A stretch of 64,000 bases of DNA from Spirochaetaceae bacterium. Its GTDB lineage: Bacteria > Spirochaetota > Spirochaetia > DSM-27196 > PWMO01. Shown here piece after piece: positions 1-64,000 of the stretch. Positions within the stretch are counted from its first letter, which is position 1; each line of letters starts with the position of its first letter. The notes under the pieces were generated by a model. It did no database searches. It worked only from the letters and a program-made list of their open reading frames with translations, and was not told where the DNA came from. A program made the translations under genes and the position numbers. The stretch covers positions 61,057 through 125,056 of the forward strand of contig REDW01000115.1 in the NCBI GenBank assembly GCA_007693325.1, read 5' to 3'.

Positions 1-183
1 CTGGGCTGCAGCGATATCGACTTTCATATTCCCAAGACCCGGGTTCAGGAATCTTCGCAGTTCATGCGTCAGATCGGAGCCGATGTCACCGAACGTCTCT
101 ACCCGGGAATGCCTCATACCGTGAACAGTGACGAGATAAGTTTTGTGCAGTCGGTCATGAAGAACGTAATCGATGCACCGTAG
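1..183 (+). CDS. 3' end of an alpha/beta-hydrolase (carboxylesterase/phospholipase-type) gene, truncated by the window edge
   Basis: Frame 1 is open from base 1 to TAG at 181-183. The translation ...DIDFHIPKTRVQESSQFMRQIGADVTERLYPGMPHTVNSDE... resembles the C-terminal Asp...YPGMxH catalytic-His loop of carboxylesterase/dienelactone-hydrolase-type enzymes. Confidence 0.45.
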   Translation: MGCSDIDFHIPKTRVQESSQFMRQIGADVTERLYPGMPHTVNSDEISFVQSVMKNVIDAP

Positions 184-246
184 TTGTGCGCTTCCTTGAC
201 CGCGGGCCGGAAATGCCGCTATAAAGGATGAGGAACGTTCAACTAG

Positions 247-1299
247 ATGCGCATACGATATACAACGTCGGTAAACGGCTCGGCAGTCCAACAGGCGGTC
301 ATCTACACTCTCGATGAACATCGGATTCCGATTGCAGACGTGGATCCGGACGCGCTCAAGATTATCCGCCGGCTGCGCGGGACCGGGCACAGCGCCTACA
401 TTGTAGGCGGTGCGGTGCGTGATCTGCTGCTCGGCAAGAAGCCCAAAGACTTCGATGTTGCCACCGACGCATCGCCTTCCAGGATCCGCAAGCTGTTCCG
501 TAACAGCCGGGTGATCGGTAAGCGGTTTCGCCTGGTGCACATCTACTTCCACGAGAAGATTATCGAGGTTTCGACGTTCCGCTCGGAGACCTCACAAGGG
601 TTTGACAACGTTTACGGCGCAATTGAAGAAGATGTACGCCGGCGCGACTTCACGGTTAACGCGCTGTTCTACTGTCCGGTTGAGCAGCAGCTACTGGACT
701 ACGTTGGCGGGTTCGGCGATCTGCAATCCCGGACTCTGCGGCCGCTGATACCGTTGGATCGCATCTTCAGCGAAGACTCGGTGCGCATGATCCGCGCCGT
801 CAAGTACGCGGTGACCGGCGGCCTTGGCATGACAGGTCCGCTGCGGCGTACAATCAGACGCTCGGTGGACCTGCTCGCCGGCTGTCCCTCCTCGCGCATG
901 ACCGAGGAAGTATTCAAAATCCTGCAATCCGGATATACGCGGCCGATCATCGAAGAGCTGCTGCGATACCGGTTGTTGCAGCACGTGGTACCGCAGATCA
1001 ACCGGGAACTGAAAGACAAGGCGTTCCGCCGCCTGTTTTTCGCCAGTCTGGAACGGCTCGATCAGCAGCGCGATACAGAAGAAGAACTCAAGCGATCGCG
1101 GGCGCTGGCCTATCTTTGTTGCGATTGGTTCTATACCCGCAGTGAACACGGCACGCTGGAGCGCATTCCGTTCAAAGAAGCGTTTGCTGAACTAAAGCAT
1201 TTCATCAGCCCGATAACACCTGCCAACAAGGATGTGCAGAAAACGCTGGTACAGCTGATCCGGCGCCGCAAACGCTACCGCGCCGAAGGGCAGATCTGA
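247..1299 (+). CDS. Polynucleotide adenylyltransferase family protein (poly(A) polymerase / CCA-adding enzyme class II)
   Basis: 350-aa ORF with the head-domain motif YIVGGAVRDLLLGKKPKDFDVATDA...RRDFTVNAL typical of PcnB/CCA nucleotidyltransferases. Confidence 0.85.
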   Translation: MRIRYTTSVNGSAVQQAVIYTLDEHRIPIADVDPDALKIIRRLRGTGHSAYIVGGAVRDLLLGKKPKDFDVATDASPSRIRKLFRNSRVIGKRFRLVHIYFHEKIIEVSTFRSETSQGFDNVYGAIEEDVRRRDFTVNALFYCPVEQQLLDYVGGFGDLQSRTLRPLIPLDRIFSEDSVRMIRAVKYAVTGGLGMTGPLRRTIRRSVDLLAGCPSSRMTEEVFKILQSGYTRPIIEELLRYRLLQHVVPQINRELKDKAFRRLFFASLERLDQQRDTEEELKRSRALAYLCCDWFYTRSEHGTLERIPFKEAFAELKHFISPITPANKDVQKTLVQLIRRRKRYRAEGQI

Positions 1300-1350
1300 G
1301 CCCGCCGTTGCCCTGCCTGTGCCGCAGCCGGTCAACAGAAGCCGGCGGTC

Positions 1351-2538
1351 TCAGCCGTCCATGCGTTGCAGCAGTTGTTCAACTCGGTCGCCAAAACGCT
1401 CCGGCTCCATGCTGGCGCTGCGTTGGAGGAACTCGGTAGCCTCCGTCCGGCGGTTTGCGGCGTAGGCGTTGACCCCCATAGCGTAGTAGGTCAGTGACTC
1501 GGTTGCGCCGCGCTCCATGGCCTGCCGGTAGTAGGCCTCCGCCACCGGGTGGTTGCCGCGCTCGAAGTTGATCAGGCCCAGGTAGTAGAAGGGGATATGG
1601 TTGCGGCCGTCGATAGCGGTGGCGGACACCAGCAGTTCCTCGGCTGTGTCATAATCACCCCGGTCATACGCCTCGATACCGTCGGTCACCAGCGTGGAAA
1701 ACGAGCGGCGGGAGTCGATATAGGCCACAAAAGCATCTACGAGATCGTCTTTGTCTATCCAGCTGAAGGCGCGTTGGTAGACCCGTTCAGTGTTCTGGCG
1801 CAGGCTGGCTTCGGGCCGCAGTGCGTTGATCGAATCCCACAGCAGGCGGTTGATGTCGCGGCGTTCGCTGTTGACCAGGAACGAGACCATGCCCCACGCC
1901 TGCGGGTAAAACAGCTCCAGGTTGGCGCGTGCGGTCTCAACGTCCATAACCAGTATTTCGTCGAGGTCAAGCGGCGTTACCCCGGCGCTGCCGTCCAGAA
2001 TTTCTTTCAGCGGGTCGAGCCACGCCAGGTTTTCGCGGTAGATGACGGTATGGAATTCATCGTCGTATTCAGCCTGCTCAAAGTAGACGGCGAACCCCTC
2101 GCGCAGCCAGAGCGGGGGATTGGGAATGAAGGTGCGCAGGTATTGAATGAAGTTCTGGTGTGTCAACGCGTAATCGAAGTCGGGAGCCGGCATATCGTAT
2201 GCTACCAGTTCGCTGCGTGCGGGGTCACTGTAGTGCAGGTAGACGAAGTCGTCGCGTTGCTCGCCGATGGTGTCGACAAGATAGCGGTCAAACTGTGCTT
2301 TATCGGCAAAGATGCGCACGAGCATCGGCCTCGCAAGGGTCCCGAGTTCGAAGCGGAAGTAGCGGTTGTAGAGCTGGATCAGAGCTTCCAGCCTGGAAGC
2401 CACTTCCGCGGCGTGTTCGTGGCCCACGTGGGATAAAACGCGGTAGTGATCGGTATACACCTCGCGAGCGGTCTCTGCAGCCGTTGGCACCGCGGCGACA
2501 AGCAGAAGCCCGATCACCAGCGTAATAGTCTGTTTCAT
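1351..2538 (-). CDS. Secreted DUF1570-like / TPR-containing protein
   Basis: I chose the ATG at 2538 (MKQTITLVIGLLLVAAVPTAA signal peptide) because a GGAGG lies just upstream on the minus strand. The C-terminal third is TPR-like (YDRGDYDTAEELL..., YYLGLINFERGNHPVAEAYYRQAME). The function is not recognised with certainty. Confidence 0.6.
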   Translation of the reverse strand: MKQTITLVIGLLLVAAVPTAAETAREVYTDHYRVLSHVGHEHAAEVASRLEALIQLYNRYFRFELGTLARPMLVRIFADKAQFDRYLVDTIGEQRDDFVYLHYSDPARSELVAYDMPAPDFDYALTHQNFIQYLRTFIPNPPLWLREGFAVYFEQAEYDDEFHTVIYRENLAWLDPLKEILDGSAGVTPLDLDEILVMDVETARANLELFYPQAWGMVSFLVNSERRDINRLLWDSINALRPEASLRQNTERVYQRAFSWIDKDDLVDAFVAYIDSRRSFSTLVTDGIEAYDRGDYDTAEELLVSATAIDGRNHIPFYYLGLINFERGNHPVAEAYYRQAMERGATESLTYYAMGVNAYAANRRTEATEFLQRSASMEPERFGDRVEQLLQRMDG

Positions 2539-2615
2539 GCGACCCTCCACCCGATATTCTGATCCTATCTTAGTTTGCCGCCGCGGCGCTGTCAAACCGT
2601 GGCAGCCGCAACGGT

Positions 2616-3497
2616 TCAGCGATCCGCACGCTGATCACGCTGTGAGATGGTATCCACCACGATATTGACCCGCCGGACCATGATCCCGGTGTACTTCTCC
2701 AGGTTCTCCACTACGTAGTTCTGCATCCCGTGAATGGTTCCCGACAGCTGGCTGCCGTAGGGTACGTCGAGGTAGACATCAAAGGTGTAACCGCGCGGCT
2801 CGTTCTTGACCGAGACTTTGCGAATCCGCGCTACCGATGAATACTCGTAGACACAGTGCATGATCATCTGGCTCAGAGCGGCCTCCGATATGGTGATTCT
2901 GCCCTTGCCACTGAAGTCCGGGCGTACAACGGCCTTCTCGAATACGTCATGACTCCGAAAGAGCCCGGCTCCCTTGCGAAACAGAATCTTGATCGAATCG
3001 GTCATCGCGCGCGGATAGTTGCGCCGCACTTCTATCGACGGTACCGGGATTACGTGTCCGCCCTGCACCTTGCGGTAGTTGATGGCGGTGTTGATCTCGT
3101 CGGCGGTAGCAATGTCTTCGATCTGGATGATCTTGGACGGCGACGGCAGCTGCAGGATGTCGGCAATCTTGAGGACCATGCGGTCGGACGTACCGATGAT
3201 CAGAATGCGCTTGAAGCGCTCGCGTTCGAGGGCCGCGCGCACCTGCTTGCGGTGCTCCTTATCGCTGAACAGCGCGGTCTTGACCGCAGTAAGATACGCC
3301 TTCTCGCGTTTGGCGGATCTGCCGGCAATGATCTTCTGATCGCGGATCAACAGCCCGTCGTCGATCAGCAGTTCGATTCCGTACTTCTGCATCACCAGCC
3401 GGGCACGAAAACTCTTGCCGGTTCCGCTCTTGCCAACCAGGGCAAAGACCCGTATGCCGCGAAAGCGCCAGATAAGCTGAGACAGCAGATGCTTCAT
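2616..3497 (-). CDS. P-loop NTPase fused to an Asp23/Gls24-like (alkaline shock protein) domain
   Basis: The N-terminus has Walker A ALVGKSGTGKSF and a Walker-B-like RILIIGTSD. The C-terminal ~110 aa (GRITISEAALSQMIMHCVYEYSSV...VYLDVPYGSQLSGTIHGMQNYVVENLEKYTGIMVRRVNIVVDTI) looks like an Asp23 fold. Its start overlaps the stop of the upstream gene by 4 nt. Confidence 0.7.
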   Translation of the reverse strand: MKHLLSQLIWRFRGIRVFALVGKSGTGKSFRARLVMQKYGIELLIDDGLLIRDQKIIAGRSAKREKAYLTAVKTALFSDKEHRKQVRAALERERFKRILIIGTSDRMVLKIADILQLPSPSKIIQIEDIATADEINTAINYRKVQGGHVIPVPSIEVRRNYPRAMTDSIKILFRKGAGLFRSHDVFEKAVVRPDFSGKGRITISEAALSQMIMHCVYEYSSVARIRKVSVKNEPRGYTFDVYLDVPYGSQLSGTIHGMQNYVVENLEKYTGIMVRRVNIVVDTISQRDQRADR

Positions 3498-4516
3498 GGG
3501 TTGCAGTGTAGTCGCTTCGGCGGTCCTTGCACAACTGCGGTTAAGCGGCTGACTGCCTCCAGACCGAGGAAGCGTTCGATGCGCTCGACCACAGATTGCT
3601 CGGGAGGGTCAATCAGGTAGCTGAAACCGAGCAGCGTGTCGCTGCTATCCAGCTCGATACTCAGCGCGTGCAGGATGTAGCCGCCGAGAAACGCACCCCC
3701 ACCGTACTTGGAGTCTCCGGCCAGCGGATAGCCTTCTGCGGCGGCGTGCGCGCGTATCTGGTGCGTCCGCCCCGAATGGATCTGACACAGCGCCAGCGTC
3801 AGGGCGTTCCCGCTGCGGTCGCCACCGTGAGCCAACGGTTGAACCAGGGTCTGCGCGGTAGCGCCGCTGATGCTGCCGTGCGAACGCTGCGTCTGCAAAT
3901 CACGCCGCAGCGGCCGGTTCCAGCACTGCGTGGTGCTGACGGTGCCGCAGAACAACCCTATGTAGCTCTTGGTTACCCGGCGCTGCTTGAGCATCTCGGA
4001 GAAGCGTTGAGCCCCCTGCAGGCTCTTGCCGAACAGGATCAGACCGGAGCTGTTGCGGTCCAGTCTATGCAGTGGCCCGGGGCGGAACGACAGTGACGGC
4101 GGCAATCTGCCTGACAGGTAGCGATTGACGGCATCGTTGAGCGATCCCTCGCCGTGTACCAGCGTGCCGCGGCGCTTGTGTAGCGCCAGGATGTTGCTGT
4201 TTTCCAGGATAATGCGCCCGTCAATCAACGGCTCCGACTGCGGCGGCGCATGATCCGTTTCGGCCTGATCTATCGGCCGCGCCTGCGGCAGAGCGAGGCT
4301 GATAACATCACCCTCCACGACGCGGTCGGAAGCTTTACAGCGCTTCTGGTTGCGGGTGATGTCACCGACACGCAACGCACGGTGCAACTGCGACAGCCCC
4401 AACTGCGGCAGCGCGCGGCGCACCACGCGGTCTATGCGGCGGCCGTTGTCGTCGGCACCGGCTTTGAGTTGGCGGATCGGACGGAGGGGCTGGTCGGTCA
4501 TGCGGTATTGTGTCAT
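3494..4516 (-). CDS. RluA-family pseudouridine synthase with N-terminal S4 domain
   Basis: Motifs HRLDRNSSGLILFGKS and GRTHQIRAH are present. The start is ambiguous (GTG 4522, ATG 4516 or ATG 4501). Confidence 0.85.
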   Translation of the reverse strand: MTQYRMTDQPLRPIRQLKAGADDNGRRIDRVVRRALPQLGLSQLHRALRVGDITRNQKRCKASDRVVEGDVISLALPQARPIDQAETDHAPPQSEPLIDGRIILENSNILALHKRRGTLVHGEGSLNDAVNRYLSGRLPPSLSFRPGPLHRLDRNSSGLILFGKSLQGAQRFSEMLKQRRVTKSYIGLFCGTVSTTQCWNRPLRRDLQTQRSHGSISGATAQTLVQPLAHGGDRSGNALTLALCQIHSGRTHQIRAHAAAEGYPLAGDSKYGGGAFLGGYILHALSIELDSSDTLLGFSYLIDPPEQSVVERIERFLGLEAVSRLTAVVQGPPKRLHCNP

Positions 4517-4528
4517 GAACACGCACGC

Positions 4529-4556
4529 TTGACAAATGGTGGCGGGCTTTTACAAT
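4529..4556 (+). promoter_or_regulatory. Sigma70-like promoter TTGACA-16 nt-TACAAT
   Basis: TTGACA at 4529-4534 and TACAAT at 4551-4556. The ATG of the next gene is at 4568, so the predicted 5' UTR is only a few nt long. Confidence 0.5.
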
Positions 4557-4567
4557 CTGAATGCATT

Positions 4568-5047
4568 ATGCAACCGGGTACCACCGCAGACCTGTACCGA
4601 TTACTACTCAGCCCCGTCTTCCTGTCGGCTTCGTTCAGCTGGCTGATTGCACAACTGCTGAAGGCGATCATCGAAGCCTTTCGCAACCGCATGCGTGGTT
4701 CGCGTGACTTTGCTGAGACCCTGCTGTGGAAAACCGGAGGTATGCCGTCGAGTCACTCGTCACTGGTAACGGCGCTCGCCACCTCGATCGGCTTCCGTTA
4801 CGGTCTGTCCGATCCGATGTTTGTGCTGGCGCTGTTCTACGGCATACTGATAATCCGCGACGCACTTGGTGTGCGTCGTGCGGCGGGGTTGCAGGCGCAG
4901 GCGCTCAACCGCCTGGGAATCGAGCTGCAACGCCGCCAGGAAGTTGAGTTCACGTTGGTCAAAGAGGTGCACGGGCACACGCCCAGTGAGGTATCGGTAG
5001 GGGTGCTGCTTGGGTTTTTCATCGCCGTCGCCTTCAGCATGCTGTAA
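4568..5047 (+). CDS. Divergent PAP2 family membrane protein (DUF212, acid phosphatase/vanadium-haloperoxidase-related)
   Basis: The real start is the internal ATG at 4568 of ORF 4250..5047. The motif GGMPSSHSSLVTALATSIG and the overall ~159-aa length are typical of DUF212. Confidence 0.8.
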   Translation: MQPGTTADLYRLLLSPVFLSASFSWLIAQLLKAIIEAFRNRMRGSRDFAETLLWKTGGMPSSHSSLVTALATSIGFRYGLSDPMFVLALFYGILIIRDALGVRRAAGLQAQALNRLGIELQRRQEVEFTLVKEVHGHTPSEVSVGVLLGFFIAVAFSML

Positions 5048-5071
5048 TTGTCCACAAGAGTAGTACGCTCT

Positions 5072-6592
5072 ATGAAACAGAACCAGAGCCAACCCTCAAC
5101 AGCAGCTCTGCTGGCGTTGTGCCTGCTCTACGCTGTGTCGTTGACGCTGTTCTTCCTGTTGCCGGCTCAACAGCGTCACGGGCGCATCTGGAGTGGGTAC
5201 TACCTGCTGCTGGTTGATCCCGAAGCCGACTGTGAACAGCTGGTCGAGCGGCTGAATGCCGCGCGGTTTGAGCGTGTGATAGCCGCCTGTACCGCTACAG
5301 TGGCGCTGAACAGGTTTGGATCGCTGGAGACTGTACCACTGCCGACAGTGGCGGCACGCCTGGACCCGGTAGACCCGCGACTGGATCCCTACATTCGATC
5401 CCTGCCGGATTGGTTCCGCACAACCTCAAACGGGCAGCCGGCGGCAATTGTGTACCTTGCCAGCGAGGAGAATCCCTGGCTGGCGTATCGTAGCCTGGCT
5501 GCTGCGCTGAACGACGATGGAACGTGGTGGCACTTCGCAGAGTGGGATCTGCAGGGGGCTCTGGTCTTCAGCGCCGTTTTTGGTCTGATCGCGCTGCTGT
5601 TGATCGTGCGCGGCCGCGGCTACCGCACGGCAGCGCTGGCGGCAGCGCTGCCGTGGCTGCCGTGGTTAGTCTTCGGCGGCTTGCCGGCTTTCGGTGTTGC
5701 AGTGAGCGTATACTGCTCAGCGGTTGGTACAATGGAAGTAGGGGCGCGTGCCGTGCGCGACCGTCGAAACGGTCCACTTTTAGCCGGGCTCGCGTGGCTG
5801 ACAATCGCGGTAGCGGTCAGCGTGCTGGTTTATCCCGGCGACGGCTTCTACGGTCGGTTGGCCGTGGTTGCAGGCAGCAGCGGCACTGCTGCTGCAGTGC
5901 TGGCACTGCTGCTGCTGCGTTGGCGCGATTATCGCCTCAGCGAGCATCGGCTGTTCACGCCGCTTCCGATCACGCGGACACGCCGCTGGCGCCGGATGGC
6001 TGCGCCCGGGGTGCTGCGTGCGGTGCTGGTGCTGGCGCTGGCAGCGCCGCTACTGTACGCGGTACTGCCGCAGCCCGAGGTGCCGCATTTGCCCGAACCA
6101 GAGCCGATTGACGGCGATCATCACAACTTTGAGACGCTGCATCGTCTTGCCGATCATCGCGCGGCCGGAGCACTGCCCAACCTGTCGGACTACGTGGCAC
6201 ATCGTGCGTTTCAGGAAGCGTTCATGTACCGGCGCGATTGGGGAGTACCGCAGCAGGATGAGGTTCTGACCCGACCGCGCTTTGTGCGCAATCAGACACA
6301 GCTGGAGCGCAGTGATGAAACAATAGTGGAGTACACCCGCGCGTGGCTCGATCGCGTGCTGCGGGAATCACCGCGCTACGGTGTTGAGGCTATTCTGTTG
6401 GCTCAGCCCGCTGCGGTTCAGGTTGTGCGGCGCCCAAAGACTAAGGTATACTTCGGGCGGTCTTTTCTGGCACGGCACGCTATACTTATGATCGTGGTTG
6501 CGGCACCTTATTTTGTCTACGCTGCTGCAGGACGACGGGCGAGCTATAGTGGTCGGGCCCTGTTGCAGAGGAGCAATCGGCACTACGCATGA
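5072..6592 (+). CDS. Polytopic membrane protein of unknown function
   Basis: 506 aa from ATG 5072 (TTG 5048 is also possible). It has several hydrophobic helices and no motif I recognise. Its stop overlaps the rnfC start (ATGA at 6589-6592). Confidence 0.6.
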   Translation: MKQNQSQPSTAALLALCLLYAVSLTLFFLLPAQQRHGRIWSGYYLLLVDPEADCEQLVERLNAARFERVIAACTATVALNRFGSLETVPLPTVAARLDPVDPRLDPYIRSLPDWFRTTSNGQPAAIVYLASEENPWLAYRSLAAALNDDGTWWHFAEWDLQGALVFSAVFGLIALLLIVRGRGYRTAALAAALPWLPWLVFGGLPAFGVAVSVYCSAVGTMEVGARAVRDRRNGPLLAGLAWLTIAVAVSVLVYPGDGFYGRLAVVAGSSGTAAAVLALLLLRWRDYRLSEHRLFTPLPITRTRRWRRMAAPGVLRAVLVLALAAPLLYAVLPQPEVPHLPEPEPIDGDHHNFETLHRLADHRAAGALPNLSDYVAHRAFQEAFMYRRDWGVPQQDEVLTRPRFVRNQTQLERSDETIVEYTRAWLDRVLRESPRYGVEAILLAQPAAVQVVRRPKTKVYFGRSFLARHAILMIVVAAPYFVYAAAGRRASYSGRALLQRSNRHYA

Positions 6593-7920
6593 TTACACTT
6601 CCAAGACGCCCCAGGGGTGGAGTGCACCCTGACAATCGTAAAGCTGTGACGCGTTCTCTGGCAATCCGCAACGCCGCGGTGCCTTCACGCTGCGTAGTTC
6701 CGCTGTTGCAGCACGCCGGTCCAGCTGCTGTGCCGGTTGTTCGCGTGGGAGATCGGGTCCGCGAGGGGATGCTGATCGGCCGGGCGGCGGATTCTACCGC
6801 TGCCAATGTTCACGCACCGGTTCCCGGGATGGTCAGCGGTACAACCACGCTGACGCTCGCCGATGAACGTAGCTGCGAAGCGTTCGTTATCGATCTGGAG
6901 GGTGAGTTCGATCGGCTGGGCAAGGTAGCCGAGCCAATCGACTGGCAACGCACGTCGGTGCGTGAGCTGTTGCGCGGGATTCGCGATAACGGCGTGGTCG
7001 GCATGAGCGGTTCAGGGAACGCTGTCCATCGCAAATTCAATCTGCCGCGCGCTGCAGAGATTGAGCACCTGATCGTTAACGGTATCGAGAACGAGCCGTA
7101 TCTCAGCGCCGACAACCGTTTGATGATTGAAATGACCGACGGAGTTCTGGAAGGAACACGGATTGCCGAGCGGATACTCCGACCGCAGCGTGTCACCATT
7201 GCGCTACAGAAAGACAGCACTCAAGCCATACGCAATCTGCGGCGCAGGATCCGCGAGCGCGGCCTGGATTACGCTGTACGCGCCCTGCCGGTGAACTACC
7301 CGCAGGGTGACGAACGGCTGCTGGCGCGTGCGATAGCCGGCCGCGAGGTTTCCGCTGAGCGCGAAACCAGCGAGATCGGTGTTATAGTTTCGAGTGTGGC
7401 AACCGTGTACGCCGTGTTTGAAGCGATTGTCTATCAGAAGCCGGTGATCGAACGCATTGTTACGCTATCCGGCGCCGCGCTACGATCGCCGGCCAATATC
7501 AAGGTTCGCATCGGTACACCAATTGCCGAGCTTATTGCCGAGTGCGGCGGGTTTGTTGAATCTCCGGAGAAGATAGTAGTCGGTGGTCCCATGATGGGCC
7601 ACACGATTATCGATGTGTCTACCCCGGTAACCAAGGCAACTACCGCCGTACTGGCATTGACCGCCACTGAAATCTATCACGGTGCAGAGACTGGTTGCAT
7701 CCGCTGCGGCCGCTGCGTGCGCGCTTGTCCGGTGGGGCTGGAGCCGACGTCGCTGTACAAAATGCTCGAACACGGCGAGCTCGATCAGGCGCAGGCTGCC
7801 GGATTGTTCGAGTGCATCGAGTGCGGTTGCTGTGGATTCATCTGTCCGGCGCATATACCCCTGGTAGACGGGCTCAAGAACGGTAAGCTGGCTGTAACAC
7901 GGCACGGGGGGCGGACGTGA
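6589..7920 (+). CDS. rnfC: Rnf electron-transport complex subunit C
   Basis: N-terminal GGVHP...PLLQHAGPAAVPVV...GD.V..G, plus two 4Fe-4S motifs, CIRCGRCVRACP and CIECGCCGFICP. Confidence 0.9.
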   Translation: MITLPRRPRGGVHPDNRKAVTRSLAIRNAAVPSRCVVPLLQHAGPAAVPVVRVGDRVREGMLIGRAADSTAANVHAPVPGMVSGTTTLTLADERSCEAFVIDLEGEFDRLGKVAEPIDWQRTSVRELLRGIRDNGVVGMSGSGNAVHRKFNLPRAAEIEHLIVNGIENEPYLSADNRLMIEMTDGVLEGTRIAERILRPQRVTIALQKDSTQAIRNLRRRIRERGLDYAVRALPVNYPQGDERLLARAIAGREVSAERETSEIGVIVSSVATVYAVFEAIVYQKPVIERIVTLSGAALRSPANIKVRIGTPIAELIAECGGFVESPEKIVVGGPMMGHTIIDVSTPVTKATTAVLALTATEIYHGAETGCIRCGRCVRACPVGLEPTSLYKMLEHGELDQAQAAGLFECIECGCCGFICPAHIPLVDGLKNGKLAVTRHGGRT

Positions 7921-9032
7921 GCAATCCCGAGACCCAGCGCAGCGGCCGACCGATGCTCGTCAAAACCGCCGCACCTCAGTACCATGAACGCCTGTCAACC
8001 CGCTCGCTCATGTGGAGCGTGACAGCGGCACTGCTGCCCGCCGCTATGTGGGGTATCTACGTTTATGGCTTACGGGCTCTGCTGGTGGTTCTGATGGCGG
8101 TGATTGCGTCGGCTATCACCGAAACGCTGATCAGCGGGTCACGCGAAACGCTGTCTGACGGCAGTGCGATTCTGACGGGTCTATTGCTCGGTATGATGCT
8201 GCCGCCGGCGGTTCCCTTCTACGTGGTCATTGCAGCCGCGGTCTTCGCAATTGGCGTGGCAAAATGGACCTTCGGTGGGTTGGGCCGCAACTGGATAAAT
8301 CCCGCTCTGGCCGGACGCGTGTTTGTCCATTTCTCCTGGACCGGCCCTATGACACGCTGGACCATGCCGCGGACTCTCGGCGCTGATTCTATAGCCGGCG
8401 CTACGCCGTTGTCAATCGTACAGAACGCCGTTCACGAAGGGCAGGCGCTGCTTGGTGGCCCGGTCGCCATTCTTTCCAGCAGTGGATTCCCGCGCAGCAC
8501 TCTCGACTCGGCCGTTACCGAGTGGCTCAATCTCAACATACTGACGCATATCGGAGTGCATCTTCCTGCCGGCTATGTTGATCCGTTTGTCGGTAACGTA
8601 CCGGGGGCAATCGGCGAAGGGTCGGCGTTGCTGTTACTGTTGGGAACGCTGCTGTTGTTCAGCAGACGCACGATCAGCTGGGAGATTCCAACCGCGTACT
8701 TTGCTGCGTTTGTCGGGTTATCGTGGATCGTTGGAGGGTTGCCCTACGGGGGCGCGGCGTTCTCCGGTGACGTGCTGTTTCAACTTGTCAGCGGCAGCGT
8801 CATAATGGTGATGTTCTACGTTGCCACCGACCCGGTGACCAGCCCGTTGACCGCCGCCGGCATGCTGGTCTTTGGAGCCGGCGCCGGTGCGCTGACCTTT
8901 GTCATCCGTGCTTACGGCGGCGCTGCCGAAGGGGCCGCGCTGGCGGTACTCTTCATGAACGCCTGTACACCGCTGATCAACCGCCTGACGCGTCCGCGGC
9001 GGCTCGGCGGCCGAAGAGGAAGGACCAGGTGA
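7917..9032 (+). CDS. rnfD: Rnf complex subunit D (NqrB-like)
   Basis: Polytopic membrane protein with the GATPLS flavinylation-region motif. It overlaps both neighbours by 4 nt. Confidence 0.9.
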   Translation: MSNPETQRSGRPMLVKTAAPQYHERLSTRSLMWSVTAALLPAAMWGIYVYGLRALLVVLMAVIASAITETLISGSRETLSDGSAILTGLLLGMMLPPAVPFYVVIAAAVFAIGVAKWTFGGLGRNWINPALAGRVFVHFSWTGPMTRWTMPRTLGADSIAGATPLSIVQNAVHEGQALLGGPVAILSSSGFPRSTLDSAVTEWLNLNILTHIGVHLPAGYVDPFVGNVPGAIGEGSALLLLLGTLLLFSRRTISWEIPTAYFAAFVGLSWIVGGLPYGGAAFSGDVLFQLVSGSVIMVMFYVATDPVTSPLTAAGMLVFGAGAGALTFVIRAYGGAAEGAALAVLFMNACTPLINRLTRPRRLGGRRGRTR

Positions 9033-9583
9033 CCCGTTTTCGCGTTTCCGCTGACACGGCGTGGCTGGCGATACTGGTCCTGACGGTAGTGTTATTGCTG
9101 TTTGTCGTGCAGCTGTTCAGTGTGCCCGAAGCGGCTCGTAGCCGGCGCCGGACGGTTGACCGAGCGGTGGCCGATCTTGCCGCTGACCGCACGGTCGGGC
9201 CGGCTACGCTGCTGGATCCGGGCACAGCTGCGGCCGGTGCGGCGCTGATAGCCTACTACGAGCTCGATAACGGGCAGGCCTACGTGATTCATCTGACCGT
9301 GGAGGGCCATCGCAGCCCAATGCAACTGCTGCTCGGGCTGCAGCGCAACGGCAACATCTTTGCGCTGCAAATGATAGAAAGCGGCGAACTGCTGTGGGCG
9401 ATTGCGAGAGCCCCGCGTTTTCTCGATCCGTTTATCGGCAGCGGGGCCGAGCGTCCGATCCCGCGTAGCGTGTCGCAGCTCGACTCTGACAGCTACGCTG
9501 CGGTCTCGGGCGCCAGTATGACCTTTGCTGCAATAGCTGACGCGCTGCTGCAGGCCAGTCGTTTTGTGGAGGAGCTGCCGTGA
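9029..9583 (+). CDS. rnfG: Rnf complex subunit G (FMN-binding)
   Basis: Single N-terminal TM helix and a C-terminal ...AVSGASMTF... motif (SGAT-type FMN attachment region, here SGAS). Position is between rnfD and rnfE. Confidence 0.8.
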   Translation: MTRFRVSADTAWLAILVLTVVLLLFVVQLFSVPEAARSRRRTVDRAVADLAADRTVGPATLLDPGTAAAGAALIAYYELDNGQAYVIHLTVEGHRSPMQLLLGLQRNGNIFALQMIESGELLWAIARAPRFLDPFIGSGAERPIPRSVSQLDSDSYAAVSGASMTFAAIADALLQASRFVEELP

Positions 9584-10242
9584 GTAGTAGCCCGGCTGCC
9601 GGCGCGGAACTGCAACGCAGCCGCGTCTTCGCAATGATGGTGGCGCTATGCCCGGCGTTGGCTGTCTCAACGCACCTGATCCACGCGGTTGTTTTCAGTC
9701 TGGCCACCGCAGTGGTGCTGATTGGCGCGAGCGTCTTCCTGACTGCGGTGCGGGGCGTTTTCAGCGGTGAGAGCCGCAGCGTCGCAGGATTTGTTGTGAT
9801 CGCCGCTCTGGTAAGCGTTCTCGATCTACTGCTGCAGGCCTACCTGCCGCGAATCTCGGCCGAACTCGGCATGTACGTACCGCTTATCGCAGTCAGTTGC
9901 ATTGTGATCGCACGGACGCGAATCGATCACGACACGATGGCCTCAGCAACGCTGGATGCGTTATCGGCGGGCTTGACCTTTGCTGCTGCGCTGATAATGG
10001 TTGCCACGCTGCGCGAGGCGATCGGCCTGGGAACGCTCACGCTGTTGCCGTTTGCCGGGTTTAATGGGGTTATAGTGCTCCCGTTTGTATCGCAGTCACC
10101 GCTGCGCATGCTGGCTCTTGCGCCGGGGGCCTTTCTGGTGGTGGGCTACCTGCTCGGATTCCACAACTGGGTCCGCGAACGCCTGAGGCGACGCCTGGAG
10201 CGCGCGGAATCGGTTTCTGCTGCACAAGGAGCGCCACAGTGA
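9580..10242 (+). CDS. rnfE: Rnf complex subunit E
   Basis: 220-aa polytopic protein with RnfE/NqrD-like sequence (MVALCPALAVS..., GMYVPLIAVSCIV). Confidence 0.9.
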   Translation: MSSSPAAGAELQRSRVFAMMVALCPALAVSTHLIHAVVFSLATAVVLIGASVFLTAVRGVFSGESRSVAGFVVIAALVSVLDLLLQAYLPRISAELGMYVPLIAVSCIVIARTRIDHDTMASATLDALSAGLTFAAALIMVATLREAIGLGTLTLLPFAGFNGVIVLPFVSQSPLRMLALAPGAFLVVGYLLGFHNWVRERLRRRLERAESVSAAQGAPQ

Positions 10243-10829
10243 GCTGGATTGCTATCTTTGTAAGCTATGTTCTGGTCAACAATCTGGTCTTCACCTATTT
10301 CCTGGGCCTGTCTCCTGTCATGGACACAACCCGCGGCTTGCGCGAAGGAGCACTGTTCGCTTCGGTGTTCACCGTGCTTCTCGCGGTTACCACCGTACTG
10401 GCACGGATTGTTCATCTGGTGGTGCTGGAGCCGCTGAAGCTCGGCTTTCTGCAGACCCTGGCATTCGTGCTGCTTGCGGTGGCGGTAGTCAGGCTTGCAG
10501 ATTACCTGCTGCAGCGGGTTGCGCCGCTGCAGCGGCAACGGTTTGAACCCAATCGAACGGTTATGATGGCTCAGTGTGCTACGGTTGGCATGATGCTCAT
10601 CGTGGTGCGTAACGATTATTCTGTGCGCGAGAGTCTGGTGGCCGGTGTTGCCGCTGGAATCGGCATTTTGCTGGCCACGGTCCTGGTAGCCGGCGTACGC
10701 GAGCAGCTCGACCGAGAGTGGATTCCAAAACCGTTTCGCGGCGCGCCGATAGCCTTCATCAGCGCCGGGCTGATCGCAATGGCGCTGCTGGCGTTTGACC
10801 GGGCGCTGCTGATCAACCTCTTTGGTTAG
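10239..10829 (+). CDS. rnfA: Rnf complex subunit A
   Basis: 196-aa polytopic protein with RnfA/NqrE-like sequence (NNLVFTYFLGLSPVM...). Confidence 0.9.
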   Translation: MSWIAIFVSYVLVNNLVFTYFLGLSPVMDTTRGLREGALFASVFTVLLAVTTVLARIVHLVVLEPLKLGFLQTLAFVLLAVAVVRLADYLLQRVAPLQRQRFEPNRTVMMAQCATVGMMLIVVRNDYSVRESLVAGVAAGIGILLATVLVAGVREQLDREWIPKPFRGAPIAFISAGLIAMALLAFDRALLINLFG

Positions 10830-10850
10830 GTTTTGGTTAGTTATATTTAG
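10821..10850. repeat. Three consecutive ~10-nt units ending in TTAG (TTTGGTTAG-G-TTTTGGTTAG-TTATATTTAG)
   Basis: Read directly from the sequence. The repeat starts at the rnfA stop codon and lies just upstream of the predicted GH57 promoter in an unusually AT-rich patch. Confidence 0.4.
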
Positions 10851-10858
10851 TTCAAACC

Positions 10859-10888
10859 TTTACAAACGCCTCGTGAGGGGAGTACAAT
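10859..10888 (+). promoter_or_regulatory. Candidate promoter TTTACA-18 nt-TACAAT for the GH57 gene
   Basis: TTTACA at 10859-10864 and TACAAT at 10883-10888, 27 nt upstream of ATG 10916. Confidence 0.4.
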
Positions 10889-10915
10889 CCCTGTCACGGC
10901 CCGGGCCAAGACCTC

Positions 10916-12859
10916 ATGAAAGTTAGACTGATCTTCGGCACTACCAACTCTCAACCGATCGGCATTGATGACAGTAGTATCGAAAACACCTATCAGCGAG
11001 CCTATAAACCGTTTCTGCGCGCCGCCTATAATCAGCCGCAGCTGCCAATTACGCTGCACTATTCCGGTCATCTGCTGCAGTGGCTTGACCGGCACCACTC
11101 CGAGTTTACCGATGTCCTCTCGGAGATGGCGCAACGCAGGCAGGTGGAGCTGCTCGGTGGCGCCTTCTACGACCCGGTGCTGGCGCTGATCCCCCGGCCG
11201 GACAGACTGGGCCAGATCGAGCGCATGACCACCCATCTGCGAAAGCGCTTCGGGCGCCGACCGCGCGGCGCGTGGATTACCGAACAGGTCTGGGAACCGT
11301 CGCTGCCTTCGCTGCTGAAGGCCAGCGGAATCGATTACACCTTTCTTTACGATCTTCAGTTTGCTGCCGGCGGACTTGAGGGAACCGCACTGCGTGCACC
11401 GTGCATTACCGAAGATGAGGGCAAGACCGTCATCGCCTTTCCACTGATCCGCTCGCTGTGCGAGTCATTAGGCGCGGTCACACCGGAGGATTTGGTAGAG
11501 CAACTGCGGCAGTATCGTACCGCTGACGAGAATGAACTGCTGTCGCTTATCGTTGACGGTGAACGTTATGCAGAGCAGTTAGAATCCGGAGAAGCGGCGC
11601 TGAGCTGGATCAGACGGTTTCTCGAACTGCTGATAGCCAATCAGGACTGGATCGAGGTGACCACGCCGGCGCGCTACCTGCGGCGCGTTGCACCGCGACG
11701 GCGCGGGTACTTCCCGTCAACCTCCTATCGCGACCTGATGCAGTGGTGTGTCACTGCTGATTCCAGCAATGGGCACCGGACTGCCGGCTTCTTTCGCCAG
11801 TTTCTGGCCCACTACCCGGAAAGCAATCTCATGTACGCCAAGATGCAGTACACGCACATCCTGGTGAACCAGTTGCGCGGAGACAAGTATCGCAAGCAGC
11901 TGGCGCGCGAAGAGCTGTGGAAAGGGCAGTGCCATAACGCCTACTGGCACGGCCGCCCGGGCGGAATCTACCAGAACCTGTTGCGTAAACGCGTCTACTC
12001 CTGTCTGATCGAAGCCGAAAAAGTCACGCGCGAGAAAGGTATCTTCATACCGTCGGTACTCAGCCTTGATTTCGATATGGACGGCCTTTCAGAGTACCTC
12101 TATCAGGGGCACGACATAAACGTCTACGTGCACACTGTCGGTGGAGTTGTTTTTGAACTGGACTATCTGCCTACTCCCTGGAACTATCTCGATACGCTGG
12201 GCCGGCATCCGGAGCTGTATCAGGCTACCGCTGGCGCCACGTACGACACATACCTGCGGCGAGCCTTTGTAGATCACTTCTACGCCGAGATGCCGCAGCT
12301 GAAGGATTTCATGGCGGCAACCTGCCCCGAGGTTGCTAACCTCAGCGGGGAACTCTACCAGGCCGATCAGCTCGACCGCGATCACAACGTGCTGCAGCTC
12401 GTGGCGCCTATTCGCGACAACAGCCGCGACCTGACGTTGCGCAAACGGTTCCAGTTCGGCTCGTCACAGCTGCACATCGATTACACGATCAGCAACAACG
12501 CCGACAGCCGCACCCACGGCTGGTTTTCCTGTGAGATCAACCTCGGTTTCCTGTCTGATGACCCTGATGCCCTGATGCTGGAAGCAGAGCAGCATCCCCC
12601 TCTGGCCTCGGCGCGCGGGCCGCACGCGTTGGCTACATCTCAGCTGCGTTTTCTGGACCGGGTCAATGATCTGGCGCTGGCCGTCGGCTGTACGCAGCCG
12701 GCAACGGTCTGGGTCTGTTCGCTGACCACCGAAGGCCGCTGCGGTTTGTCGCAGGACTCACAGTACCAGGGCAGCTGTGTTGTGCCGGGGTGGAGTATCA
12801 GCCTCGATCCCGGTGAATCGTGGTCGGTCGGCGTGACTCTGAAGATCGGGGCGCCGTAG
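10916..12859 (+). CDS. Glycoside hydrolase family 57 protein (alpha-amylase / 4-alpha-glucanotransferase type)
   Basis: N-terminal GH57-like sequence (LIFGTTNSQPIG...HYSGHLLQWL...ELLGGAFYDPVLALIP...WITEQVWEP) and a 647-aa length. Confidence 0.8.
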   Translation: MKVRLIFGTTNSQPIGIDDSSIENTYQRAYKPFLRAAYNQPQLPITLHYSGHLLQWLDRHHSEFTDVLSEMAQRRQVELLGGAFYDPVLALIPRPDRLGQIERMTTHLRKRFGRRPRGAWITEQVWEPSLPSLLKASGIDYTFLYDLQFAAGGLEGTALRAPCITEDEGKTVIAFPLIRSLCESLGAVTPEDLVEQLRQYRTADENELLSLIVDGERYAEQLESGEAALSWIRRFLELLIANQDWIEVTTPARYLRRVAPRRRGYFPSTSYRDLMQWCVTADSSNGHRTAGFFRQFLAHYPESNLMYAKMQYTHILVNQLRGDKYRKQLAREELWKGQCHNAYWHGRPGGIYQNLLRKRVYSCLIEAEKVTREKGIFIPSVLSLDFDMDGLSEYLYQGHDINVYVHTVGGVVFELDYLPTPWNYLDTLGRHPELYQATAGATYDTYLRRAFVDHFYAEMPQLKDFMAATCPEVANLSGELYQADQLDRDHNVLQLVAPIRDNSRDLTLRKRFQFGSSQLHIDYTISNNADSRTHGWFSCEINLGFLSDDPDALMLEAEQHPPLASARGPHALATSQLRFLDRVNDLALAVGCTQPATVWVCSLTTEGRCGLSQDSQYQGSCVVPGWSISLDPGESWSVGVTLKIGAP

Positions 12860-12863
12860 TCAG

Positions 12864-13790
12864 TCAGCGTACGTCGAGATCGGCTCGCCGCAGCGAGGCG
12901 GCAATCCAGTCGGACGCCTGGGCGTGGTAATGCGGTCGGGCCAGCAGAAACTCCAATACCGCGCGCTGGAAGAGCCCCTGGTAGTAGTACGTCTGTCCGA
13001 GGTAGAAGCGCGCACGCGCTTCTACCTCGGATGGCAGCGGCAGAGTCAGCAGATTCTCGATCTGCTCACGCGCCTGGTGCCACCGGCCGTGCGAAAACGG
13101 GCCGTCGACAATGCTGCGCAGGGTGAACGCTACTCCCTTATCGCTGAGGTCGGCGTCTTCTGGCAGCACGGTTGCAGCGCGTGCGCGCGACCGCTGCGGC
13201 GGCACGCTCTCCATCAGCCGTTCAACCGCCGCGGCGGTGGCCGGTTCAAGCCGCGTGACACGCTGTTGGGGAAGCGGTCGCGGCAGAGCATCTCCGTCAC
13301 CCTGCAGCATATCGCGCCACGGCTGCAGGTATGGCAGCGGACTGGCGCGAAACGAGTAGGGAGCAAAGAACTGCCGGTCGCTGATGCGCGAGCCCAGCGG
13401 CAATTGCACCGCGGCAGTGGTAGTATTGCGTCCCGGTTGCAGTACGATCGACCCATCGGCAATTGCCCGGGCCGATACCAGTGCGTAGTACGCCGGCACG
13501 CCGGGTATCGGGTAGTCGCGGAACTCCTGCCGGGCGCTGCTGACTACCGCAATCCGGGTAGCCGCGGCCAGCTTCTCGGTAGACTGGATCGGGTCGCGCG
13601 AGCGGAACAGGATCAGGTCGCCGGGGTCTGAATCTGCGCTCCAGCTCACAGTCACAGCATCATCGGTCACCTCGCTGCGCACTCTGCTTATCGGTTGCTC
13701 GGTGCCGGCCGCGGCCCTCACGGCCGCGGCGGACATAAGCGCCGTCAACAGCAGTGTCAGCATCAGCGTACTTGTCCGCAAATGCTTCAT
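12864..13790 (-). CDS. Secreted protein of unknown function, co-oriented with and 14 nt downstream of the encapsulin gene
   Basis: ATG 13790 is preceded by GAGAGGTGG (GTG 13799 is an alternative start). Signal peptide MKHLRTSTLMLTLLLTALMSAAAVRA. The C-terminal end is TPR-like (ARARFYLGQTYYYQGLFQRAVLEF). Confidence 0.6.
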   Translation of the reverse strand: MKHLRTSTLMLTLLLTALMSAAAVRAAAGTEQPISRVRSEVTDDAVTVSWSADSDPGDLILFRSRDPIQSTEKLAAATRIAVVSSARQEFRDYPIPGVPAYYALVSARAIADGSIVLQPGRNTTTAAVQLPLGSRISDRQFFAPYSFRASPLPYLQPWRDMLQGDGDALPRPLPQQRVTRLEPATAAAVERLMESVPPQRSRARAATVLPEDADLSDKGVAFTLRSIVDGPFSHGRWHQAREQIENLLTLPLPSEVEARARFYLGQTYYYQGLFQRAVLEFLLARPHYHAQASDWIAASLRRADLDVR

Positions 13791-13804
13791 CGCCGCCACC
13801 TCTC

Positions 13805-14599
13805 TTACTTCAAAAACAGAAGGACCGTCGGGTCGAGCACGCGGAAGGTAAACGTCTCGGTAAAGTAGAGGCTCACCGTTTGCGAGCTGTGCGAACTGTA
13901 GCCGATATCGATATCGCGGCCAAGGACCATCTCGATGTCACCTCCGCGCTGCGATACCAGCATTGCCGCTGGAATGAACGGGCTGAACAGCACCGGCCCG
14001 CCGATGACAGCCTCAACGTGCTGGATCAGCGGTTTGCCGACAACGGTGCTCATCAGGTAGTTCCATTCGGACTCGCGAACAACAAGCGCGTAGGGCCCTT
14101 CAATCATCGCTTTGCGCAGCGTAGTCAGCCCGGCAACCACCGACGGGTACAACTGATCCAGCTTGCCGCCGTAGTTAATCGGATCGTGAGCGCATAGCGC
14201 TTGAAGCGGCTCGAGCCCGGCCTCTTTCAGGCCGAGGTAGACGGCCTGTTCCTCGAACTTGGCCAACTCCCAGGCGGCCTGCTCCAACGGCTGCAAATCG
14301 ATGTCCGCGGCTCCGCGAACCGCGTTGTCGAGCTCCCACAGGTTGAGTTCAAACGGTGAACGCATTTCAACCAGCGGTTGCACCCGGCACACGCCGTAGC
14401 GCACAGAGTCTTCCGGCTGCTCGGCCGGCTGTGACAGGCGCCCGCTGGGAACCGCCATGTAATCAACCCCTTTGGGGCCAACCAGATCGACGACCTGGCG
14501 CAGCGTGAGGGTGCTCTTGAGGTAGCGAACCGCTTGCGACTCTATCTCCTGCCAGGCTGCCGATGCGATCGGTGCCAGCTCTTTTCTGAGCATATCCAT
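13805..14599 (-). CDS. Family 1 encapsulin shell protein (linocin M18-type, HK97 fold)
   Basis: 264 aa. The N-terminus LRKELAPIASAAWQEIESQA and the C-terminus VSQRGGDIEMVLGRDIDIGYSSHSSQTVSLYFTETFTFRVLDP match, from memory, the conserved ends of Thermotoga-type encapsulins. Confidence 0.9.
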   Translation of the reverse strand: MDMLRKELAPIASAAWQEIESQAVRYLKSTLTLRQVVDLVGPKGVDYMAVPSGRLSQPAEQPEDSVRYGVCRVQPLVEMRSPFELNLWELDNAVRGAADIDLQPLEQAAWELAKFEEQAVYLGLKEAGLEPLQALCAHDPINYGGKLDQLYPSVVAGLTTLRKAMIEGPYALVVRESEWNYLMSTVVGKPLIQHVEAVIGGPVLFSPFIPAAMLVSQRGGDIEMVLGRDIDIGYSSHSSQTVSLYFTETFTFRVLDPTVLLFLK

Positions 14600-14601
14600 A
14601 A

Positions 14602-14997
14602 TCAGCGCTTCTCCCTGTCGCGAACGTGTCCGATGCCCAGTCCGCGTGCTGAGCCGTTGCTGCGCGTGCCAGATCCGCCGGCGTGTTCTGCGCCGTGTCC
14701 GGTGGCCGCTTCTTCGGACGCCACAATGTCCCCTTCAGAAAAGAGATAGGTCTGCATCATCTCGTCCCAGCCGGGCATATTGCGTCGCAGCCACTCCAGC
14801 GCCATGCAGGCGTGCTCCATTTCTTCGTTGCGATTGTGCTCGAGGATGCGGCGCACTCCTTCGTCGCCGGCCAGGCTCATCCGCTGGTTGTACCAGTCTA
14901 CCGCTTCGACCTCTTCCTTCAGACTCATCAGTATGCGGGTGCAGTCGCGCGTGTGACCGCTCAGTTCCTCTGCCGGCTCGTGGTATTGATCGCTCAT
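14602..14997 (-). CDS. Encapsulated ferritin-like protein (EncFtn) with C-terminal cargo-loading peptide
   Basis: EEVEAVDWYNQR, HNRNEEMEHACMALEWLRR and YLFSEGDI are the EncFtn signature helices. A Gly/Ala/Ser linker follows, then ...SARGLGIGHVRDREKR. An AAGGAG SD lies 6 nt before the ATG. The stop is 2 nt from the encapsulin start. Confidence 0.9.
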   Translation of the reverse strand: MSDQYHEPAEELSGHTRDCTRILMSLKEEVEAVDWYNQRMSLAGDEGVRRILEHNRNEEMEHACMALEWLRRNMPGWDEMMQTYLFSEGDIVASEEAATGHGAEHAGGSGTRSNGSARGLGIGHVRDREKR

Positions 14998-15175
14998 AGG
15001 CTACTCCTTGCAGCGTGTGTCTATCTCTGTCTGCCCGCACACTATATCACGTTGCGCCGATGTGTGCGAGGTTGCCGCTGCCTGTCTGGAAACATCGCTC
15101 GTGCTCGTCTATACTGCACGGTAATGTACTGTACTGGACGGTCAGCTGCGGTACATGACTCAACAGGGGGCAGAT

Positions 15176-16279
<1,104 letters not shown>

Positions 16280-16283
<4 letters not shown>

Positions 16284-16648
16284 CCGAGCTCCGAGTCCTG
16301 GTAGTCGACGATCTCCCGTTCATGCGCCAGGCAATCCGTGAAGCACTCAGTGATAGCCGGTTCCGCATAGTTGCCGAAGCGGAGAACGGTGAACAGGCCA
16401 TCGCACGCTATCGCGAGATCGAGCCGGACGTGGTGCTGCTCGATATCGTGATGCCGGTGCTCGATGGTTTAACAACCTTGCGCCGTCTGCGTCGTATCGA
16501 TCCCGGCTCCAACATCATTATGTGCAGCGCGCTTGGTGAGCAGGCGATGATCGTACGCGCCATTCAGCTTGGTGCGCGCGATTTCATCGTCAAGCCGTTT
16601 CGTCCCGAGCGCGTCGTCTCGGCGCTGGAACGGGTTGCGCTGTCATGA
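16280..16648 (+). CDS. Stand-alone CheY-like response-regulator receiver domain
   Basis: LVVDDLPFMR, DVVLLDIVMP, IMCSALG and FIVKPF are the receiver-domain landmarks. ATG 16280 overlaps the prfB stop (ATGA). Confidence 0.85.
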
Positions 16649-18096
16649 AGCCGGTTACGGCCGCGTTACTGCTGGCTCTGCTGCTGCAGCCGGCGCTGCT
16701 AGCGGCGCGTGGCCGGCCCGAGGAGCCCGCGCTTCCGCAAGACCAGCGCGAGAGCTATCGCATCGGTGTATTGCCGTTTGAGTCCAGCGGGCTGACACCG
16801 GAGCAGCAGACGCTGACGCGGTCGATCCCGTTGCTGGTGCTCGAGACCCTATCGGGTTTGCGCGAGCATCGCCTGAGCCAGGCCGAACGCCAGGCCCACC
16901 GGCTGCGCGTGCTCGAAGCGGCACAGATCGATGCCGGGCGTGCGCTTGACCGCGAAATCCGCACCCGCGACCGGCTGCTGTTTGCCGACATTACTGCTGA
17001 GACCCGCCAGGAACGTCTCGAGAGCGCCGAAGAGCGCGTGGCTCTGGCACGCGCCGGCTATCAACGGCTGGCTGCAATCCAGCCCGGGCAGATCGAAATT
17101 GCCGCGCGCAAACCGCTGGAGGTCCGGCCGAGCGCTGGACAGCTGCTGCCGGGCGGCGTTTCAGCGCGCGAAACCGCGCGGCGCGAGCGGCTCGATTACG
17201 TATTCTCGGGATCGATCAGAGCGCTGGATGATGAGTATCTGGTGCTTGAGATATCGGGTTACAGCGCGGCGCAACAGCGTACGCTGCTGCGCGATATCGA
17301 GGTCCTGCGCGCCGAAGAGGTGTTTGAGCTTATCGACGAGGTGATCGGTCGCGCCGCCGAGGCAGCGCTCGGTAGGCCGTGGGCCAATCTGACGGTGCGT
17401 ACCTCGCAGCCAGACGCCGCGGTAGTGGTGGACGGCATGCTCTACGGATTTGGCGCGGTGAGCGTCAATTGGCTGGAGCCGGGACCGCGCGAGGTCAGCG
17501 TAAGCTACCAGGACCGTGAGCACCGCGAAACCGTGGTGCTGCTGCCCTTCGAGCAGGCCGAGCTCAGCGTGGAGCTTGACGCCGTTGAAACCGATAGCAT
17601 CACGGTCGAGTCTGATCCACCCGGCGCCGACGTCTACATAGAATCGGTGTGGAGCGGACGCACGCCTGCGACGGTGCCGCGTCCGCAGCAGCCGCAGATC
17701 GCCATCCTGCAGCGCGAGGGCCATCATAGCGCGCGGCTGGTACTGGGACCCGACTCGCCCGAGGTTGTCTCGCGCCGGCTGGCCTCGGATATTGTCGGCT
17801 GGAGCGAGCAGACGCAAGCCCAGCGTGATCGGTTCTACCGTTCGCTCGGCTTCTTTGTGCTGTCGCTGCCGGCGCCGATTATCCTCAACGGCATCTACGA
17901 CAACCTTTTTACCCTGTTTGCCGCCGGTACACCAGCGGAACTGGACCCCGATGCCGCAGATCGTCTGGTGCAAAGCGGTAACACTATCTACTGGGCGTAC
18001 TGGGGCAGCGTGGGTGTCAGCACGGGGCTGTTTGTCAATATGGCGCTGCAACTGGTACGTTATATCCGGACCGCTGAGTCGTACCACTTTCACTGA
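16645..18096 (+). CDS. Exported PEGA-domain protein with C-terminal TM helices
   Basis: Signal peptide MKPVTAALLLALLLQPALLAA, an IGVLPFES module, two PEGA-like beta-sandwich segments (LTVRTSQPDAAVVVDG..., VESDPPGADVYIESVWSGRTPATV) and a hydrophobic C-terminus. The start overlaps the receiver-gene stop (ATGA). Confidence 0.7.
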   Translation: MKPVTAALLLALLLQPALLAARGRPEEPALPQDQRESYRIGVLPFESSGLTPEQQTLTRSIPLLVLETLSGLREHRLSQAERQAHRLRVLEAAQIDAGRALDREIRTRDRLLFADITAETRQERLESAEERVALARAGYQRLAAIQPGQIEIAARKPLEVRPSAGQLLPGGVSARETARRERLDYVFSGSIRALDDEYLVLEISGYSAAQQRTLLRDIEVLRAEEVFELIDEVIGRAAEAALGRPWANLTVRTSQPDAAVVVDGMLYGFGAVSVNWLEPGPREVSVSYQDREHRETVVLLPFEQAELSVELDAVETDSITVESDPPGADVYIESVWSGRTPATVPRPQQPQIAILQREGHHSARLVLGPDSPEVVSRRLASDIVGWSEQTQAQRDRFYRSLGFFVLSLPAPIILNGIYDNLFTLFAAGTPAELDPDAADRLVQSGNTIYWAYWGSVGVSTGLFVNMALQLVRYIRTAESYHFH

Positions 18097-18121
18097 GACG
18101 TGTGCATCAGGAGCAACTGAG

Positions 18122-18994
18122 ATGAAGAAAGGACTATCTGCCAGACTGCGCCAGGTATTCGGTATCGGGACCGCCGATGAATCGTTCTTCGAAGAGCTGG
18201 AGGATTCGCTGGTAGAGGCGGACCTCGGCGGTACGGTTGCAATGGAGGTCTCGCAGCTGCTGCGCCTGCGAGCCAGAAAGGAGCAGCTGAACGGTGACCA
18301 GGCGCTTCGTCAGGCGCTGCACGATATTCTGCTGCAGTACGTGACCGCCGTCGATCTTTCGCCTGATCCCGCGCGGATGAACGTCTACCTGGTTCTGGGC
18401 GTCAACGGCGTGGGCAAGACAACCACCATCGCCAAGCTGGCGCACCATTTTGAGGCCGACTGCGGCGTCAGCGGCACGGTGCTGGCCGCTGGAGATACCT
18501 TTCGCGCGGCTGCGGTCGAACAGCTTGCCGTGCATGCACAGCGGCTGGGGGTTCGCATCGTGCGCCAGGCCCAGGGCGCCGACCCGGGTGCTGTAATCTA
18601 CGATGCGCTGCAGAGCGCTTCCAACCGCGGTGAGCGGATTGTGCTGGCCGATACCGCCGGAAGGATGCACAACAAGGCTAATCTGATTGCCGAGTTGCAG
18701 AAGATCGACCGAATTGTTGCTGGCAGGGCGGCTGACTGCAACTACCGAAGGCTGCTGGTGATCGATGCCACTACCGGTCAGAACGGACTGCGGCAGGCTG
18801 AGACCTTTCACGAGGCGGTTGGCGTGGATGCTGCAGTGCTCACCAAGTACGACTCGACCGCCAAAGGAGGCATTGTTGTTCCAATCTGTAAGACGCTGGG
18901 AATCCCGTTTAGCTACATTAGCGACGGCGAGCGCTACAGCGACATCCGGCGCTTTGACACGCGCGCTTACATCGACGATCTGGTCGGGCTCTAG
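18122..18994 (+). CDS. ftsY: Signal recognition particle receptor FtsY (short form)
   Basis: I chose the internal ATG 18122 of ORF 17765..18994 because the upstream part overlaps the PEGA gene. Motifs LVLGVNGVGKTTTIAKLA, DTAGR and TKYD are present. Confidence 0.9.
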   Translation: MKKGLSARLRQVFGIGTADESFFEELEDSLVEADLGGTVAMEVSQLLRLRARKEQLNGDQALRQALHDILLQYVTAVDLSPDPARMNVYLVLGVNGVGKTTTIAKLAHHFEADCGVSGTVLAAGDTFRAAAVEQLAVHAQRLGVRIVRQAQGADPGAVIYDALQSASNRGERIVLADTAGRMHNKANLIAELQKIDRIVAGRAADCNYRRLLVIDATTGQNGLRQAETFHEAVGVDAAVLTKYDSTAKGGIVVPICKTLGIPFSYISDGERYSDIRRFDTRAYIDDLVGL

Positions 18995-19003
18995 CGCGGG
19001 CAG

Positions 19004-20017
19004 GTGAACGCGATGTCAGGGCAACTGCACCGCCCACTGCTGCTGGTTGGCGTTGTACTCAGTCTGGCGGCGGCACCGGTTGCCGCCGGAGGATGGTTTC
19101 GATCCAACGCCGACGCCGAGGCGCTGGCGCCGATCGAGGCGGCCGCACGATCCGCTCACAGCTGGGTGCTGCACGTCGATCAGTCGCCGCACGAGACCGT
19201 GCGTCTGCTCTATCACAACGGCGCACTGGTATCGGAACAGCGGCTGGACCCCGACGGTGCGCTGATAGAGCGCTACGAGTACCGCTACCGTGACGGACGG
19301 CGCATAGAAGCGCGCGCTTTTCGCGCCGATGCGCCGGGCGGCGATGCCGGGCAACCGGTTTATAGCGATAGCTATAGCTACAGTAGCGACGGCATGCTGC
19401 GCGAGCTGCGCCGTCGTTACGTTGACAATAGCGAGCGTAGCTCGCGCTACGTCTTTGTTCGGGGGCGGCTGCTGGAGGAACAGCACCGAAGCGGTGAGAT
19501 GCTGCAGCGGCTGCGCTACGACAGCCTCGAGCGCGTGCAGCAACTGCAGCAGCTGCGCGACGACGAGCTCGTATCCAGCACCCGTTACTACTATCGCGGG
19601 GACAGCGCCCGGTTGGAGCAAACGGTTGAAGAGCAGCACGATCGAGATGGCGTCAGCGTCACCAGCGAGTACTTCGATGCCGAGCAGCGCAGTATACGCA
19701 GCGTGGTCAGCCGCGATGAGCGCACCGTCTCGGTCAGTGAGCGCAGCCACGGGCCGCACGGGCTGATCCGTGAGGTTGTCACCGAACCCGGGCGCCGCCG
19801 TGTCAGCAGCTTCGAGTATGACCAGGATGGCAGGTTGACGCAGCAGGAAGAGCGTGTGAATGAACGTCTGCAGAGCCGCATTATCTATCCGGAGCAGGGC
19901 CGGCGGATCGAGGAGCGATTCCACAATGGGCAGCTCATTGTACGGCTGCACTTTCGCAATGACGAGCAGACTGCAAGGGAGATTATTCGTGACGGCGAAG
20001 TCATTCGCAGCCGCTGA
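19004..20017 (+). CDS. Exported repeat protein with YD-repeat-like units
   Basis: Signal-like N-terminus (LLLVGVVLSLAAAPVAAG). Units such as YEYRYRDGRRIE, YSYSSDGMLRE and FEYDQDGRLTQQ recur and fit the Y.YD..GRL pattern. Confidence 0.55.
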   Translation: MNAMSGQLHRPLLLVGVVLSLAAAPVAAGGWFRSNADAEALAPIEAAARSAHSWVLHVDQSPHETVRLLYHNGALVSEQRLDPDGALIERYEYRYRDGRRIEARAFRADAPGGDAGQPVYSDSYSYSSDGMLRELRRRYVDNSERSSRYVFVRGRLLEEQHRSGEMLQRLRYDSLERVQQLQQLRDDELVSSTRYYYRGDSARLEQTVEEQHDRDGVSVTSEYFDAEQRSIRSVVSRDERTVSVSERSHGPHGLIREVVTEPGRRRVSSFEYDQDGRLTQQEERVNERLQSRIIYPEQGRRIEERFHNGQLIVRLHFRNDEQTAREIIRDGEVIRSR

Positions 20018-20038
20018 GGCGCTGCGCCGGGAGCTCCG

Positions 20039-21349
20039 ATGCGCGTAGATTGGATACTGTTTGTTGCCCGCAGGCACTTTCGAACCCGACGCCGCGAAAA
20101 AGGTCACGCAGCGGCGCTGCTATCGGTGACCGGACTCTCGGTGGGCGTCATGACGCTGGTTGCCGTGCTGGCGGTGATGAATGGCTTTCAGCTGAACACC
20201 ATCGAAAGCATATTGGAGGTCAATTCCTACCATCTGCGCCTGGAGCCCGGTCCTTCCGCGCAGATGCCGGCACAGTTGCGCGATCGACTCGCTGCTCTGC
20301 CGGGGGTCACCACCGTGCTGCCGTTTGTGGAGGTGCAGAGCCTGGGGCGCGGCGTGTTCGGCGAGCCGCAGGCGGTCATGCTGCGCGGCGTACCCTGGAA
20401 TGCAACCGAGCTGGACCCGGGTCTGGCCGAGCACCTGCAGCTGACCCGCGGCAGCTTTGACGTATCAGGGGTGGATTCTGTGGTTCTGGGCGCTGAACTC
20501 GCGCGCGCGCTGGGAGTCGGCGTGGGAGACCAGGTTAGCTTTCTGAGCCTTTCCGGCGGTGAGCTGGATATGCGCCGGCCGCGCGAGGCCGCGCTGCGGG
20601 TCACCGGACTATTCCGCACCGGCTTCCTGGATTACGATCGTGGCTGGGGATTCATTTCGCTTGACGCCGCGGCCGACGTATTCGAGGTCGATGACCGCCC
20701 GATTTGGGGAATCAAGCTCGGTGACCGATTTGCCGACCGGCGCGTTGGAGCGCAGGTTACCGCACTGGTAAACGAGTACGGCGTGGACGGCGAGGTCATC
20801 TCGTGGCGCGAATACAACCGTTCGATCTTTGGTGCGCTGCGGGTGGAGAAGCTGATGATGAGCTTTCTGATCGGACTTATCTTTGTGGTGGTGGGAGCCA
20901 ATATCTTTCAGGCGTTGCGGCGCAGCGTGCTGGAGCGCAGCGAAGAGATTGCGGTGCTGAAGGCGCTGGGCGCCCCACCGCACAGCGTCCAGCTGGTGTT
21001 CATTATCGAGGGGCTGATGATTGGACTCGGCGGCGGCTTGATTGGCATGGCCGCCGGACTGGCGCTCTCGGTAAACATCAACGAAGTATTTGCGTTTGCC
21101 GAGGTTGGCGTTAACGCAGTGGCGGATCTGCTGGCGATCATTCTGTGGCCGCTGGGTATTCATGTGGGCGCCGATTTCACGATTTTCTCGCCCACCTATT
21201 TCTATATCATGGAGGTACCGAGCCACGTGTTCTTCTGGGAGGCTGCCGGTATCTTTCTGTTTGCGCTTCTGTCGGCCGGCCTCGCGGCTCTGGCAGCATC
21301 AACACGCATCACGCGTATTCGCCCGGCGGAAGTGCTGCGCTACCAATAG
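20039..21349 (+). CDS. LolC/LolE-type (FtsX/MacB-fold) ABC transporter permease
   Basis: 436 aa with an N-terminal TM helix, a large periplasmic domain and a C-terminal FtsX-type 3-TM bundle (IAVLKALGAP...). Confidence 0.8.
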   Translation: MRVDWILFVARRHFRTRRREKGHAAALLSVTGLSVGVMTLVAVLAVMNGFQLNTIESILEVNSYHLRLEPGPSAQMPAQLRDRLAALPGVTTVLPFVEVQSLGRGVFGEPQAVMLRGVPWNATELDPGLAEHLQLTRGSFDVSGVDSVVLGAELARALGVGVGDQVSFLSLSGGELDMRRPREAALRVTGLFRTGFLDYDRGWGFISLDAAADVFEVDDRPIWGIKLGDRFADRRVGAQVTALVNEYGVDGEVISWREYNRSIFGALRVEKLMMSFLIGLIFVVVGANIFQALRRSVLERSEEIAVLKALGAPPHSVQLVFIIEGLMIGLGGGLIGMAAGLALSVNINEVFAFAEVGVNAVADLLAIILWPLGIHVGADFTIFSPTYFYIMEVPSHVFFWEAAGIFLFALLSAGLAALAASTRITRIRPAEVLRYQ

Positions 21350-21363
21350 TGACGGAGTAGACG

Positions 21364-22041
21364 ATGGCCGAGATCATACGTATCGAGCATGTCTCGAAGG
21401 TTTTTGTAACCGGGAGTGAACAGATATCGATTCTGGTCGATGTACAACTGTCGATTGAAGAAGGCACCGTGGTGGTCATAACCGGTGAGAGTGGCAGCGG
21501 CAAAAGTACGTTGCTGAATATAACAGGCGGGCTGGAATCCGCCAGCGGTGGGACGATTCGTGTTGCCGGCTATCGCGTGAACACCCTGGACGAGTTTGAG
21601 CTCTCTACCTACCGCGCGCATTCGCTGGGGCTGGTTTTCCAGTTTCACTACCTTCTAAAGGATTTCACCGCGCTGGAGAACGTCATGCTGCCGGCCTACA
21701 TGGCCGGTACCGCGCGCCGCGAGGCCCTGGAGCACGCTCGGGTGCTGCTGGCCGCGGTCGGGCTCGAGCATAGAGGCGAACACTACCCCAGCCAGCTGTC
21801 CGGCGGAGAGCGGCAGCGGGTTGCGGTAGCGCGTGCGCTGGTCAATGATCCTGACGTGGTGCTGGCGGATGAGCCCACCGGAAACCTGGATGAACGCAAT
21901 TCCGCGCTGGTACAGCAGATCCTTTTTGACGTGGTGCGCACGCGTGCCAAGACACTGCTGCTGGTGACCCACGATGCAACCCTCGCCGCCCACGCCGACC
22001 GCCACCTGGTACTGGCTCACGGGGTATTACAACCGCAATGA
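21364..22041 (+). CDS. lolD: LolD-type ABC transporter ATP-binding protein
   Basis: Walker A GESGSGKSTLLN, signature LSGGERQRVAVARAL and Walker B VVLADEPTGNLD. Confidence 0.85.
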   Translation: MAEIIRIEHVSKVFVTGSEQISILVDVQLSIEEGTVVVITGESGSGKSTLLNITGGLESASGGTIRVAGYRVNTLDEFELSTYRAHSLGLVFQFHYLLKDFTALENVMLPAYMAGTARREALEHARVLLAAVGLEHRGEHYPSQLSGGERQRVAVARALVNDPDVVLADEPTGNLDERNSALVQQILFDVVRTRAKTLLLVTHDATLAAHADRHLVLAHGVLQPQ

Positions 22042-23378
22042 CGATCAAGTCTTGCGTCTATCTGGCCGCCCGCATGCTCTTCGGGCGGCGCGAGGGTCAG
22101 CGCGGACGCATCCGTTCGGCGATCATCGCGGTGGGCCTGAGCCTGGTACCGCTGGTGGTGGTGCTGCAGGTCTCCGACGGGATGATCCAGGGGATTACCT
22201 CGCGCTTCATTGAGACCGGAACCTACCACCTGCAGGCTATCGGACGGGAGGATGTATCTTCACAGCAGTTGCAGGAACTGCAGCAGCGGCTTTCGCTGCT
22301 GCCCGGTGTTACTGCAACGATACCGGAACGTCAGGGAATCGGGTTGCTCTATTCGGACAGCGGCCGTACCGGTGCCACGGTACGCGCTGTGGCGCCGGAA
22401 ATCTGGCAGATCGACCCCGGTTTCCGAACCTATATGGAGGTGCAGGCCGGATCGTTTGATCTGCACGGCGAAAGCCCTATCGTGCTTGGGTCTCAGATTG
22501 CGCGCCGTTTGCAGGCCGCCCCCGGTGACGTGATCAGACTGCTGACCGTGCGGCCCGGGCCGGGAGGGGCATTCCTGCCGCGTGTCAGCAGTTTCACGGT
22601 CAGCGGGATTGTATCTACCGGTTATCAGGATCTCGATCGCTTGTGGGTCTATATTCCGCTGCAACGGGGGCTGCAGGTCCTTGCCCCCGGTACTGCGCGC
22701 CAGATCATCGGAATCAAGATCGATAACCCCTACGGTATTCAGAACCCGATCTTCTCACCGCGGCCGGATCCAGCCACTGCAGCGCTGGTGCGCTCGATCC
22801 GCGGCGAGCTTGACGCTTCGTGGCGTCTGTTCTCGTGGTACGATCTCGAACGCTCGCGCTACATGTCGTTTCTGACAACCAAGAACCTGCTGGTCTTCAT
22901 TATGGCGTTGATTGTCTGCGTGGCCGCGGTAAATATTTCTTCGGCGATGGTGATGCTGATCATCGAGAAGCGGCCCGAAATTGCGATCCTCAAGAGCGTG
23001 GGTGCAACACCAAACATGATTGCGCTGGTATTTGTGCTGTGCGGGTTCTTTGCCGGGGTTGTAGGCGCGCTGACCGGCACTGCGCTAGGGCTTCTGGCGT
23101 CGGTCAACGTCAACCAGATTCTCGCGGGGATTGAATGGCTGCTGAACCTCGTTGCAGAGGGTGGCGGCGCGCTGTTGGCGCCGTTTGGCGCCGTTGAGGT
23201 ACCACAGGTCAGCCTGTTCCATTCGGAGTACTACCTGGAGCAGCTTCCGGTGAGCATCAGCCTGGCGGAGCTGATTATTGCGGCGTCGCTGGCGATAGGC
23301 TTGTCCTCGCTGGCCGCGTGGATTCCGGCGCGCCGTGCGGCGGCAATCCGTCCAATCGACGTAATGCGCAAACACTGA
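22038..23378 (+). CDS. Second LolC/LolE-type ABC transporter permease
   Basis: 446 aa with the same architecture as 20039..21349 (IAILKSVGAT...). It overlaps lolD by 4 nt. Confidence 0.8.
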   Translation: MTIKSCVYLAARMLFGRREGQRGRIRSAIIAVGLSLVPLVVVLQVSDGMIQGITSRFIETGTYHLQAIGREDVSSQQLQELQQRLSLLPGVTATIPERQGIGLLYSDSGRTGATVRAVAPEIWQIDPGFRTYMEVQAGSFDLHGESPIVLGSQIARRLQAAPGDVIRLLTVRPGPGGAFLPRVSSFTVSGIVSTGYQDLDRLWVYIPLQRGLQVLAPGTARQIIGIKIDNPYGIQNPIFSPRPDPATAALVRSIRGELDASWRLFSWYDLERSRYMSFLTTKNLLVFIMALIVCVAAVNISSAMVMLIIEKRPEIAILKSVGATPNMIALVFVLCGFFAGVVGALTGTALGLLASVNVNQILAGIEWLLNLVAEGGGALLAPFGAVEVPQVSLFHSEYYLEQLPVSISLAELIIAASLAIGLSSLAAWIPARRAAAIRPIDVMRKH

Positions 23379-23407
23379 TTGTTGGTGCCGATAATCAGTG
23401 GTATATT
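23373..23407 (+). promoter_or_regulatory. 8-bp perfect inverted repeat (CACTGATT-12 nt-AATCAGTG) overlapping a candidate promoter TTGTTG-17 nt-TATATT
   Basis: Arms at 23373-23380 and 23393-23400. -35 at 23379-23384 and -10 at 23402-23407. A GAGGAG SD lies 8 nt before the mcsA GTG at 23447. Confidence 0.4.
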
Positions 23408-23446
23408 CTGCTTAAAGTGGTTTGAGGACCGCGAGGAGTTTTTCTG

Positions 23447-23944
23447 GTGCGATGCAGCTATTGTGGCAAGAATGAAGCCCCGTTTCGCGTTGAGCAGTCG
23501 GTTGGCCAGGAGCAGACGCTGCACTGGATGTGTGTCGATTGCGCGCAGGTGGCCGGCATCATGACCGAATTGCCGCCGCGGATGCCGAGTCCCGCGGACC
23601 TGTTCGAAGAGTTGCTGTTCGGCCAGGACGAGGATGGAGTGGTCGAAAAGCAGTGCCGGTCCTGTGGCACCAGTTATCGCGAGTTCCGTGCCAGTGGAAA
23701 ACTCGGCTGCCCGGAGTGCTACATCGAATTTCACCACGATATCGCCGAGATGGCCGGGCAGGCGGATGATCCACGCGCCTACGCCGGCTCGCTACCGGGG
23801 CGGGTAGAGCCGTACAAAACCTTCTACGTTGACCGGGAAGCGTTGCGCCAGCAGCTCAGCCACGCCCTCGAACAGGAACGCTACGAAGAGGCGGCGCACC
23901 TGCGTGACCGTATCCGTATTCTGGATGGGCAGGGAGAGCGCTGA
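23447..23944 (+). CDS. mcsA: McsA-like protein-arginine-kinase activator (zinc fingers plus UVR domain)
   Basis: CSYCGK...CVDCA and CRSCGTSYREFRASGKLGCPECY cysteine pairs, plus the C-terminal UVR motif LSHALEQERYEEAAHLRDRIRIL. Confidence 0.8.
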   Translation: MRCSYCGKNEAPFRVEQSVGQEQTLHWMCVDCAQVAGIMTELPPRMPSPADLFEELLFGQDEDGVVEKQCRSCGTSYREFRASGKLGCPECYIEFHHDIAEMAGQADDPRAYAGSLPGRVEPYKTFYVDREALRQQLSHALEQERYEEAAHLRDRIRILDGQGER

Positions 23945-23945
23945 A

Positions 23946-24989
23946 ATGATAAACGCGCACAAGCTTGACCTTGGGCGCGGGTGGTTTCGAGCCTCCGGCG
24001 CCGATGGCGACGTAGTCATATCGTCCCGTATGCGGCTCGGTCGTAACTTCGATGGCCACGTGTTCACCGATCTGCTGAACGATTCCGACCGTGAGGCGCT
24101 AGCGGGCCGGCTGCGCGCCGTTGTGCAGGGCCACAACGACACCTTCAGCCGGCTTCAGCTGGCGCACAACGATCGCGAGATTCTTCCTGTTCTTCTGGAA
24201 CGGGGACTGCTCAACAGCGGCGGCGGGTCGATAGACGAGGTTTTTGTTCGTGCTGATCAAGGCTGCGTGATTATCCCGTTTGACCGTGAACACCTGACCC
24301 TGGTCGGGGTGCGCAGCGGGCTGGACTTGCGCGGCATCCACGACGATCTCAGCCGGATGGCTGACCGGGTAGATCGCGACCTGCCGTTTGCAGTTTCGCT
24401 GCACTGGGGCTACGTGGCCGCCGATCCAATGCAGAGCGGCGCGCTGTTGCAGGCATCGGTGCTGCTGCATTTGCCGGCTCTGGTGGAGCTTGGTGACCCC
24501 AATGCGGCACTTCAAGCAGCAGAGCGGCGCGGCATTCGCCTGGGGCGCTTTCATTCGGCGCAGGCGAACTCGCTGGCCAACGTCTACCAGCTGAAGACCG
24601 GCGCGGTTGCGGGTGCCAGTGAAGAGCAGATTACGGTTCAGCTTGAAGAAACGGTACGCGGATTAGTACATTATGAACGGGAGGCACGCCTGCAGCTGCT
24701 GCAGAGCAGGCGGCAGGATACCGCTGAGTCGGTGGAGCGCGCGATTGGATTGTTGCGCTACACTCCTGCGATTGCTGCTGATGAAGCAATGGCGCTGCTT
24801 TCGTGGATCAGACTTGGCGTAGCGCTGGAATTGACCGAAGAGATTAGCATGGAAGAAGTGACGGCGTTGCTGTTTGTGAGTCAGCGTTGCCATCTGATGC
24901 ACGCGGTGTCGGCCTGCGGCACTCATACCGGCGATGAAGACGACCGGCGCGCGCAACTGTTGCGTCAGCGGCTGGCTGCAACCAGCTAG
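23946..24989 (+). CDS. mcsB: McsB-like protein arginine kinase (ATP:guanido phosphotransferase domain)
   Basis: The internal ATG 23946 lies 1 nt after the mcsA stop. The sequence VISSRMRLGRNFDGHVF... has a guanido-kinase-type fold. Position is between mcsA and clpC. Confidence 0.8.
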   Translation: MINAHKLDLGRGWFRASGADGDVVISSRMRLGRNFDGHVFTDLLNDSDREALAGRLRAVVQGHNDTFSRLQLAHNDREILPVLLERGLLNSGGGSIDEVFVRADQGCVIIPFDREHLTLVGVRSGLDLRGIHDDLSRMADRVDRDLPFAVSLHWGYVAADPMQSGALLQASVLLHLPALVELGDPNAALQAAERRGIRLGRFHSAQANSLANVYQLKTGAVAGASEEQITVQLEETVRGLVHYEREARLQLLQSRRQDTAESVERAIGLLRYTPAIAADEAMALLSWIRLGVALELTEEISMEEVTALLFVSQRCHLMHAVSACGTHTGDEDDRRAQLLRQRLAATS

Positions 24990-25003
24990 CTCGTGGAGGG
25001 GAT

Positions 25004-27529
25004 ATGTTCAAAGGACTTACACAACGCGCTCAGAAAGTGCTCACGATACTGGCCCAGGATGAGGCAAAACGGTTCCATTCCGACCAGCTGCTGCCGGAGC
25101 ACATCATCCTTGCCCTGTTGAAGGAGGGCGGAGGACTGGGCTACAAGGCGCTCGAAAAGGTAATGATCGATCCGGCCAAGATGCAACTCGAAATCGAGCG
25201 CCTGATTCCCAAGAAGCGCGGAGGGTTTATCCTGGGAGACGTTCCTCCCTCGCCGCGCGGCAAAAAGGTGCTCGAGGATTCCGCCGAAGAGGCACGCAAC
25301 CTGGGCCACGAGTATATCGGTACCGAGCATCTGTTGCTGGCCTGTATGCGCGAGAGCGGCGGTGAGACCGCCAAGTACCTGGCCAAGAACAGCGTCAGCA
25401 TCGAGATGATGCGCGACGTGATTGCCGAGCTCTCGGGGTCAACCGCAGGTGGATCAGCAACTACGCCGCGGCTGCCGCAGCAGAAGCGCAAGACCGGAGG
25501 ACAGGCAGGCGGGAGCGCCGCGGGCAGCAAGAAGGCAACGCCGACCCTCGATGAGTTTGCGCGTGACCTGACCATCATGGCCCGCGAAGACAAACTCGAC
25601 CCGGTGGTTGGCCGAGACCGTGAGATTGAGCGCGTGATCCAGATTCTGGCTCGCCGGACCAAGAACAATCCGGTACTGATTGGTGAACCCGGGGTCGGCA
25701 AGACCGCCATTGTTGAAGGTCTGGCGCAGCGGATTGTAGATGCGTCGGCCCCCGAGGTGCTGATCGGCAAGCGCGTACTGACGCTCGACCTCGCTTCGCT
25801 GATTGCCGGTACCAAGTACCGTGGCGAGTTCGAGGAGCGGCTCAAACGGGTCATGAAAGAGATAATCAATGCCGGGAACGTGGTGCTGTTCATCGATGAG
25901 CTGCATACCATCATAGGCGCCGGCGGCGCCGAAGGCGCGATCGACGCCTCCAATATGCTCAAGCCGGCACTTTCGCGCGGCGAGATCCAGTGTATCGGCG
26001 CTACAACGCTCAACGAATACAAGAAGTATATCGAGAAGGATGCCGCCCTCGAGCGTCGCTTTCAGACCATTTTTGTGGAGGAGCCTTCGGTGGCAGAGAC
26101 TATCGAGATCCTCAAGGGCATCAAGGAGCGCTACGAAGACCACCATAACGTTTCGTACACGCCCGGAGCGCTGGAGGTATCCGCGGTTCTGTCACGGCGC
26201 TACATTCAGGATCGGTTTCTGCCGGACAAGGCCATCGATCTGATGGATGAGGCCGGTTCGCGCAAGCGGATCCACAACAGCGTGCGCCCAACCGAGCTGG
26301 CTGAACTCGAGCGCGAGATAGAACAGCTCAACACTGAGAAGCTGGCGCTGGTGAACTCGCAGAACTATGAACGCGCCGCCGCGGTGCGCGACGAGGTGCG
26401 CACACTCAAGGGCAGAGTCGAGGAGCTCAAGAGCCAGTGGAAGATCACGCTCAAGACCGAGCAGAACGTGGTTGACTCGGAGGATATCCAGTACGTGCTG
26501 GCGTCGGTAACCGGGATTCCGTTGGCGCGAATTGCACAGAGCGAGCAGGAGAAGCTGCTGAAGATCGAGGATGATCTGCACAAGCAGGTCATCGGGCAGA
26601 ACGAGGCTATCGACGCGATCTCTTCGAGTATTCGCCGGTCTCGGACCGGTCTCAGTGCACCCGACCGGCCGATGGGTTCATTCATCTTCCTGGGTCCAAC
26701 CGGAGTCGGCAAGACGCTGCTGGCAAAGAGCCTGGCCGAGTTTCTGTTTGGCAGTGCCGATGCGCTGGTGCGCATTGATATGTCGGACTTCATGGAGAAG
26801 CACAATGTTTCGCGGCTGGTTGGGGCGCCTCCGGGCTACGTCGGCTACGATGAAGGCGGCCTTCTGACCGAGAAGATCCGGCGCAAGCCGTACAGCGTAG
26901 TACTGCTTGACGAAATTGAGAAGGCGCATCCCGACGTCTTCAATATTCTGCTGCAGGTACTCGAAGAAGGGCAACTGCAGGACAATCTCGGTCACACGGT
27001 GTCGTTTCGCAACTGTGTCATGATCATGACCTCGAATGCCGGGGCACGCGAGATCTCGCGGGACTCCCAGGTTGGTTTCCAGACCGAGAACGGCGGGCTG
27101 ATGGAGCACAAGGAGATCAAGTCTTCGGCTATGAACGAGCTCAAGCGGCTGTTCCGTCCCGAGTTCCTCAACCGGGTCGATGAGATCGTGGTCTTCCACA
27201 GTCTGACGCGGCCCGAGGTAGCGCAGATACTAGAGATACTGCTGGCAGACGTGCAGACGCGGCTGGCTGAGAAAGAGATCGTTCTCGAGGTAAAGAAGAG
27301 CGCCAAGCAGTACCTGATCGACCACGGGTACGACGTAAAATTTGGTGCGCGACCGATGCGCCGCATCATCCAGAAAGAGATCGAGGATCCGCTGTCAATG
27401 GAAATCCTCAGAGGGCGGTTTGGTGAGGGAAGTCACGTGATTGTCGGCGTTCGCGGCGGCAAGATCGCCTTCCGCGCCAAGGCCACCAAGCCGAGCGAGA
27501 AAGAGGAAGTTCCGGTTCCTACACCGTAG
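25004..27529 (+). CDS. clpC: ATP-dependent Clp protease ATP-binding subunit ClpC
   Basis: Double Clp-N repeat, two AAA+ modules (GEPGVGKTAIVEGLA; GPTGVGKTLLAKSLA) and a UVR-like middle domain. 841 aa. Confidence 0.95.
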   Translation: MFKGLTQRAQKVLTILAQDEAKRFHSDQLLPEHIILALLKEGGGLGYKALEKVMIDPAKMQLEIERLIPKKRGGFILGDVPPSPRGKKVLEDSAEEARNLGHEYIGTEHLLLACMRESGGETAKYLAKNSVSIEMMRDVIAELSGSTAGGSATTPRLPQQKRKTGGQAGGSAAGSKKATPTLDEFARDLTIMAREDKLDPVVGRDREIERVIQILARRTKNNPVLIGEPGVGKTAIVEGLAQRIVDASAPEVLIGKRVLTLDLASLIAGTKYRGEFEERLKRVMKEIINAGNVVLFIDELHTIIGAGGAEGAIDASNMLKPALSRGEIQCIGATTLNEYKKYIEKDAALERRFQTIFVEEPSVAETIEILKGIKERYEDHHNVSYTPGALEVSAVLSRRYIQDRFLPDKAIDLMDEAGSRKRIHNSVRPTELAELEREIEQLNTEKLALVNSQNYERAAAVRDEVRTLKGRVEELKSQWKITLKTEQNVVDSEDIQYVLASVTGIPLARIAQSEQEKLLKIEDDLHKQVIGQNEAIDAISSSIRRSRTGLSAPDRPMGSFIFLGPTGVGKTLLAKSLAEFLFGSADALVRIDMSDFMEKHNVSRLVGAPPGYVGYDEGGLLTEKIRRKPYSVVLLDEIEKAHPDVFNILLQVLEEGQLQDNLGHTVSFRNCVMIMTSNAGAREISRDSQVGFQTENGGLMEHKEIKSSAMNELKRLFRPEFLNRVDEIVVFHSLTRPEVAQILEILLADVQTRLAEKEIVLEVKKSAKQYLIDHGYDVKFGARPMRRIIQKEIEDPLSMEILRGRFGEGSHVIVGVRGGKIAFRAKATKPSEKEEVPVPTP

Positions 27530-27543
27530 CCGGCAGCAGGAGC

Positions 27544-28482
27544 TCAGCGCCGCGCGGCGCTGAGCGTGTCAAAGGCGTAGAGCATATTGGTAAGCGCGGT
27601 CAGTTCGGCGTCACTGATCGGCCGCTGGGCTACCGCGCCGATACCGCCGAGTTCCAGTGTGGGGTGCTCGGACTCTATTGCCACGCGTACCGCGGCCTCG
27701 ACAGCCGAGCTGTAGCCGAAGCGCACGCTTTCGAATCGGTGGCGGCTGTCCTGCAGTCGGCGGCTGCTACCGGCACTGATCGGCAGCGCAATTGATCCGC
27801 TGTCTCCGTTGATGGTCACGCGGCGGAATGCGAGCGGAGGTTCGCTGCGTGGGTAGCGCTCATTAACCACCATGAACAGCTCGGCCGGAAGGCCGCGTTG
27901 CATCTCGATCATCAAATAGAGCGCGCGCGGCGTGCTGCGGTTTACTACCGCATCATAATAGCGGCGCAGCCCGTTGACTTCCTCCACCACAATGCCGCTG
28001 TTAGCCAGCGGGGAGCGTGGCCCGGGAGGCGCCAGGTCGGCTGCCGAAACATCGGCTACCGCAATGAAGGCGCCGCCGGTGTCGCGCGGCAAAGGGCTGT
28101 CGCGCAGCTGGCTGCGGAAGAGCTGCAACTCCTCGGCCGCAACCATGGCCTGGTCGGGCAGCGGCCGGCCTTCGTCTAGTGCGGTTGCGAGGGTCTCTTC
28201 CAGCAGCTCACGCAGCCGTGTATTCTCGCGCCGCAGTTGCTGGTGCTCCTGTTCAAGGTCCAGGAACCGGCCGCGGTCAACGCGTTGCTGCAGCAGCCTG
28301 TCAACCTCGCGCGCAAGTCTCATTTGTTCGGTGGTGGTACTCTGCAGGCGCTCTGCAAGCTCGGCGTTTTCGCGCGCCAGCAGCTCATTCTGTTCTTCGA
28401 GGTTGCGGACCTGTTGTCCGGCACAGCCCGACAGCAGCATTATGACTGTAGCGGCGACAAATGCTGTTCCAAGATGACGCAT
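27544..28482 (-). CDS. Lipoprotein with coiled-coil region, unknown function
   Basis: I chose ATG 28482 because it gives MRHLGTAFVAATVIMLLSGC (lipobox LSGC). A heptad-like region QNELLARENAELAERLQ... follows. Confidence 0.6.
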   Translation of the reverse strand: MRHLGTAFVAATVIMLLSGCAGQQVRNLEEQNELLARENAELAERLQSTTTEQMRLAREVDRLLQQRVDRGRFLDLEQEHQQLRRENTRLRELLEETLATALDEGRPLPDQAMVAAEELQLFRSQLRDSPLPRDTGGAFIAVADVSAADLAPPGPRSPLANSGIVVEEVNGLRRYYDAVVNRSTPRALYLMIEMQRGLPAELFMVVNERYPRSEPPLAFRRVTINGDSGSIALPISAGSSRRLQDSRHRFESVRFGYSSAVEAAVRVAIESEHPTLELGGIGAVAQRPISDAELTALTNMLYAFDTLSAARR

Positions 28483-28519
28483 AATGCGATAGTATAATCC
28501 AAAGGCGTAGTTTGTAACA

Positions 28520-29125
28520 GTGAAAAAGCACCCGTTTCGCCTTCGCGGCATAACCGATGAGCGCGTTCTCGACGCCCTGGCAACCGTACCACGGCACCTT
28601 TTTGTGCCTGCTGACGTGCGTGACCGCGCCTACGAGAATATTCCGTTGCCGATCGGTCATCAGCAGACCATCTCTCAACCCTTTATCGTTGGTTTTATGA
28701 CCGAAGTGCTGGAGCTGCGCAAGGAGCACCGGGTGCTGGAAATCGGCACCGGCAGCGGCTATCAGGCCGCCGTTCTGGCGCAACTTGTGGACAGCGTCTT
28801 CAGCGTGGAGGTAATCCCCGAGCTGGCGCAGCAGGCTCACACTCGCCTTCGTTCGCGCGGTTACGAGAACGTCCATGTGAGAAGCGGCAACGGCTGGCAG
28901 GGGTGGCCCGAAAACGCACCGTACGACCGCATAATAGTGACCGCCGCGGCGCCGAGTATTCCCGAGGCGCTGGTCGAGCAGCTGGTCAGCGGTGGCCGGA
29001 TGGTGCTGCCGGTGGGCTTGCCAGAAGAGGTCCAGTCGCTTATGCTGGCGGTCAAGACTGGGGAGGGGAATGTCGAAACCAGACGGCTGCTTTCCGTCCG
29101 GTTTGTTCCCATGACAGGACAGTAG
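28520..29125 (+). CDS. pcm: Protein-L-isoaspartate O-methyltransferase
   Basis: VPRHLFVP, GHQQTISQPFIV, VLEIGTGSGYQAAVLA and GGRMVLPVG. Confidence 0.9.
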   Translation: MKKHPFRLRGITDERVLDALATVPRHLFVPADVRDRAYENIPLPIGHQQTISQPFIVGFMTEVLELRKEHRVLEIGTGSGYQAAVLAQLVDSVFSVEVIPELAQQAHTRLRSRGYENVHVRSGNGWQGWPENAPYDRIIVTAAAPSIPEALVEQLVSGGRMVLPVGLPEEVQSLMLAVKTGEGNVETRRLLSVRFVPMTGQ

Positions 29126-29159
29126 CGTTCTCAACTCCAGCCAACCGATGGAGTAGTCT

Positions 29160-30950
29160 ATGGCGAAAAGTGCGGTCTACGATGAGAGTAAGGTCCGGAC
29201 ACTCAGCTCGCTGGAACACATCCGCCTACGGACCGGGATGTATATCGGCAGGCTCGGTGACGGAGCCGACCTCGACGACGGCATCTACATTCTGATCAAG
29301 GAAGTGATCGATAACAGTATCGACGAGTTCATCATGGGCCACGGAGACCGGATTCACGTGGCGATCGACGGTGACCACGTATCGATTCGCGATTACGGTC
29401 GGGGCATTCCGCTGGGCAAAGTTATCGACTGCGTGTCGATTATCAATACCGGGGCCAAGTACAACGATGACGTGTTCCAGTTTTCGGTTGGGCTCAACGG
29501 CGTGGGAACCAAGGCGGTCAACGCGCTTTCGTCACACTTCCGCGTGGTGGCGTTCCGCGAGGGCAAGTACTTTGAGGCGGTCTTTTCGCGCGGGGTTCTG
29601 CAGAGTAAGAAGCAGGGTTCGGCGGGGCGCGAGAAGGACGGTACCTACGTAGAGTTCATCCCCGATCACGAGATTTTTGGCGAGTACCGCTACAACCTCG
29701 AGTTCATCGAGCAGCGCTTGTGGAACTACGCCTACCTCAACAGCGGGCTGTCGCTCTACCTGGGCAAGCAGAAGTTCGAGTCCAGGCGCGGACTGTACGA
29801 CCTGCTCTACGCCGAGGTCGGCGATGATACGGTCTACGCCATCGGCCACTACCGCTCAAAGCAGCTTGAGTTTGCTTTTACCAGCACCGCCAACTACGGT
29901 GAGACCTACTTCTCGTTTGTCAACGGCCAGTACACCTCCGACGGCGGGACTCACCAGAGCGCCTTCCGTGAAGGCCTGCTCAAGGGCGTCAACGAGTACT
30001 TCAAGCGCAACTACTCCGGTATCGACGTGCGCGAGGGTATGGCCGGCGCAATCTCGGTCAAGCTGCAGAACCCGATTTTTGAGAGCCAGACCAAGAACAA
30101 GCTGGGCAACACCGAGATCCGCGGCTGGATTATCAACGACGTGCGCTCGGGTGTGGTGGATTTCCTGCACAAGAACACCGCGGCGGCGCGTAAGCTGGAA
30201 GAGAAGATCGTTCACAACGAGCGGCTGCGCAAAGAGTTGAATGCGGTCAAGCGAGAGGCGCGCGACGCGGCCAGGAAGATTGCGCTCAAGATTCCAAACC
30301 TCAAAGACTGCAAATATCATGTCGGGGACAAGGGCGGCGCAGAATCTACTATCTTCATCACAGAGGGGCAGTCGGCCTCGGGGTCGATGGTCAGCTCTCG
30401 CGACGTCTATACACAGGCCATTTTCTCGCTGCGCGGCAAACCGCAAAACATGTACGCCAAGAAGCGCGCCGACATCTACCGCAACGAAGAGCTGTTCAAC
30501 ATGATGATGGCGCTCGGCATAGAGAACGATATCGAAGGCCTGCGCTACGAGCGCATCGTGATTGCCACCGATGCCGATCACGACGGCTTCCACATTCGCA
30601 ACCTGCTGCTTACCTTCTTTCTCAACTTCTTTGAAGAGCTGGTGGTTGCCGGGCGCATCTACATTCTGGAGACACCGCTGTTCCGCGTGCGCAACAAGCA
30701 GCAGACCGTCTACTGCTACAGCCCATCAGAGAAACAGGACGCGCTGGCGCGGATCTCGAGTCCCGAGGTCACGCGGTTCAAGGGGCTGGGTGAGATTTCG
30801 CCCAAGGAATTCGGGCAGTTCATCGGGCCGGATATCCGCCTGGTGCCGGTCAACGTGAAGTCGATCAAGAGCATTCAGCAGACACTGGCGTTCTACATGG
30901 GCAAGAACACCCCCGAACGGCGCGAGTTCATCATGGAGAATCTGATTTAG
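29160..30950 (+). CDS. parE: Type IIA topoisomerase subunit B, short ParE type
   Basis: LEHIRLRTGMYIG GHKL ATPase domain, Toprim EGQSASGS and PLFRVRNK. It is only 596 aa, as in spirochaetal ParE. Confidence 0.8.
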   Translation: MAKSAVYDESKVRTLSSLEHIRLRTGMYIGRLGDGADLDDGIYILIKEVIDNSIDEFIMGHGDRIHVAIDGDHVSIRDYGRGIPLGKVIDCVSIINTGAKYNDDVFQFSVGLNGVGTKAVNALSSHFRVVAFREGKYFEAVFSRGVLQSKKQGSAGREKDGTYVEFIPDHEIFGEYRYNLEFIEQRLWNYAYLNSGLSLYLGKQKFESRRGLYDLLYAEVGDDTVYAIGHYRSKQLEFAFTSTANYGETYFSFVNGQYTSDGGTHQSAFREGLLKGVNEYFKRNYSGIDVREGMAGAISVKLQNPIFESQTKNKLGNTEIRGWIINDVRSGVVDFLHKNTAAARKLEEKIVHNERLRKELNAVKREARDAARKIALKIPNLKDCKYHVGDKGGAESTIFITEGQSASGSMVSSRDVYTQAIFSLRGKPQNMYAKKRADIYRNEELFNMMMALGIENDIEGLRYERIVIATDADHDGFHIRNLLLTFFLNFFEELVVAGRIYILETPLFRVRNKQQTVYCYSPSEKQDALARISSPEVTRFKGLGEISPKEFGQFIGPDIRLVPVNVKSIKSIQQTLAFYMGKNTPERREFIMENLI

Positions 30951-30977
30951 GCCGCGTGGGCCGGTCAGGAGTGAGTC

Positions 30978-33047
30978 ATGGCCTACGTCAATTCGGTATT
31001 CAACACAAACTTTCTCGAGTACGCCTCCTACGTCATCAAGGACCGTGCAATACCGCACATCGATGACGGGCTCAAACCGGTCCAGCGGCGCATCCTGCAC
31101 AGCCTCTTTGAAATGGATGACGGCAAGTTTCACAAGGTTGCCAACGTTGTGGGACACTGCATGCGCTACCACCCGCACGGTGACGCATCTATCTATTCGG
31201 CGCTGGTGGTACTGGCCAACAAGGACCTGTTCATCGACAAGCAGGGCAACTTCGGCAACATATACACCGGCGACGAAGCATCGGCCAGCCGCTACATCGA
31301 GTGCCGTATCAACGCACTGGCTCGCCAGCTGCTGCACAAGCCTGAGATAACCCAGTACGACGACTCGTACGACGGGCGCAACCGCGAGCCGGTGGTGTTT
31401 CCGGCCAAGATTCCTCTGGTGCTGATCCAGGGTGCCGAAGGCATCGCGGTGGGTATGTCCACCAGGGTGCTGCCGCACAATTTCATCGAGGTGTTGCAGG
31501 CAATGGTAGCAGCGCTGCAGAATGAGGCGTTAACGCTCCACCCGGATTTCCCCACCGGTGGGCTGGCGGATGTTTCGGACTACCAGGACGGGCTGGGCAA
31601 GGTGCTGGTACGCGCCAGGCTCGATACGTCGGACCCCAAGCGTATTGTGATCCGTGAGCTGCCGTTCGGGTCCACCACCGAAAGTCTGATCGCCAGCATC
31701 GAGAACGCCGCACGCAAGAACAAGATCAAGATCGCCGGCATTAACGACTTTACCACCGAGCACGTAGAGATCGAAGTCAAGCTGGCGCGTGGTATCACCA
31801 CCGAGGATACCATCGACTCATTGTTTGCGTTCACCGACTGCGAGAACTCCATCTCGGTTAACCTGCTGGTGATCAAGGACAACACCCCGGTTATCATGAG
31901 TGTAAGCGAGGTGGTCCGGTACCACGCGCAGCGTCTGGTTGCGATTCTCACCGCCGAACTGGAGCTCGAGCGCGGCAAGCTGCTTGATCGGCTGCACGCG
32001 CGTACGCTGGAACAGATCTTTGTCGAGGAGCGGATCTACCAGCGGATCGAAGAGCAGACTACCCATCAGGCGGTCTTTGAAGCGGTCTACAAGGGCTTTG
32101 AGCCGTTCCGATCCCAGATCAAGCGCAAGATCACCGATGAGGACATCGAGCGCCTGCTCAAGATTCCGATCCGCCGCATCTCGCTCTATGACATAAACAA
32201 GGCCCGGCAGGAGATGAAAGAGATCCGGCAGCGCCTCGGCGAGATCAAGGCGCACCTGGCCGACATCGAAGGCTACGCGGTCGGTTTCCTGGAATCGGTC
32301 ATCGAGGGCCAGACCGAGAATCATCCGCGCCGCACCGAGATCACGTCGTTTGAGAAGGTTGATGCGCGCGAGGCCGCACAGCGCAATCTGACGTTGCGCT
32401 ACGACGCGGCTACCGGCTACCTGGGCTACGGCGTGCTTTCGGGGAAGACGCTGTTTGACGTTTCGATCTATGACCGCGTTATCGTCATGCGGCGCAGTGG
32501 TGCGTATTCGGTGATCAACGTTCCCGAGAAGCTGTTTGTCGACAAGGGAATGCTGGTCTGCGGCCACGCTGACAAAGAGACACTGGCCGGGCGGGTTTTC
32601 ACGGTGCTGTACAAGAACGCCAAGGGTGTCTATCTCAAGCGCTGCCGCATCGAGGGCTATATCCTCGACAAGGGCTATCGCGTTGTCCCCGACGGGTCCG
32701 AGCCGCTCAAAGTAACTACTAAAAAAGACGTGGATGCGGTCCTGAAGTACAAGCCGCTTTCCAAGTACAAAGTACTCGAGGAGCGCTTCCCGGTGGGTGA
32801 CTACCTGATCAAGAGCGTCAAAGCCGCCGGTGTCCGGTTGACAAACAAGGAGGTCAAGAGCGCGATCTTTGAGTCCGCTACGGCTTCCTCCGGCGCTTCA
32901 GAAAACAACGGCAGGGGTGCTGCCGCCGCCAAGGCTGGCAAAGCCGCCGGCAAGACGACTACTGCCGGGAAACCGGCGGGGGGCACAAAATCCGCGCGGA
33001 AGCCGGCCGGCAAAAAACCAGGCAAGAAGTCCGGCGGGTCAGCGTAG
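30978..33047 (+). CDS. parC: Type IIA topoisomerase subunit A (ParC type) with a basic Ala/Lys/Gly/Pro-rich C-terminal tail
   Basis: YASYVIKDRAIPHIDDGLKPVQRRILH and YHPHGDASIY motifs. The tail is ...GAAAAKAGKAAGKTTTAGKPAGGTKSARKPAGKKPGKKSGGSA. Confidence 0.8.
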   Translation: MAYVNSVFNTNFLEYASYVIKDRAIPHIDDGLKPVQRRILHSLFEMDDGKFHKVANVVGHCMRYHPHGDASIYSALVVLANKDLFIDKQGNFGNIYTGDEASASRYIECRINALARQLLHKPEITQYDDSYDGRNREPVVFPAKIPLVLIQGAEGIAVGMSTRVLPHNFIEVLQAMVAALQNEALTLHPDFPTGGLADVSDYQDGLGKVLVRARLDTSDPKRIVIRELPFGSTTESLIASIENAARKNKIKIAGINDFTTEHVEIEVKLARGITTEDTIDSLFAFTDCENSISVNLLVIKDNTPVIMSVSEVVRYHAQRLVAILTAELELERGKLLDRLHARTLEQIFVEERIYQRIEEQTTHQAVFEAVYKGFEPFRSQIKRKITDEDIERLLKIPIRRISLYDINKARQEMKEIRQRLGEIKAHLADIEGYAVGFLESVIEGQTENHPRRTEITSFEKVDAREAAQRNLTLRYDAATGYLGYGVLSGKTLFDVSIYDRVIVMRRSGAYSVINVPEKLFVDKGMLVCGHADKETLAGRVFTVLYKNAKGVYLKRCRIEGYILDKGYRVVPDGSEPLKVTTKKDVDAVLKYKPLSKYKVLEERFPVGDYLIKSVKAAGVRLTNKEVKSAIFESATASSGASENNGRGAAAAKAGKAAGKTTTAGKPAGGTKSARKPAGKKPGKKSGGSA

Positions 33048-33066
33048 CGTCAAAGGCGTGCTCCGC

Positions 33067-33963
33067 TTAATCGATCAACTTGCGCTTCAGCCGGCTGATG
33101 CTCCAGGCGCCTACGGCCACGGTGAGCACGATGATGTAGCCAAGGCTGATCAGGTGAGCCGGGCCGAGGTCTCCGTGGACCAGGCCGCGCATCAGGCGTA
33201 CCGGGTGGGTCAGCGGCAGGATCTCGGTGATCGGGCGCACAAACGCCGGAAGGTTCTCTACCGGGAAGAAGACCCCGGCAAAGAAGAACATCGGCGAGAT
33301 AAAACCCGAGAAGAAGAAATTGAACTGATTGATGTTGTCGACAAGTGATGTAACCAGGAAGCCCAGCGCGGCAAACATGACCCCGGTCATGAATCCCAGA
33401 AGCGGCGCAAAGAAGACCGAGCGCAGCGGGACTATCCCGAACACAGTAGTGATAATCATAACAGACAGCGTGAATACAAATCCCTTTGTGCCGGCCCACA
33501 GCATCTCGCCGATCAGCAGGTCGTGCACGGACATCGGCGCAGCCAGCATGCCGTCGTAGACCTTGTCAAACTCAAGCCGGATGTAGGTGCCAAAACTGCA
33601 CTCGAAGGCGGCGGTGAACATTGCCGCGGTCACCATCAGGCCGGTAGCCAGGTACTCGATATACGGCGCACCGTTCATCGTACCGATGAACTGTCCCAGG
33701 CCCAGGCCGATCCCAACCAGGAAGATCAGCGGCTCGAGGAAGGGGGGCAGTGCGTTACTGATCAGGTTCTTGCTGTAGACGCGCACGTGACGCAGCCAGA
33801 CGCCGTAGATGCGGCGCGCCCTCGTTGGAGGGCGGGTTACCACGCAGTGCGGTGTTGTACCGCCCAGCAGTGCGATCAGCGGTTGGTCCCCGGCGTCCAG
33901 GCAGCCTTCAACCCGGTCACCGGGTTGCCGCCGCTGTGCTGCAATAGTATCACTGGAGCTCAT
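33067..33963 (-). CDS. ABC-2 type exporter permease
   Basis: Six predicted TM segments with NodJ/DrrB-like sequence. It overlaps the upstream ATPase gene by 14 nt. Confidence 0.75.
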   Translation of the reverse strand: MSSSDTIAAQRRQPGDRVEGCLDAGDQPLIALLGGTTPHCVVTRPPTRARRIYGVWLRHVRVYSKNLISNALPPFLEPLIFLVGIGLGLGQFIGTMNGAPYIEYLATGLMVTAAMFTAAFECSFGTYIRLEFDKVYDGMLAAPMSVHDLLIGEMLWAGTKGFVFTLSVMIITTVFGIVPLRSVFFAPLLGFMTGVMFAALGFLVTSLVDNINQFNFFFSGFISPMFFFAGVFFPVENLPAFVRPITEILPLTHPVRLMRGLVHGDLGPAHLISLGYIIVLTVAVGAWSISRLKRKLID

Positions 33964-34876
33964 TGAGCCTCCTGCCGGTTGATTTCAGAAACAGGTCTTC
34001 GAGGTTGGTCTGACGCAGATAGTAATCACCCGGTTCGAGCTGCCCCGCGGCTGCCTGGAGCAGCTCGATATTGCTGCTGTAGTAGAGCACGCGCTCATCG
34101 GAGGTGTCGCTGCGTACTCCGTCGAGCAGTTGGCGCAGCCTGGCGGCCTGCGACGGCCGCGTCAGTTCGAGCACGTTCTTCTCGATGTGTTGCTCCAGCA
34201 ACTGCTGTGGGGCACCCTCGAGGACCTTGTGGCCCTTGTCCATGATCAAGACGGTATCGGCGATCTGGAACGCCTCATCCATGTAGTGGGTGGTCAGCAG
34301 GATGGTCACTCCCTCGCGCTTCAGGCTGCGCAGCTTGTCCCAGATCAGCTGGCGCACCTGCGGATCCAGCCCGGTGGTTGGTTCATCGAGTATCAACAGT
34401 GCCGGATCGTTCAACAGTGCCCGCGCGATTACCAGCCGCCGTTTCATCCCCCCGGAGAGCTCGCGGACGCGCGCACTGCGTCTGTCACGCAGCTCCATGA
34501 ATTCCAGCAGCCACTCGATTCGCTCTGCTGACTGCCTGCGCGGTATGCCGTAGAAATCTGCAAAGATGCGCAGATTCTGCTGCACGTTGAGCTCCACGTC
34601 GAGGCTGTTTTCCTGCGGCACAACACCCGAGAGCGTCTTGATCCGCAATTGGTCACGGCGCGGATCAAAGCCGAACACCTGCATTCTGGTTTCCGAGCTT
34701 CGGTCGGCCTCAGCCTTGCCGTACAACACCTTCATCATGGTGGTCTTGCCGGCGCCGTTGGGGCCCAGGAAACTGAAACAGGTGGAGCCGGCTACCGTGA
34801 AGCAGAGGTCGTGTACCGCGGTCAACGCGCCGTAAGACTTGTAAAGGTGCTCGACTTCGATTGCGGGGACATTCAT
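33950..34876 (-). CDS. ABC exporter ATP-binding protein (NodI/DrrA type)
   Basis: GPNGAGKTTMMK, LSGGMKRRLVIARAL and LILDEPTTGLD. Confidence 0.9.
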   Translation of the reverse strand: MNVPAIEVEHLYKSYGALTAVHDLCFTVAGSTCFSFLGPNGAGKTTMMKVLYGKAEADRSSETRMQVFGFDPRRDQLRIKTLSGVVPQENSLDVELNVQQNLRIFADFYGIPRRQSAERIEWLLEFMELRDRRSARVRELSGGMKRRLVIARALLNDPALLILDEPTTGLDPQVRQLIWDKLRSLKREGVTILLTTHYMDEAFQIADTVLIMDKGHKVLEGAPQQLLEQHIEKNVLELTRPSQAARLRQLLDGVRSDTSDERVLYYSSNIELLQAAAGQLEPGDYYLRQTNLEDLFLKSTGRRLNELQ

Positions 34877-34923
34877 TGCCCTACAATATAGATATAACGC
34901 CGTATGAAGCCAACCGCTTTGAT

Positions 34924-34961
34924 GGCAACTGCGGCGTAATCTGAGGACATCCGCAGTTGCC
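34924..34961. promoter_or_regulatory. Perfect 11-bp inverted repeat GGCAACTGCGG-16 nt-CCGCAGTTGCC in the divergent efflux intergenic region
   Basis: Read directly from the sequence and followed by TTTG on the plus strand. The left arm is overlapped by an 11-codon uORF (34904-34939). Confidence 0.6.
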
Positions 34962-35018
34962 TTTGCGCTCTGACGTGATTACTCTTATTGGCATTGCTGA
35001 TGGTACAGGGAGTATGCT

Positions 35019-36161
35019 GTGTCGGGTAGAAATAAACCACGGCTGTGGTCTTCCGGAATTCCTGCTTTTGTGCTGATAGCTGTTGTGCTGCTGGCAGGTT
35101 GCGGCCGCCCGGGCGGAGGTCGTCCGGGCGGTGCGCAAGAGGACGCACGCAGCGGCGCAACCGGTGAAGAGGCGATGTGGGCGCGCGAGGATCGCACCGA
35201 TCGCGCAATTGAGGCAGTTGAGATCAGCGCGGGCAGGTTCATCGACTACGTCCAAAGCTCCGGCCGGATTGCCGGATCGCGCGAGGCCACCGTAGTGTCC
35301 GAGTCTCAGGGGGTGCTGCAGCGCGTAGAGTTTGATCTCGGGATGTCGGTAACGCAGGGAGACCTGCTGGCGGCTTTTGATGAGCGGGTCGAACGGTTGG
35401 CACTCGAGCAGGCACGCGCTGCCGCGGAATCTGCGCGGGTAGAGTTAGACGCGGTGCAGCGCAGCGTGGATGCCGGGGCAGCTTCGCGTAACGACCTCGC
35501 TCGGGTGGAGGCTGCAGCCGCGGGAGCCGATGCAGAATACCAACGCGCGACAAAACGCCTTGAAGACCGGCGCATCACCGCGCCGATCGGCGGCCGCGTG
35601 GCCCGGAAAGATTCGCGCGTTTCAGAGGGTAACTACCTGCCGGCCGGTGTCAACGTGGCGCACATCGTTGACACCGCGCGGCTGCAGATTCAGTTGGCTG
35701 TTGGAGAGCGTGAGATCGGTTACGTTTCACCCGGTGCTCGTGCCGAGATTACGATGGAGACCTGCGAGCCGCAGGTTGGCAGCGTGAGCTCGGTGGCCGC
35801 CGGTAGCGATCCGCAGACCGGAAGCTTTGCGGTGATCGTGACCTGGGACAACCGTTGCGGTGATCGAGTGCGTTCGGGGATGTCTGCCGAGGTTCGTATT
35901 GAGCCCAACGTCGAGCACGAGGCTCTGATTGTTCCTACCGCTGCGTTGCTGCGCCGACAGGGAGAGACCGTTGTATTTGTGATCGAGAATGATACGGCCT
36001 CGCGGCGCCAGGTAGTGGTTGGCCGCCGCGTGGGTAACCGCGCAGAGGTTGTAGACGGGCTCGTTGAGGGTGAGCTTGTTGCGGTCTCTGCACTGAGCAC
36101 GCTGGCCGACGGCCAGCCGGTGGAGGCCACGCTGAAGGGCCGCAGCGGAGAGCTGCGATGA
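35019..36161 (+). CDS. RND efflux periplasmic adaptor (membrane fusion protein), lipoprotein
   Basis: Lipobox LLAGC followed by HlyD/AcrA-like barrel-sandwich and coiled-coil segments. It overlaps the RND pump gene by 4 nt. Confidence 0.85.
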   Translation: MSGRNKPRLWSSGIPAFVLIAVVLLAGCGRPGGGRPGGAQEDARSGATGEEAMWAREDRTDRAIEAVEISAGRFIDYVQSSGRIAGSREATVVSESQGVLQRVEFDLGMSVTQGDLLAAFDERVERLALEQARAAAESARVELDAVQRSVDAGAASRNDLARVEAAAAGADAEYQRATKRLEDRRITAPIGGRVARKDSRVSEGNYLPAGVNVAHIVDTARLQIQLAVGEREIGYVSPGARAEITMETCEPQVGSVSSVAAGSDPQTGSFAVIVTWDNRCGDRVRSGMSAEVRIEPNVEHEALIVPTAALLRRQGETVVFVIENDTASRRQVVVGRRVGNRAEVVDGLVEGELVAVSALSTLADGQPVEATLKGRSGELR

Positions 36162-39100
36162 ACCTGGGCAGGTTTTCGGTCAACAACCCGGTTCTGATCA
36201 ACATCCTGATGGTCCTGCTGCTGGTGGCGGGTTATTTCAGCGTTACCCGGCTGCCGCAGGAGCAGTTCTCCGATGTTCCGTTCTATTTTGTGAACATAGC
36301 CGTGCCGTACCCGGGCGTTTCGGCCGCCGACATCGAGCGAACGGTGACCGTGCCAATCGAGAACACCATGCAGGGGATTGATAGAGTTGATACAATCCGC
36401 TCGGTAACCACCGAAGGACTGTCTCGCGTGACGCTGGAGTTTGACCAGGGCATCTCGCGTCAACAGTTTGACCGCCTTTTCCAGGAAGTGCGCAACCGCT
36501 TCAACAGCGTCTCACTGCCCGATGATGTCTTGCAGGAGAGCATAACCGAGTTCACCTCCAATGACTTTGTGCCCGTCATCGAGGTGGTGCTGGTGGGAGA
36601 AATCGATTACGCGGCGCTCAATCGTGCCGCGCGTGAATTGAAAACACAACTGGAGCAGGTTCGTGAGGTGTCCGGTATCACGCTGGTTGGAGCGCGCGAT
36701 CGGCAGATTGTGATCGACGCGGAGCCGGCGCGTTTGCAGGGATTCGGGGTCAGTCTGGACGAGATCGCGGCCGCCGTGCGTTCGCGCAATGTGACGGTAC
36801 CCGGAGGAGTGCTCGAGACCCCTTCACGCAGCTATCTGCTGCGTACTGTCGGTGAGATCGACAGAGCGCGCGACTTTGACCGCATCATCGTGCGCCACGC
36901 CGCTGACCGCGGCGGTGTGGTTACCGTCGGTGATGTAGCTGCCGTGCAGGAAGGGTTTGACCGTGAGGGTGTGAAGTCGCGCTATAACGGCCGGCAGTCC
37001 ATTACGCTCAGGGTACTGAAGATACCCGGTGGAAGCTCTGTTGATATTGCCGAAGCGGTGCGCGGCCGGGTGCAACGGTTTCAGCAGCGCTCGATTGGCG
37101 AAGGTGTAGAGGTCTTCTACTCCAACGATTCGACAATACAGATCCGCGACAGTATCGATGTCCTGGTAACCAACGCGCTGATGGGTCTGGTGCTGCTGGT
37201 GGTTATCCTCTTGCTGTTCATCGGGCTGCGCAACGCCCTGATGACCGCACTGGGTATTCCGCTGACCTTTGCGGTGACGTTTATTGTCCTGGAACTCACC
37301 GGCGACACGCTCAACAGCAACACGCTGTTTGCGATGGTGCTGGTGCTCGGCCTGATTGTCGATCATGCGATTGTGATTGTCGAGAACAGCTATCGGTTAC
37401 GATCGGAGGGATTGAGCCGTCACGATGCGGCAATCAAGGGCGTCAATCAGGTGATATTACCGGTAATTGCCGCTACCGCTACTACGGTGGCGGCGTTTCT
37501 GCCGCTGGCGTTTCTGCCGGGGGTGATCGGGCGTTTCCTGCGCGTGGTTCCGCTCACGGTAACCATCGCGCTGATTGCTTCAACCGCGGAGGCCGGGCTT
37601 TTCATCCCGTCGCACTTTGCCGAGTGGCCCGGCGGCAAGAAAACAAAGCAGGCGGGGCGCATCTTTTTGGGCTTCCAGGGATTTTTTGTGCTGCTGTTGC
37701 GGCGGCTTTATCGTTTTCGGCTGGTGACTCTGGCGGTGATGCTGCTGGTGATGATCGGCAGTTTTGCGCTGGTTGGACGCCTGGGACAGAATCTTTTTGC
37801 GGCAGACGACGCCAGCCTGTTCTTCATCGACATCGACATGCCCGCTGGAACGCCGATAGACCGCACCGATGAGGTGGTGCAAAGCTTTGAACAGCGGCTG
37901 ATTCCCTACGTGGGGGACGGCGAGGTGATTGCGGTGCGCTCCTCGGTCGGGTTTGCCGCCGGGACAGCAGAAAACGTCACGCAAGCCAACGTTGGTCAGG
38001 TTGTGGTGGAGCTCAAACCAACCAGCCGAGGCCGGGAACGCACCGTGGCGCAGATTATGTCCGATCTGGAGTTGGTGGTAGCAGACATTCCCGGGCCCGA
38101 AGACGTCAGGGTGCGCCGACAGGCCACCGGGCCGCCTACTGATCCGCCGGTGGTGTATCGGCTGTTTGGTGACAGCTATGAAAACCTGATGGCAGTTTCG
38201 GACCGTATCAAGGCCGAGATGGGACAGTATCCTGAGCTGTTCAATATCCGCGATAACCTGGAGCAGAGCAGCCCCGAATTGCGCGTTACTGTAGACGACA
38301 CCATCGCGGCGAGCTACGGACTCTCGCGGCAGGCGGTTGGCAACTTTGTGCGCGGTGCGTTTGATGGTATCGATGCCGGAACCGTTTTCACTGACAATGA
38401 AGAGACCGCTGTGCTGGTGCGTTACGCGCAGACAACGCCGGCCGGCGTCGAACAGCTGTTGCAGCGCTCTATTGCGACTACCGACGGGCGGATGATCCCG
38501 TTCAGCTCGGTAGCCAGGGTGGATGAGGGAGATGTGTTCGCCTCGATCCGGCGTCTGGACGGCCGTCGCGAGGTGACTATCGAGTCGGAGGCGTTCTCCA
38601 CTGAGTGGCTGCGGGAGCTTGACTCTGAGGTGCGCACGCTGTTTAACGAGCAGCTGGCAGAACAGTATCCCGATGTAGAGCTTGTGGTTGGCGGTGAGTT
38701 TGCCCAGTTTGCGCGGGTGATCTTCGATATACTGCGTGTTTTTCTGGTGGGGATCTTCATCATCTATACCATTCTCGGCACGCAGTTCAAGAGTTATACT
38801 CAGCCGCTGCTGATTCTGTTTTCCGTGCCGTTTGCCTTTGTCGGAGTGGTTCTGTTCCTGGTGATCGGCGGCCAGAGCATATCTACCACAATTATCTACG
38901 CCGGAGTTGCGCTGGCAGGAATAGCGGTCAACGACACCATTGTGCTGATCAGCTTCATAAATGATCTGCGTGCGCAAGGAATGATGGTGGGGCAGGCGGT
39001 GATAGAAGCTGCTCGAATCCGCCTGCGGCCGATCATTCTGACATCCCTGACAACCATCGGCGGGCTGATTCCTACCGCAATTGGTGCCGGCGGCCGCTCG

Positions 39101-39250
39101 GTTATCTGGGGGCCCATGGCCAGCACAATCATCTTCGGTCTGCTGTTCTCCACTATTACGGCCTTGATTATCATCCCGTGTATCTACGGCGTATTCTACG
39201 ACCGCGGCCCGGCGCGCAGCACAGGCGGCGCCAGCGAGGCACGCGCATGA
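36158..39250 (+). CDS. RND family efflux transporter permease (AcrB/HAE type)
   Basis: 1030 aa with a 12-TM architecture, two large periplasmic loops and the typical N-terminus FSVNNPVLINILMVLLLVAG. Confidence 0.95.
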   Translation: MNLGRFSVNNPVLINILMVLLLVAGYFSVTRLPQEQFSDVPFYFVNIAVPYPGVSAADIERTVTVPIENTMQGIDRVDTIRSVTTEGLSRVTLEFDQGISRQQFDRLFQEVRNRFNSVSLPDDVLQESITEFTSNDFVPVIEVVLVGEIDYAALNRAARELKTQLEQVREVSGITLVGARDRQIVIDAEPARLQGFGVSLDEIAAAVRSRNVTVPGGVLETPSRSYLLRTVGEIDRARDFDRIIVRHAADRGGVVTVGDVAAVQEGFDREGVKSRYNGRQSITLRVLKIPGGSSVDIAEAVRGRVQRFQQRSIGEGVEVFYSNDSTIQIRDSIDVLVTNALMGLVLLVVILLLFIGLRNALMTALGIPLTFAVTFIVLELTGDTLNSNTLFAMVLVLGLIVDHAIVIVENSYRLRSEGLSRHDAAIKGVNQVILPVIAATATTVAAFLPLAFLPGVIGRFLRVVPLTVTIALIASTAEAGLFIPSHFAEWPGGKKTKQAGRIFLGFQGFFVLLLRRLYRFRLVTLAVMLLVMIGSFALVGRLGQNLFAADDASLFFIDIDMPAGTPIDRTDEVVQSFEQRLIPYVGDGEVIAVRSSVGFAAGTAENVTQANVGQVVVELKPTSRGRERTVAQIMSDLELVVADIPGPEDVRVRRQATGPPTDPPVVYRLFGDSYENLMAVSDRIKAEMGQYPELFNIRDNLEQSSPELRVTVDDTIAASYGLSRQAVGNFVRGAFDGIDAGTVFTDNEETAVLVRYAQTTPAGVEQLLQRSIATTDGRMIPFSSVARVDEGDVFASIRRLDGRREVTIESEAFSTEWLRELDSEVRTLFNEQLAEQYPDVELVVGGEFAQFARVIFDILRVFLVGIFIIYTILGTQFKSYTQPLLILFSVPFAFVGVVLFLVIGGQSISTTIIYAGVALAGIAVNDTIVLISFINDLRAQGMMVGQAVIEAARIRLRPIILTSLTTIGGLIPTAIGAGGRSVIWGPMASTIIFGLLFSTITALIIIPCIYGVFYDRGPARSTGGASEARA

Positions 39251-39492
39251 ATGAGTCAACGAGGTTAGAGCTGAAGCGCAAGTACGGGCTGGTGCACGTA
39301 CCCAACCGCCACCGGACGCAGGCGTGGTGCAGCGAAGTGAAGAAGCGCATCGCCGCCGGGGAGCCGCCTGAGGCCGCCGGTGCTGCGGTGGCCGAGCGGC
39401 TGTTCCGCTACGAGTACAAGCCGCTGGCGCGCTACGCCGATGGCCCCGGTGTTGAGGCCATTATTGCTGCGGCATCAGCGTCAGTTGAATAA
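39247..39492 (+). CDS. Small soluble hypothetical protein (81 aa), translationally coupled to the RND pump
   Basis: ATG 39247 overlaps the RND stop (ATGA). Third-codon positions are GC-rich like the neighbouring genes. I see no recognisable motif. The 3' end overlaps the convergent M16 peptidase gene by 32 nt. Confidence 0.45.
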   Translation: MNESTRLELKRKYGLVHVPNRHRTQAWCSEVKKRIAAGEPPEAAGAAVAERLFRYEYKPLARYADGPGVEAIIAAASASVE

Positions 39493-42301
39493 AGCGGTTG
39501 CGGTCCAGATAGGTCTGCGCGGCCTGCAGCAGGCTTTCGGCTGACACCTCATCAACCAGCTGCGGGTATTCAAGAATGAAATCCGGTGACAGCTCGTGAA
39601 TGTAGGCTTCACGCAGGTTACTGACCCAGAAGCTGTTGGATCTCAGGTTGGTCTCGTAGCTGCGCAGCTGGGTGGTCCGCACGCGTTCCACGTAACTTTC
39701 GGCCAGTGGTTCCGCCTTGAGCTCTTCAATCACCTCAAAGCTGCGCTCGGTCAGCTCGTTCACACGTTCGGGGTCGGTAGCGAAGCTGATCTGCAGCAGG
39801 TATTCGCTCTGCGGCAGACGGATCGGCGAAGCTCCGGCGCCAACGCCGTAGGTGCCGCCCTCTTCTTCACGCAGTACTTCGCGCAGGCGCAGCCGCAGCA
39901 CTTCACCGAGTGAGCGCAGCAGATGGTTGTTGCGCCGATTCCAGTCGTGGTCTCCGTGGAACACCAGCGCAACGCGGCTCTGTGGCTCGATTCCCATCTC
40001 GAGCGTCTCGCGTACCACGCCATCGGGGCGCTCGGCACCAACATCGATGAACCGGGCTGTCTCGGGCGTTGCCGGCAGCGGCGCCAGGTACTGCTTTGTC
40101 AGCGGCAGCAGCTCTTCGGGGGAAACGTTACCCACAAACACAAACGTGGATTCGCTGAAGTCGCCAAAGATGCGCTTATAGAACTGCATTGCGCGGTCGA
40201 GCTCTACGCGCTCGAGCATCTGCGGGCCAAGCGGTTGAAAACGCGGATGATCGCTGTAATAGATCGACCGCAGACGATCGGAGAACACTGCCTCGGGCTG
40301 TCGCAAACGGTTGACAGCCTCGGTCTGGCGCCGGCGCATGAAGCTGCGAAACGACGCCTCGTCATGCCTCGGTTCGGTAGCATAGAGGTAGATCAGCTGC
40401 ATCAGGGTTTCCAGGTCTCGTGGTGACGCGCTGCCACTGAAGCCGTGCGTGAGCTCGTTGACGTAGGGGCTGAGCGAGACGCGCCGGCCGGCCAGCAGCG
40501 TGGACAGTTGTGTCGGCGAGAACTGCGCTACACCGGAGTCCTCCACAATTGAGGCCGCAAGCAGCGCCGACGGGTGATCTTGATCCGCGGCCAGCGAATG
40601 ACCGCCCATCGAGACGCTGGAAAGCTGTACCTCGTCGCTGCGGAAATCGGTCTGTTTGAGTACAACCCGCGCCCCGTTGGACAGACGCCACTCGTGGGTG
40701 TCGATCTGCTGGTGGTAGATTTCCTCGGTCACCTCGCCGGGCGAGGGTAACTCGGAGATCAGCGGCAAATCACCGACCAGCGGATCCCACGGTTCGAGCT
40801 CGGCCGCGATTGCGCGGTTAACCCGCCGGCGCAGGCGACCTTCGGTTGGCAGAGAGATATCGTCGCGCTCTACAGCGCTGACCGTGATCACGCGGTTGGT
40901 ATCCGCCAGGTAGCCGTCGGATAGTGAGTTGATCTCATTCAGTCCGATATCGGCGATCAGGTTCTGCGCCAGGCGGTACTCGTATTCGATGCCGGGAAAC
41001 GCTTCGCCGCGCAGGAAGTGGCGCGTGTACTCACCGACAAAGCTGTTAGAGTTGGTGCTGTCGCGTTCCTGGTAGGCGTTCTCGTAGGTGCGCAGCAGGC
41101 GCAACCGGGCTCGCTCGAGTTCCGGTTCGGTAAAGCCGAACCGCCGCACGCGCTCGACTTCGCGCGTTATCGCCTCCAGGCCATCGCCTATCTGATCATC
41201 TTCTACGGTTGCGCTGAGGAAGTTGGCGTGGGCCGCCCGCACCAGCATCCCGTGTCCGGCACCCGCTGAAATGAACGGCGCATCGGGGTCTTCGGCAATC
41301 TCGCGCAGGCGCGTATTCAGCATCGACGCAAACAGGCTGTGGCGCAGGCTTTCGCGGTAGTCGGCGATGGTGTTGAGGCTGCGCGGCGCGACTCGGTTGT
41401 AGACCATAACCGAACTGCGCGAGGCTTCGGGGTCGGCAGCGATCGAGTAGCGTGTCTGATCGTGGTCGGGGATACTGAAGAGCTCGCGGCGGCGCGCGGC
41501 ACTGTGCGCCCCGATAGGCTCAAAGTAGCGGCGAATATGATCTTCGATCACGTCGGCGTCAAAATCCCCAACGGCTACCACGGCCATCAGCTCGGGACGG
41601 TACCAGTCGTAGTAGAAGCGGCGCAGCGTGTCATATTCAGCGTTCATGACGATGTCCATGTCGCCGATCGGCAGCCGTTCGGCGTACCTCGACCCCTCAA
41701 AAATCACCGGAAAGTGCTGGTCGCGCAGGCGCGCCTGCGCTCCGCGGCCTACGCGCCACTCCTCGTAGATCACACCGCGTTCGCGGTCGATAGCGTCTTC
41801 TTCAAAACTGACCTGATGTGCCCACTGTTCGAGGACGTGGAAGCCCTGTTCAACCAACTCGGGCCGGTCGGTTGGCACCTGCAGCATGTAGACGGTTTCT
41901 TCGAAGCTGGTGTAGGCGTTGACGTCGGGTCCAAAGCGCATACCGAGCGACTCGAGGTACTGCACTATCTCGCTGCCCTCAAACTCTGCTGTGCCGCGAA
42001 ACGCCATATGCTCTACGAAGTGGGCCAGCCCCAGCTGGTCTTCATCTTCCTGCATCGAGCCGGCGTTGACCACCAGGCGCAGAAACGCGCGATTCTCCGG
42101 CTCGGCGTTTTCCCGGATGTAGTAGGTGAGTCCGTTAGCCAGACGCCCGATGCGAACCGCCGGGTCGTGCGGCAGCAGTGTTTGCGTGACCGCGGGGTCA
42201 AGCGCACGCGTCGGCTCCCCAAGACCGGCTGCAGGCAGCCGAAGCGCGACCAGTGCCAATACCAGCAGCGGCAGCAGTAGCTTGTGTCTGAATGCTCTCA
42301 T
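39461..42301 (-). CDS. Secreted M16 (pitrilysin/insulinase) family zinc peptidase, double-length
   Basis: ATG 42301 gives the signal peptide MRAFRHKLLLPLLVLALVALRLPAAG. The inverted zinc motif HFVEHMAF is present, and the length is 946 aa. Confidence 0.85.
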   Translation of the reverse strand: MRAFRHKLLLPLLVLALVALRLPAAGLGEPTRALDPAVTQTLLPHDPAVRIGRLANGLTYYIRENAEPENRAFLRLVVNAGSMQEDEDQLGLAHFVEHMAFRGTAEFEGSEIVQYLESLGMRFGPDVNAYTSFEETVYMLQVPTDRPELVEQGFHVLEQWAHQVSFEEDAIDRERGVIYEEWRVGRGAQARLRDQHFPVIFEGSRYAERLPIGDMDIVMNAEYDTLRRFYYDWYRPELMAVVAVGDFDADVIEDHIRRYFEPIGAHSAARRRELFSIPDHDQTRYSIAADPEASRSSVMVYNRVAPRSLNTIADYRESLRHSLFASMLNTRLREIAEDPDAPFISAGAGHGMLVRAAHANFLSATVEDDQIGDGLEAITREVERVRRFGFTEPELERARLRLLRTYENAYQERDSTNSNSFVGEYTRHFLRGEAFPGIEYEYRLAQNLIADIGLNEINSLSDGYLADTNRVITVSAVERDDISLPTEGRLRRRVNRAIAAELEPWDPLVGDLPLISELPSPGEVTEEIYHQQIDTHEWRLSNGARVVLKQTDFRSDEVQLSSVSMGGHSLAADQDHPSALLAASIVEDSGVAQFSPTQLSTLLAGRRVSLSPYVNELTHGFSGSASPRDLETLMQLIYLYATEPRHDEASFRSFMRRRQTEAVNRLRQPEAVFSDRLRSIYYSDHPRFQPLGPQMLERVELDRAMQFYKRIFGDFSESTFVFVGNVSPEELLPLTKQYLAPLPATPETARFIDVGAERPDGVVRETLEMGIEPQSRVALVFHGDHDWNRRNNHLLRSLGEVLRLRLREVLREEEGGTYGVGAGASPIRLPQSEYLLQISFATDPERVNELTERSFEVIEELKAEPLAESYVERVRTTQLRSYETNLRSNSFWVSNLREAYIHELSPDFILEYPQLVDEVSAESLLQAAQTYLDRNRFIQLTLMPQQ

Positions 42302-42470
42302 AGTCTCAAAGATATGCCACCCCACGGCTGCGGGCAAGCTCTGCGCTGATATGCGGCAGCAAAAAACAATTTCGGCACCACTGTTTACAAAACGCCCCGA
42401 ATGCGCTATTCTGAAACTCAACTAATTCAGTTGTGTTAGTTATAAAACGGAGCGGGAATAAGGATTGGGC

Positions 42471-43388
42471 ATGAATGCTGGAATTGCCGGGCTTGTTGGC
42501 AACACCCCGATGGTACCGCTGGCGCGGCTTGACAGCGGGCTTGGGGCCGAAGTGTGGGCCAAGCTCGAGTCGCATAATCCGCTGTCGAGCGTCAAGGACC
42601 GCATCGGGCTGGCGATGATCGAAGCTGCCGAGCGCGACGGGCTGCTTACGCCGGGTGCCACTATCGTTGAAGCTACCAGCGGTAACACCGGTATCGCGCT
42701 GGCGTACCTGGGCGCTGCCAAGGGCTACCGCGTGGCGCTGACGATGCCCGACACCATGAGCACCGAACGCCGTCGCCTGCTCGCCGCCTTTGGTGCCGAG
42801 CTGGTGCTGACGCCGGGGCACGAAGGCATGAACGGCGCAATTGCGGCCGCTGAAGCGATTGTGCGGCGGACCCCGGGTGCCTTCCTGGCGCGTCAGTTTG
42901 ATAATCCGGCCAATCCGGAGGTGCATTACCTCACCACCGCCGAGGAGATCTGGCGCGACAGCGCCGGAGCGGTTGATATCTTTGTGGCCGGTGTGGGCAC
43001 CGGTGGCACAATAACCGGTGTCTCGCGGCGGTTGAAGCAGCTCAAACCGTCCTACCGCGCGGTGGCCGTTGAACCGCAGGAATCCGCGGTGCTGTCGGGC
43101 GGACAGCCCGGACCACACAAGATTCAGGGGATTGGCGCCGGTTTTGTTCCGCGTGTGCTCGATCGCAGCCTGATCGACGAGATTGTCACCGTTTCCGCAG
43201 AGGACGCCACACGCGCGGCGCGTGCGCTCGCGCGCAGCGAGGGCATCCTCGGGGGCGTTTCGGCAGGTGCCAACGTGCACGCCGCGCTGCAACTTGCCGC
43301 GCGCCCGCAGAATCAGGGCAAAGTTATAGTAACGGTAATCTGTGATTCCGGGGAACGATATCTGAGTACATGGCTCTGGGAGCAATAG
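42471..43388 (+). CDS. cysK: Cysteine synthase A (O-acetylserine sulfhydrylase)
   Basis: [15 protein letters not shown] and [13 protein letters not shown]-enzyme motifs. ATG 42471 lies 6 nt after TAAGGA. Confidence 0.9.
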
Positions 43389-43398
43389 GAGGAAAAGT

Positions 43399-44679
43399 AT
43401 GAACAGCAGTCATCTGGAGACACTGGCGCTGCACGCCGGCCATCAGAGGTCCAGCGAGAACCCGAGCGCCGCGATTGCGATCAATCGCACCACCGCTTAC
43501 AACTTCCAGAATACCGAGCACGCGGCAAATCTGTTTGCGCTGAAGGAGCTCGGCTACATCTACACCCGGATTATGAATCCGACTCAGGATGTCCTCGAGC
43601 AGCGCATAGCCGCCATGGAGGGCGGTGCCGCCGCACTGGCGCTGGCTTCCGGTACCTCGGCGGTGTTCTATTCCATAATCAATATCTGCACCGCCGGCGA
43701 TGAGGTGGTCTCCAGCAGCCATCTCTACGGCGGCACGTTTACAATGTTCAACAACATCCTGCCGGACTACGGTATCACGGTCAGGTTTGTCGATCCGCTG
43801 GATCTCAATGCCATCAAAGCCGCCATCAACGACAAGACGCGCGCGGTCTTTCTGGAGACCATCGGCAACCCTGCGTTGAGTGTACCCGACCTGGAAGCGG
43901 TGGCGGCTGTGGCTCACGACCATCGGTTGCCGTTGATCGTGGACGCTACCTTTACCACCCCGGCGCTGCTGAAGACGATAGACTACGGTGCAGACATCGT
44001 GGTGAATTCGCTGACCAAGTGGATTGGCGGCCACGGAACCGGTATCGGCGGTGTAGTCATCGATGCCGGACGCTTTGACTGGAGTGACCCGAAGTTCAGA
44101 ACCATGAACGAGCCTGACAGCAGCTATAACGGCCTGCGCTTTGCCCACGATCTGGGGCCGCTGAATCCTATCGGCTACATTCTGCGTATGCGCGTGATAC
44201 CGCTGCGCAACCTGGGAGCCGCTATCTCGCCGGACAACGCCTGGATCTTTCTGCAGGGCATGGAGACGCTGGCGTTGCGCATGGAGCGCCACAGTCAGAA
44301 TGCGCTCAAGGTGGCCGAGTTTCTGCAGAAGCATCCCAAGGTCGAGTGGGTGAACTATCCGGGACTGGCCGGCCATCCGACTCACGCCAACGCCAGAAAG
44401 TACCTGCAGCGCGGCTACGGCGGTATGGTGGTCTTCGGCATCTCCGGTGGCCGACCGGCCGGCGAAAAGTTCATTAATTCGTTGGAGATGATTCTGCATC
44501 TCGCCAACGTCGGCGACGCCAAGAGCCTTGCCATCCATCCGGCCAGTACCACCCATTCGCAGATGAGCGAAGAGCAGCAACGCGCCGCCGGTCTCCCGCC
44601 GGAGATGGTACGGTTGTCGATCGGGATTGAGCATATCGACGACATAATTGCCGAACTCGATCGCGCGCTCAACCTCTGA
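43399..44679 (+). CDS. metY: O-acetylhomoserine/O-acetylserine sulfhydrylase (Cys/Met-metabolism PLP enzyme)
   Basis: YTRIMNPT, the SLTKWIGGHG PLP-lysine motif and a 426-aa length. A GGAGG SD is present. Confidence 0.9.
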   Translation: MNSSHLETLALHAGHQRSSENPSAAIAINRTTAYNFQNTEHAANLFALKELGYIYTRIMNPTQDVLEQRIAAMEGGAAALALASGTSAVFYSIINICTAGDEVVSSSHLYGGTFTMFNNILPDYGITVRFVDPLDLNAIKAAINDKTRAVFLETIGNPALSVPDLEAVAAVAHDHRLPLIVDATFTTPALLKTIDYGADIVVNSLTKWIGGHGTGIGGVVIDAGRFDWSDPKFRTMNEPDSSYNGLRFAHDLGPLNPIGYILRMRVIPLRNLGAAISPDNAWIFLQGMETLALRMERHSQNALKVAEFLQKHPKVEWVNYPGLAGHPTHANARKYLQRGYGGMVVFGISGGRPAGEKFINSLEMILHLANVGDAKSLAIHPASTTHSQMSEEQQRAAGLPPEMVRLSIGIEHIDDIIAELDRALNL

Positions 44680-44684
44680 GCCAC

Positions 44685-45386
44685 TCAGCGGCGCCACCTG
44701 TGCCAGCGTCCGCCGATCAGCAGGTCGTAGGGGTGATAGTTGGCCTTGTACGACATCGACGGACAGCCGGGTACAAAGAACCCCAGATAGAGCCACTCTT
44801 TGTTCAGCTGCGCAGCCAGCTCGATTTCGCGTAGCACCGAGAATACCCCCAGGCTGCGCGCGGCGTAGTGCGGATCGAACACATAGTAGACGCTCGAGAG
44901 CCCACGCGGCAGGACATCTACCCAGCCGGCACCGATCAGTTGTGCACCGAGACGGTAGCGCATCACCAGTGACGGCACCGGCGCGTTGCACAGGAATCGC
45001 ACGAAGGATTGCCGCGCCTGCTCTTCGGGTTGCTTATCGTGGTGCCGGGCGCGCTGATACTCAACGTAGAGTGCAAACAGGTCTTCGTCGGCAGCCGGAT
45101 CGTGTATGCTCACGTGTAGGTCGGCGTTCTTACGTTGCACGCGGCGTTGCGAGCGGCTTGGCCGGAAACGCTGTACGTGAGTGCGGATTGGAATGCACAG
45201 CGTGCAGCCGGGGCAACGGTTCTGATACAATACCGGACCGCTGCGGCGCCAGCCGGCATCGATCAGAGCTTCGTAGACCGCAGCCGGAAGACGCTCTGCT
45301 GCAAACGCCTGCGTCAGCCAGTGACGGTTGGGAAGGTAGGGGCAGGGGCCCTGGTCGATTGCGTGTATCAGCTCGTTCGGTTCCAT
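44685..45386 (-). CDS. bpt: Arginyl/leucyl-tRNA--protein transferase of the Ate1/Bpt family (N-end rule)
   Basis: Only the last 233 codons of ORF 44685..46538 are used. The sequence is CPYLPNR...GWRRSG...YQNRCPGC..C.PIR, then the C-terminal GAGWVDVLPRGLSSVYYVFDP...SLGVFSVLREIELA. Confidence 0.85.
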   Translation of the reverse strand: MEPNELIHAIDQGPCPYLPNRHWLTQAFAAERLPAAVYEALIDAGWRRSGPVLYQNRCPGCTLCIPIRTHVQRFRPSRSQRRVQRKNADLHVSIHDPAADEDLFALYVEYQRARHHDKQPEEQARQSFVRFLCNAPVPSLVMRYRLGAQLIGAGWVDVLPRGLSSVYYVFDPHYAARSLGVFSVLREIELAAQLNKEWLYLGFFVPGCPSMSYKANYHPYDLLIGGRWHRWRR

Positions 45387-45419
45387 CTGGCGCGGTTTTA
45401 TTCTATAACAAGAGATGAG

Positions 45420-47345
45420 ATGAAAAAACCGCCGCAGCCTGACCGGCCCGCCTCGGCGAGGGTTGATTATCAGGTATTCTCGCACCAATTCGTCGCGCGG
45501 CTGTCGCGGGCGTTGCGCAAAGAGTCCTGGGGCCGTACTGCAATTCAGCTGGCCTGGACGGCAGGGCCGGTGACCTACCTGGCTCTCAACGGTGGTTACT
45601 ACATCGGATTCGGCAGGCTGGCGCCGCCGGAGCTGTTCTTCTACTTTGGCGGTTACACGGTAATAGCGGGACTGTTTGCCGTACTGGTGCGCGTTGGCTA
45701 CAACGTGGTGCGGGGCGGCGAGCACGAGCGCATGCAGAGCGCGCTGACCGAGGTAATGGGCGATATTCCGCGCCTGATCTCGGTGGTCAGAAACCGCAAT
45801 CTGGAAGCCTACGAGGCTGATGATCGGGTATTCCTGGCAGCAAAATACCTGCTGGACAACACCGATGCTTCGGAACAGGCAATCCGCCAGGCGTTGCTCG
45901 ATCTGACCGGAGACAATACACTGGCCGACGCCGTACGTTCGATTGAGATTTTCCGGCGTGCCGGATTGTTTGCCCGTGTGCAGGATATGCAGCAGGCCGT
46001 CGGTGAGAGGCTGGCGCTGGTGCTGCCGCGGATCGAGCAACGTTCGCTGGCTGTGGCAGAGGAAGTTCGGCGTAGATTGGCCGGTATTGTTCCCAATAAG
46101 CGGCAGGGTCGCGCCAGAACCGAGGGATTCATTGAGCGCGTGCTTTCGGCCGGTGAGCACGACAGCTACGATCTGATGAGCCTCTCCGACGTGGAGGAGC
46201 TGTTCACGCTGGGGTTTGAGCTTCTGGCCGGGCGTCTGTACACCTGGTTCTCGCTGCAGTACGTAGGCCACTCGGCCCTGCGCGATGTTGACCACCGTTA
46301 TGAGCGGGCGCGCCGCGAACTGCGCGAGGCTATTCACGTGCGCAACAGCCGCCTGCGGATCCTGGCTGAGTTTCTCAACGAGTCCGAATCTATCAACCGC
46401 GTTCCGGCGGCGATTCCGGTGATCCTGGCGGTGGCCGAGGTGTATCGCAACGTGCAGGGCGCGGTCGATGGAATCGTGCACGAAATCCAGCAGCGCGAGA
46501 ACGCCAGGCAGACGCGGTTCAGCGCCGACGAGCTGCATTCGTATCGCACGCTATTGCGGTTGTGGGAGGCGCTTCACCGGGCCAACGAAGCCGTCAACCG
46601 CCGTCGTGCGGCGCTGGCGCGTAGTATCAGGGATTACGAGAAGGTGCTGCGTTCGTCGCGCCGGGCACAGGCACTGCGTATCCTGGCGCCGGGCGAGACC
46701 GGCAACGGGGTTCGACTGACGCCGCGCGAGGTGCAGCTGTCTGCCCGGGAACGGATGCGCATGGCCTTGCGCATGTCAGAAATGCTGAGCGATGTCACGG
46801 CTCAAAGCCGATTCTTACGTACCACGCTGCTCGACAGCTTTGCAAGCGGTGTTGAGCTCACCAATGACGGCTACAAGCACCTGGCGATAGCGATGGCTAT
46901 AGAGCTTGATCAGTTGATCGCGCTCGGTAACGGCGAGCTTCAGTCGGCGATCGAGGCCTCCGCGGCGGCCAACGTTGGCTCGGTTGAGGCGGGGCTGTCA
47001 CGCGAAACGCGCATCGGGTGGGGCGTTGCGCTGGTGCGCGACGTTCGCGACGACGTTGGAATGGCCGTCGGGCGGCTGGTTTCAAGCCTGGCGTACTACC
47101 ATGGCATGCAGATCACCGATCAGGCGGTAAGCTATCTTGTGAAGCAGTTTGGAGCCCAGGAAACCCTGCTACGCCGTTTTTCTGCCGGGCAGGCCACAAC
47201 GGATCCGGCTCACCTGCCGGCGGTGCTGGAGCGGCTCGAGCCGCAGTTCCTGGATGTGCGCCCGCTGCCGCGCTCACACTACGCAATCGCCGACCGGATG
47301 CAGCGGCGCGTTCAGGGATCTGCGCATCATACGTCCAGCGAGTGA
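45420..47345 (+). CDS. Large hypothetical protein with two N-terminal TM helices and a long helical domain
   Basis: 641 aa from ATG 45420. TM segments AIQLAWTAGPVTYLALNGGYYIGFG and LFFYFGGYTVIAGLFAVLVRVGY. I see no recognisable catalytic motif. Confidence 0.55.
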   Translation: MKKPPQPDRPASARVDYQVFSHQFVARLSRALRKESWGRTAIQLAWTAGPVTYLALNGGYYIGFGRLAPPELFFYFGGYTVIAGLFAVLVRVGYNVVRGGEHERMQSALTEVMGDIPRLISVVRNRNLEAYEADDRVFLAAKYLLDNTDASEQAIRQALLDLTGDNTLADAVRSIEIFRRAGLFARVQDMQQAVGERLALVLPRIEQRSLAVAEEVRRRLAGIVPNKRQGRARTEGFIERVLSAGEHDSYDLMSLSDVEELFTLGFELLAGRLYTWFSLQYVGHSALRDVDHRYERARRELREAIHVRNSRLRILAEFLNESESINRVPAAIPVILAVAEVYRNVQGAVDGIVHEIQQRENARQTRFSADELHSYRTLLRLWEALHRANEAVNRRRAALARSIRDYEKVLRSSRRAQALRILAPGETGNGVRLTPREVQLSARERMRMALRMSEMLSDVTAQSRFLRTTLLDSFASGVELTNDGYKHLAIAMAIELDQLIALGNGELQSAIEASAAANVGSVEAGLSRETRIGWGVALVRDVRDDVGMAVGRLVSSLAYYHGMQITDQAVSYLVKQFGAQETLLRRFSAGQATTDPAHLPAVLERLEPQFLDVRPLPRSHYAIADRMQRRVQGSAHHTSSE

Positions 47346-48502
47346 CTCAATCGTGACAGGAGCTCGTTCTCGACCGGATCCGCCGGATCGAGCTCGCAGA
47401 CCGAGTGCAGCACGTGCGTGATTCCGCGCGGCAGGTCCTGCTCGAGAAAGCGCTGGTCGGACGGGTAGAGTTGCCCCGACTCGTCACGGGCCCTGAATCT
47501 CAGCGCTGCAGCGGTAGCCTCCATGATGCGGTCGTAGGCACACTCCATGCGCTGCGCCAGCAGCATTGCACCTAACATGCGGTCGCTCTTGTGCAGCTTG
47601 CGCGGCAGGTCGCGACCAACGCGGTAGACGGTATCACCCAGAGACCGGTTGGCAAATCGGCTCAGAAGATCATTGATGTGTTCTTCGAGTCCTTCGGGAT
47701 CGAGGTCATTGGGGTATGTGCGCGCAAGTGCTGCAGCCGACTGCTGCATTGCCGCGCGAACCGTGCGCTGAACGCTCTCCATTTCGAGTGCCTGCCACAG
47801 GAAGAGCAGATCGGGATTCTCGCGGTAGCCGAGGTAGGCACAGGCGGCGTGTCCCATGTTGTGGACAAACAGCTTGCGGTCAACGTAGGCGGTTATGTTA
47901 TCAACGGCCGTGATTCCGGCTACCGCCGGCACCGGACCGCGGAAGCCGAGCCGATCCAGGATCAGGGTATTGTACGGTTCAGCGAATACCTGCAGCGGAT
48001 CGGCCTCGCGATCATCCTCGGTCATAAGCGGGACCATCTTGCCGATACTGGTCTCGACCACACCGGTACGCGACAGTACCGCGGAATCGTGCGGCAGGTG
48101 TCGCTGGAGCTGTTGCCGTACCACTGTGGCGCCGTTGCGGATATTCTCGGCAAGGATGATGCTGACCGAACTTCTGCGCAGCTGCAGTCCCTCGGCAACC
48201 ATCTCGGAGACACGCGGCAGGGCGCCTGTTCCCACCGAAGTTGCGATCAGATCTGCGCTGCGCACCGCTTCAATCACCGATTTGCGGTCCGTGCCGTTGA
48301 TTGCGTCAACGCCGGTCACCTCGATGCGCTCTTCGCGGCCGTCGGGGTGTTTGATGATTACCGGGTAGCAGCGGCGCCGGTTGAGCTCCGCTACAATCTG
48401 CTCATCGATATCAACAAAGGTAACCGCCCACCCGGCGCGGGCGAATAACTGCCCGATAAACGACCGACCGATGTTGCCGGCACCAAACTGCAGTAGTTTC
48501 AT
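47327..48502 (-). CDS. mtlD: Mannitol dehydrogenase family protein (mannitol-1-phosphate 5-dehydrogenase-like)
   Basis: ATG 48502 gives MKLLQFGAGNIGRSFIGQLFARAGW (Rossmann). The mid-region DRKLFVHNMGHAACAYLGY is typical of MtlD. Confidence 0.75.
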   Translation of the reverse strand: MKLLQFGAGNIGRSFIGQLFARAGWAVTFVDIDEQIVAELNRRRCYPVIIKHPDGREERIEVTGVDAINGTDRKSVIEAVRSADLIATSVGTGALPRVSEMVAEGLQLRRSSVSIILAENIRNGATVVRQQLQRHLPHDSAVLSRTGVVETSIGKMVPLMTEDDREADPLQVFAEPYNTLILDRLGFRGPVPAVAGITAVDNITAYVDRKLFVHNMGHAACAYLGYRENPDLLFLWQALEMESVQRTVRAAMQQSAAALARTYPNDLDPEGLEEHINDLLSRFANRSLGDTVYRVGRDLPRKLHKSDRMLGAMLLAQRMECAYDRIMEATAAALRFRARDESGQLYPSDQRFLEQDLPRGITHVLHSVCELDPADPVENELLSRLSHSLDV

Positions 48503-48563
48503 AATGAAATTGAGTATACGCGAGTATAGCGCAAAACGGCAATCGGCCTTATACTGGTGTATT

Positions 48564-49733
48564 ATGAAACCAACCCAACGAACCGTGGCGACCCAGCTCT
48601 CATGGGTCATAGAGTCAAAGAGTATCGAGCTGTCGCTGACCGAGCTCGGTGGTATGATGGCGCCGGTGCTGTTCTTTCGCGATTCCAAGAATCCGGTGCA
48701 GCCCTACTACGTCAGCCCGTGGCAGGAGGAGAAGCCCGTGCTGACTGAACCGGTGCTGGTGCCGCTGCGCGGGGACTTCTTCTGCATGCCGTTCGGCGCC
48801 GACAACTCCTACCGCGGCGAGAATCACGTCGTACACGGCGAGCCGGCTAGCGCAACCTGGACGCTGGACAGTTACGCGCGCGGACAGGGGCGTACGCAGT
48901 TTTCGGCAAGCCTGGCAACGCGTGAACGTCCCGGCAAGGTGACCAAGCGGATCCTGCTCAAGGACGATCAAAGCGTTATCTATCTCCAGCATGAGCTGTC
49001 AGGCTACAGCGGAAAAACCAGTCTGGGGCATCACGCCACGCTCAATCCGGGCACGGAGCCCGGAGGTATGCTGATTTCCACCAGTCCGATAGAGTTTGGT
49101 CTGGCGCGCCCGATGCCGCGGTACTACACTGCTGACGGCGAGTACGCGTCGCTGGATGGGACCAAGCCGTTTCGCTCGATGCAGAAGGTTCCCACCGTCT
49201 GGAAGGACCCTGCTACCGTGGATATCGGTGTCTTCCCGGCGCGCGAAGGCTACTGTGATATCGCCGGCCTGGTTTCAAAAGGAGCAAGGGCGGCGGCAAC
49301 ATCGCGTAAGCCGGCGTGGACTACCGCGGTGTTCCCCGGAGGGAAGTATCTGTGGTTCTCGCTCAAGAACGCCGCGCTGCTTCCGGTTACCTTGTTCTGG
49401 ATGGAGAATCGCGGCCGCCACGGTGCACCGTGGAGTGGACGTAACGTCTGTATCGGACTGGAGGACGTCTGCGGTTACCTGGCCGAGGGTCTGGCTCCGT
49501 CATTGAAGAAGAACCCGCTCAGCGAAGCCGGTATTCCCACCGCGCTGACGCTGTCGCCCAGGAAGCCGACGCAGATCAACTACATCCAGGGTGTGGCGCG
49601 CATTCCGGCCGGATTTGACCGGGTGGAAACGGCAGCGTTTGCCCCGGGGGGTGTGCGATTCAGCTCGCAGTCCGGCAAGGTAGTCGAAGCGGCTGTAGAT
49701 TGGGATTTTCTGTTCTCAGGAGCCATTGGCTAG
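48564..49733 (+). CDS. Hypothetical protein, possibly with a galactose-mutarotase-like beta-sandwich fold
   Basis: 389 aa from ATG 48564. LRGDFFCMPFG...HVVHGE weakly resembles aldose-epimerase-fold proteins. The assignment is tentative. Confidence 0.5.
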   Translation: MKPTQRTVATQLSWVIESKSIELSLTELGGMMAPVLFFRDSKNPVQPYYVSPWQEEKPVLTEPVLVPLRGDFFCMPFGADNSYRGENHVVHGEPASATWTLDSYARGQGRTQFSASLATRERPGKVTKRILLKDDQSVIYLQHELSGYSGKTSLGHHATLNPGTEPGGMLISTSPIEFGLARPMPRYYTADGEYASLDGTKPFRSMQKVPTVWKDPATVDIGVFPAREGYCDIAGLVSKGARAAATSRKPAWTTAVFPGGKYLWFSLKNAALLPVTLFWMENRGRHGAPWSGRNVCIGLEDVCGYLAEGLAPSLKKNPLSEAGIPTALTLSPRKPTQINYIQGVARIPAGFDRVETAAFAPGGVRFSSQSGKVVEAAVDWDFLFSGAIG

Positions 49734-49744
49734 CAGTGCGTGCT

Positions 49745-50317
49745 ATGGCACAAACGAAACGCTCCGGCTATCGCGAGAAGATCATCCAGGTTGCCTCACG
49801 CCTGATCATCGAGAAGGGCATAGCGGACACCAGCCTGGCTGACATCGCACGCGAGACCGGCATCAGCAAGGGTACGCTGTACTACTACTACCCGTCCAAG
49901 GGCGAGTTGATCTTCGACATCAGCGAGCGCCATATGCGCCACATCACCGAGAAGATCTTCGCCTGGATCGAAGCGAGCCGCCAGGGGCTGCAACCCGAGG
50001 AACTGCTCAAAGTGGTGTTTCGCACAATCATCTCATCTGAGACGCGCGGGCATATCCACGTCTACCTGATCCAGGATGCGCTTACCGGCAACCCGTCGCT
50101 CAAACAGCGTTTTGTTCAGGAATACGAGCACTGGACGCGCCTGATAGAAGAGGGGCTGCGCAAGATCAACGATAATCAGGAAGACTACTCGACGCTGGCG
50201 CGCATCATTCTGCCGTTGATCGACGGCCTGCTTGTGCAGCACCTGCTCGGAGTGCGCAAGGATTCGCTGGACGGTATTACCCGCTACCTGGCCGCCGCGC
50301 GCACCCAGCTGATATGA
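49745..50317 (+). CDS. TetR/AcrR family transcriptional regulator
   Basis: HTH region IIQVASRLIIEKGIADTSLADIARETGISKGTLYYYYPSKGELI. Confidence 0.85.
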   Translation: MAQTKRSGYREKIIQVASRLIIEKGIADTSLADIARETGISKGTLYYYYPSKGELIFDISERHMRHITEKIFAWIEASRQGLQPEELLKVVFRTIISSETRGHIHVYLIQDALTGNPSLKQRFVQEYEHWTRLIEEGLRKINDNQEDYSTLARIILPLIDGLLVQHLLGVRKDSLDGITRYLAAARTQLI

Positions 50318-51054
50318 ACCGCGTGCTGTTTGCGCCGCAGGAAATCGGTAAACCGCTGGCGCGCACGGATCACCGCGCGCAGCATATGCTGCGCATTTTG
50401 AAGCTGCAGCCGGGCAACAGCGTGGAGGTTGGCGTAATCGAGGCTGGTGTGGGCCGCGCCACCGTACGCTCGATCGATGACCGCGAGATCGCGCTGGACT
50501 TTGAGCTCAGTGATGATCTGCCTCCGGCGCTGCTGCCGATAACCTGTCTGCTGGGGCATCCGCGACCGATTGTGCTCAAACGCATTCTGCGCGATCTCAG
50601 CGCGGTTGGCGTTGCGCGGGTTGTGGTCTGCGCTACCGAACTGGGCGAACGCAGCTATCTTTGCAGCAAGCTGTGGCAGGCCGATGGCTGGCGCCGCTAT
50701 CTGATAGAAGGCGCCGAGCAGGCGGGTGCCACCGCTCTGCCGCGGGTTCACAGCGCGCGTTCCGTGGCGCACGGCCTGGATCTGCTTGACCAGTTTGACG
50801 GTGCAGCTCCGCGCACCCGTCTCTTCTTTGACGAAGCCACGGCGTCCACCGCGGGAACCGGATTCGGTTTTGCGGCGCGTGTTGAAGCGCCGCTGGTTTA
50901 CGCGGTGGGTAGTGAGCGCGGCTGGACCGCAGCCGAGCGCACGCTGTTCCACAAGCGCGCCTGGCGCAGCGTTGGCCTGGGCCCGCGCGTACTGCGGGTT
51001 GAGACCGCCGCGGTTGCCGCGGCGGTAATGTGCGCCTCGGCGCTGGCAGAGTAA
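50314..51054 (+). CDS. rsmE: 16S rRNA (uracil1498-N3)-methyltransferase
   Basis: 246 aa with a PUA-like N-terminus (HMLRILKLQPG) and a SPOUT C-terminus (YAVGSERGWT..E......LGPRVLRVETA). Confidence 0.8.
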   Translation: MNRVLFAPQEIGKPLARTDHRAQHMLRILKLQPGNSVEVGVIEAGVGRATVRSIDDREIALDFELSDDLPPALLPITCLLGHPRPIVLKRILRDLSAVGVARVVVCATELGERSYLCSKLWQADGWRRYLIEGAEQAGATALPRVHSARSVAHGLDLLDQFDGAAPRTRLFFDEATASTAGTGFGFAARVEAPLVYAVGSERGWTAAERTLFHKRAWRSVGLGPRVLRVETAAVAAAVMCASALAE

Positions 51055-51061
51055 CGAGATT

Positions 51062-52462
51062 TCAGCGCGTCTCGATGCTGCGATACTGCGCAGTCAGGTC
51101 TCCGGTATAGATAGCGCGCGGTCGGAATATGCGGTTGTGCTCCAGATACTCGATCACGCGTGCAGTCCATCCGGCAACCCGCGACACGGCAAACAACGGC
51201 GTGAAGAAGTTCTGCGGAATCGACATCGCCCTGTAGAGCAGTCCTGAGTAGAAGTCGACGTTGGGGAAGATCTTCTTCTGTTCGCCGTATTCAGCCACAA
51301 CGCGCTGTTCCAGTTTCTTGGCGGTCTGGTACAGCTGGTGCAGTTCGGGGCGGCTGGCGGCCATGCGCTCGGCCAGCGGGGCCAGAATTCTGGCGCGTGG
51401 ATCGTAGGCCTTATAGACGCGGTGCCCAAATCCGGGAATCTTGCGCTTATCTGCCACGGCGGTCTCAAACCAGTGGTCAACGTTGTCGGGGCTGCCGATT
51501 TCGCCGAGCGTCTTGATTACCTCCTCGTTGGCACCTCCGTGCAGCGGCCCGTTGAGGGCGCTGATCCCGGCGCCAATCGAGAAGTAGATGTCCGACAGTG
51601 TCGAGGCCACCACCATAGTGGCAAATGTGCTGGCGTTCATTCCGTGATCGGCGTGCAGGATCAGGTTGATGTCCATGATTCGTTCCTCGAGTACCGACGG
51701 GACCTCGCCGTTGATCATGTAGAGCAGGTTGGCCGCGTGACTCAGATCCTGCCGTGGCTCCAGCGGGAACTTGCCGCGCCGCAGCCGTACAATCGCTGCC
51801 GCCAGGGTTGCCACGCCGGATATCAGATGGTAGCAGCTGTCGATATCTTCGCTGCCGGTCAGGTCGTCCGAGGCTTTCTCGGGCCGTGTATGCGCGCCGC
51901 TGGCGAACTCGTAGATTGCCTCCTTTTCTCCCAACGGTGGGGTCTCCATGGCAATCGAGTCCTCGTCGGCGGCAATCGGGGCGTGGTCGGGGTCTACGTC
52001 CAGGTCGCGATAGGTCTGTTTCTGGCGCATCAGGTTGGTACCCAGGCGCAGCGCCGCCATCGGGTGCAACTGCTCAATCGGGAAGCTCATGAACAACCGC
52101 AGCGTCTGACCGATATCGCGATAGCGGCGCAGCCGGTTACTGTACTCCTCGAACTCGCTGCTTGACGGCAACTGACCGTGCAGCAGCAGGTACGAGACCT
52201 CCTCGTAGCTGGAATGCGCGCAGAGGTCAAAGATGTCGTAGCCGCGGTATATCAGCCAGCCCTTCTTGCCGTTGACGTAGCCGACCCGGGTCTCGCAGGC
52301 GATTGCCCCTTCGAGGCCGGGGCCAACGGTACACGCCACCGGCCAGTCGACCGCGCTGGTCAACTCGGGTTCCGGTTCGGTGTCGGTCTCGGCGGTGGCC
52401 TCGCGCTTGGCCTGCATAATCAACTCGGTTATCGTTTTGTGTTCTTCGTTCTGCGGCTGCAT
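51062..52462 (-). CDS. gltA: Citrate synthase
   Basis: LILHADHGMNASTF, GPLHGGANE and PGFGHRVYK motifs. I chose ATG 52462. Confidence 0.9.
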   Translation of the reverse strand: MQPQNEEHKTITELIMQAKREATAETDTEPEPELTSAVDWPVACTVGPGLEGAIACETRVGYVNGKKGWLIYRGYDIFDLCAHSSYEEVSYLLLHGQLPSSSEFEEYSNRLRRYRDIGQTLRLFMSFPIEQLHPMAALRLGTNLMRQKQTYRDLDVDPDHAPIAADEDSIAMETPPLGEKEAIYEFASGAHTRPEKASDDLTGSEDIDSCYHLISGVATLAAAIVRLRRGKFPLEPRQDLSHAANLLYMINGEVPSVLEERIMDINLILHADHGMNASTFATMVVASTLSDIYFSIGAGISALNGPLHGGANEEVIKTLGEIGSPDNVDHWFETAVADKRKIPGFGHRVYKAYDPRARILAPLAERMAASRPELHQLYQTAKKLEQRVVAEYGEQKKIFPNVDFYSGLLYRAMSIPQNFFTPLFAVSRVAGWTARVIEYLEHNRIFRPRAIYTGDLTAQYRSIETR

Positions 52463-52537
52463 GTTCGGTTTCTCTCCTGTCTGTGCTGCTGCGGATTGTA
52501 GCACAGGTGGCAGCACAAGCAGAAGTGGAGCGGCAAC

Positions 52538-52566
52538 TTGACGGTTCAGGACGCAGTGCCTAATAT
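52538..52566 (+). promoter_or_regulatory. Candidate promoter TTGACG-17 nt-TAATAT for the Mla-like operon
   Basis: -35 at 52538-52543 and -10 at 52561-52566. A GAGAGAGG SD precedes ATG 52612. Confidence 0.45.
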
Positions 52567-52611
52567 GAGGGCATCCTGAGGTTGGCGTGCTGTGGCCGAG
52601 AGAGGTAGTCT

Positions 52612-53493
52612 ATGGTAAGCCGGACAAGCAAACTGCGCGTCGGGCTCTTTGTTCTGATTTCCGCCAGCGTTCTGTTTCTGTTTTTCTTCTCGATTGCCGG
52701 CAGTGAGTGGTTTCGCCACTACGATGAGTACGAGATCCACTATACCGATACGTCGGTCAACGGGCTTCAGGTCGGCGGTACGGTTCGATACCAGGGAATC
52801 GACATCGGCACGGTCAACGGTATGTTCCTGCACCCCGAGGATGTGAGCACCGTGATCGTAGAAATCAGTGTGGCCGAGGGCACGCGAATTCCCGCCGACG
52901 TCCAGGCACAGCTGGTGCCGGTGGGCATCACCGGCCTGATGCAGATCGAGCTGACCGGTGGCAGTAACGAGGCGCCTATCCTGAGAAGCGGGCAACAGAT
53001 TCCCGCCGGCCGCAGTGCCTTTGCGCGCTTCACGCAGCCGGCCGAGAGCATCGCGCTTGGCCTGCAGAGTGTACTGGGAGACGTTTCTGAGCTGCTGGAT
53101 GAGGCAAACCGCAGGCAGTTTGCTGAACTGCTGGCAAACCTCAACGCCCTGGTGTACGAGAATCGCGAATCTGTCGGCATCATCCTTGCCAACATGCAGG
53201 TTGCCAGTGACAATCTAGCGGAGTCTTCGCTGTCGTTCCGCAGTGTGATTGCGCGGATCGACGAACAGACCGCTGATCTCGATCTGCCTGCGATGATCGA
53301 CAACATCAACCGCACAACCGAACATGCCGGCCAGACAATTGCCGATATCGACCTGACGGTTATGCAGAGTCGCCGTAACCTGGTGAGTTCGATCGAGGTG
53401 CTGCGCGAGACCATGATCTACCTCAACGACTTTGCGCTGCAGATCAGCGAAAACCCCGGCGCCCTGTTGCGTACTCGAGGAGGTTCACGATAA
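52612..53493 (+). CDS. MlaD/MCE-domain protein
   Basis: N-terminal TM helix followed by an MCE domain (VNGLQVGGTVRYQGIDIGTV...). Confidence 0.85.
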   Translation: MVSRTSKLRVGLFVLISASVLFLFFFSIAGSEWFRHYDEYEIHYTDTSVNGLQVGGTVRYQGIDIGTVNGMFLHPEDVSTVIVEISVAEGTRIPADVQAQLVPVGITGLMQIELTGGSNEAPILRSGQQIPAGRSAFARFTQPAESIALGLQSVLGDVSELLDEANRRQFAELLANLNALVYENRESVGIILANMQVASDNLAESSLSFRSVIARIDEQTADLDLPAMIDNINRTTEHAGQTIADIDLTVMQSRRNLVSSIEVLRETMIYLNDFALQISENPGALLRTRGGSR

Positions 53494-54113
53494 GCAACCT
53501 ACGCGTCCTTTCCGGCATTGTGGCAAGCGCGCTGCTGCTCAGCGGATGTCTGCTGGCACCGGCGCCGGCGCCGCCCAACTACTACGTGATCGACTATCAG
53601 CAGCCCGACGTGGAGATCGGTTCTTCGCCCGCGCAGCCGATTTCCGAAGTGGTGCACGTGCTGGACGGTCGCGTCAATCGCACCTACGAGCGGCGCCAGA
53701 TCGTTCAGCGCAGCGACGGGCCACAGATAACCTACCGCGCCACAGACCTGTGGGGTGTAGACCTCGGTGTTGCCATGGCTGATCTGCTGGCCGACTCACT
53801 GCGCGAGCGGACACTGTTCGAGGAGATACAGCGCCACCACCGCGTGCAGCGGCCCGATCTCGAAGTGTACAGCGAACTGCGCGTAGTTGAGCATATCTGC
53901 TGCAACAACATTGAACCGCAGGCCCGTGTTGCAGCGGTACTGCAGCTGCGGCGTCAGGCAGACCAGACGATACTGGTCGAGCATCGCTTTGAGCGCTTCG
54001 ATCCACTGCCGGATAACCGGATTGCAACGTTTGTGCTGCGGGTCAACACTATTCTGCTTGAAGAAGCGGTCAAGTTTGGTGATCGGGTGATCGCCTACTA
54101 CCAGCGATCGTGA
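53490..54113 (+). CDS. PqiC/YmbA-like (DUF330) ABC-transport auxiliary lipoprotein; probable non-canonical ATA start
   Basis: Lipobox LLSGC. The first canonical start (GTG 53520) leaves only MASALLLSGC as signal peptide. ATA 53490 lies 5 nt after GAGGAGGT and gives (M)SNLRVLSGIVASALLLSGC. Confidence 0.65.
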   Translation: MSNLRVLSGIVASALLLSGCLLAPAPAPPNYYVIDYQQPDVEIGSSPAQPISEVVHVLDGRVNRTYERRQIVQRSDGPQITYRATDLWGVDLGVAMADLLADSLRERTLFEEIQRHHRVQRPDLEVYSELRVVEHICCNNIEPQARVAAVLQLRRQADQTILVEHRFERFDPLPDNRIATFVLRVNTILLEEAVKFGDRVIAYYQRS

Positions 54114-54131
54114 GCCCATTATGAGCGCAGC

Positions 54132-55217
54132 ATGAGACTGAAGCAGGCAACGCTCTATCTTGAGGGAGAACTTGTCTACGGTAGCGTTCCGCGGCTCTAC
54201 GCGGTCTACACCCGCCGTCTGCGCAAGCGCATGGGGTTTCGCCGCGGGCTAACGGTTGAGCGGATAGATATCGCCGGGGTCACGCGCATCGACAGCGCCG
54301 GGCTGGCGCTTATCGATGAGATCGCAGCGCAGCGGGGACAGCAGTGCAGCGTGGTTGGCGCCTCGCCGGAGGTCGCCGCCGCCATTGATCTGCTGCGCGC
54401 AGACGCAGATGACGCAGCCTCCAGCCTGCGCCGCGCCTCGCTGCTCGAGCGGCTGGGTTCCTGGACGCTGATGCTGCGCGATACCGTCAGCGAGGCAATG
54501 CAGCTCTGCGCTGAGGTGTTCCACCGCTCGATATGGTCGCTGTTTAGTTCTCGTGGCCACAAGCGCGGTGCGGTCATCGAGAACCTGCGTATCATCGGAG
54601 CCGACGCGGTTGGCATTGTGGGACTGTTGTCGCTGATCATCGGCTGGATTCTGGCGCTGCAGTCAGCGGCGCAGTTGCGCCAGTTTGGCGCCAACATCTT
54701 TGTGGCGGACCTGCTGGCGATCTCGATGGTGCGCGAGATGGGTCCGCTGATGACCGCCATTATCATTGCCGGGCGCAGCGGCTCGGCCATCGCATCAGAG
54801 ATCGCCACCATGAAGGTCAGTGATGAGCTCGATGCGCTGCGCACCATGGGTATCGATCCCATCGACTACGTAGTGGTGCCCAAGTTTCAGGCGATGACGG
54901 TGGCTATGCCGCTGCTGGCGTCGCTGTCAATTGTGATCGGACTGATCGGCGGATTGATCATCTCGCTGACAATGCTCGATCTGACGCTGACCGCCTACAC
55001 CGATCGCGTGTTTGCGGTGCTGAAGCTCTCGGATCTGGTTACCGGACTTTCCAAGAGCCTGGTATTTGCGTGGGTGATCGTGATCATCGGCAGCTACTCG
55101 GGGTTCCACGTCTCCGGAGGCGCTGCCGGTGTCGGGCGCGCCACCACCCAGGCGGTGGTTGCGTCGATCTTCACGGTAATTGTTGTGGATGTGATATTCA
55201 GCTTCACGTACCTGTAA
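54132..55217 (+). CDS. MlaE-type ABC permease with an N-terminal STAS (MlaB-like) domain
   Basis: The N-terminal ~95 aa (IDIAGVTRIDSAGLALIDEI...) are STAS-like. The rest is MlaE-like (REMGPLMTAIIIAGRSGSAIASEIATMKVSDELDAL). Confidence 0.85.
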   Translation: MRLKQATLYLEGELVYGSVPRLYAVYTRRLRKRMGFRRGLTVERIDIAGVTRIDSAGLALIDEIAAQRGQQCSVVGASPEVAAAIDLLRADADDAASSLRRASLLERLGSWTLMLRDTVSEAMQLCAEVFHRSIWSLFSSRGHKRGAVIENLRIIGADAVGIVGLLSLIIGWILALQSAAQLRQFGANIFVADLLAISMVREMGPLMTAIIIAGRSGSAIASEIATMKVSDELDALRTMGIDPIDYVVVPKFQAMTVAMPLLASLSIVIGLIGGLIISLTMLDLTLTAYTDRVFAVLKLSDLVTGLSKSLVFAWVIVIIGSYSGFHVSGGAAGVGRATTQAVVASIFTVIVVDVIFSFTYL

Positions 55218-55232
55218 ACGTGTTTAGCGGAG

Positions 55233-56000
55233 GTGGCGGTGGCAGCTGCGGTAGTGCGAATTCGGGATCTCAACTTCTCCTACGGTGAGACCCAAGTGCT
55301 CAAGAACGTCAGCGCTGATATCTATCCGGGGCAGATTACCGTCATCGCCGGGCGCAGTGGCTGCGGCAAGACCACGCTGCTGCGCAATATCGTCAAGCTG
55401 GAGACTCCCAGCTCGGGCTCGATAGAAGTGTTTGGGCAGGAGATCACCGATTTCTCGGAAGAGCAGTTTGGCGACGTACGGCGACGCATCGGCATGCTGT
55501 TCCAGAACGGAGCCCTGCTGGACTCGATCTCGGTACACGACAACATCGCCATTCCGCTCGAACAGCACACCAGACTGCCGCCGCGGCTGATCACACGCAT
55601 CGTCGATACCAAACTCAACCGGGTGGGGCTGCACGGCGTGACGCATCTGTTCCCCTCGGCGCTGTCGGGCGGCATGAAGAAGCGAGCCGCGCTGGCGCGC
55701 GCAATGGCGCTTGATCCTGAGATTCTGTTCTTCGATGAGCCATCGGCCGGTCTCGACCCGATGACCAGTAAGACGCTCGACTCATTGATAATCGGCATGG
55801 CTGAACGCTTCGGCATTACGCTGGTAGCGGTTACCCACGAGCTCACCAGCATCCGCCGAATCGCCGACCACATCCTTTTCCTCGATGACGGCAGGGTGCT
55901 CTTTGATGGTACTCTCGAAGAAGCCAACGCGTGCTGCGATGAGGTAGTCTACGACTTCTTCCATGCCGATCGCAGACAGGGGCTCGGCTGTAGCGACTAA
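55233..56000 (+). CDS. MlaF-type ABC transporter ATP-binding protein
   Basis: GRSGCGKTTLLR, LSGGMKKRAALARAM and LFFDEPSAGLD. The start may be GTG 55239, given the position of the GGAGGTGG SD. Confidence 0.9.
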   Translation: MAVAAAVVRIRDLNFSYGETQVLKNVSADIYPGQITVIAGRSGCGKTTLLRNIVKLETPSSGSIEVFGQEITDFSEEQFGDVRRRIGMLFQNGALLDSISVHDNIAIPLEQHTRLPPRLITRIVDTKLNRVGLHGVTHLFPSALSGGMKKRAALARAMALDPEILFFDEPSAGLDPMTSKTLDSLIIGMAERFGITLVAVTHELTSIRRIADHILFLDDGRVLFDGTLEEANACCDEVVYDFFHADRRQGLGCSD

Positions 56001-56004
56001 GCCC

Positions 56005-56892
56005 TCAGCGCTGCTGTGATTCCTGCGGCGGTGTGCCGCGGGTGCGTCGATGCTCCCTGGGCTCGATCATGATCGCGATTGAAAAGCCCAGTGCAAACGC
56101 CGCCACCGCCGCGATCAGGCGCGGCCCCTCGGGTATCCCGGGGAACAGCCGCGGCAGGCTGCCGATAACCAGACCCATAATTGCGCTGTAGGCGGCCGCC
56201 GGGGCGCGCTGCAGCACAAACGCGATCAGCCGCGTTACCGCGATCCCGCCGATACACACTCCCAGCATCACCAGCGCCAGCGCCGCCAGGTTTCGCTCAC
56301 TGACTGCGTGCAGGATCGGTCCGTAGGTGCCCATCAGTAGCAGGATCAGCGAACCGCTGATGCCGGGAATCACCATGGCGGCGGCTGCAGCCGCGCCGGA
56401 GGCTATCAGCAGCAGCGAGACGGTAGCCGAGAGCGGCGGCAGCCGGCCGCCGAACTCTCCCGAGGTGCTCAGCGTCAGCAGCAGGAGCAGAACCAGCGCC
56501 AGTCCAGCCAGAAACGGCAGCGCGTGCCACGACCGCAGCCGATTGCGCGTCGCGGTGTGCCACAGCGGGCCAAGACCGCCCAGAATCAACCCCAGGAAGA
56601 GGAAGGCGATTTCATGGGGATAGATAACGTAGAGATGCTCAAACGCCCCGGCGAAGAAAAAGATACCGCAGAGCACGCCGGCAGTGACCAGCGCCAGGAA
56701 GGGGAGTTCGGCAATCGCGGCACGATCGCGCGCGAGAATGGCGTTGATAGCCGCAATCAGGCGGTCGTAGATGCCCAGTACCACGGCAATGGTGCCGCCG
56801 CTGACCCCGGGAATGATATTTGCAATGCCGATAACCGTTCCCTTGGCAAAATGGGCTGCGCCGCGGCGCACGCTCAAGTACAGCTGCTTCAT
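56005..56892 (-). CDS. DUF368 family membrane protein
   Basis: Duplicated motif IPGVSGGTIAV / IPGISGSLILLLMG, typical of DUF368. Confidence 0.8.
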   Translation of the reverse strand: MKQLYLSVRRGAAHFAKGTVIGIANIIPGVSGGTIAVVLGIYDRLIAAINAILARDRAAIAELPFLALVTAGVLCGIFFFAGAFEHLYVIYPHEIAFLFLGLILGGLGPLWHTATRNRLRSWHALPFLAGLALVLLLLLTLSTSGEFGGRLPPLSATVSLLLIASGAAAAAAMVIPGISGSLILLLMGTYGPILHAVSERNLAALALVMLGVCIGGIAVTRLIAFVLQRAPAAAYSAIMGLVIGSLPRLFPGIPEGPRLIAAVAAFALGFSIAIMIEPREHRRTRGTPPQESQQR

Positions 56893-56924
56893 TATAGGAG
56901 CCTACTCCCGGCGCTAGGATTGGA

Positions 56925-56953
56925 TTGCACAAAGACAACGATTACCATAGTAT
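56925..56953 (+). promoter_or_regulatory. Candidate promoter TTGCAC-17 nt-TAGTAT placed for a leaderless murC mRNA
   Basis: The -10 ends at 56953 and the murC ATG begins at 56960, 7 nt downstream. No SD is present. Confidence 0.4.
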
Positions 56954-56959
56954 ACCGAC

Positions 56960-58393
56960 ATGTCCGGCGGCACACCACCCCGTCAATTCACCCGCCTGTT
57001 CATGGTAGGTATCAAAGGAACCGGAATGACCGCCCTCGCTGAGCTGCTGCAGCAGCAGGGGGTGCAGATCTGCGGCTCGGATACCCACGAGCGCTTCTAC
57101 ACCGACGGCATCCTTGCCGAACTGGGAATCCCGGTAATCGAGAGCTTCGATGCCGATCGGCTCCCGGATGACAGCGAAGCGGTGATCTACTCGGCAGCCT
57201 ACGATCCGGCGGTTCATCCGCAGCTGCTGCACGCTGCCGAGCGCGGCACGCCGCTGATGAGTTATACCGAAGCTCTCGGTGGGCTGTCGGCCGGTCAGTT
57301 TGCCGTTGGTATTGCCGGAGTACACGGCAAGACCACCACCGCCGCACTAGTCGGTACGCTGGTGCGACAGTTGGGGCTGCCAGGATCGGTGCTGGTTGGA
57401 AGCGCGGTAACTAACTTCAACGGGCGGTCGACCTATAGCGGCGGTAACCGGTTCCTGGTGGCCGAGACCTGCGAATACCGGCGCCACTTTCTCTCGTTTC
57501 ACCCGGATGTGCTGTTGATCACCGGAATCGAACCCGACCACCTCGATTACTATCGTGATCTGCAGGATATTCAGAGCGCCTTTGCCGACTATGTCCGGCG
57601 GCTGCCCCAGGCTGGCGTTCTGATCTACTGCGCCGATGATCCCGCAGCGCAGGAGGTTTGCGCCGCCGTTGCCCAAGAGCGGTCCGATCTGAAGCTGATC
57701 GGTTACGGCCGCAGCGCCGAGGGAGACTATCGCCTCAGCAACGTCGAGCTGGTTCCCGCTACGGTGCGCTTCCAGCTGGGACGCGATGCGGCGCCGTGGC
57801 TCCTGCGCGTACCCGGTGCACACAATGCGCTGAACGCAGCCGGCGCGGTTGCGGTGCTGGATTGCCTGGCGCGGCGTTTTGGCGTGCAACCCGACAGAGC
57901 GCAGCTGCGCAGCGCGCTGGCCTCTTTCAGCGGCACCCGGCGCCGCAGCGAGGTGGTCGGTGAAGCCGGCGGCGTACTGTTTATCGATGACTACGGCCAT
58001 CATCCAACAGCCATCCGTACTACCCTCGAAGGGCTGCGCGCATTCTATCCGCGCCGCCGGCTGGTAGTAGATTTCATGTCACACACCTATTCTCGGACTG
58101 CGGCGCTGCTGGACGACTTTGCGCGCAGTCTGGCCATCGCCGATGTTGTTGTGCTGCACCGGATCTACGCTTCGGCGCGGGAGCGCTTCGACGGAAGAAT
58201 TGCAGGAAATGACCTCGCCGATCGAACGCGCCGCTACCACGCTGACGTACACTATATCGAAGAACCGATGGACGCAGTACGGCCGCTGCAGCGACTGCTG
58301 CAGCGCGGGGACCTGTTTGTAACAATGGGAGCGGGGAACAACTGGCAGATCGGCGAGAGACTGCTGCAGCAGCGCCAGCGGGAGCCGGCCTGA
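56960..58393 (+). CDS. murC: UDP-N-acetylmuramate--L-alanine ligase
   Basis: FMVGIKGTGMTALAELL, GIAGVHGKTTTAAL and DDYGHHPT motifs. Confidence 0.9.
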   Translation: MSGGTPPRQFTRLFMVGIKGTGMTALAELLQQQGVQICGSDTHERFYTDGILAELGIPVIESFDADRLPDDSEAVIYSAAYDPAVHPQLLHAAERGTPLMSYTEALGGLSAGQFAVGIAGVHGKTTTAALVGTLVRQLGLPGSVLVGSAVTNFNGRSTYSGGNRFLVAETCEYRRHFLSFHPDVLLITGIEPDHLDYYRDLQDIQSAFADYVRRLPQAGVLIYCADDPAAQEVCAAVAQERSDLKLIGYGRSAEGDYRLSNVELVPATVRFQLGRDAAPWLLRVPGAHNALNAAGAVAVLDCLARRFGVQPDRAQLRSALASFSGTRRRSEVVGEAGGVLFIDDYGHHPTAIRTTLEGLRAFYPRRRLVVDFMSHTYSRTAALLDDFARSLAIADVVVLHRIYASARERFDGRIAGNDLADRTRRYHADVHYIEEPMDAVRPLQRLLQRGDLFVTMGAGNNWQIGERLLQQRQREPA

Positions 58394-59259
58394 TGAAGAG
58401 CATGACAGGATTTGGTCACGCCGAGCACCACGATGACGCTTTGCAGGCCTCATTGGAGCTCAAGTCGTACAACAATCGATATCTCGATATCAGCGTGGTG
58501 CTGCCCGGTTTCCTTGCGGTGCTCGAACCGGAGATTCGCGGCTATATCGGCGGCAGAGTCAAGCGTGGGCGCGTGGAGGTTGTGCTGCGTGTGCGCGAGC
58601 TGGCGCAGAACGTGCGTGTTCACATCGACGCGGGCACCGTAGCGGCGTATCGAGATGCGCTGCAGCGGCTGCGCGAGGTTGGCGGATTCAACGAACCGCT
58701 GACAATCGAGCACCTGCTGCGTTTTGATGAAGTGGTGCAGGTCGAGAAGGAACGCGAAATCGGCGACTATCGTGCGGTTGTCTTCGAGTTGCTCGAGCGG
58801 GCGTGGGCCGGCTTCGACAGCGAGCGCGATCGCGAGGGGCAGGCCACCGTGCGCGATATTCGCGGCCAGCTTGCGCGGCTGAAAACGGCGCTGCAGGCGG
58901 TTGCCGCTGTTGCACCGCAAATGGAAGAGGGGCTGCGCCACAGCGTACGCGCCCGATTTGCCGAGGTGCTGGGTGATGAAGTCGACATGACGCGCGTCTA
59001 CAGTGAGACAGCGCTGCTGCTGGTGAAGTACTCGATACACGAAGAACTGAGCCGTATGGAATCGCACCTCGAGGGCCTGGATGCAGCGCTTGGTGACAGC
59101 GGCGCGCAGGGGAAACGCCTCGACTTCCTGTGCCAGGAGATCAATCGTGAGGTCAATACCGTCGGTTCCAAGAGCTTCGTGCTGGATATCAGCCGGCAGG
59201 TGGTTGAAATGAAAGATGCGCTGGAGAATATCCGTGAACAGTTACGCAACGTCGAGTAG
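58393..59259 (+). CDS. yicC: YicC family stress-induced protein
   Basis: MKSMTGFG N-terminus and C-terminal EINREVNTVGSK motif. The start overlaps the murC stop (TGATG). Confidence 0.85.
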   Translation: MKSMTGFGHAEHHDDALQASLELKSYNNRYLDISVVLPGFLAVLEPEIRGYIGGRVKRGRVEVVLRVRELAQNVRVHIDAGTVAAYRDALQRLREVGGFNEPLTIEHLLRFDEVVQVEKEREIGDYRAVVFELLERAWAGFDSERDREGQATVRDIRGQLARLKTALQAVAAVAPQMEEGLRHSVRARFAEVLGDEVDMTRVYSETALLLVKYSIHEELSRMESHLEGLDAALGDSGAQGKRLDFLCQEINREVNTVGSKSFVLDISRQVVEMKDALENIREQLRNVE

Positions 59260-59274
59260 TCACGCGGGGCCTTC

Positions 59275-59820
59275 ATGGTGACCATAGCGATATCGGGTAG
59301 AAGCGGCTGCGGCAATTCCACGGTCAGCCGAATGGTGGCTGACCGACTGGGGCTGCGCCTGGTGAATTATACCTTCCACAGCATTGCCGAAGAGCGTGGT
59401 ATAGATTTTGATGAACTGTGCCGCATGGCTGAGAGCGATTCCAGCTGGGATCGTTACCTGGATCGACGTCAGGTGGAAATGGCGCGCCAGGGATCCTGTG
59501 TTCTGGGGTCGCGCCTTGCGGTGTGGTTGCTGAAGGACGAGGCTGACCTGACGGTCTATCTCACCGCTCCGCTGGAGGTACGCGCCGAGCGGATCTGGCG
59601 CCGCGAGGGTGGAAGCTACGCGGCGGTGCTGGAGCGCACCAGGCTGCGCGACGAACGCGATCGCCATCGCTACCTCAAACTCTACAATATCGATAACAAC
59701 CATCATGACTTCGTCGATCTGCTGATCGACACTGAATCGCTGCTCCCCGAGCAGATTGCCGAGCGCATAGTGTCTGCCGCAATGCCCGCGCTTGAACGCA
59801 ATAAGAATCGAGAGAAATAG
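59275..59820 (+). CDS. Archaeal-type cytidylate kinase-like P-loop protein with an atypical Walker A
   Basis: 181 aa with an overall CMP-kinase (type 2)-like sequence. The P-loop reads ISGRSGCGNST, with Asn (AAT) where the Walker lysine is expected. Confidence 0.7.
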   Translation: MVTIAISGRSGCGNSTVSRMVADRLGLRLVNYTFHSIAEERGIDFDELCRMAESDSSWDRYLDRRQVEMARQGSCVLGSRLAVWLLKDEADLTVYLTAPLEVRAERIWRREGGSYAAVLERTRLRDERDRHRYLKLYNIDNNHHDFVDLLIDTESLLPEQIAERIVSAAMPALERNKNREK

Positions 59821-59846
59821 AATTCCGGCTCCAGGCGGGCTACCTT

Positions 59847-60557
59847 ATGTTCTTGAGGACGGAACAGACGGTGCAGTTGAAGAACTATCAGGAAGATATC
59901 GTGCTGAAGGCAATCGATATTGCGTTGGAAGACCGCCCGAGTCTGCGCGGTGACCCAGCGGTAATCAAGGATGTAGCGGCATACGTGCTCAACCGGGTTC
60001 CTCCGCGCTACATCATGAGCGAGCGCGGCTTCACGCGGCTGGCGGCCGAGCATCTTGATGAGAACAGCAGCTCGCTGGGCAGCATGATCGGAATTCTGGT
60101 GCTGGTAAACGAGGGTATCGAGCTCATAGAGCGGCGGCGCAAGCCGTTTGCTGCCGACGGAACGCGCGGGCTGTCGGTTGATGAGGAGATCAGCCCGGTT
60201 CACAACCTTCCCCAGCTGTTCGGCAAGGTGGTAGACAGCCACAGCGGTGCCGCGGTTGACGGCGCTTCGGTCAGGCTCTCAGTAGACGGCCGGACCGCAG
60301 AGTCGGCTCAGCCGGGGTGGCCCAATCCGTTTATTACCCAGCACAGTACCAACGGATACTACAGTTTCTGGCCCGCAGCGGTACGCGATGACCGCGAAAC
60401 CCACACGTTTACGCTCAGTATAGAGGTTGATCACCCGGCGTACGAACCGGCACGCCTCGAGACTCTGATTACAACCTGCTGCGAGTTCATGGTGCAGGAC
60501 AACATCGCCAGCGACGGAATCCTCAACCTGGATCCAATTGCGCTCAAGCGCGTCTGA
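59847..60557 (+). CDS. ComFB-domain protein fused to a carboxypeptidase-regulatory-like (CarboxypepD_reg) beta-sandwich
   Basis: The N-terminus LKNYQEDIVLKAIDIAL...VAAYVLNRVPPRYI is ComFB-like. The C-terminus GKVVDSHSGAAVDGASVRLSVDG...GYYSF is CarboxypepD_reg-like. The start is uncertain. Confidence 0.6.
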   Translation: MFLRTEQTVQLKNYQEDIVLKAIDIALEDRPSLRGDPAVIKDVAAYVLNRVPPRYIMSERGFTRLAAEHLDENSSSLGSMIGILVLVNEGIELIERRRKPFAADGTRGLSVDEEISPVHNLPQLFGKVVDSHSGAAVDGASVRLSVDGRTAESAQPGWPNPFITQHSTNGYYSFWPAAVRDDRETHTFTLSIEVDHPAYEPARLETLITTCCEFMVQDNIASDGILNLDPIALKRV

Positions 60558-60586
60558 TGCGTCCGAGCCTGATCAGGCCGGGCTGA

Positions 60587-61507
60587 CTACTCCAGGTAGG
60601 CTGCCTCTTTAGCGCGTACCAGGTCAAACAGCATCCGGTTCACCGGCGTTGCAACCGAAGACTGCTCGCCAAGCTCGATAATCTTCCCGGCGAACATCTC
60701 GACCTCGGTCTTGCGCCGCTGTTCGACATCCTGGTGCATCGAAGTCTTGCCGTCGGGAGACAGTTGATCGAGAATCGTGTGCCATCGACTGATGTCGTCT
60801 CCGTCGAGCGCTATAGCGTGCGCCTGCGCCAGAGCGATGACCTCGTGCATGGCGGCATCCATCAGCGTACGCGCGTGGGGATTGACCTGGAAGGCGCGGT
60901 AGGGCAGCTGCAGAACCGCGGACAGCTGGTTGATGCCGACGTTAATCATGAACTTCCACCACTGCGTGCGTAGCATATCCGGCGGGACCTCGCAGGGGAT
61001 GTTGCACGACGAGAAGAAGCGTTGGATCGCTACAATCTCGGGTGCCGGCGGATCATTGCGCGGGTGGCCAAAATAGATCACGCCGTAGCTGGAACAGCTG
61101 ATGTGATTCCCTTCGCGGACCGCGTCTATCCCCAGACTGAGCCCGTGAATCACGCGCCGGCTGTCAAACCGGGCACTGAGAATCTCTTCGCTGTCAATTC
61201 CGTTGAGCAGCGACAGGATCAGCGTATGCTCGCCAACGCACGGCTGCATCAGCTTGATAGCTTCGTCGAGCTGATGGTACTTGACCGTCAGCAGAATCAG
61301 ATCTGCTGCGGGGGCGTTCTGCGGATTGATCGCGGGCAGGCGGAAGTGTTCACCGTTGACCACAACGCCATCCTGCTGCAAGCGCTGCAAGCGCGCCCCG
61401 TCTGCCAGGAACGCTGCCGACGCCGGTTTGGCGCGCTGAATGGCGCTACCGTAGGCTGCACCCAGGCCGCCGGCGCCGATAATGTAGACGGACTCGATTG
61501 CTTTCAT
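60587..61507 (-). CDS. panE: 2-dehydropantoate 2-reductase
   Basis: N-terminal IIGAGGLGAAYG Rossmann motif plus the ApbA C-terminal domain (TSMHQDVEQRRKTEVE). Confidence 0.85.
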   Translation of the reverse strand: MKAIESVYIIGAGGLGAAYGSAIQRAKPASAAFLADGARLQRLQQDGVVVNGEHFRLPAINPQNAPAADLILLTVKYHQLDEAIKLMQPCVGEHTLILSLLNGIDSEEILSARFDSRRVIHGLSLGIDAVREGNHISCSSYGVIYFGHPRNDPPAPEIVAIQRFFSSCNIPCEVPPDMLRTQWWKFMINVGINQLSAVLQLPYRAFQVNPHARTLMDAAMHEVIALAQAHAIALDGDDISRWHTILDQLSPDGKTSMHQDVEQRRKTEVEMFAGKIIELGEQSSVATPVNRMLFDLVRAKEAAYLE

Positions 61508-61584
61508 AGAATGCGGCTACGATATCGCGGTGCGTCAGTTGTGGTCAAGTAGCCTTGCGCGGCGGGGCGCCGGCGCGGCGGGGC

Positions 61585-61613
61585 TTGATTCTCAACCGCT
61601 GCGCTGCTATATT
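61585..61613 (+). promoter_or_regulatory. Candidate promoter TTGATT-17 nt-TATATT upstream of rpoZ
   Basis: -35 at 61585-61590 and -10 at 61608-61613. Confidence 0.45.
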
Positions 61614-61673
61614 TCCAGTACGAATCTATACATAAGCGGGTGACGCGTGGACGAGAAACGTTCGGAGAGTGAG

Positions 61674-61865
61674 ATGGTACTTCCTTTGGACCTCCTGATA
61701 CAAGAAGACAGCAACATTTACGAGGTGACCCGCGCCGCTATACGCCGCGCCTTTCAGCTCAGCGTTACCGGTGACGAGGAGTTAGAGCGCAACCAGGGTA
61801 AGGTGGTGTCCACGGCTATCCGGCAGGTTCTCACGCGCAAGGTGCAGTATCAGATCGAAGAGTAA
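61674..61865 (+). CDS. rpoZ: DNA-directed RNA polymerase subunit omega
   Basis: SNIYEVTRAAIRRAFQL fits the N.YEL...A.KRA.QL omega motif. ATG 61674 is preferred; GTG 61647 is possible. Confidence 0.7.
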   Translation: MVLPLDLLIQEDSNIYEVTRAAIRRAFQLSVTGDEELERNQGKVVSTAIRQVLTRKVQYQIEE

Positions 61866-62826
61866 ACCGCCGGTACTCTTTTGCCTCTTTGGTCCAACCG
61901 CTTCAGGGAAGACCGAGCTTCTGTTCAAGCTATTCAACTCACACAATGCCGAGGTGATCAGCGCCGATTCGATGCAAGTCTATCGCGGTATGGACATTGG
62001 CACCGCTAAACCGTCACGGCGGCAACGCGAACTGCTGGTTCACCATCTGCTGGACATCAAAACGCCGGATCAGCGCTATCACGTCGGCGAGTTTGTGCAG
62101 TCCGCCGATGCGCTGACAGCCCGGATCTCTGCTGCCGGCCGTTTACCGGTGGTTTGCGGTGGGACGGCGTTCTACATCCGTACCCTGCTGTGCGGTTTGC
62201 CGCAGGCCCCGGCTGCCAGTCCGGAGGTTCGTGCCCGCCTGGTGCAGCGCCTGCAGAGCGAGGGGCTCGATGCGCTCTACGCTGAACTGTGCCGGGTTGA
62301 CCCGGAGTCATCGGCGCACATTGCGCCGGCTGACCGCTACCGAATCGTGCGCGCGCTCGAGATATACCACAGCTGCGGTGTTCCGCGCTCACAGTTTGTC
62401 CGTCCCGTCAGCCTGCGCGCCGACGTGGCCCCGCTGATCATCGCCATCGATCGGCCCCGCACTGAGCTCTACCAGCGTATCAACCGCCGCGTGCGGTGCA
62501 TGTTCGAGCAGGGCCTGGTTGACGAGGTGCAGGCGCTGGCCGCGGCGGGCTACGGTCCGGACGCCCCCGGGTTGCGCGCCATCGGCTACCGCGAGTTTTT
62601 CGAGCATCCGCGGATTGCCGCAGAAGGACTTGCCGCAGCACGTGACCCCGAGGTGGCCGGCGCTATCGAGACCGCGATTGCGCGCAACAGCCGCCGCTAC
62701 GCCAAGCGCCAGCTGACGTTCTTTCGGCAGATGCCGTCGGTCCAATGGGTCGGCGCGGACAGTCACCAGCTGATTGCCGAGCGCGTGGCGCCTCTGCTGC
62801 ACGGCAATGACGCAACCGGCGCGTGA
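61849..62826 (+). CDS. miaA: tRNA dimethylallyltransferase; the N-terminal P-loop lies upstream of the first canonical start codon
   Basis: The frame is open from 61786 and encodes ...KPPVLFCLFGPTASGKTELLFKLFNSHNAEVISADSMQVYRGMDIGTAKP. No ATG/GTG/TTG occurs before GTG 61954, which lies after the P-loop. ATC 61849 is preceded by AAGGTG. The 5' coordinate is therefore tentative. Confidence 0.8.
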   Translation: MRSKSKPPVLFCLFGPTASGKTELLFKLFNSHNAEVISADSMQVYRGMDIGTAKPSRRQRELLVHHLLDIKTPDQRYHVGEFVQSADALTARISAAGRLPVVCGGTAFYIRTLLCGLPQAPAASPEVRARLVQRLQSEGLDALYAELCRVDPESSAHIAPADRYRIVRALEIYHSCGVPRSQFVRPVSLRADVAPLIIAIDRPRTELYQRINRRVRCMFEQGLVDEVQALAAAGYGPDAPGLRAIGYREFFEHPRIAAEGLAAARDPEVAGAIETAIARNSRRYAKRQLTFFRQMPSVQWVGADSHQLIAERVAPLLHGNDATGA

Positions 62827-62836
62827 ACCCGGCAGC

Positions 62837-62865
62837 TTGACATCGGTTTCAGCTTTCAGTATGGT
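62837..62865 (+). promoter_or_regulatory. Candidate promoter TTGACA-17 nt-TATGGT
   Basis: -35 at 62837-62842 and -10 at 62860-62865, upstream of the small basic-peptide gene. Confidence 0.5.
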
Positions 62866-62942
62866 AAGGTTTCCTGTATGGCAGATAGCGCCCGCTTTGG
62901 GCATATACGCGAACCATTGACAGCACAAAAGGAGCAAGATAG

Positions 62943-63038
62943 GTGCCTTGCGGACGAAAGCGTAAACGAAAGAAGATCTCGACTCATAAGCGAAAGAAGA
63001 AACTCCGAAAGAACCGCCACAAGAAGAAGGGCAAATAG
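62943..63038 (+). CDS. 31-codon polybasic peptide, bS22 / AURKAIP1-COX24-like small ribosomal-type protein
   Basis: GTG 62943 lies 8 nt after AAAAGGAG. The translation is (M)PCGRKRKRKKISTHKRKKKLRKNRHKKKGK, ending at TAG 63036-63038. It is below the 60-aa cut-off of the ORF track. Confidence 0.7.
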   Translation: MPCGRKRKRKKISTHKRKKKLRKNRHKKKGK

Positions 63039-63047
63039 CCTGTCCGG

Positions 63048-63074
63048 CCCCGTGTAACCGCGTTGCGGGGTTTT
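63048..63074 (+). terminator. Possible intrinsic terminator (CCCCG...CGGGG stem, inner CCGC-GTT-GCGG hairpin, then TTTT)
   Basis: Read directly from the sequence, 10 nt after the small-gene stop. The stem is short, so confidence is modest. Confidence 0.4.
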
Positions 63075-63156
63075 CGGTTGCCGGCCGATTGAAGAGAGCT
63101 TCTCGCTGTGGTATTGTAGCGAACAACCGATTCTGGAGAAGCGGCGGCGGGCAACC

Positions 63157-64000
63157 ATGTTCACGGTAACACTTCCTCGAGACAGATCGCTCGTGCTGGG
63201 TCATAGAACCCTGGTTATGGGCATTATCAACTGTACCGCCGACTCGTTCCTCGCTTCCAGCCGTGTTGCATCGCCGGATCAGGCGATCAGTGTTGCGCGC
63301 GCGATGATCGACGCCGGCGCGGACATCCTCGATATTGGTGGCGAATCGAGCCGTCCCGGTAGCGACTACGTCAGCGCCGAGCTCGAAATCGAGCGCGTGG
63401 TGCCCACGATCAGCGCCATCCGCGAGTTCTCCGCTATCCCTATCTCGATCGATACCAGAAAACAGACGGTTGCCGCCGCCGCGGTAGAGGCGGGAGCCGA
63501 CATAATCAACGACATTTCGGCGCTGCGCGACGATCCCGAGCTTGCCGGATTTGCCGCAACCCACGGTTTGCCGGTGATTCTGATGCACATGCGCGGAACT
63601 CCGCGCACCATGCAGCACAAGCCGCACTACGATGACGTTACGGGCGAGATAAGCCGTGAACTGCTCGATTTTGCCGCCGAGGCGCAGCGCGCGGGCGTAG
63701 CGCGGCGCCAGATAATCCTCGATCCGGGGATCGGCTTCGGTAAGCGTCTGCAGGACAACGTGGCTATCCTCTGCGGAGTTGCTGAGTTGAGCCGGATCGG
63801 CTACCCACTGCTGATTGGTGCTTCGCGCAAATCCTTCATCGGCAGTCTGCTGGACGGCGACAGCCCGCGCGCGCCGCAGCAGCGGCTGGCCGGATCGCTC
63901 GCGGTGCATCTGTTAGCCGCGCAGGCCGGTGCTCACATTCTGCGCGTTCACGACGTGGCTGAAACCGTTGATGCACTACGAGTGTTGTCGGCAGTTGCCG
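63157..64000 (+). CDS. folP: Dihydropteroate synthase, 3' end beyond the window
   Basis: ATG 63157. MGIINCTADSF, DIGGESSRPG, ISIDT, DPGIGFGK and GASRKSF motifs. It is absent from the ORF track because no stop codon falls inside the window. Confidence 0.9.
   Translation, partial: MFTVTLPRDRSLVLGHRTLVMGIINCTADSFLASSRVASPDQAISVARAMIDAGADILDIGGESSRPGSDYVSAELEIERVVPTISAIREFSAIPISIDTRKQTVAAAAVEAGADIINDISALRDDPELAGFAATHGLPVILMHMRGTPRTMQHKPHYDDVTGEISRELLDFAAEAQRAGVARRQIILDPGIGFGKRLQDNVAILCGVAELSRIGYPLLIGASRKSFIGSLLDGDSPRAPQQRLAGSLAVHLLAAQAGAHILRVHDVAETVDALRVLSAVA

Follow-up and report, generated by a model that had tools for sequence, protein, structure and literature searches.

A two-gene family-1 encapsulin operon with a predicted iron-storing EncFtn cargo in a Spirochaetaceae genome

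Introduction

Two adjacent genes in a 64-kb stretch of DNA (the window, meaning the whole stretch that was analysed) raise the question of whether a spirochaete encodes an encapsulin nanocompartment with a ferritin-like cargo, and whether such a locus adds anything to the systems already described. In NCBI, the genes come from a Spirochaetaceae metagenome-assembled genome, where the shell is recorded as 'bacteriocin' (TVR30041.1), the cargo as 'hypothetical protein' (TVR30042.1, EA404_13410) and a third, neighbouring gene as 'hypothetical' (TVR30040.1). In family-1 encapsulin loci, the gene of the primary cargo immediately precedes that of the shell, and its product has a short C-terminal targeting peptide (PMC8346489). 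The same canonical layout was found in the window, with the cargo gene directly 5' of the shell gene and a targeting peptide at the C-terminus of its product. We put the probability that the locus is a two-gene family-1 (classical) encapsulin operon with an EncFtn cargo, which would form an iron-storage nanocompartment, at roughly 0.93, its functional steps being assigned by homology. An encapsulin and EncFtn nanocompartment operon had been proposed in a preliminary description of this DNA, and that reading is supported by HMM scores above cutoff, full-length alignments with PDB chains, conserved residues and the targeting peptide.

Layout of the operon and its upstream region

The coordinates of the locus are collected in Table 1. 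Both genes of the pair are ATG-initiated in the open reading frame list, and they lie on the minus strand 2 nt apart, as the preliminary description had stated; every motif string that it quoted was also found in the translations of the 131-aa and 264-aa proteins. The junction between cargo and shell reads CGC TGA tt ATG GAT, with the stop codon at 14604-14602, the gap at 14601-14600 and the start codon at 14599-14597. An AGGGAG lies within the 3' end of the EncFtn gene, 11 nt ahead of the shell ATG, a placement compatible with translational coupling of EncFtn and shell.

Table 1. Features of the encapsulin locus and their positions in the window
Feature	Position	Strand	Basis or remark
Candidate extended -10 of the operon, TGaTATAGT	15041..15049	-	Read from sequence; aligned to TGgTATATT 5' of the L003 orthologue
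Shine-Dalgarno AAGGAG	15004..15009	-	Read from sequence; 6 nt 5' of the EncFtn ATG
EncFtn cargo, 131 aa	14602..14997	-	Pfam PF22277, TIGR04535, PDB matches; ferritin-like domain at about residues 4-88
Gly/Ala/Ser-rich EncFtn linker, about 26 aa, ASEEAATGHGAEHAGGSGTRSNGSAR	14644..14721	-	About residues 93-118; past the Pfam domain end
Targeting (cargo-loading) peptide, G119-L-G-I-G-H-V-R126	14620..14643	-	Aligned to GSLGIGSLR, H. ochraceum and R. rubrum
Family-1 encapsulin shell, 264 aa, HK97 fold, predicted T=1	13805..14599	-	PF04454, NF041155, AlphaFold2 model
Third gene, 308 aa	12864..13790	-	ATG start with its own GAGAGGTGG ribosome-binding site

The Shine-Dalgarno sequence upstream of EncFtn was invariant across the alignment with two orthologous loci (L003 and L007). 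For the operon itself, no promoter passed the strict promoter scan, and the sole promoter called there was the divergent one of prfB. Because the strict sigma-70 scan gave no call at the extended -10, we list this element only as a candidate. No iron-responsive operator in the form of a Fur- or PerR-like palindrome was recognised in the aligned upstream regions. The strict promoter and terminator scan also returned one terminator-like hairpin, which lies inside the shell coding sequence and was disregarded.

The cargo is an EncFtn-type ferritin-like protein

The 131-aa protein matched Pfam PF22277 (EncFtn-like) over the full profile, 1-85, with an E value of 4.8e-39 and 132.5 bits (cutoff 27), and it reached 141.9 bits against a cutoff of 125 with NCBIfam TIGR04535 (ferrit_encaps, 'encapsulin-associated ferritin-like protein'). 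Its membership in the EncFtn family, which the preliminary description had proposed checking with HMMs, was thus borne out by both models at their curated cutoffs. The EncB_fam model gave 60.8 bits, under its cutoff of 90, indicating that the cargo is not of the M. xanthus EncB subtype and is of the classical EncFtn/Flp type. Its best PDB matches were the EncFtn chains of H. ochraceum (7oe2) and R. rubrum (33bf and 5da5), and its identity to decameric EncFtn structures is about 50%. The characteristic segments were located at residues 28-39 (EEVEAVDWYNQR), 54-72 (HNRNEEMEHACMALEWLRR), 84-91 (YLFSEGDI) and, for the tail, 116-131 (SARGLGIGHVRDREKR).

Alignment with the Rhodospirillum rubrum EncFtn showed no gaps in the catalytic region. 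Residues E28, E29, E31, W35, Y36, E59 and H62 correspond to R. rubrum E31, E32, E34, W38, Y39, E62 and H65, so that all seven metal-site residues, covering the ferroxidase centre and the entry site, are kept. Among them are the Glu/Glu/His ferroxidase positions that had been expected from the sequence (E29, E59 and H62). The ExxH motif, which defines di-iron sites of the EncFtn type (PMC11202242), is represented by E59-M-E-H62. By homology, we infer that the protein would form a D5 decamer with ferroxidase activity and would be encapsulated in a targeting-peptide-dependent manner.

The shell is a family-1 encapsulin

The 264-aa protein matched Pfam PF04454 (Linocin_M18) over the whole profile (1-253 of 253), with an E value of 2.7e-73 and 246.8 bits against a cutoff of 24.3. 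With the NCBIfam equivalog NF041155 (encap_f1, family 1 encapsulin nanocompartment shell protein), it scored 250.2 bits against a cutoff of 100. It carries LRKELAPI, AAWQEIE and GGDIEMVLGRDIDIGYSSHSSQTVSLYFTETFTFRV, the conserved N- and C-terminal blocks by which a family-1 HK97-fold encapsulin had been recognised, and that recognition is upheld by scores above the curated cutoffs of both models. The shell aligned with the Thermotoga maritima encapsulin 3dkt from end to end (residues 1-264 on 1-264, E 3e-53), and with the T=1 shells of R. rubrum, Klebsiella pneumoniae, A. acidipropionici, Haliangium ochraceum and mycobacteria at E values of 1e-42 to 1e-52. Matches to Q. thermotolerans (6nj8, T=4), Dendrosporobacter, Bacillus methanolicus and the engineered P3P4 encapsulin reached only 1e-8 to 1e-3. 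Both proteins of the pair thus have full-length alignments with solved chains, EncFtn and T=1 encapsulin, respectively.

We then modelled the shell protomer with AlphaFold2, using 67 homologues, and obtained a mean pLDDT of 94.5 and a pTM of 0.88. In Foldseek searches, the best structural matches of the model were all encapsulins. The TM scores were 0.92-0.95 to solved T=1 family-1 shells (rmsd 1.6-2.1 Å, about 265 columns) and 0.74-0.79 to the T=3 and T=4 shells of M. xanthus and Q. thermotolerans. The structure prediction that had been suggested for the protomer therefore favoured the encapsulin assignment as well. The modelled protomer has the HK97 fold with its A-domain, P-domain and E-loop, and a length of 264 aa leaves no space for a fusion, so the shell has no fused extra domain. 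The assembled shell is predicted to have T=1 symmetry with 60 subunits and a size of about 24 nm, where the model is that of a monomer and the T number is taken from the closest solved relatives.

Linker, targeting peptide and predicted binding pocket

The EncFtn linker aligned with linkers of low complexity in the EncFtn proteins of H. ochraceum and R. rubrum. Flp-type cargos have a disordered C-terminal region of 10-40 aa (PMC11202242), and the length of the linker is within this range. The targeting peptide follows the linker and is itself followed by the five last residues, DREKR. Targeting peptides of Flp cargos have the published consensus L(F)-X1-V(I)-X2-X3-L(I), and LXI(L)X is its minimal form (PMC11202242). 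The segment L120-G-I-G-H-V125 fits the minimal form, and the last position of the full consensus is occupied by Val, which is neither Leu nor Ile. A Gly/Ala/Ser linker ending in a GSLGIGSL-like cargo-loading peptide, as earlier described for this protein, is accordingly present and in line with the published consensus.

The counterpart of this peptide on the shell was examined by comparison with K. pneumoniae, where mutagenesis showed that Arg34, Asp229 and Ile230 of the shell matter for peptide binding and the structure showed a salt bridge from Asp38 to the C-terminal lysine of the peptide (PMC10960027). R34, D38, D229 and I230 are the same residues with the same numbers in the shell from the window, the equivalence of numbering being drawn from an alignment of 1-259 on 1-259 with 8u50. 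R34 and D229 were invariant in the 67-sequence shell alignment. We infer that R126 of the peptide is positioned to pair with D38 of the shell.

Proposed mechanism and role

The mechanism proposed here is transferred by homology from the systems of R. rubrum, H. ochraceum and T. maritima. In it, 60 protomers would self-assemble into an icosahedral T=1 shell that has the HK97 fold and a size of about 24 nm. During assembly, LGIGHVR would dock in a pocket on the lumenal P-domain/N-terminal-helix face of each protomer, and the docked peptides would trap EncFtn decamers inside the shell. By analogy, EncFtn would be a D5 ring of five dimers, with a di-iron ferroxidase centre formed by E29, E59 and H62 at each dimer interface and Y36 close by. 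Fe(II) would enter via the shell pores and be oxidised at the di-iron centres, and the ferric mineral would stay in the lumen. The expected outcome would be high-capacity iron storage together with less Fenton-reactive Fe(II).

The genes around the operon were surveyed with Pfam on about 40 other open reading frames of the window. They included an Rnf complex, a GH57 glucanotransferase-like gene, prfB, a response regulator, a PEGA-domain protein and ftsY; further genes were a Lol/MacB-like ABC system, McsB/ClpC-like genes, topoisomerase IV/gyrase-like subunits, an RND efflux pump, an M16 peptidase, the Mla system and citrate synthase. The survey returned only housekeeping genes and no iron-related neighbours, and no phage genes, iron transporter or Fur/PerR regulator were found among these open reading frames. 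A second cargo was also sought among all open frames of at least 70 aa in the six frames of the window. EncFtn was the sole frame with an LGIG-type C-terminal peptide, and the idea of a second cargo in the window was dropped.

This neighbourhood bears on the role of the two-gene system. Its main role may be protection against O2 and H2O2 by Fe(II) scavenging in an anaerobe, over service as an iron reserve, and the Rnf complex in the context may suggest an anaerobic, fermentative lifestyle. However, neither an oxidative-stress regulator nor a peroxidase gene was found linked to the operon among the surveyed genes of the 64-kb window, and protection and storage can coexist as roles that sequence data cannot separate. 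We regard protection as the main role as possible but rather doubtful.

Variation of the targeting peptide

The targeting peptide differs from the GSLGIGSL type by His and Val, and this divergence had been put forward as a novelty. We compiled the peptides of the best 120 EncFtn cluster representatives, 100 of which had a recognisable peptide, with the protein from the window included. The core LGIG was present in 62 of the 100 peptides. At X3, the residues were K (49), S (25), T (9), R (7), G (6), N (3) and H (1), the single His being that of the window. Position 6 was L in 59, I in 32, M in 4 and V in 3 peptides, and position 7 was K or R in 67 of the 100; the corresponding residue in the EncFtn of the window is R126. 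The combination of His at X3 with Val at position 6 was absent from the other 99 sampled relatives.

Members of the 90% cluster to which the EncFtn belongs read GLGIG[H/N/Q]V. Since H, N and Q alternate at X3 within this cluster, X3 is a free position, and the same reading of the cluster indicates that the fixation of Val extends only to about the species level. The His/Val peptide retains the L/I/V hydrophobic anchors as well as the basic residue that follows them. Judged from these sequences, the peptide is normal variation at its edge and not a new loading signal, and the Val change is conservative. The divergence claimed earlier is thus real and rare, but as a novelty it does not hold.

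Loading of family-1 cargo is reported to withstand peptide mutation poorly (PMC10960027). We consider it very unlikely that the His/Val peptide gives altered loading, for example in a pH-dependent way. The natural LGIG[H/N/Q]V variants may be of minor use for the engineering of cargo loading.

The third gene and the history of the site

A third gene begins 14 nt past the shell stop codon in the same direction, and the terminator scan found no terminator between them, so co-transcription is plausible. Together with its own ribosome-binding site and the fact that it also follows the shell gene at the orthologous loci L003 and L007, this arrangement would suit a three-gene system, in which the 308-aa product would serve the encapsulin as an accessory component or a second cargo. 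The predicted structure of the product consists of an N-terminal signal/TM helix, an Fn3-like beta-sandwich at about residues 34-130, a disordered linker and TPR-like helices at 220-307. Structure searches gave weak, generic matches, Pfam gave a sub-threshold TPR_16 match, and 33 cluster representatives make up the small family. On the model, the product is probably extracytoplasmic, whereas encapsulins are cytoplasmic, and it lacks an LGIG-type C-terminal peptide.

The order of genes at related sites further argues against a three-gene system. At L003-L006 and at L007-L009, prfB is followed by EncFtn, the encapsulin gene and the third gene, and then by GH57; at L007, the shell gene and the third gene are 180 nt apart. 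In contrast, four more distant contigs (L010-L013) have prfB, the third gene and GH57 without the encapsulin pair, and tblastn found no trace of Enc or EncFtn remnants there. The distance from the neighbouring called gene on the prfB side to the third gene was 75-465 nt in these four contigs. Because they keep the third gene in the same slot between prfB and GH57 without the pair, the site was ancestrally that of the third gene, and what varies between the loci is the cassette. A role of the 308-aa protein as a third component is therefore highly improbable, and the third linked gene, which had been counted as a novelty, turned out to be an ancestral syntenic neighbour. The two-gene operon remains the preferred reading. 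We also consider it very unlikely that the insertion of the pair just ahead of the third gene has functionally coupled iron sequestration in the cytoplasm to an envelope protein.

We also compared sequence identities across these sites. The identity of prfB to that of the window was 79% and 70% at the cassette-bearing loci and 64-68% at the cassette-free loci. Enc and EncFtn identities drop in step with prfB, to 70/72% and then 54/57%, a pattern in keeping with one gain and subsequent vertical descent; losses are also possible. These comparisons suggest that one spirochaete sub-lineage acquired the cassette a single time and passed it on vertically. In GC and GC3, the cassette genes equal their flanks, so a transfer, if there was one, was not recent. 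Recent horizontal transfer of the cassette was dropped as an explanation, there being no compositional signal. The presence or absence of the cassette at a fixed chromosomal site makes a tidy case for the gain and inheritance of an encapsulin operon.

Encapsulins have the HK97 fold of phage capsids and are often mistaken for them (PMC8346489), and the NCBI labels of the two genes leave room for such a mistake, yet the notion of a degenerate HK97 major capsid protein from a prophage, encoded by the 264-aa gene beside an unrelated free ferritin-like protein, has a negligible probability and was rejected, given the 250 bits against the family-1 equivalog, structural matches that are all encapsulins, the native composition of both genes, neighbours such as prfB, the response regulator, ftsY, GH57 and the Rnf genes in place of phage genes, and a cargo that has a targeting peptide and matches the encapsulin-associated ferritin model. 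In place of the public annotation, 'bacteriocin' should read family-1 encapsulin and 'hypothetical protein' should read EncFtn cargo. Beyond this correction, the practical value of the locus is small, and it opens no new question.

Comparison with known systems

The preliminary description had left the host lineage as one possible novelty. Flp cargos have been reported in 23 bacterial phyla (Andreas & Giessen 2021), and the accessible portion of the supplementary catalogue of that study lists family-1 systems with ferritin-like cargo in Spirochaetes, from Brachyspira and Treponema. These operons share the phylum, the encapsulin family and the ferritin-like (Flp-class) cargo with the window but come from other genera and environments, and the proteins of the window were not found among the spirochaete entries in that portion of the catalogue. 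Because spirochaete family-1 systems are already catalogued there, the host phylum is not new, and the claim of a new lineage fails at that level.

The closest cargo is the EncFtn of H. ochraceum (7oe2; also 7odw and 5n5f), which has the same length of 131 aa and was the best PDB match (E 2.9e-31). The alignment with 7oe2 places residues 2-129 of the window protein on 3-128 and includes the linker and the targeting peptide. The encapsulin of this organism matches the shell with an E value of 4.7e-48 and a TM score of 0.93, and T=1 symmetry and the two-gene layout are in common. Its peptide is GSLGIGSLR, compared with GLGIGHVR in the window, where His replaces Ser and Val replaces Leu. H. ochraceum is a myxobacterium, whereas the host of the window is a spirochaete.

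The R. rubrum EncFtn (Rru_A0973; 5da5, 33bf) has the same metal-site residues and the same order of ferritin-like domain, linker and targeting peptide. The R. rubrum encapsulin (9ry4) matches the shell with an E value of 2.2e-52 and is 280 aa long, compared with 264 aa in the window, and the targeting peptide of its cargo is GSLGIGSLK in place of GLGIGHVR. The T. maritima encapsulin (maritimacin; 3dkt, 7kq5) was the best sequence match of the shell, with the same length of 264 aa and a TM score of 0.92, although the identity is only about 36-37%. It forms a T=1 60-mer with a ferritin-like Flp cargo, whose peptide, GGDLGIRK, is shorter than that of the window and has an intra-peptide salt bridge. 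The matches to H. ochraceum, R. rubrum and T. maritima agree with the earlier statement that this class of system has been described in other bacteria, and the locus is a clean but ordinary example of it.

Occupied and empty cassette sites in related spirochaetes

We compared the encapsulated-ferritin/encapsulin (EncFtn-Enc) two-gene cassette (window 13805-14997) with related spirochaete contigs. The results showed that the cassette belongs to a fixed chromosomal site, occupied in some contigs and empty in others, with the order prfB / ... / Fn3/TPR gene / GH57. No cassette remnants were found in the empty sites of four more distant contigs (L010-L013) compared with this interval. Separately, a Cas2-like ORF was observed in L013, in the gap matching the cassette position.

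The Fn3/TPR protein belongs to a small family of 33 cluster representatives, and those named or examined came from spirochaete contigs. Its genes were always flanked by prfB and a GH57 gene, whether or not the encapsulin pair preceded them. More distant members were longer (400-450 aa), and their Fn3-like module was duplicated.

Features of the window outside the EncFtn-Enc cassette
Feature	Position	Strand	Remarks
Long ORF	5048-6592	+	No Pfam match
Fn3/TPR gene, 308 aa	12864-13790	-	Signal/TM helix, Fn3-like sandwich, C-terminal TPR-like helices
Sigma-70-like promoter of prfB	15087-15115	+	TGGAAA, 17-nt spacer, TATACT; upstream of prfB
prfB (release factor 2)	15155-16283	+	Classical programmed +1 frameshift
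Long ORF	19004-20017	+	No Pfam match
McsB-like + ClpC/ClpB-type gene pair	23829-27529	+	
Long ORF	27544-28551	-	No Pfam match
Long ORF	42306-43385	-	No Pfam match
617-aa ORF with arginyl-tRNA-protein transferase domains	44685-46538	-	ATE_N + ATE_C (Pfam)
Long ORF	48381-49733	+	No Pfam match

The prfB gene and its promoter

The prfB promoter and the divergently oriented EncFtn operon share a single intergenic region of 155 nt, and the promoter is kept in the orthologous locus L003. ORF0 of prfB (MTQQGADMLEDVSGPISELRENILETWRRL) terminates at CTT TGA C (15242-15248), 3 nt downstream of a Shine-Dalgarno-like GGAGG; the +1 frame continues with DPERLKFE..., followed by the PCRF and RF-1 domains. In related loci, the gene callers gave truncated prfB products of 298-371 aa.

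Other genes in the window

At the thresholds applied, Pfam gave no match for several long ORFs (335-514 aa), some of which overlap other ORFs and may not be genuine genes. In the 617-aa ORF, ATE_N and ATE_C were confined to the C-terminal part (about residues 398-607), and the N-terminal ~390 aa gave no Pfam match at E 1e-6. The start of this ORF could have been placed too far upstream, or the ORF could be an unusual fusion.

Finally, an ATP:guanido phosphotransferase (McsB-like) gene lies directly 5' of a ClpC/ClpB-type AAA+ chaperone gene whose product carries a UVR motif. This is a predicted protein-arginine-kinase and ClpC quality-control pair, a type better known in Firmicutes.
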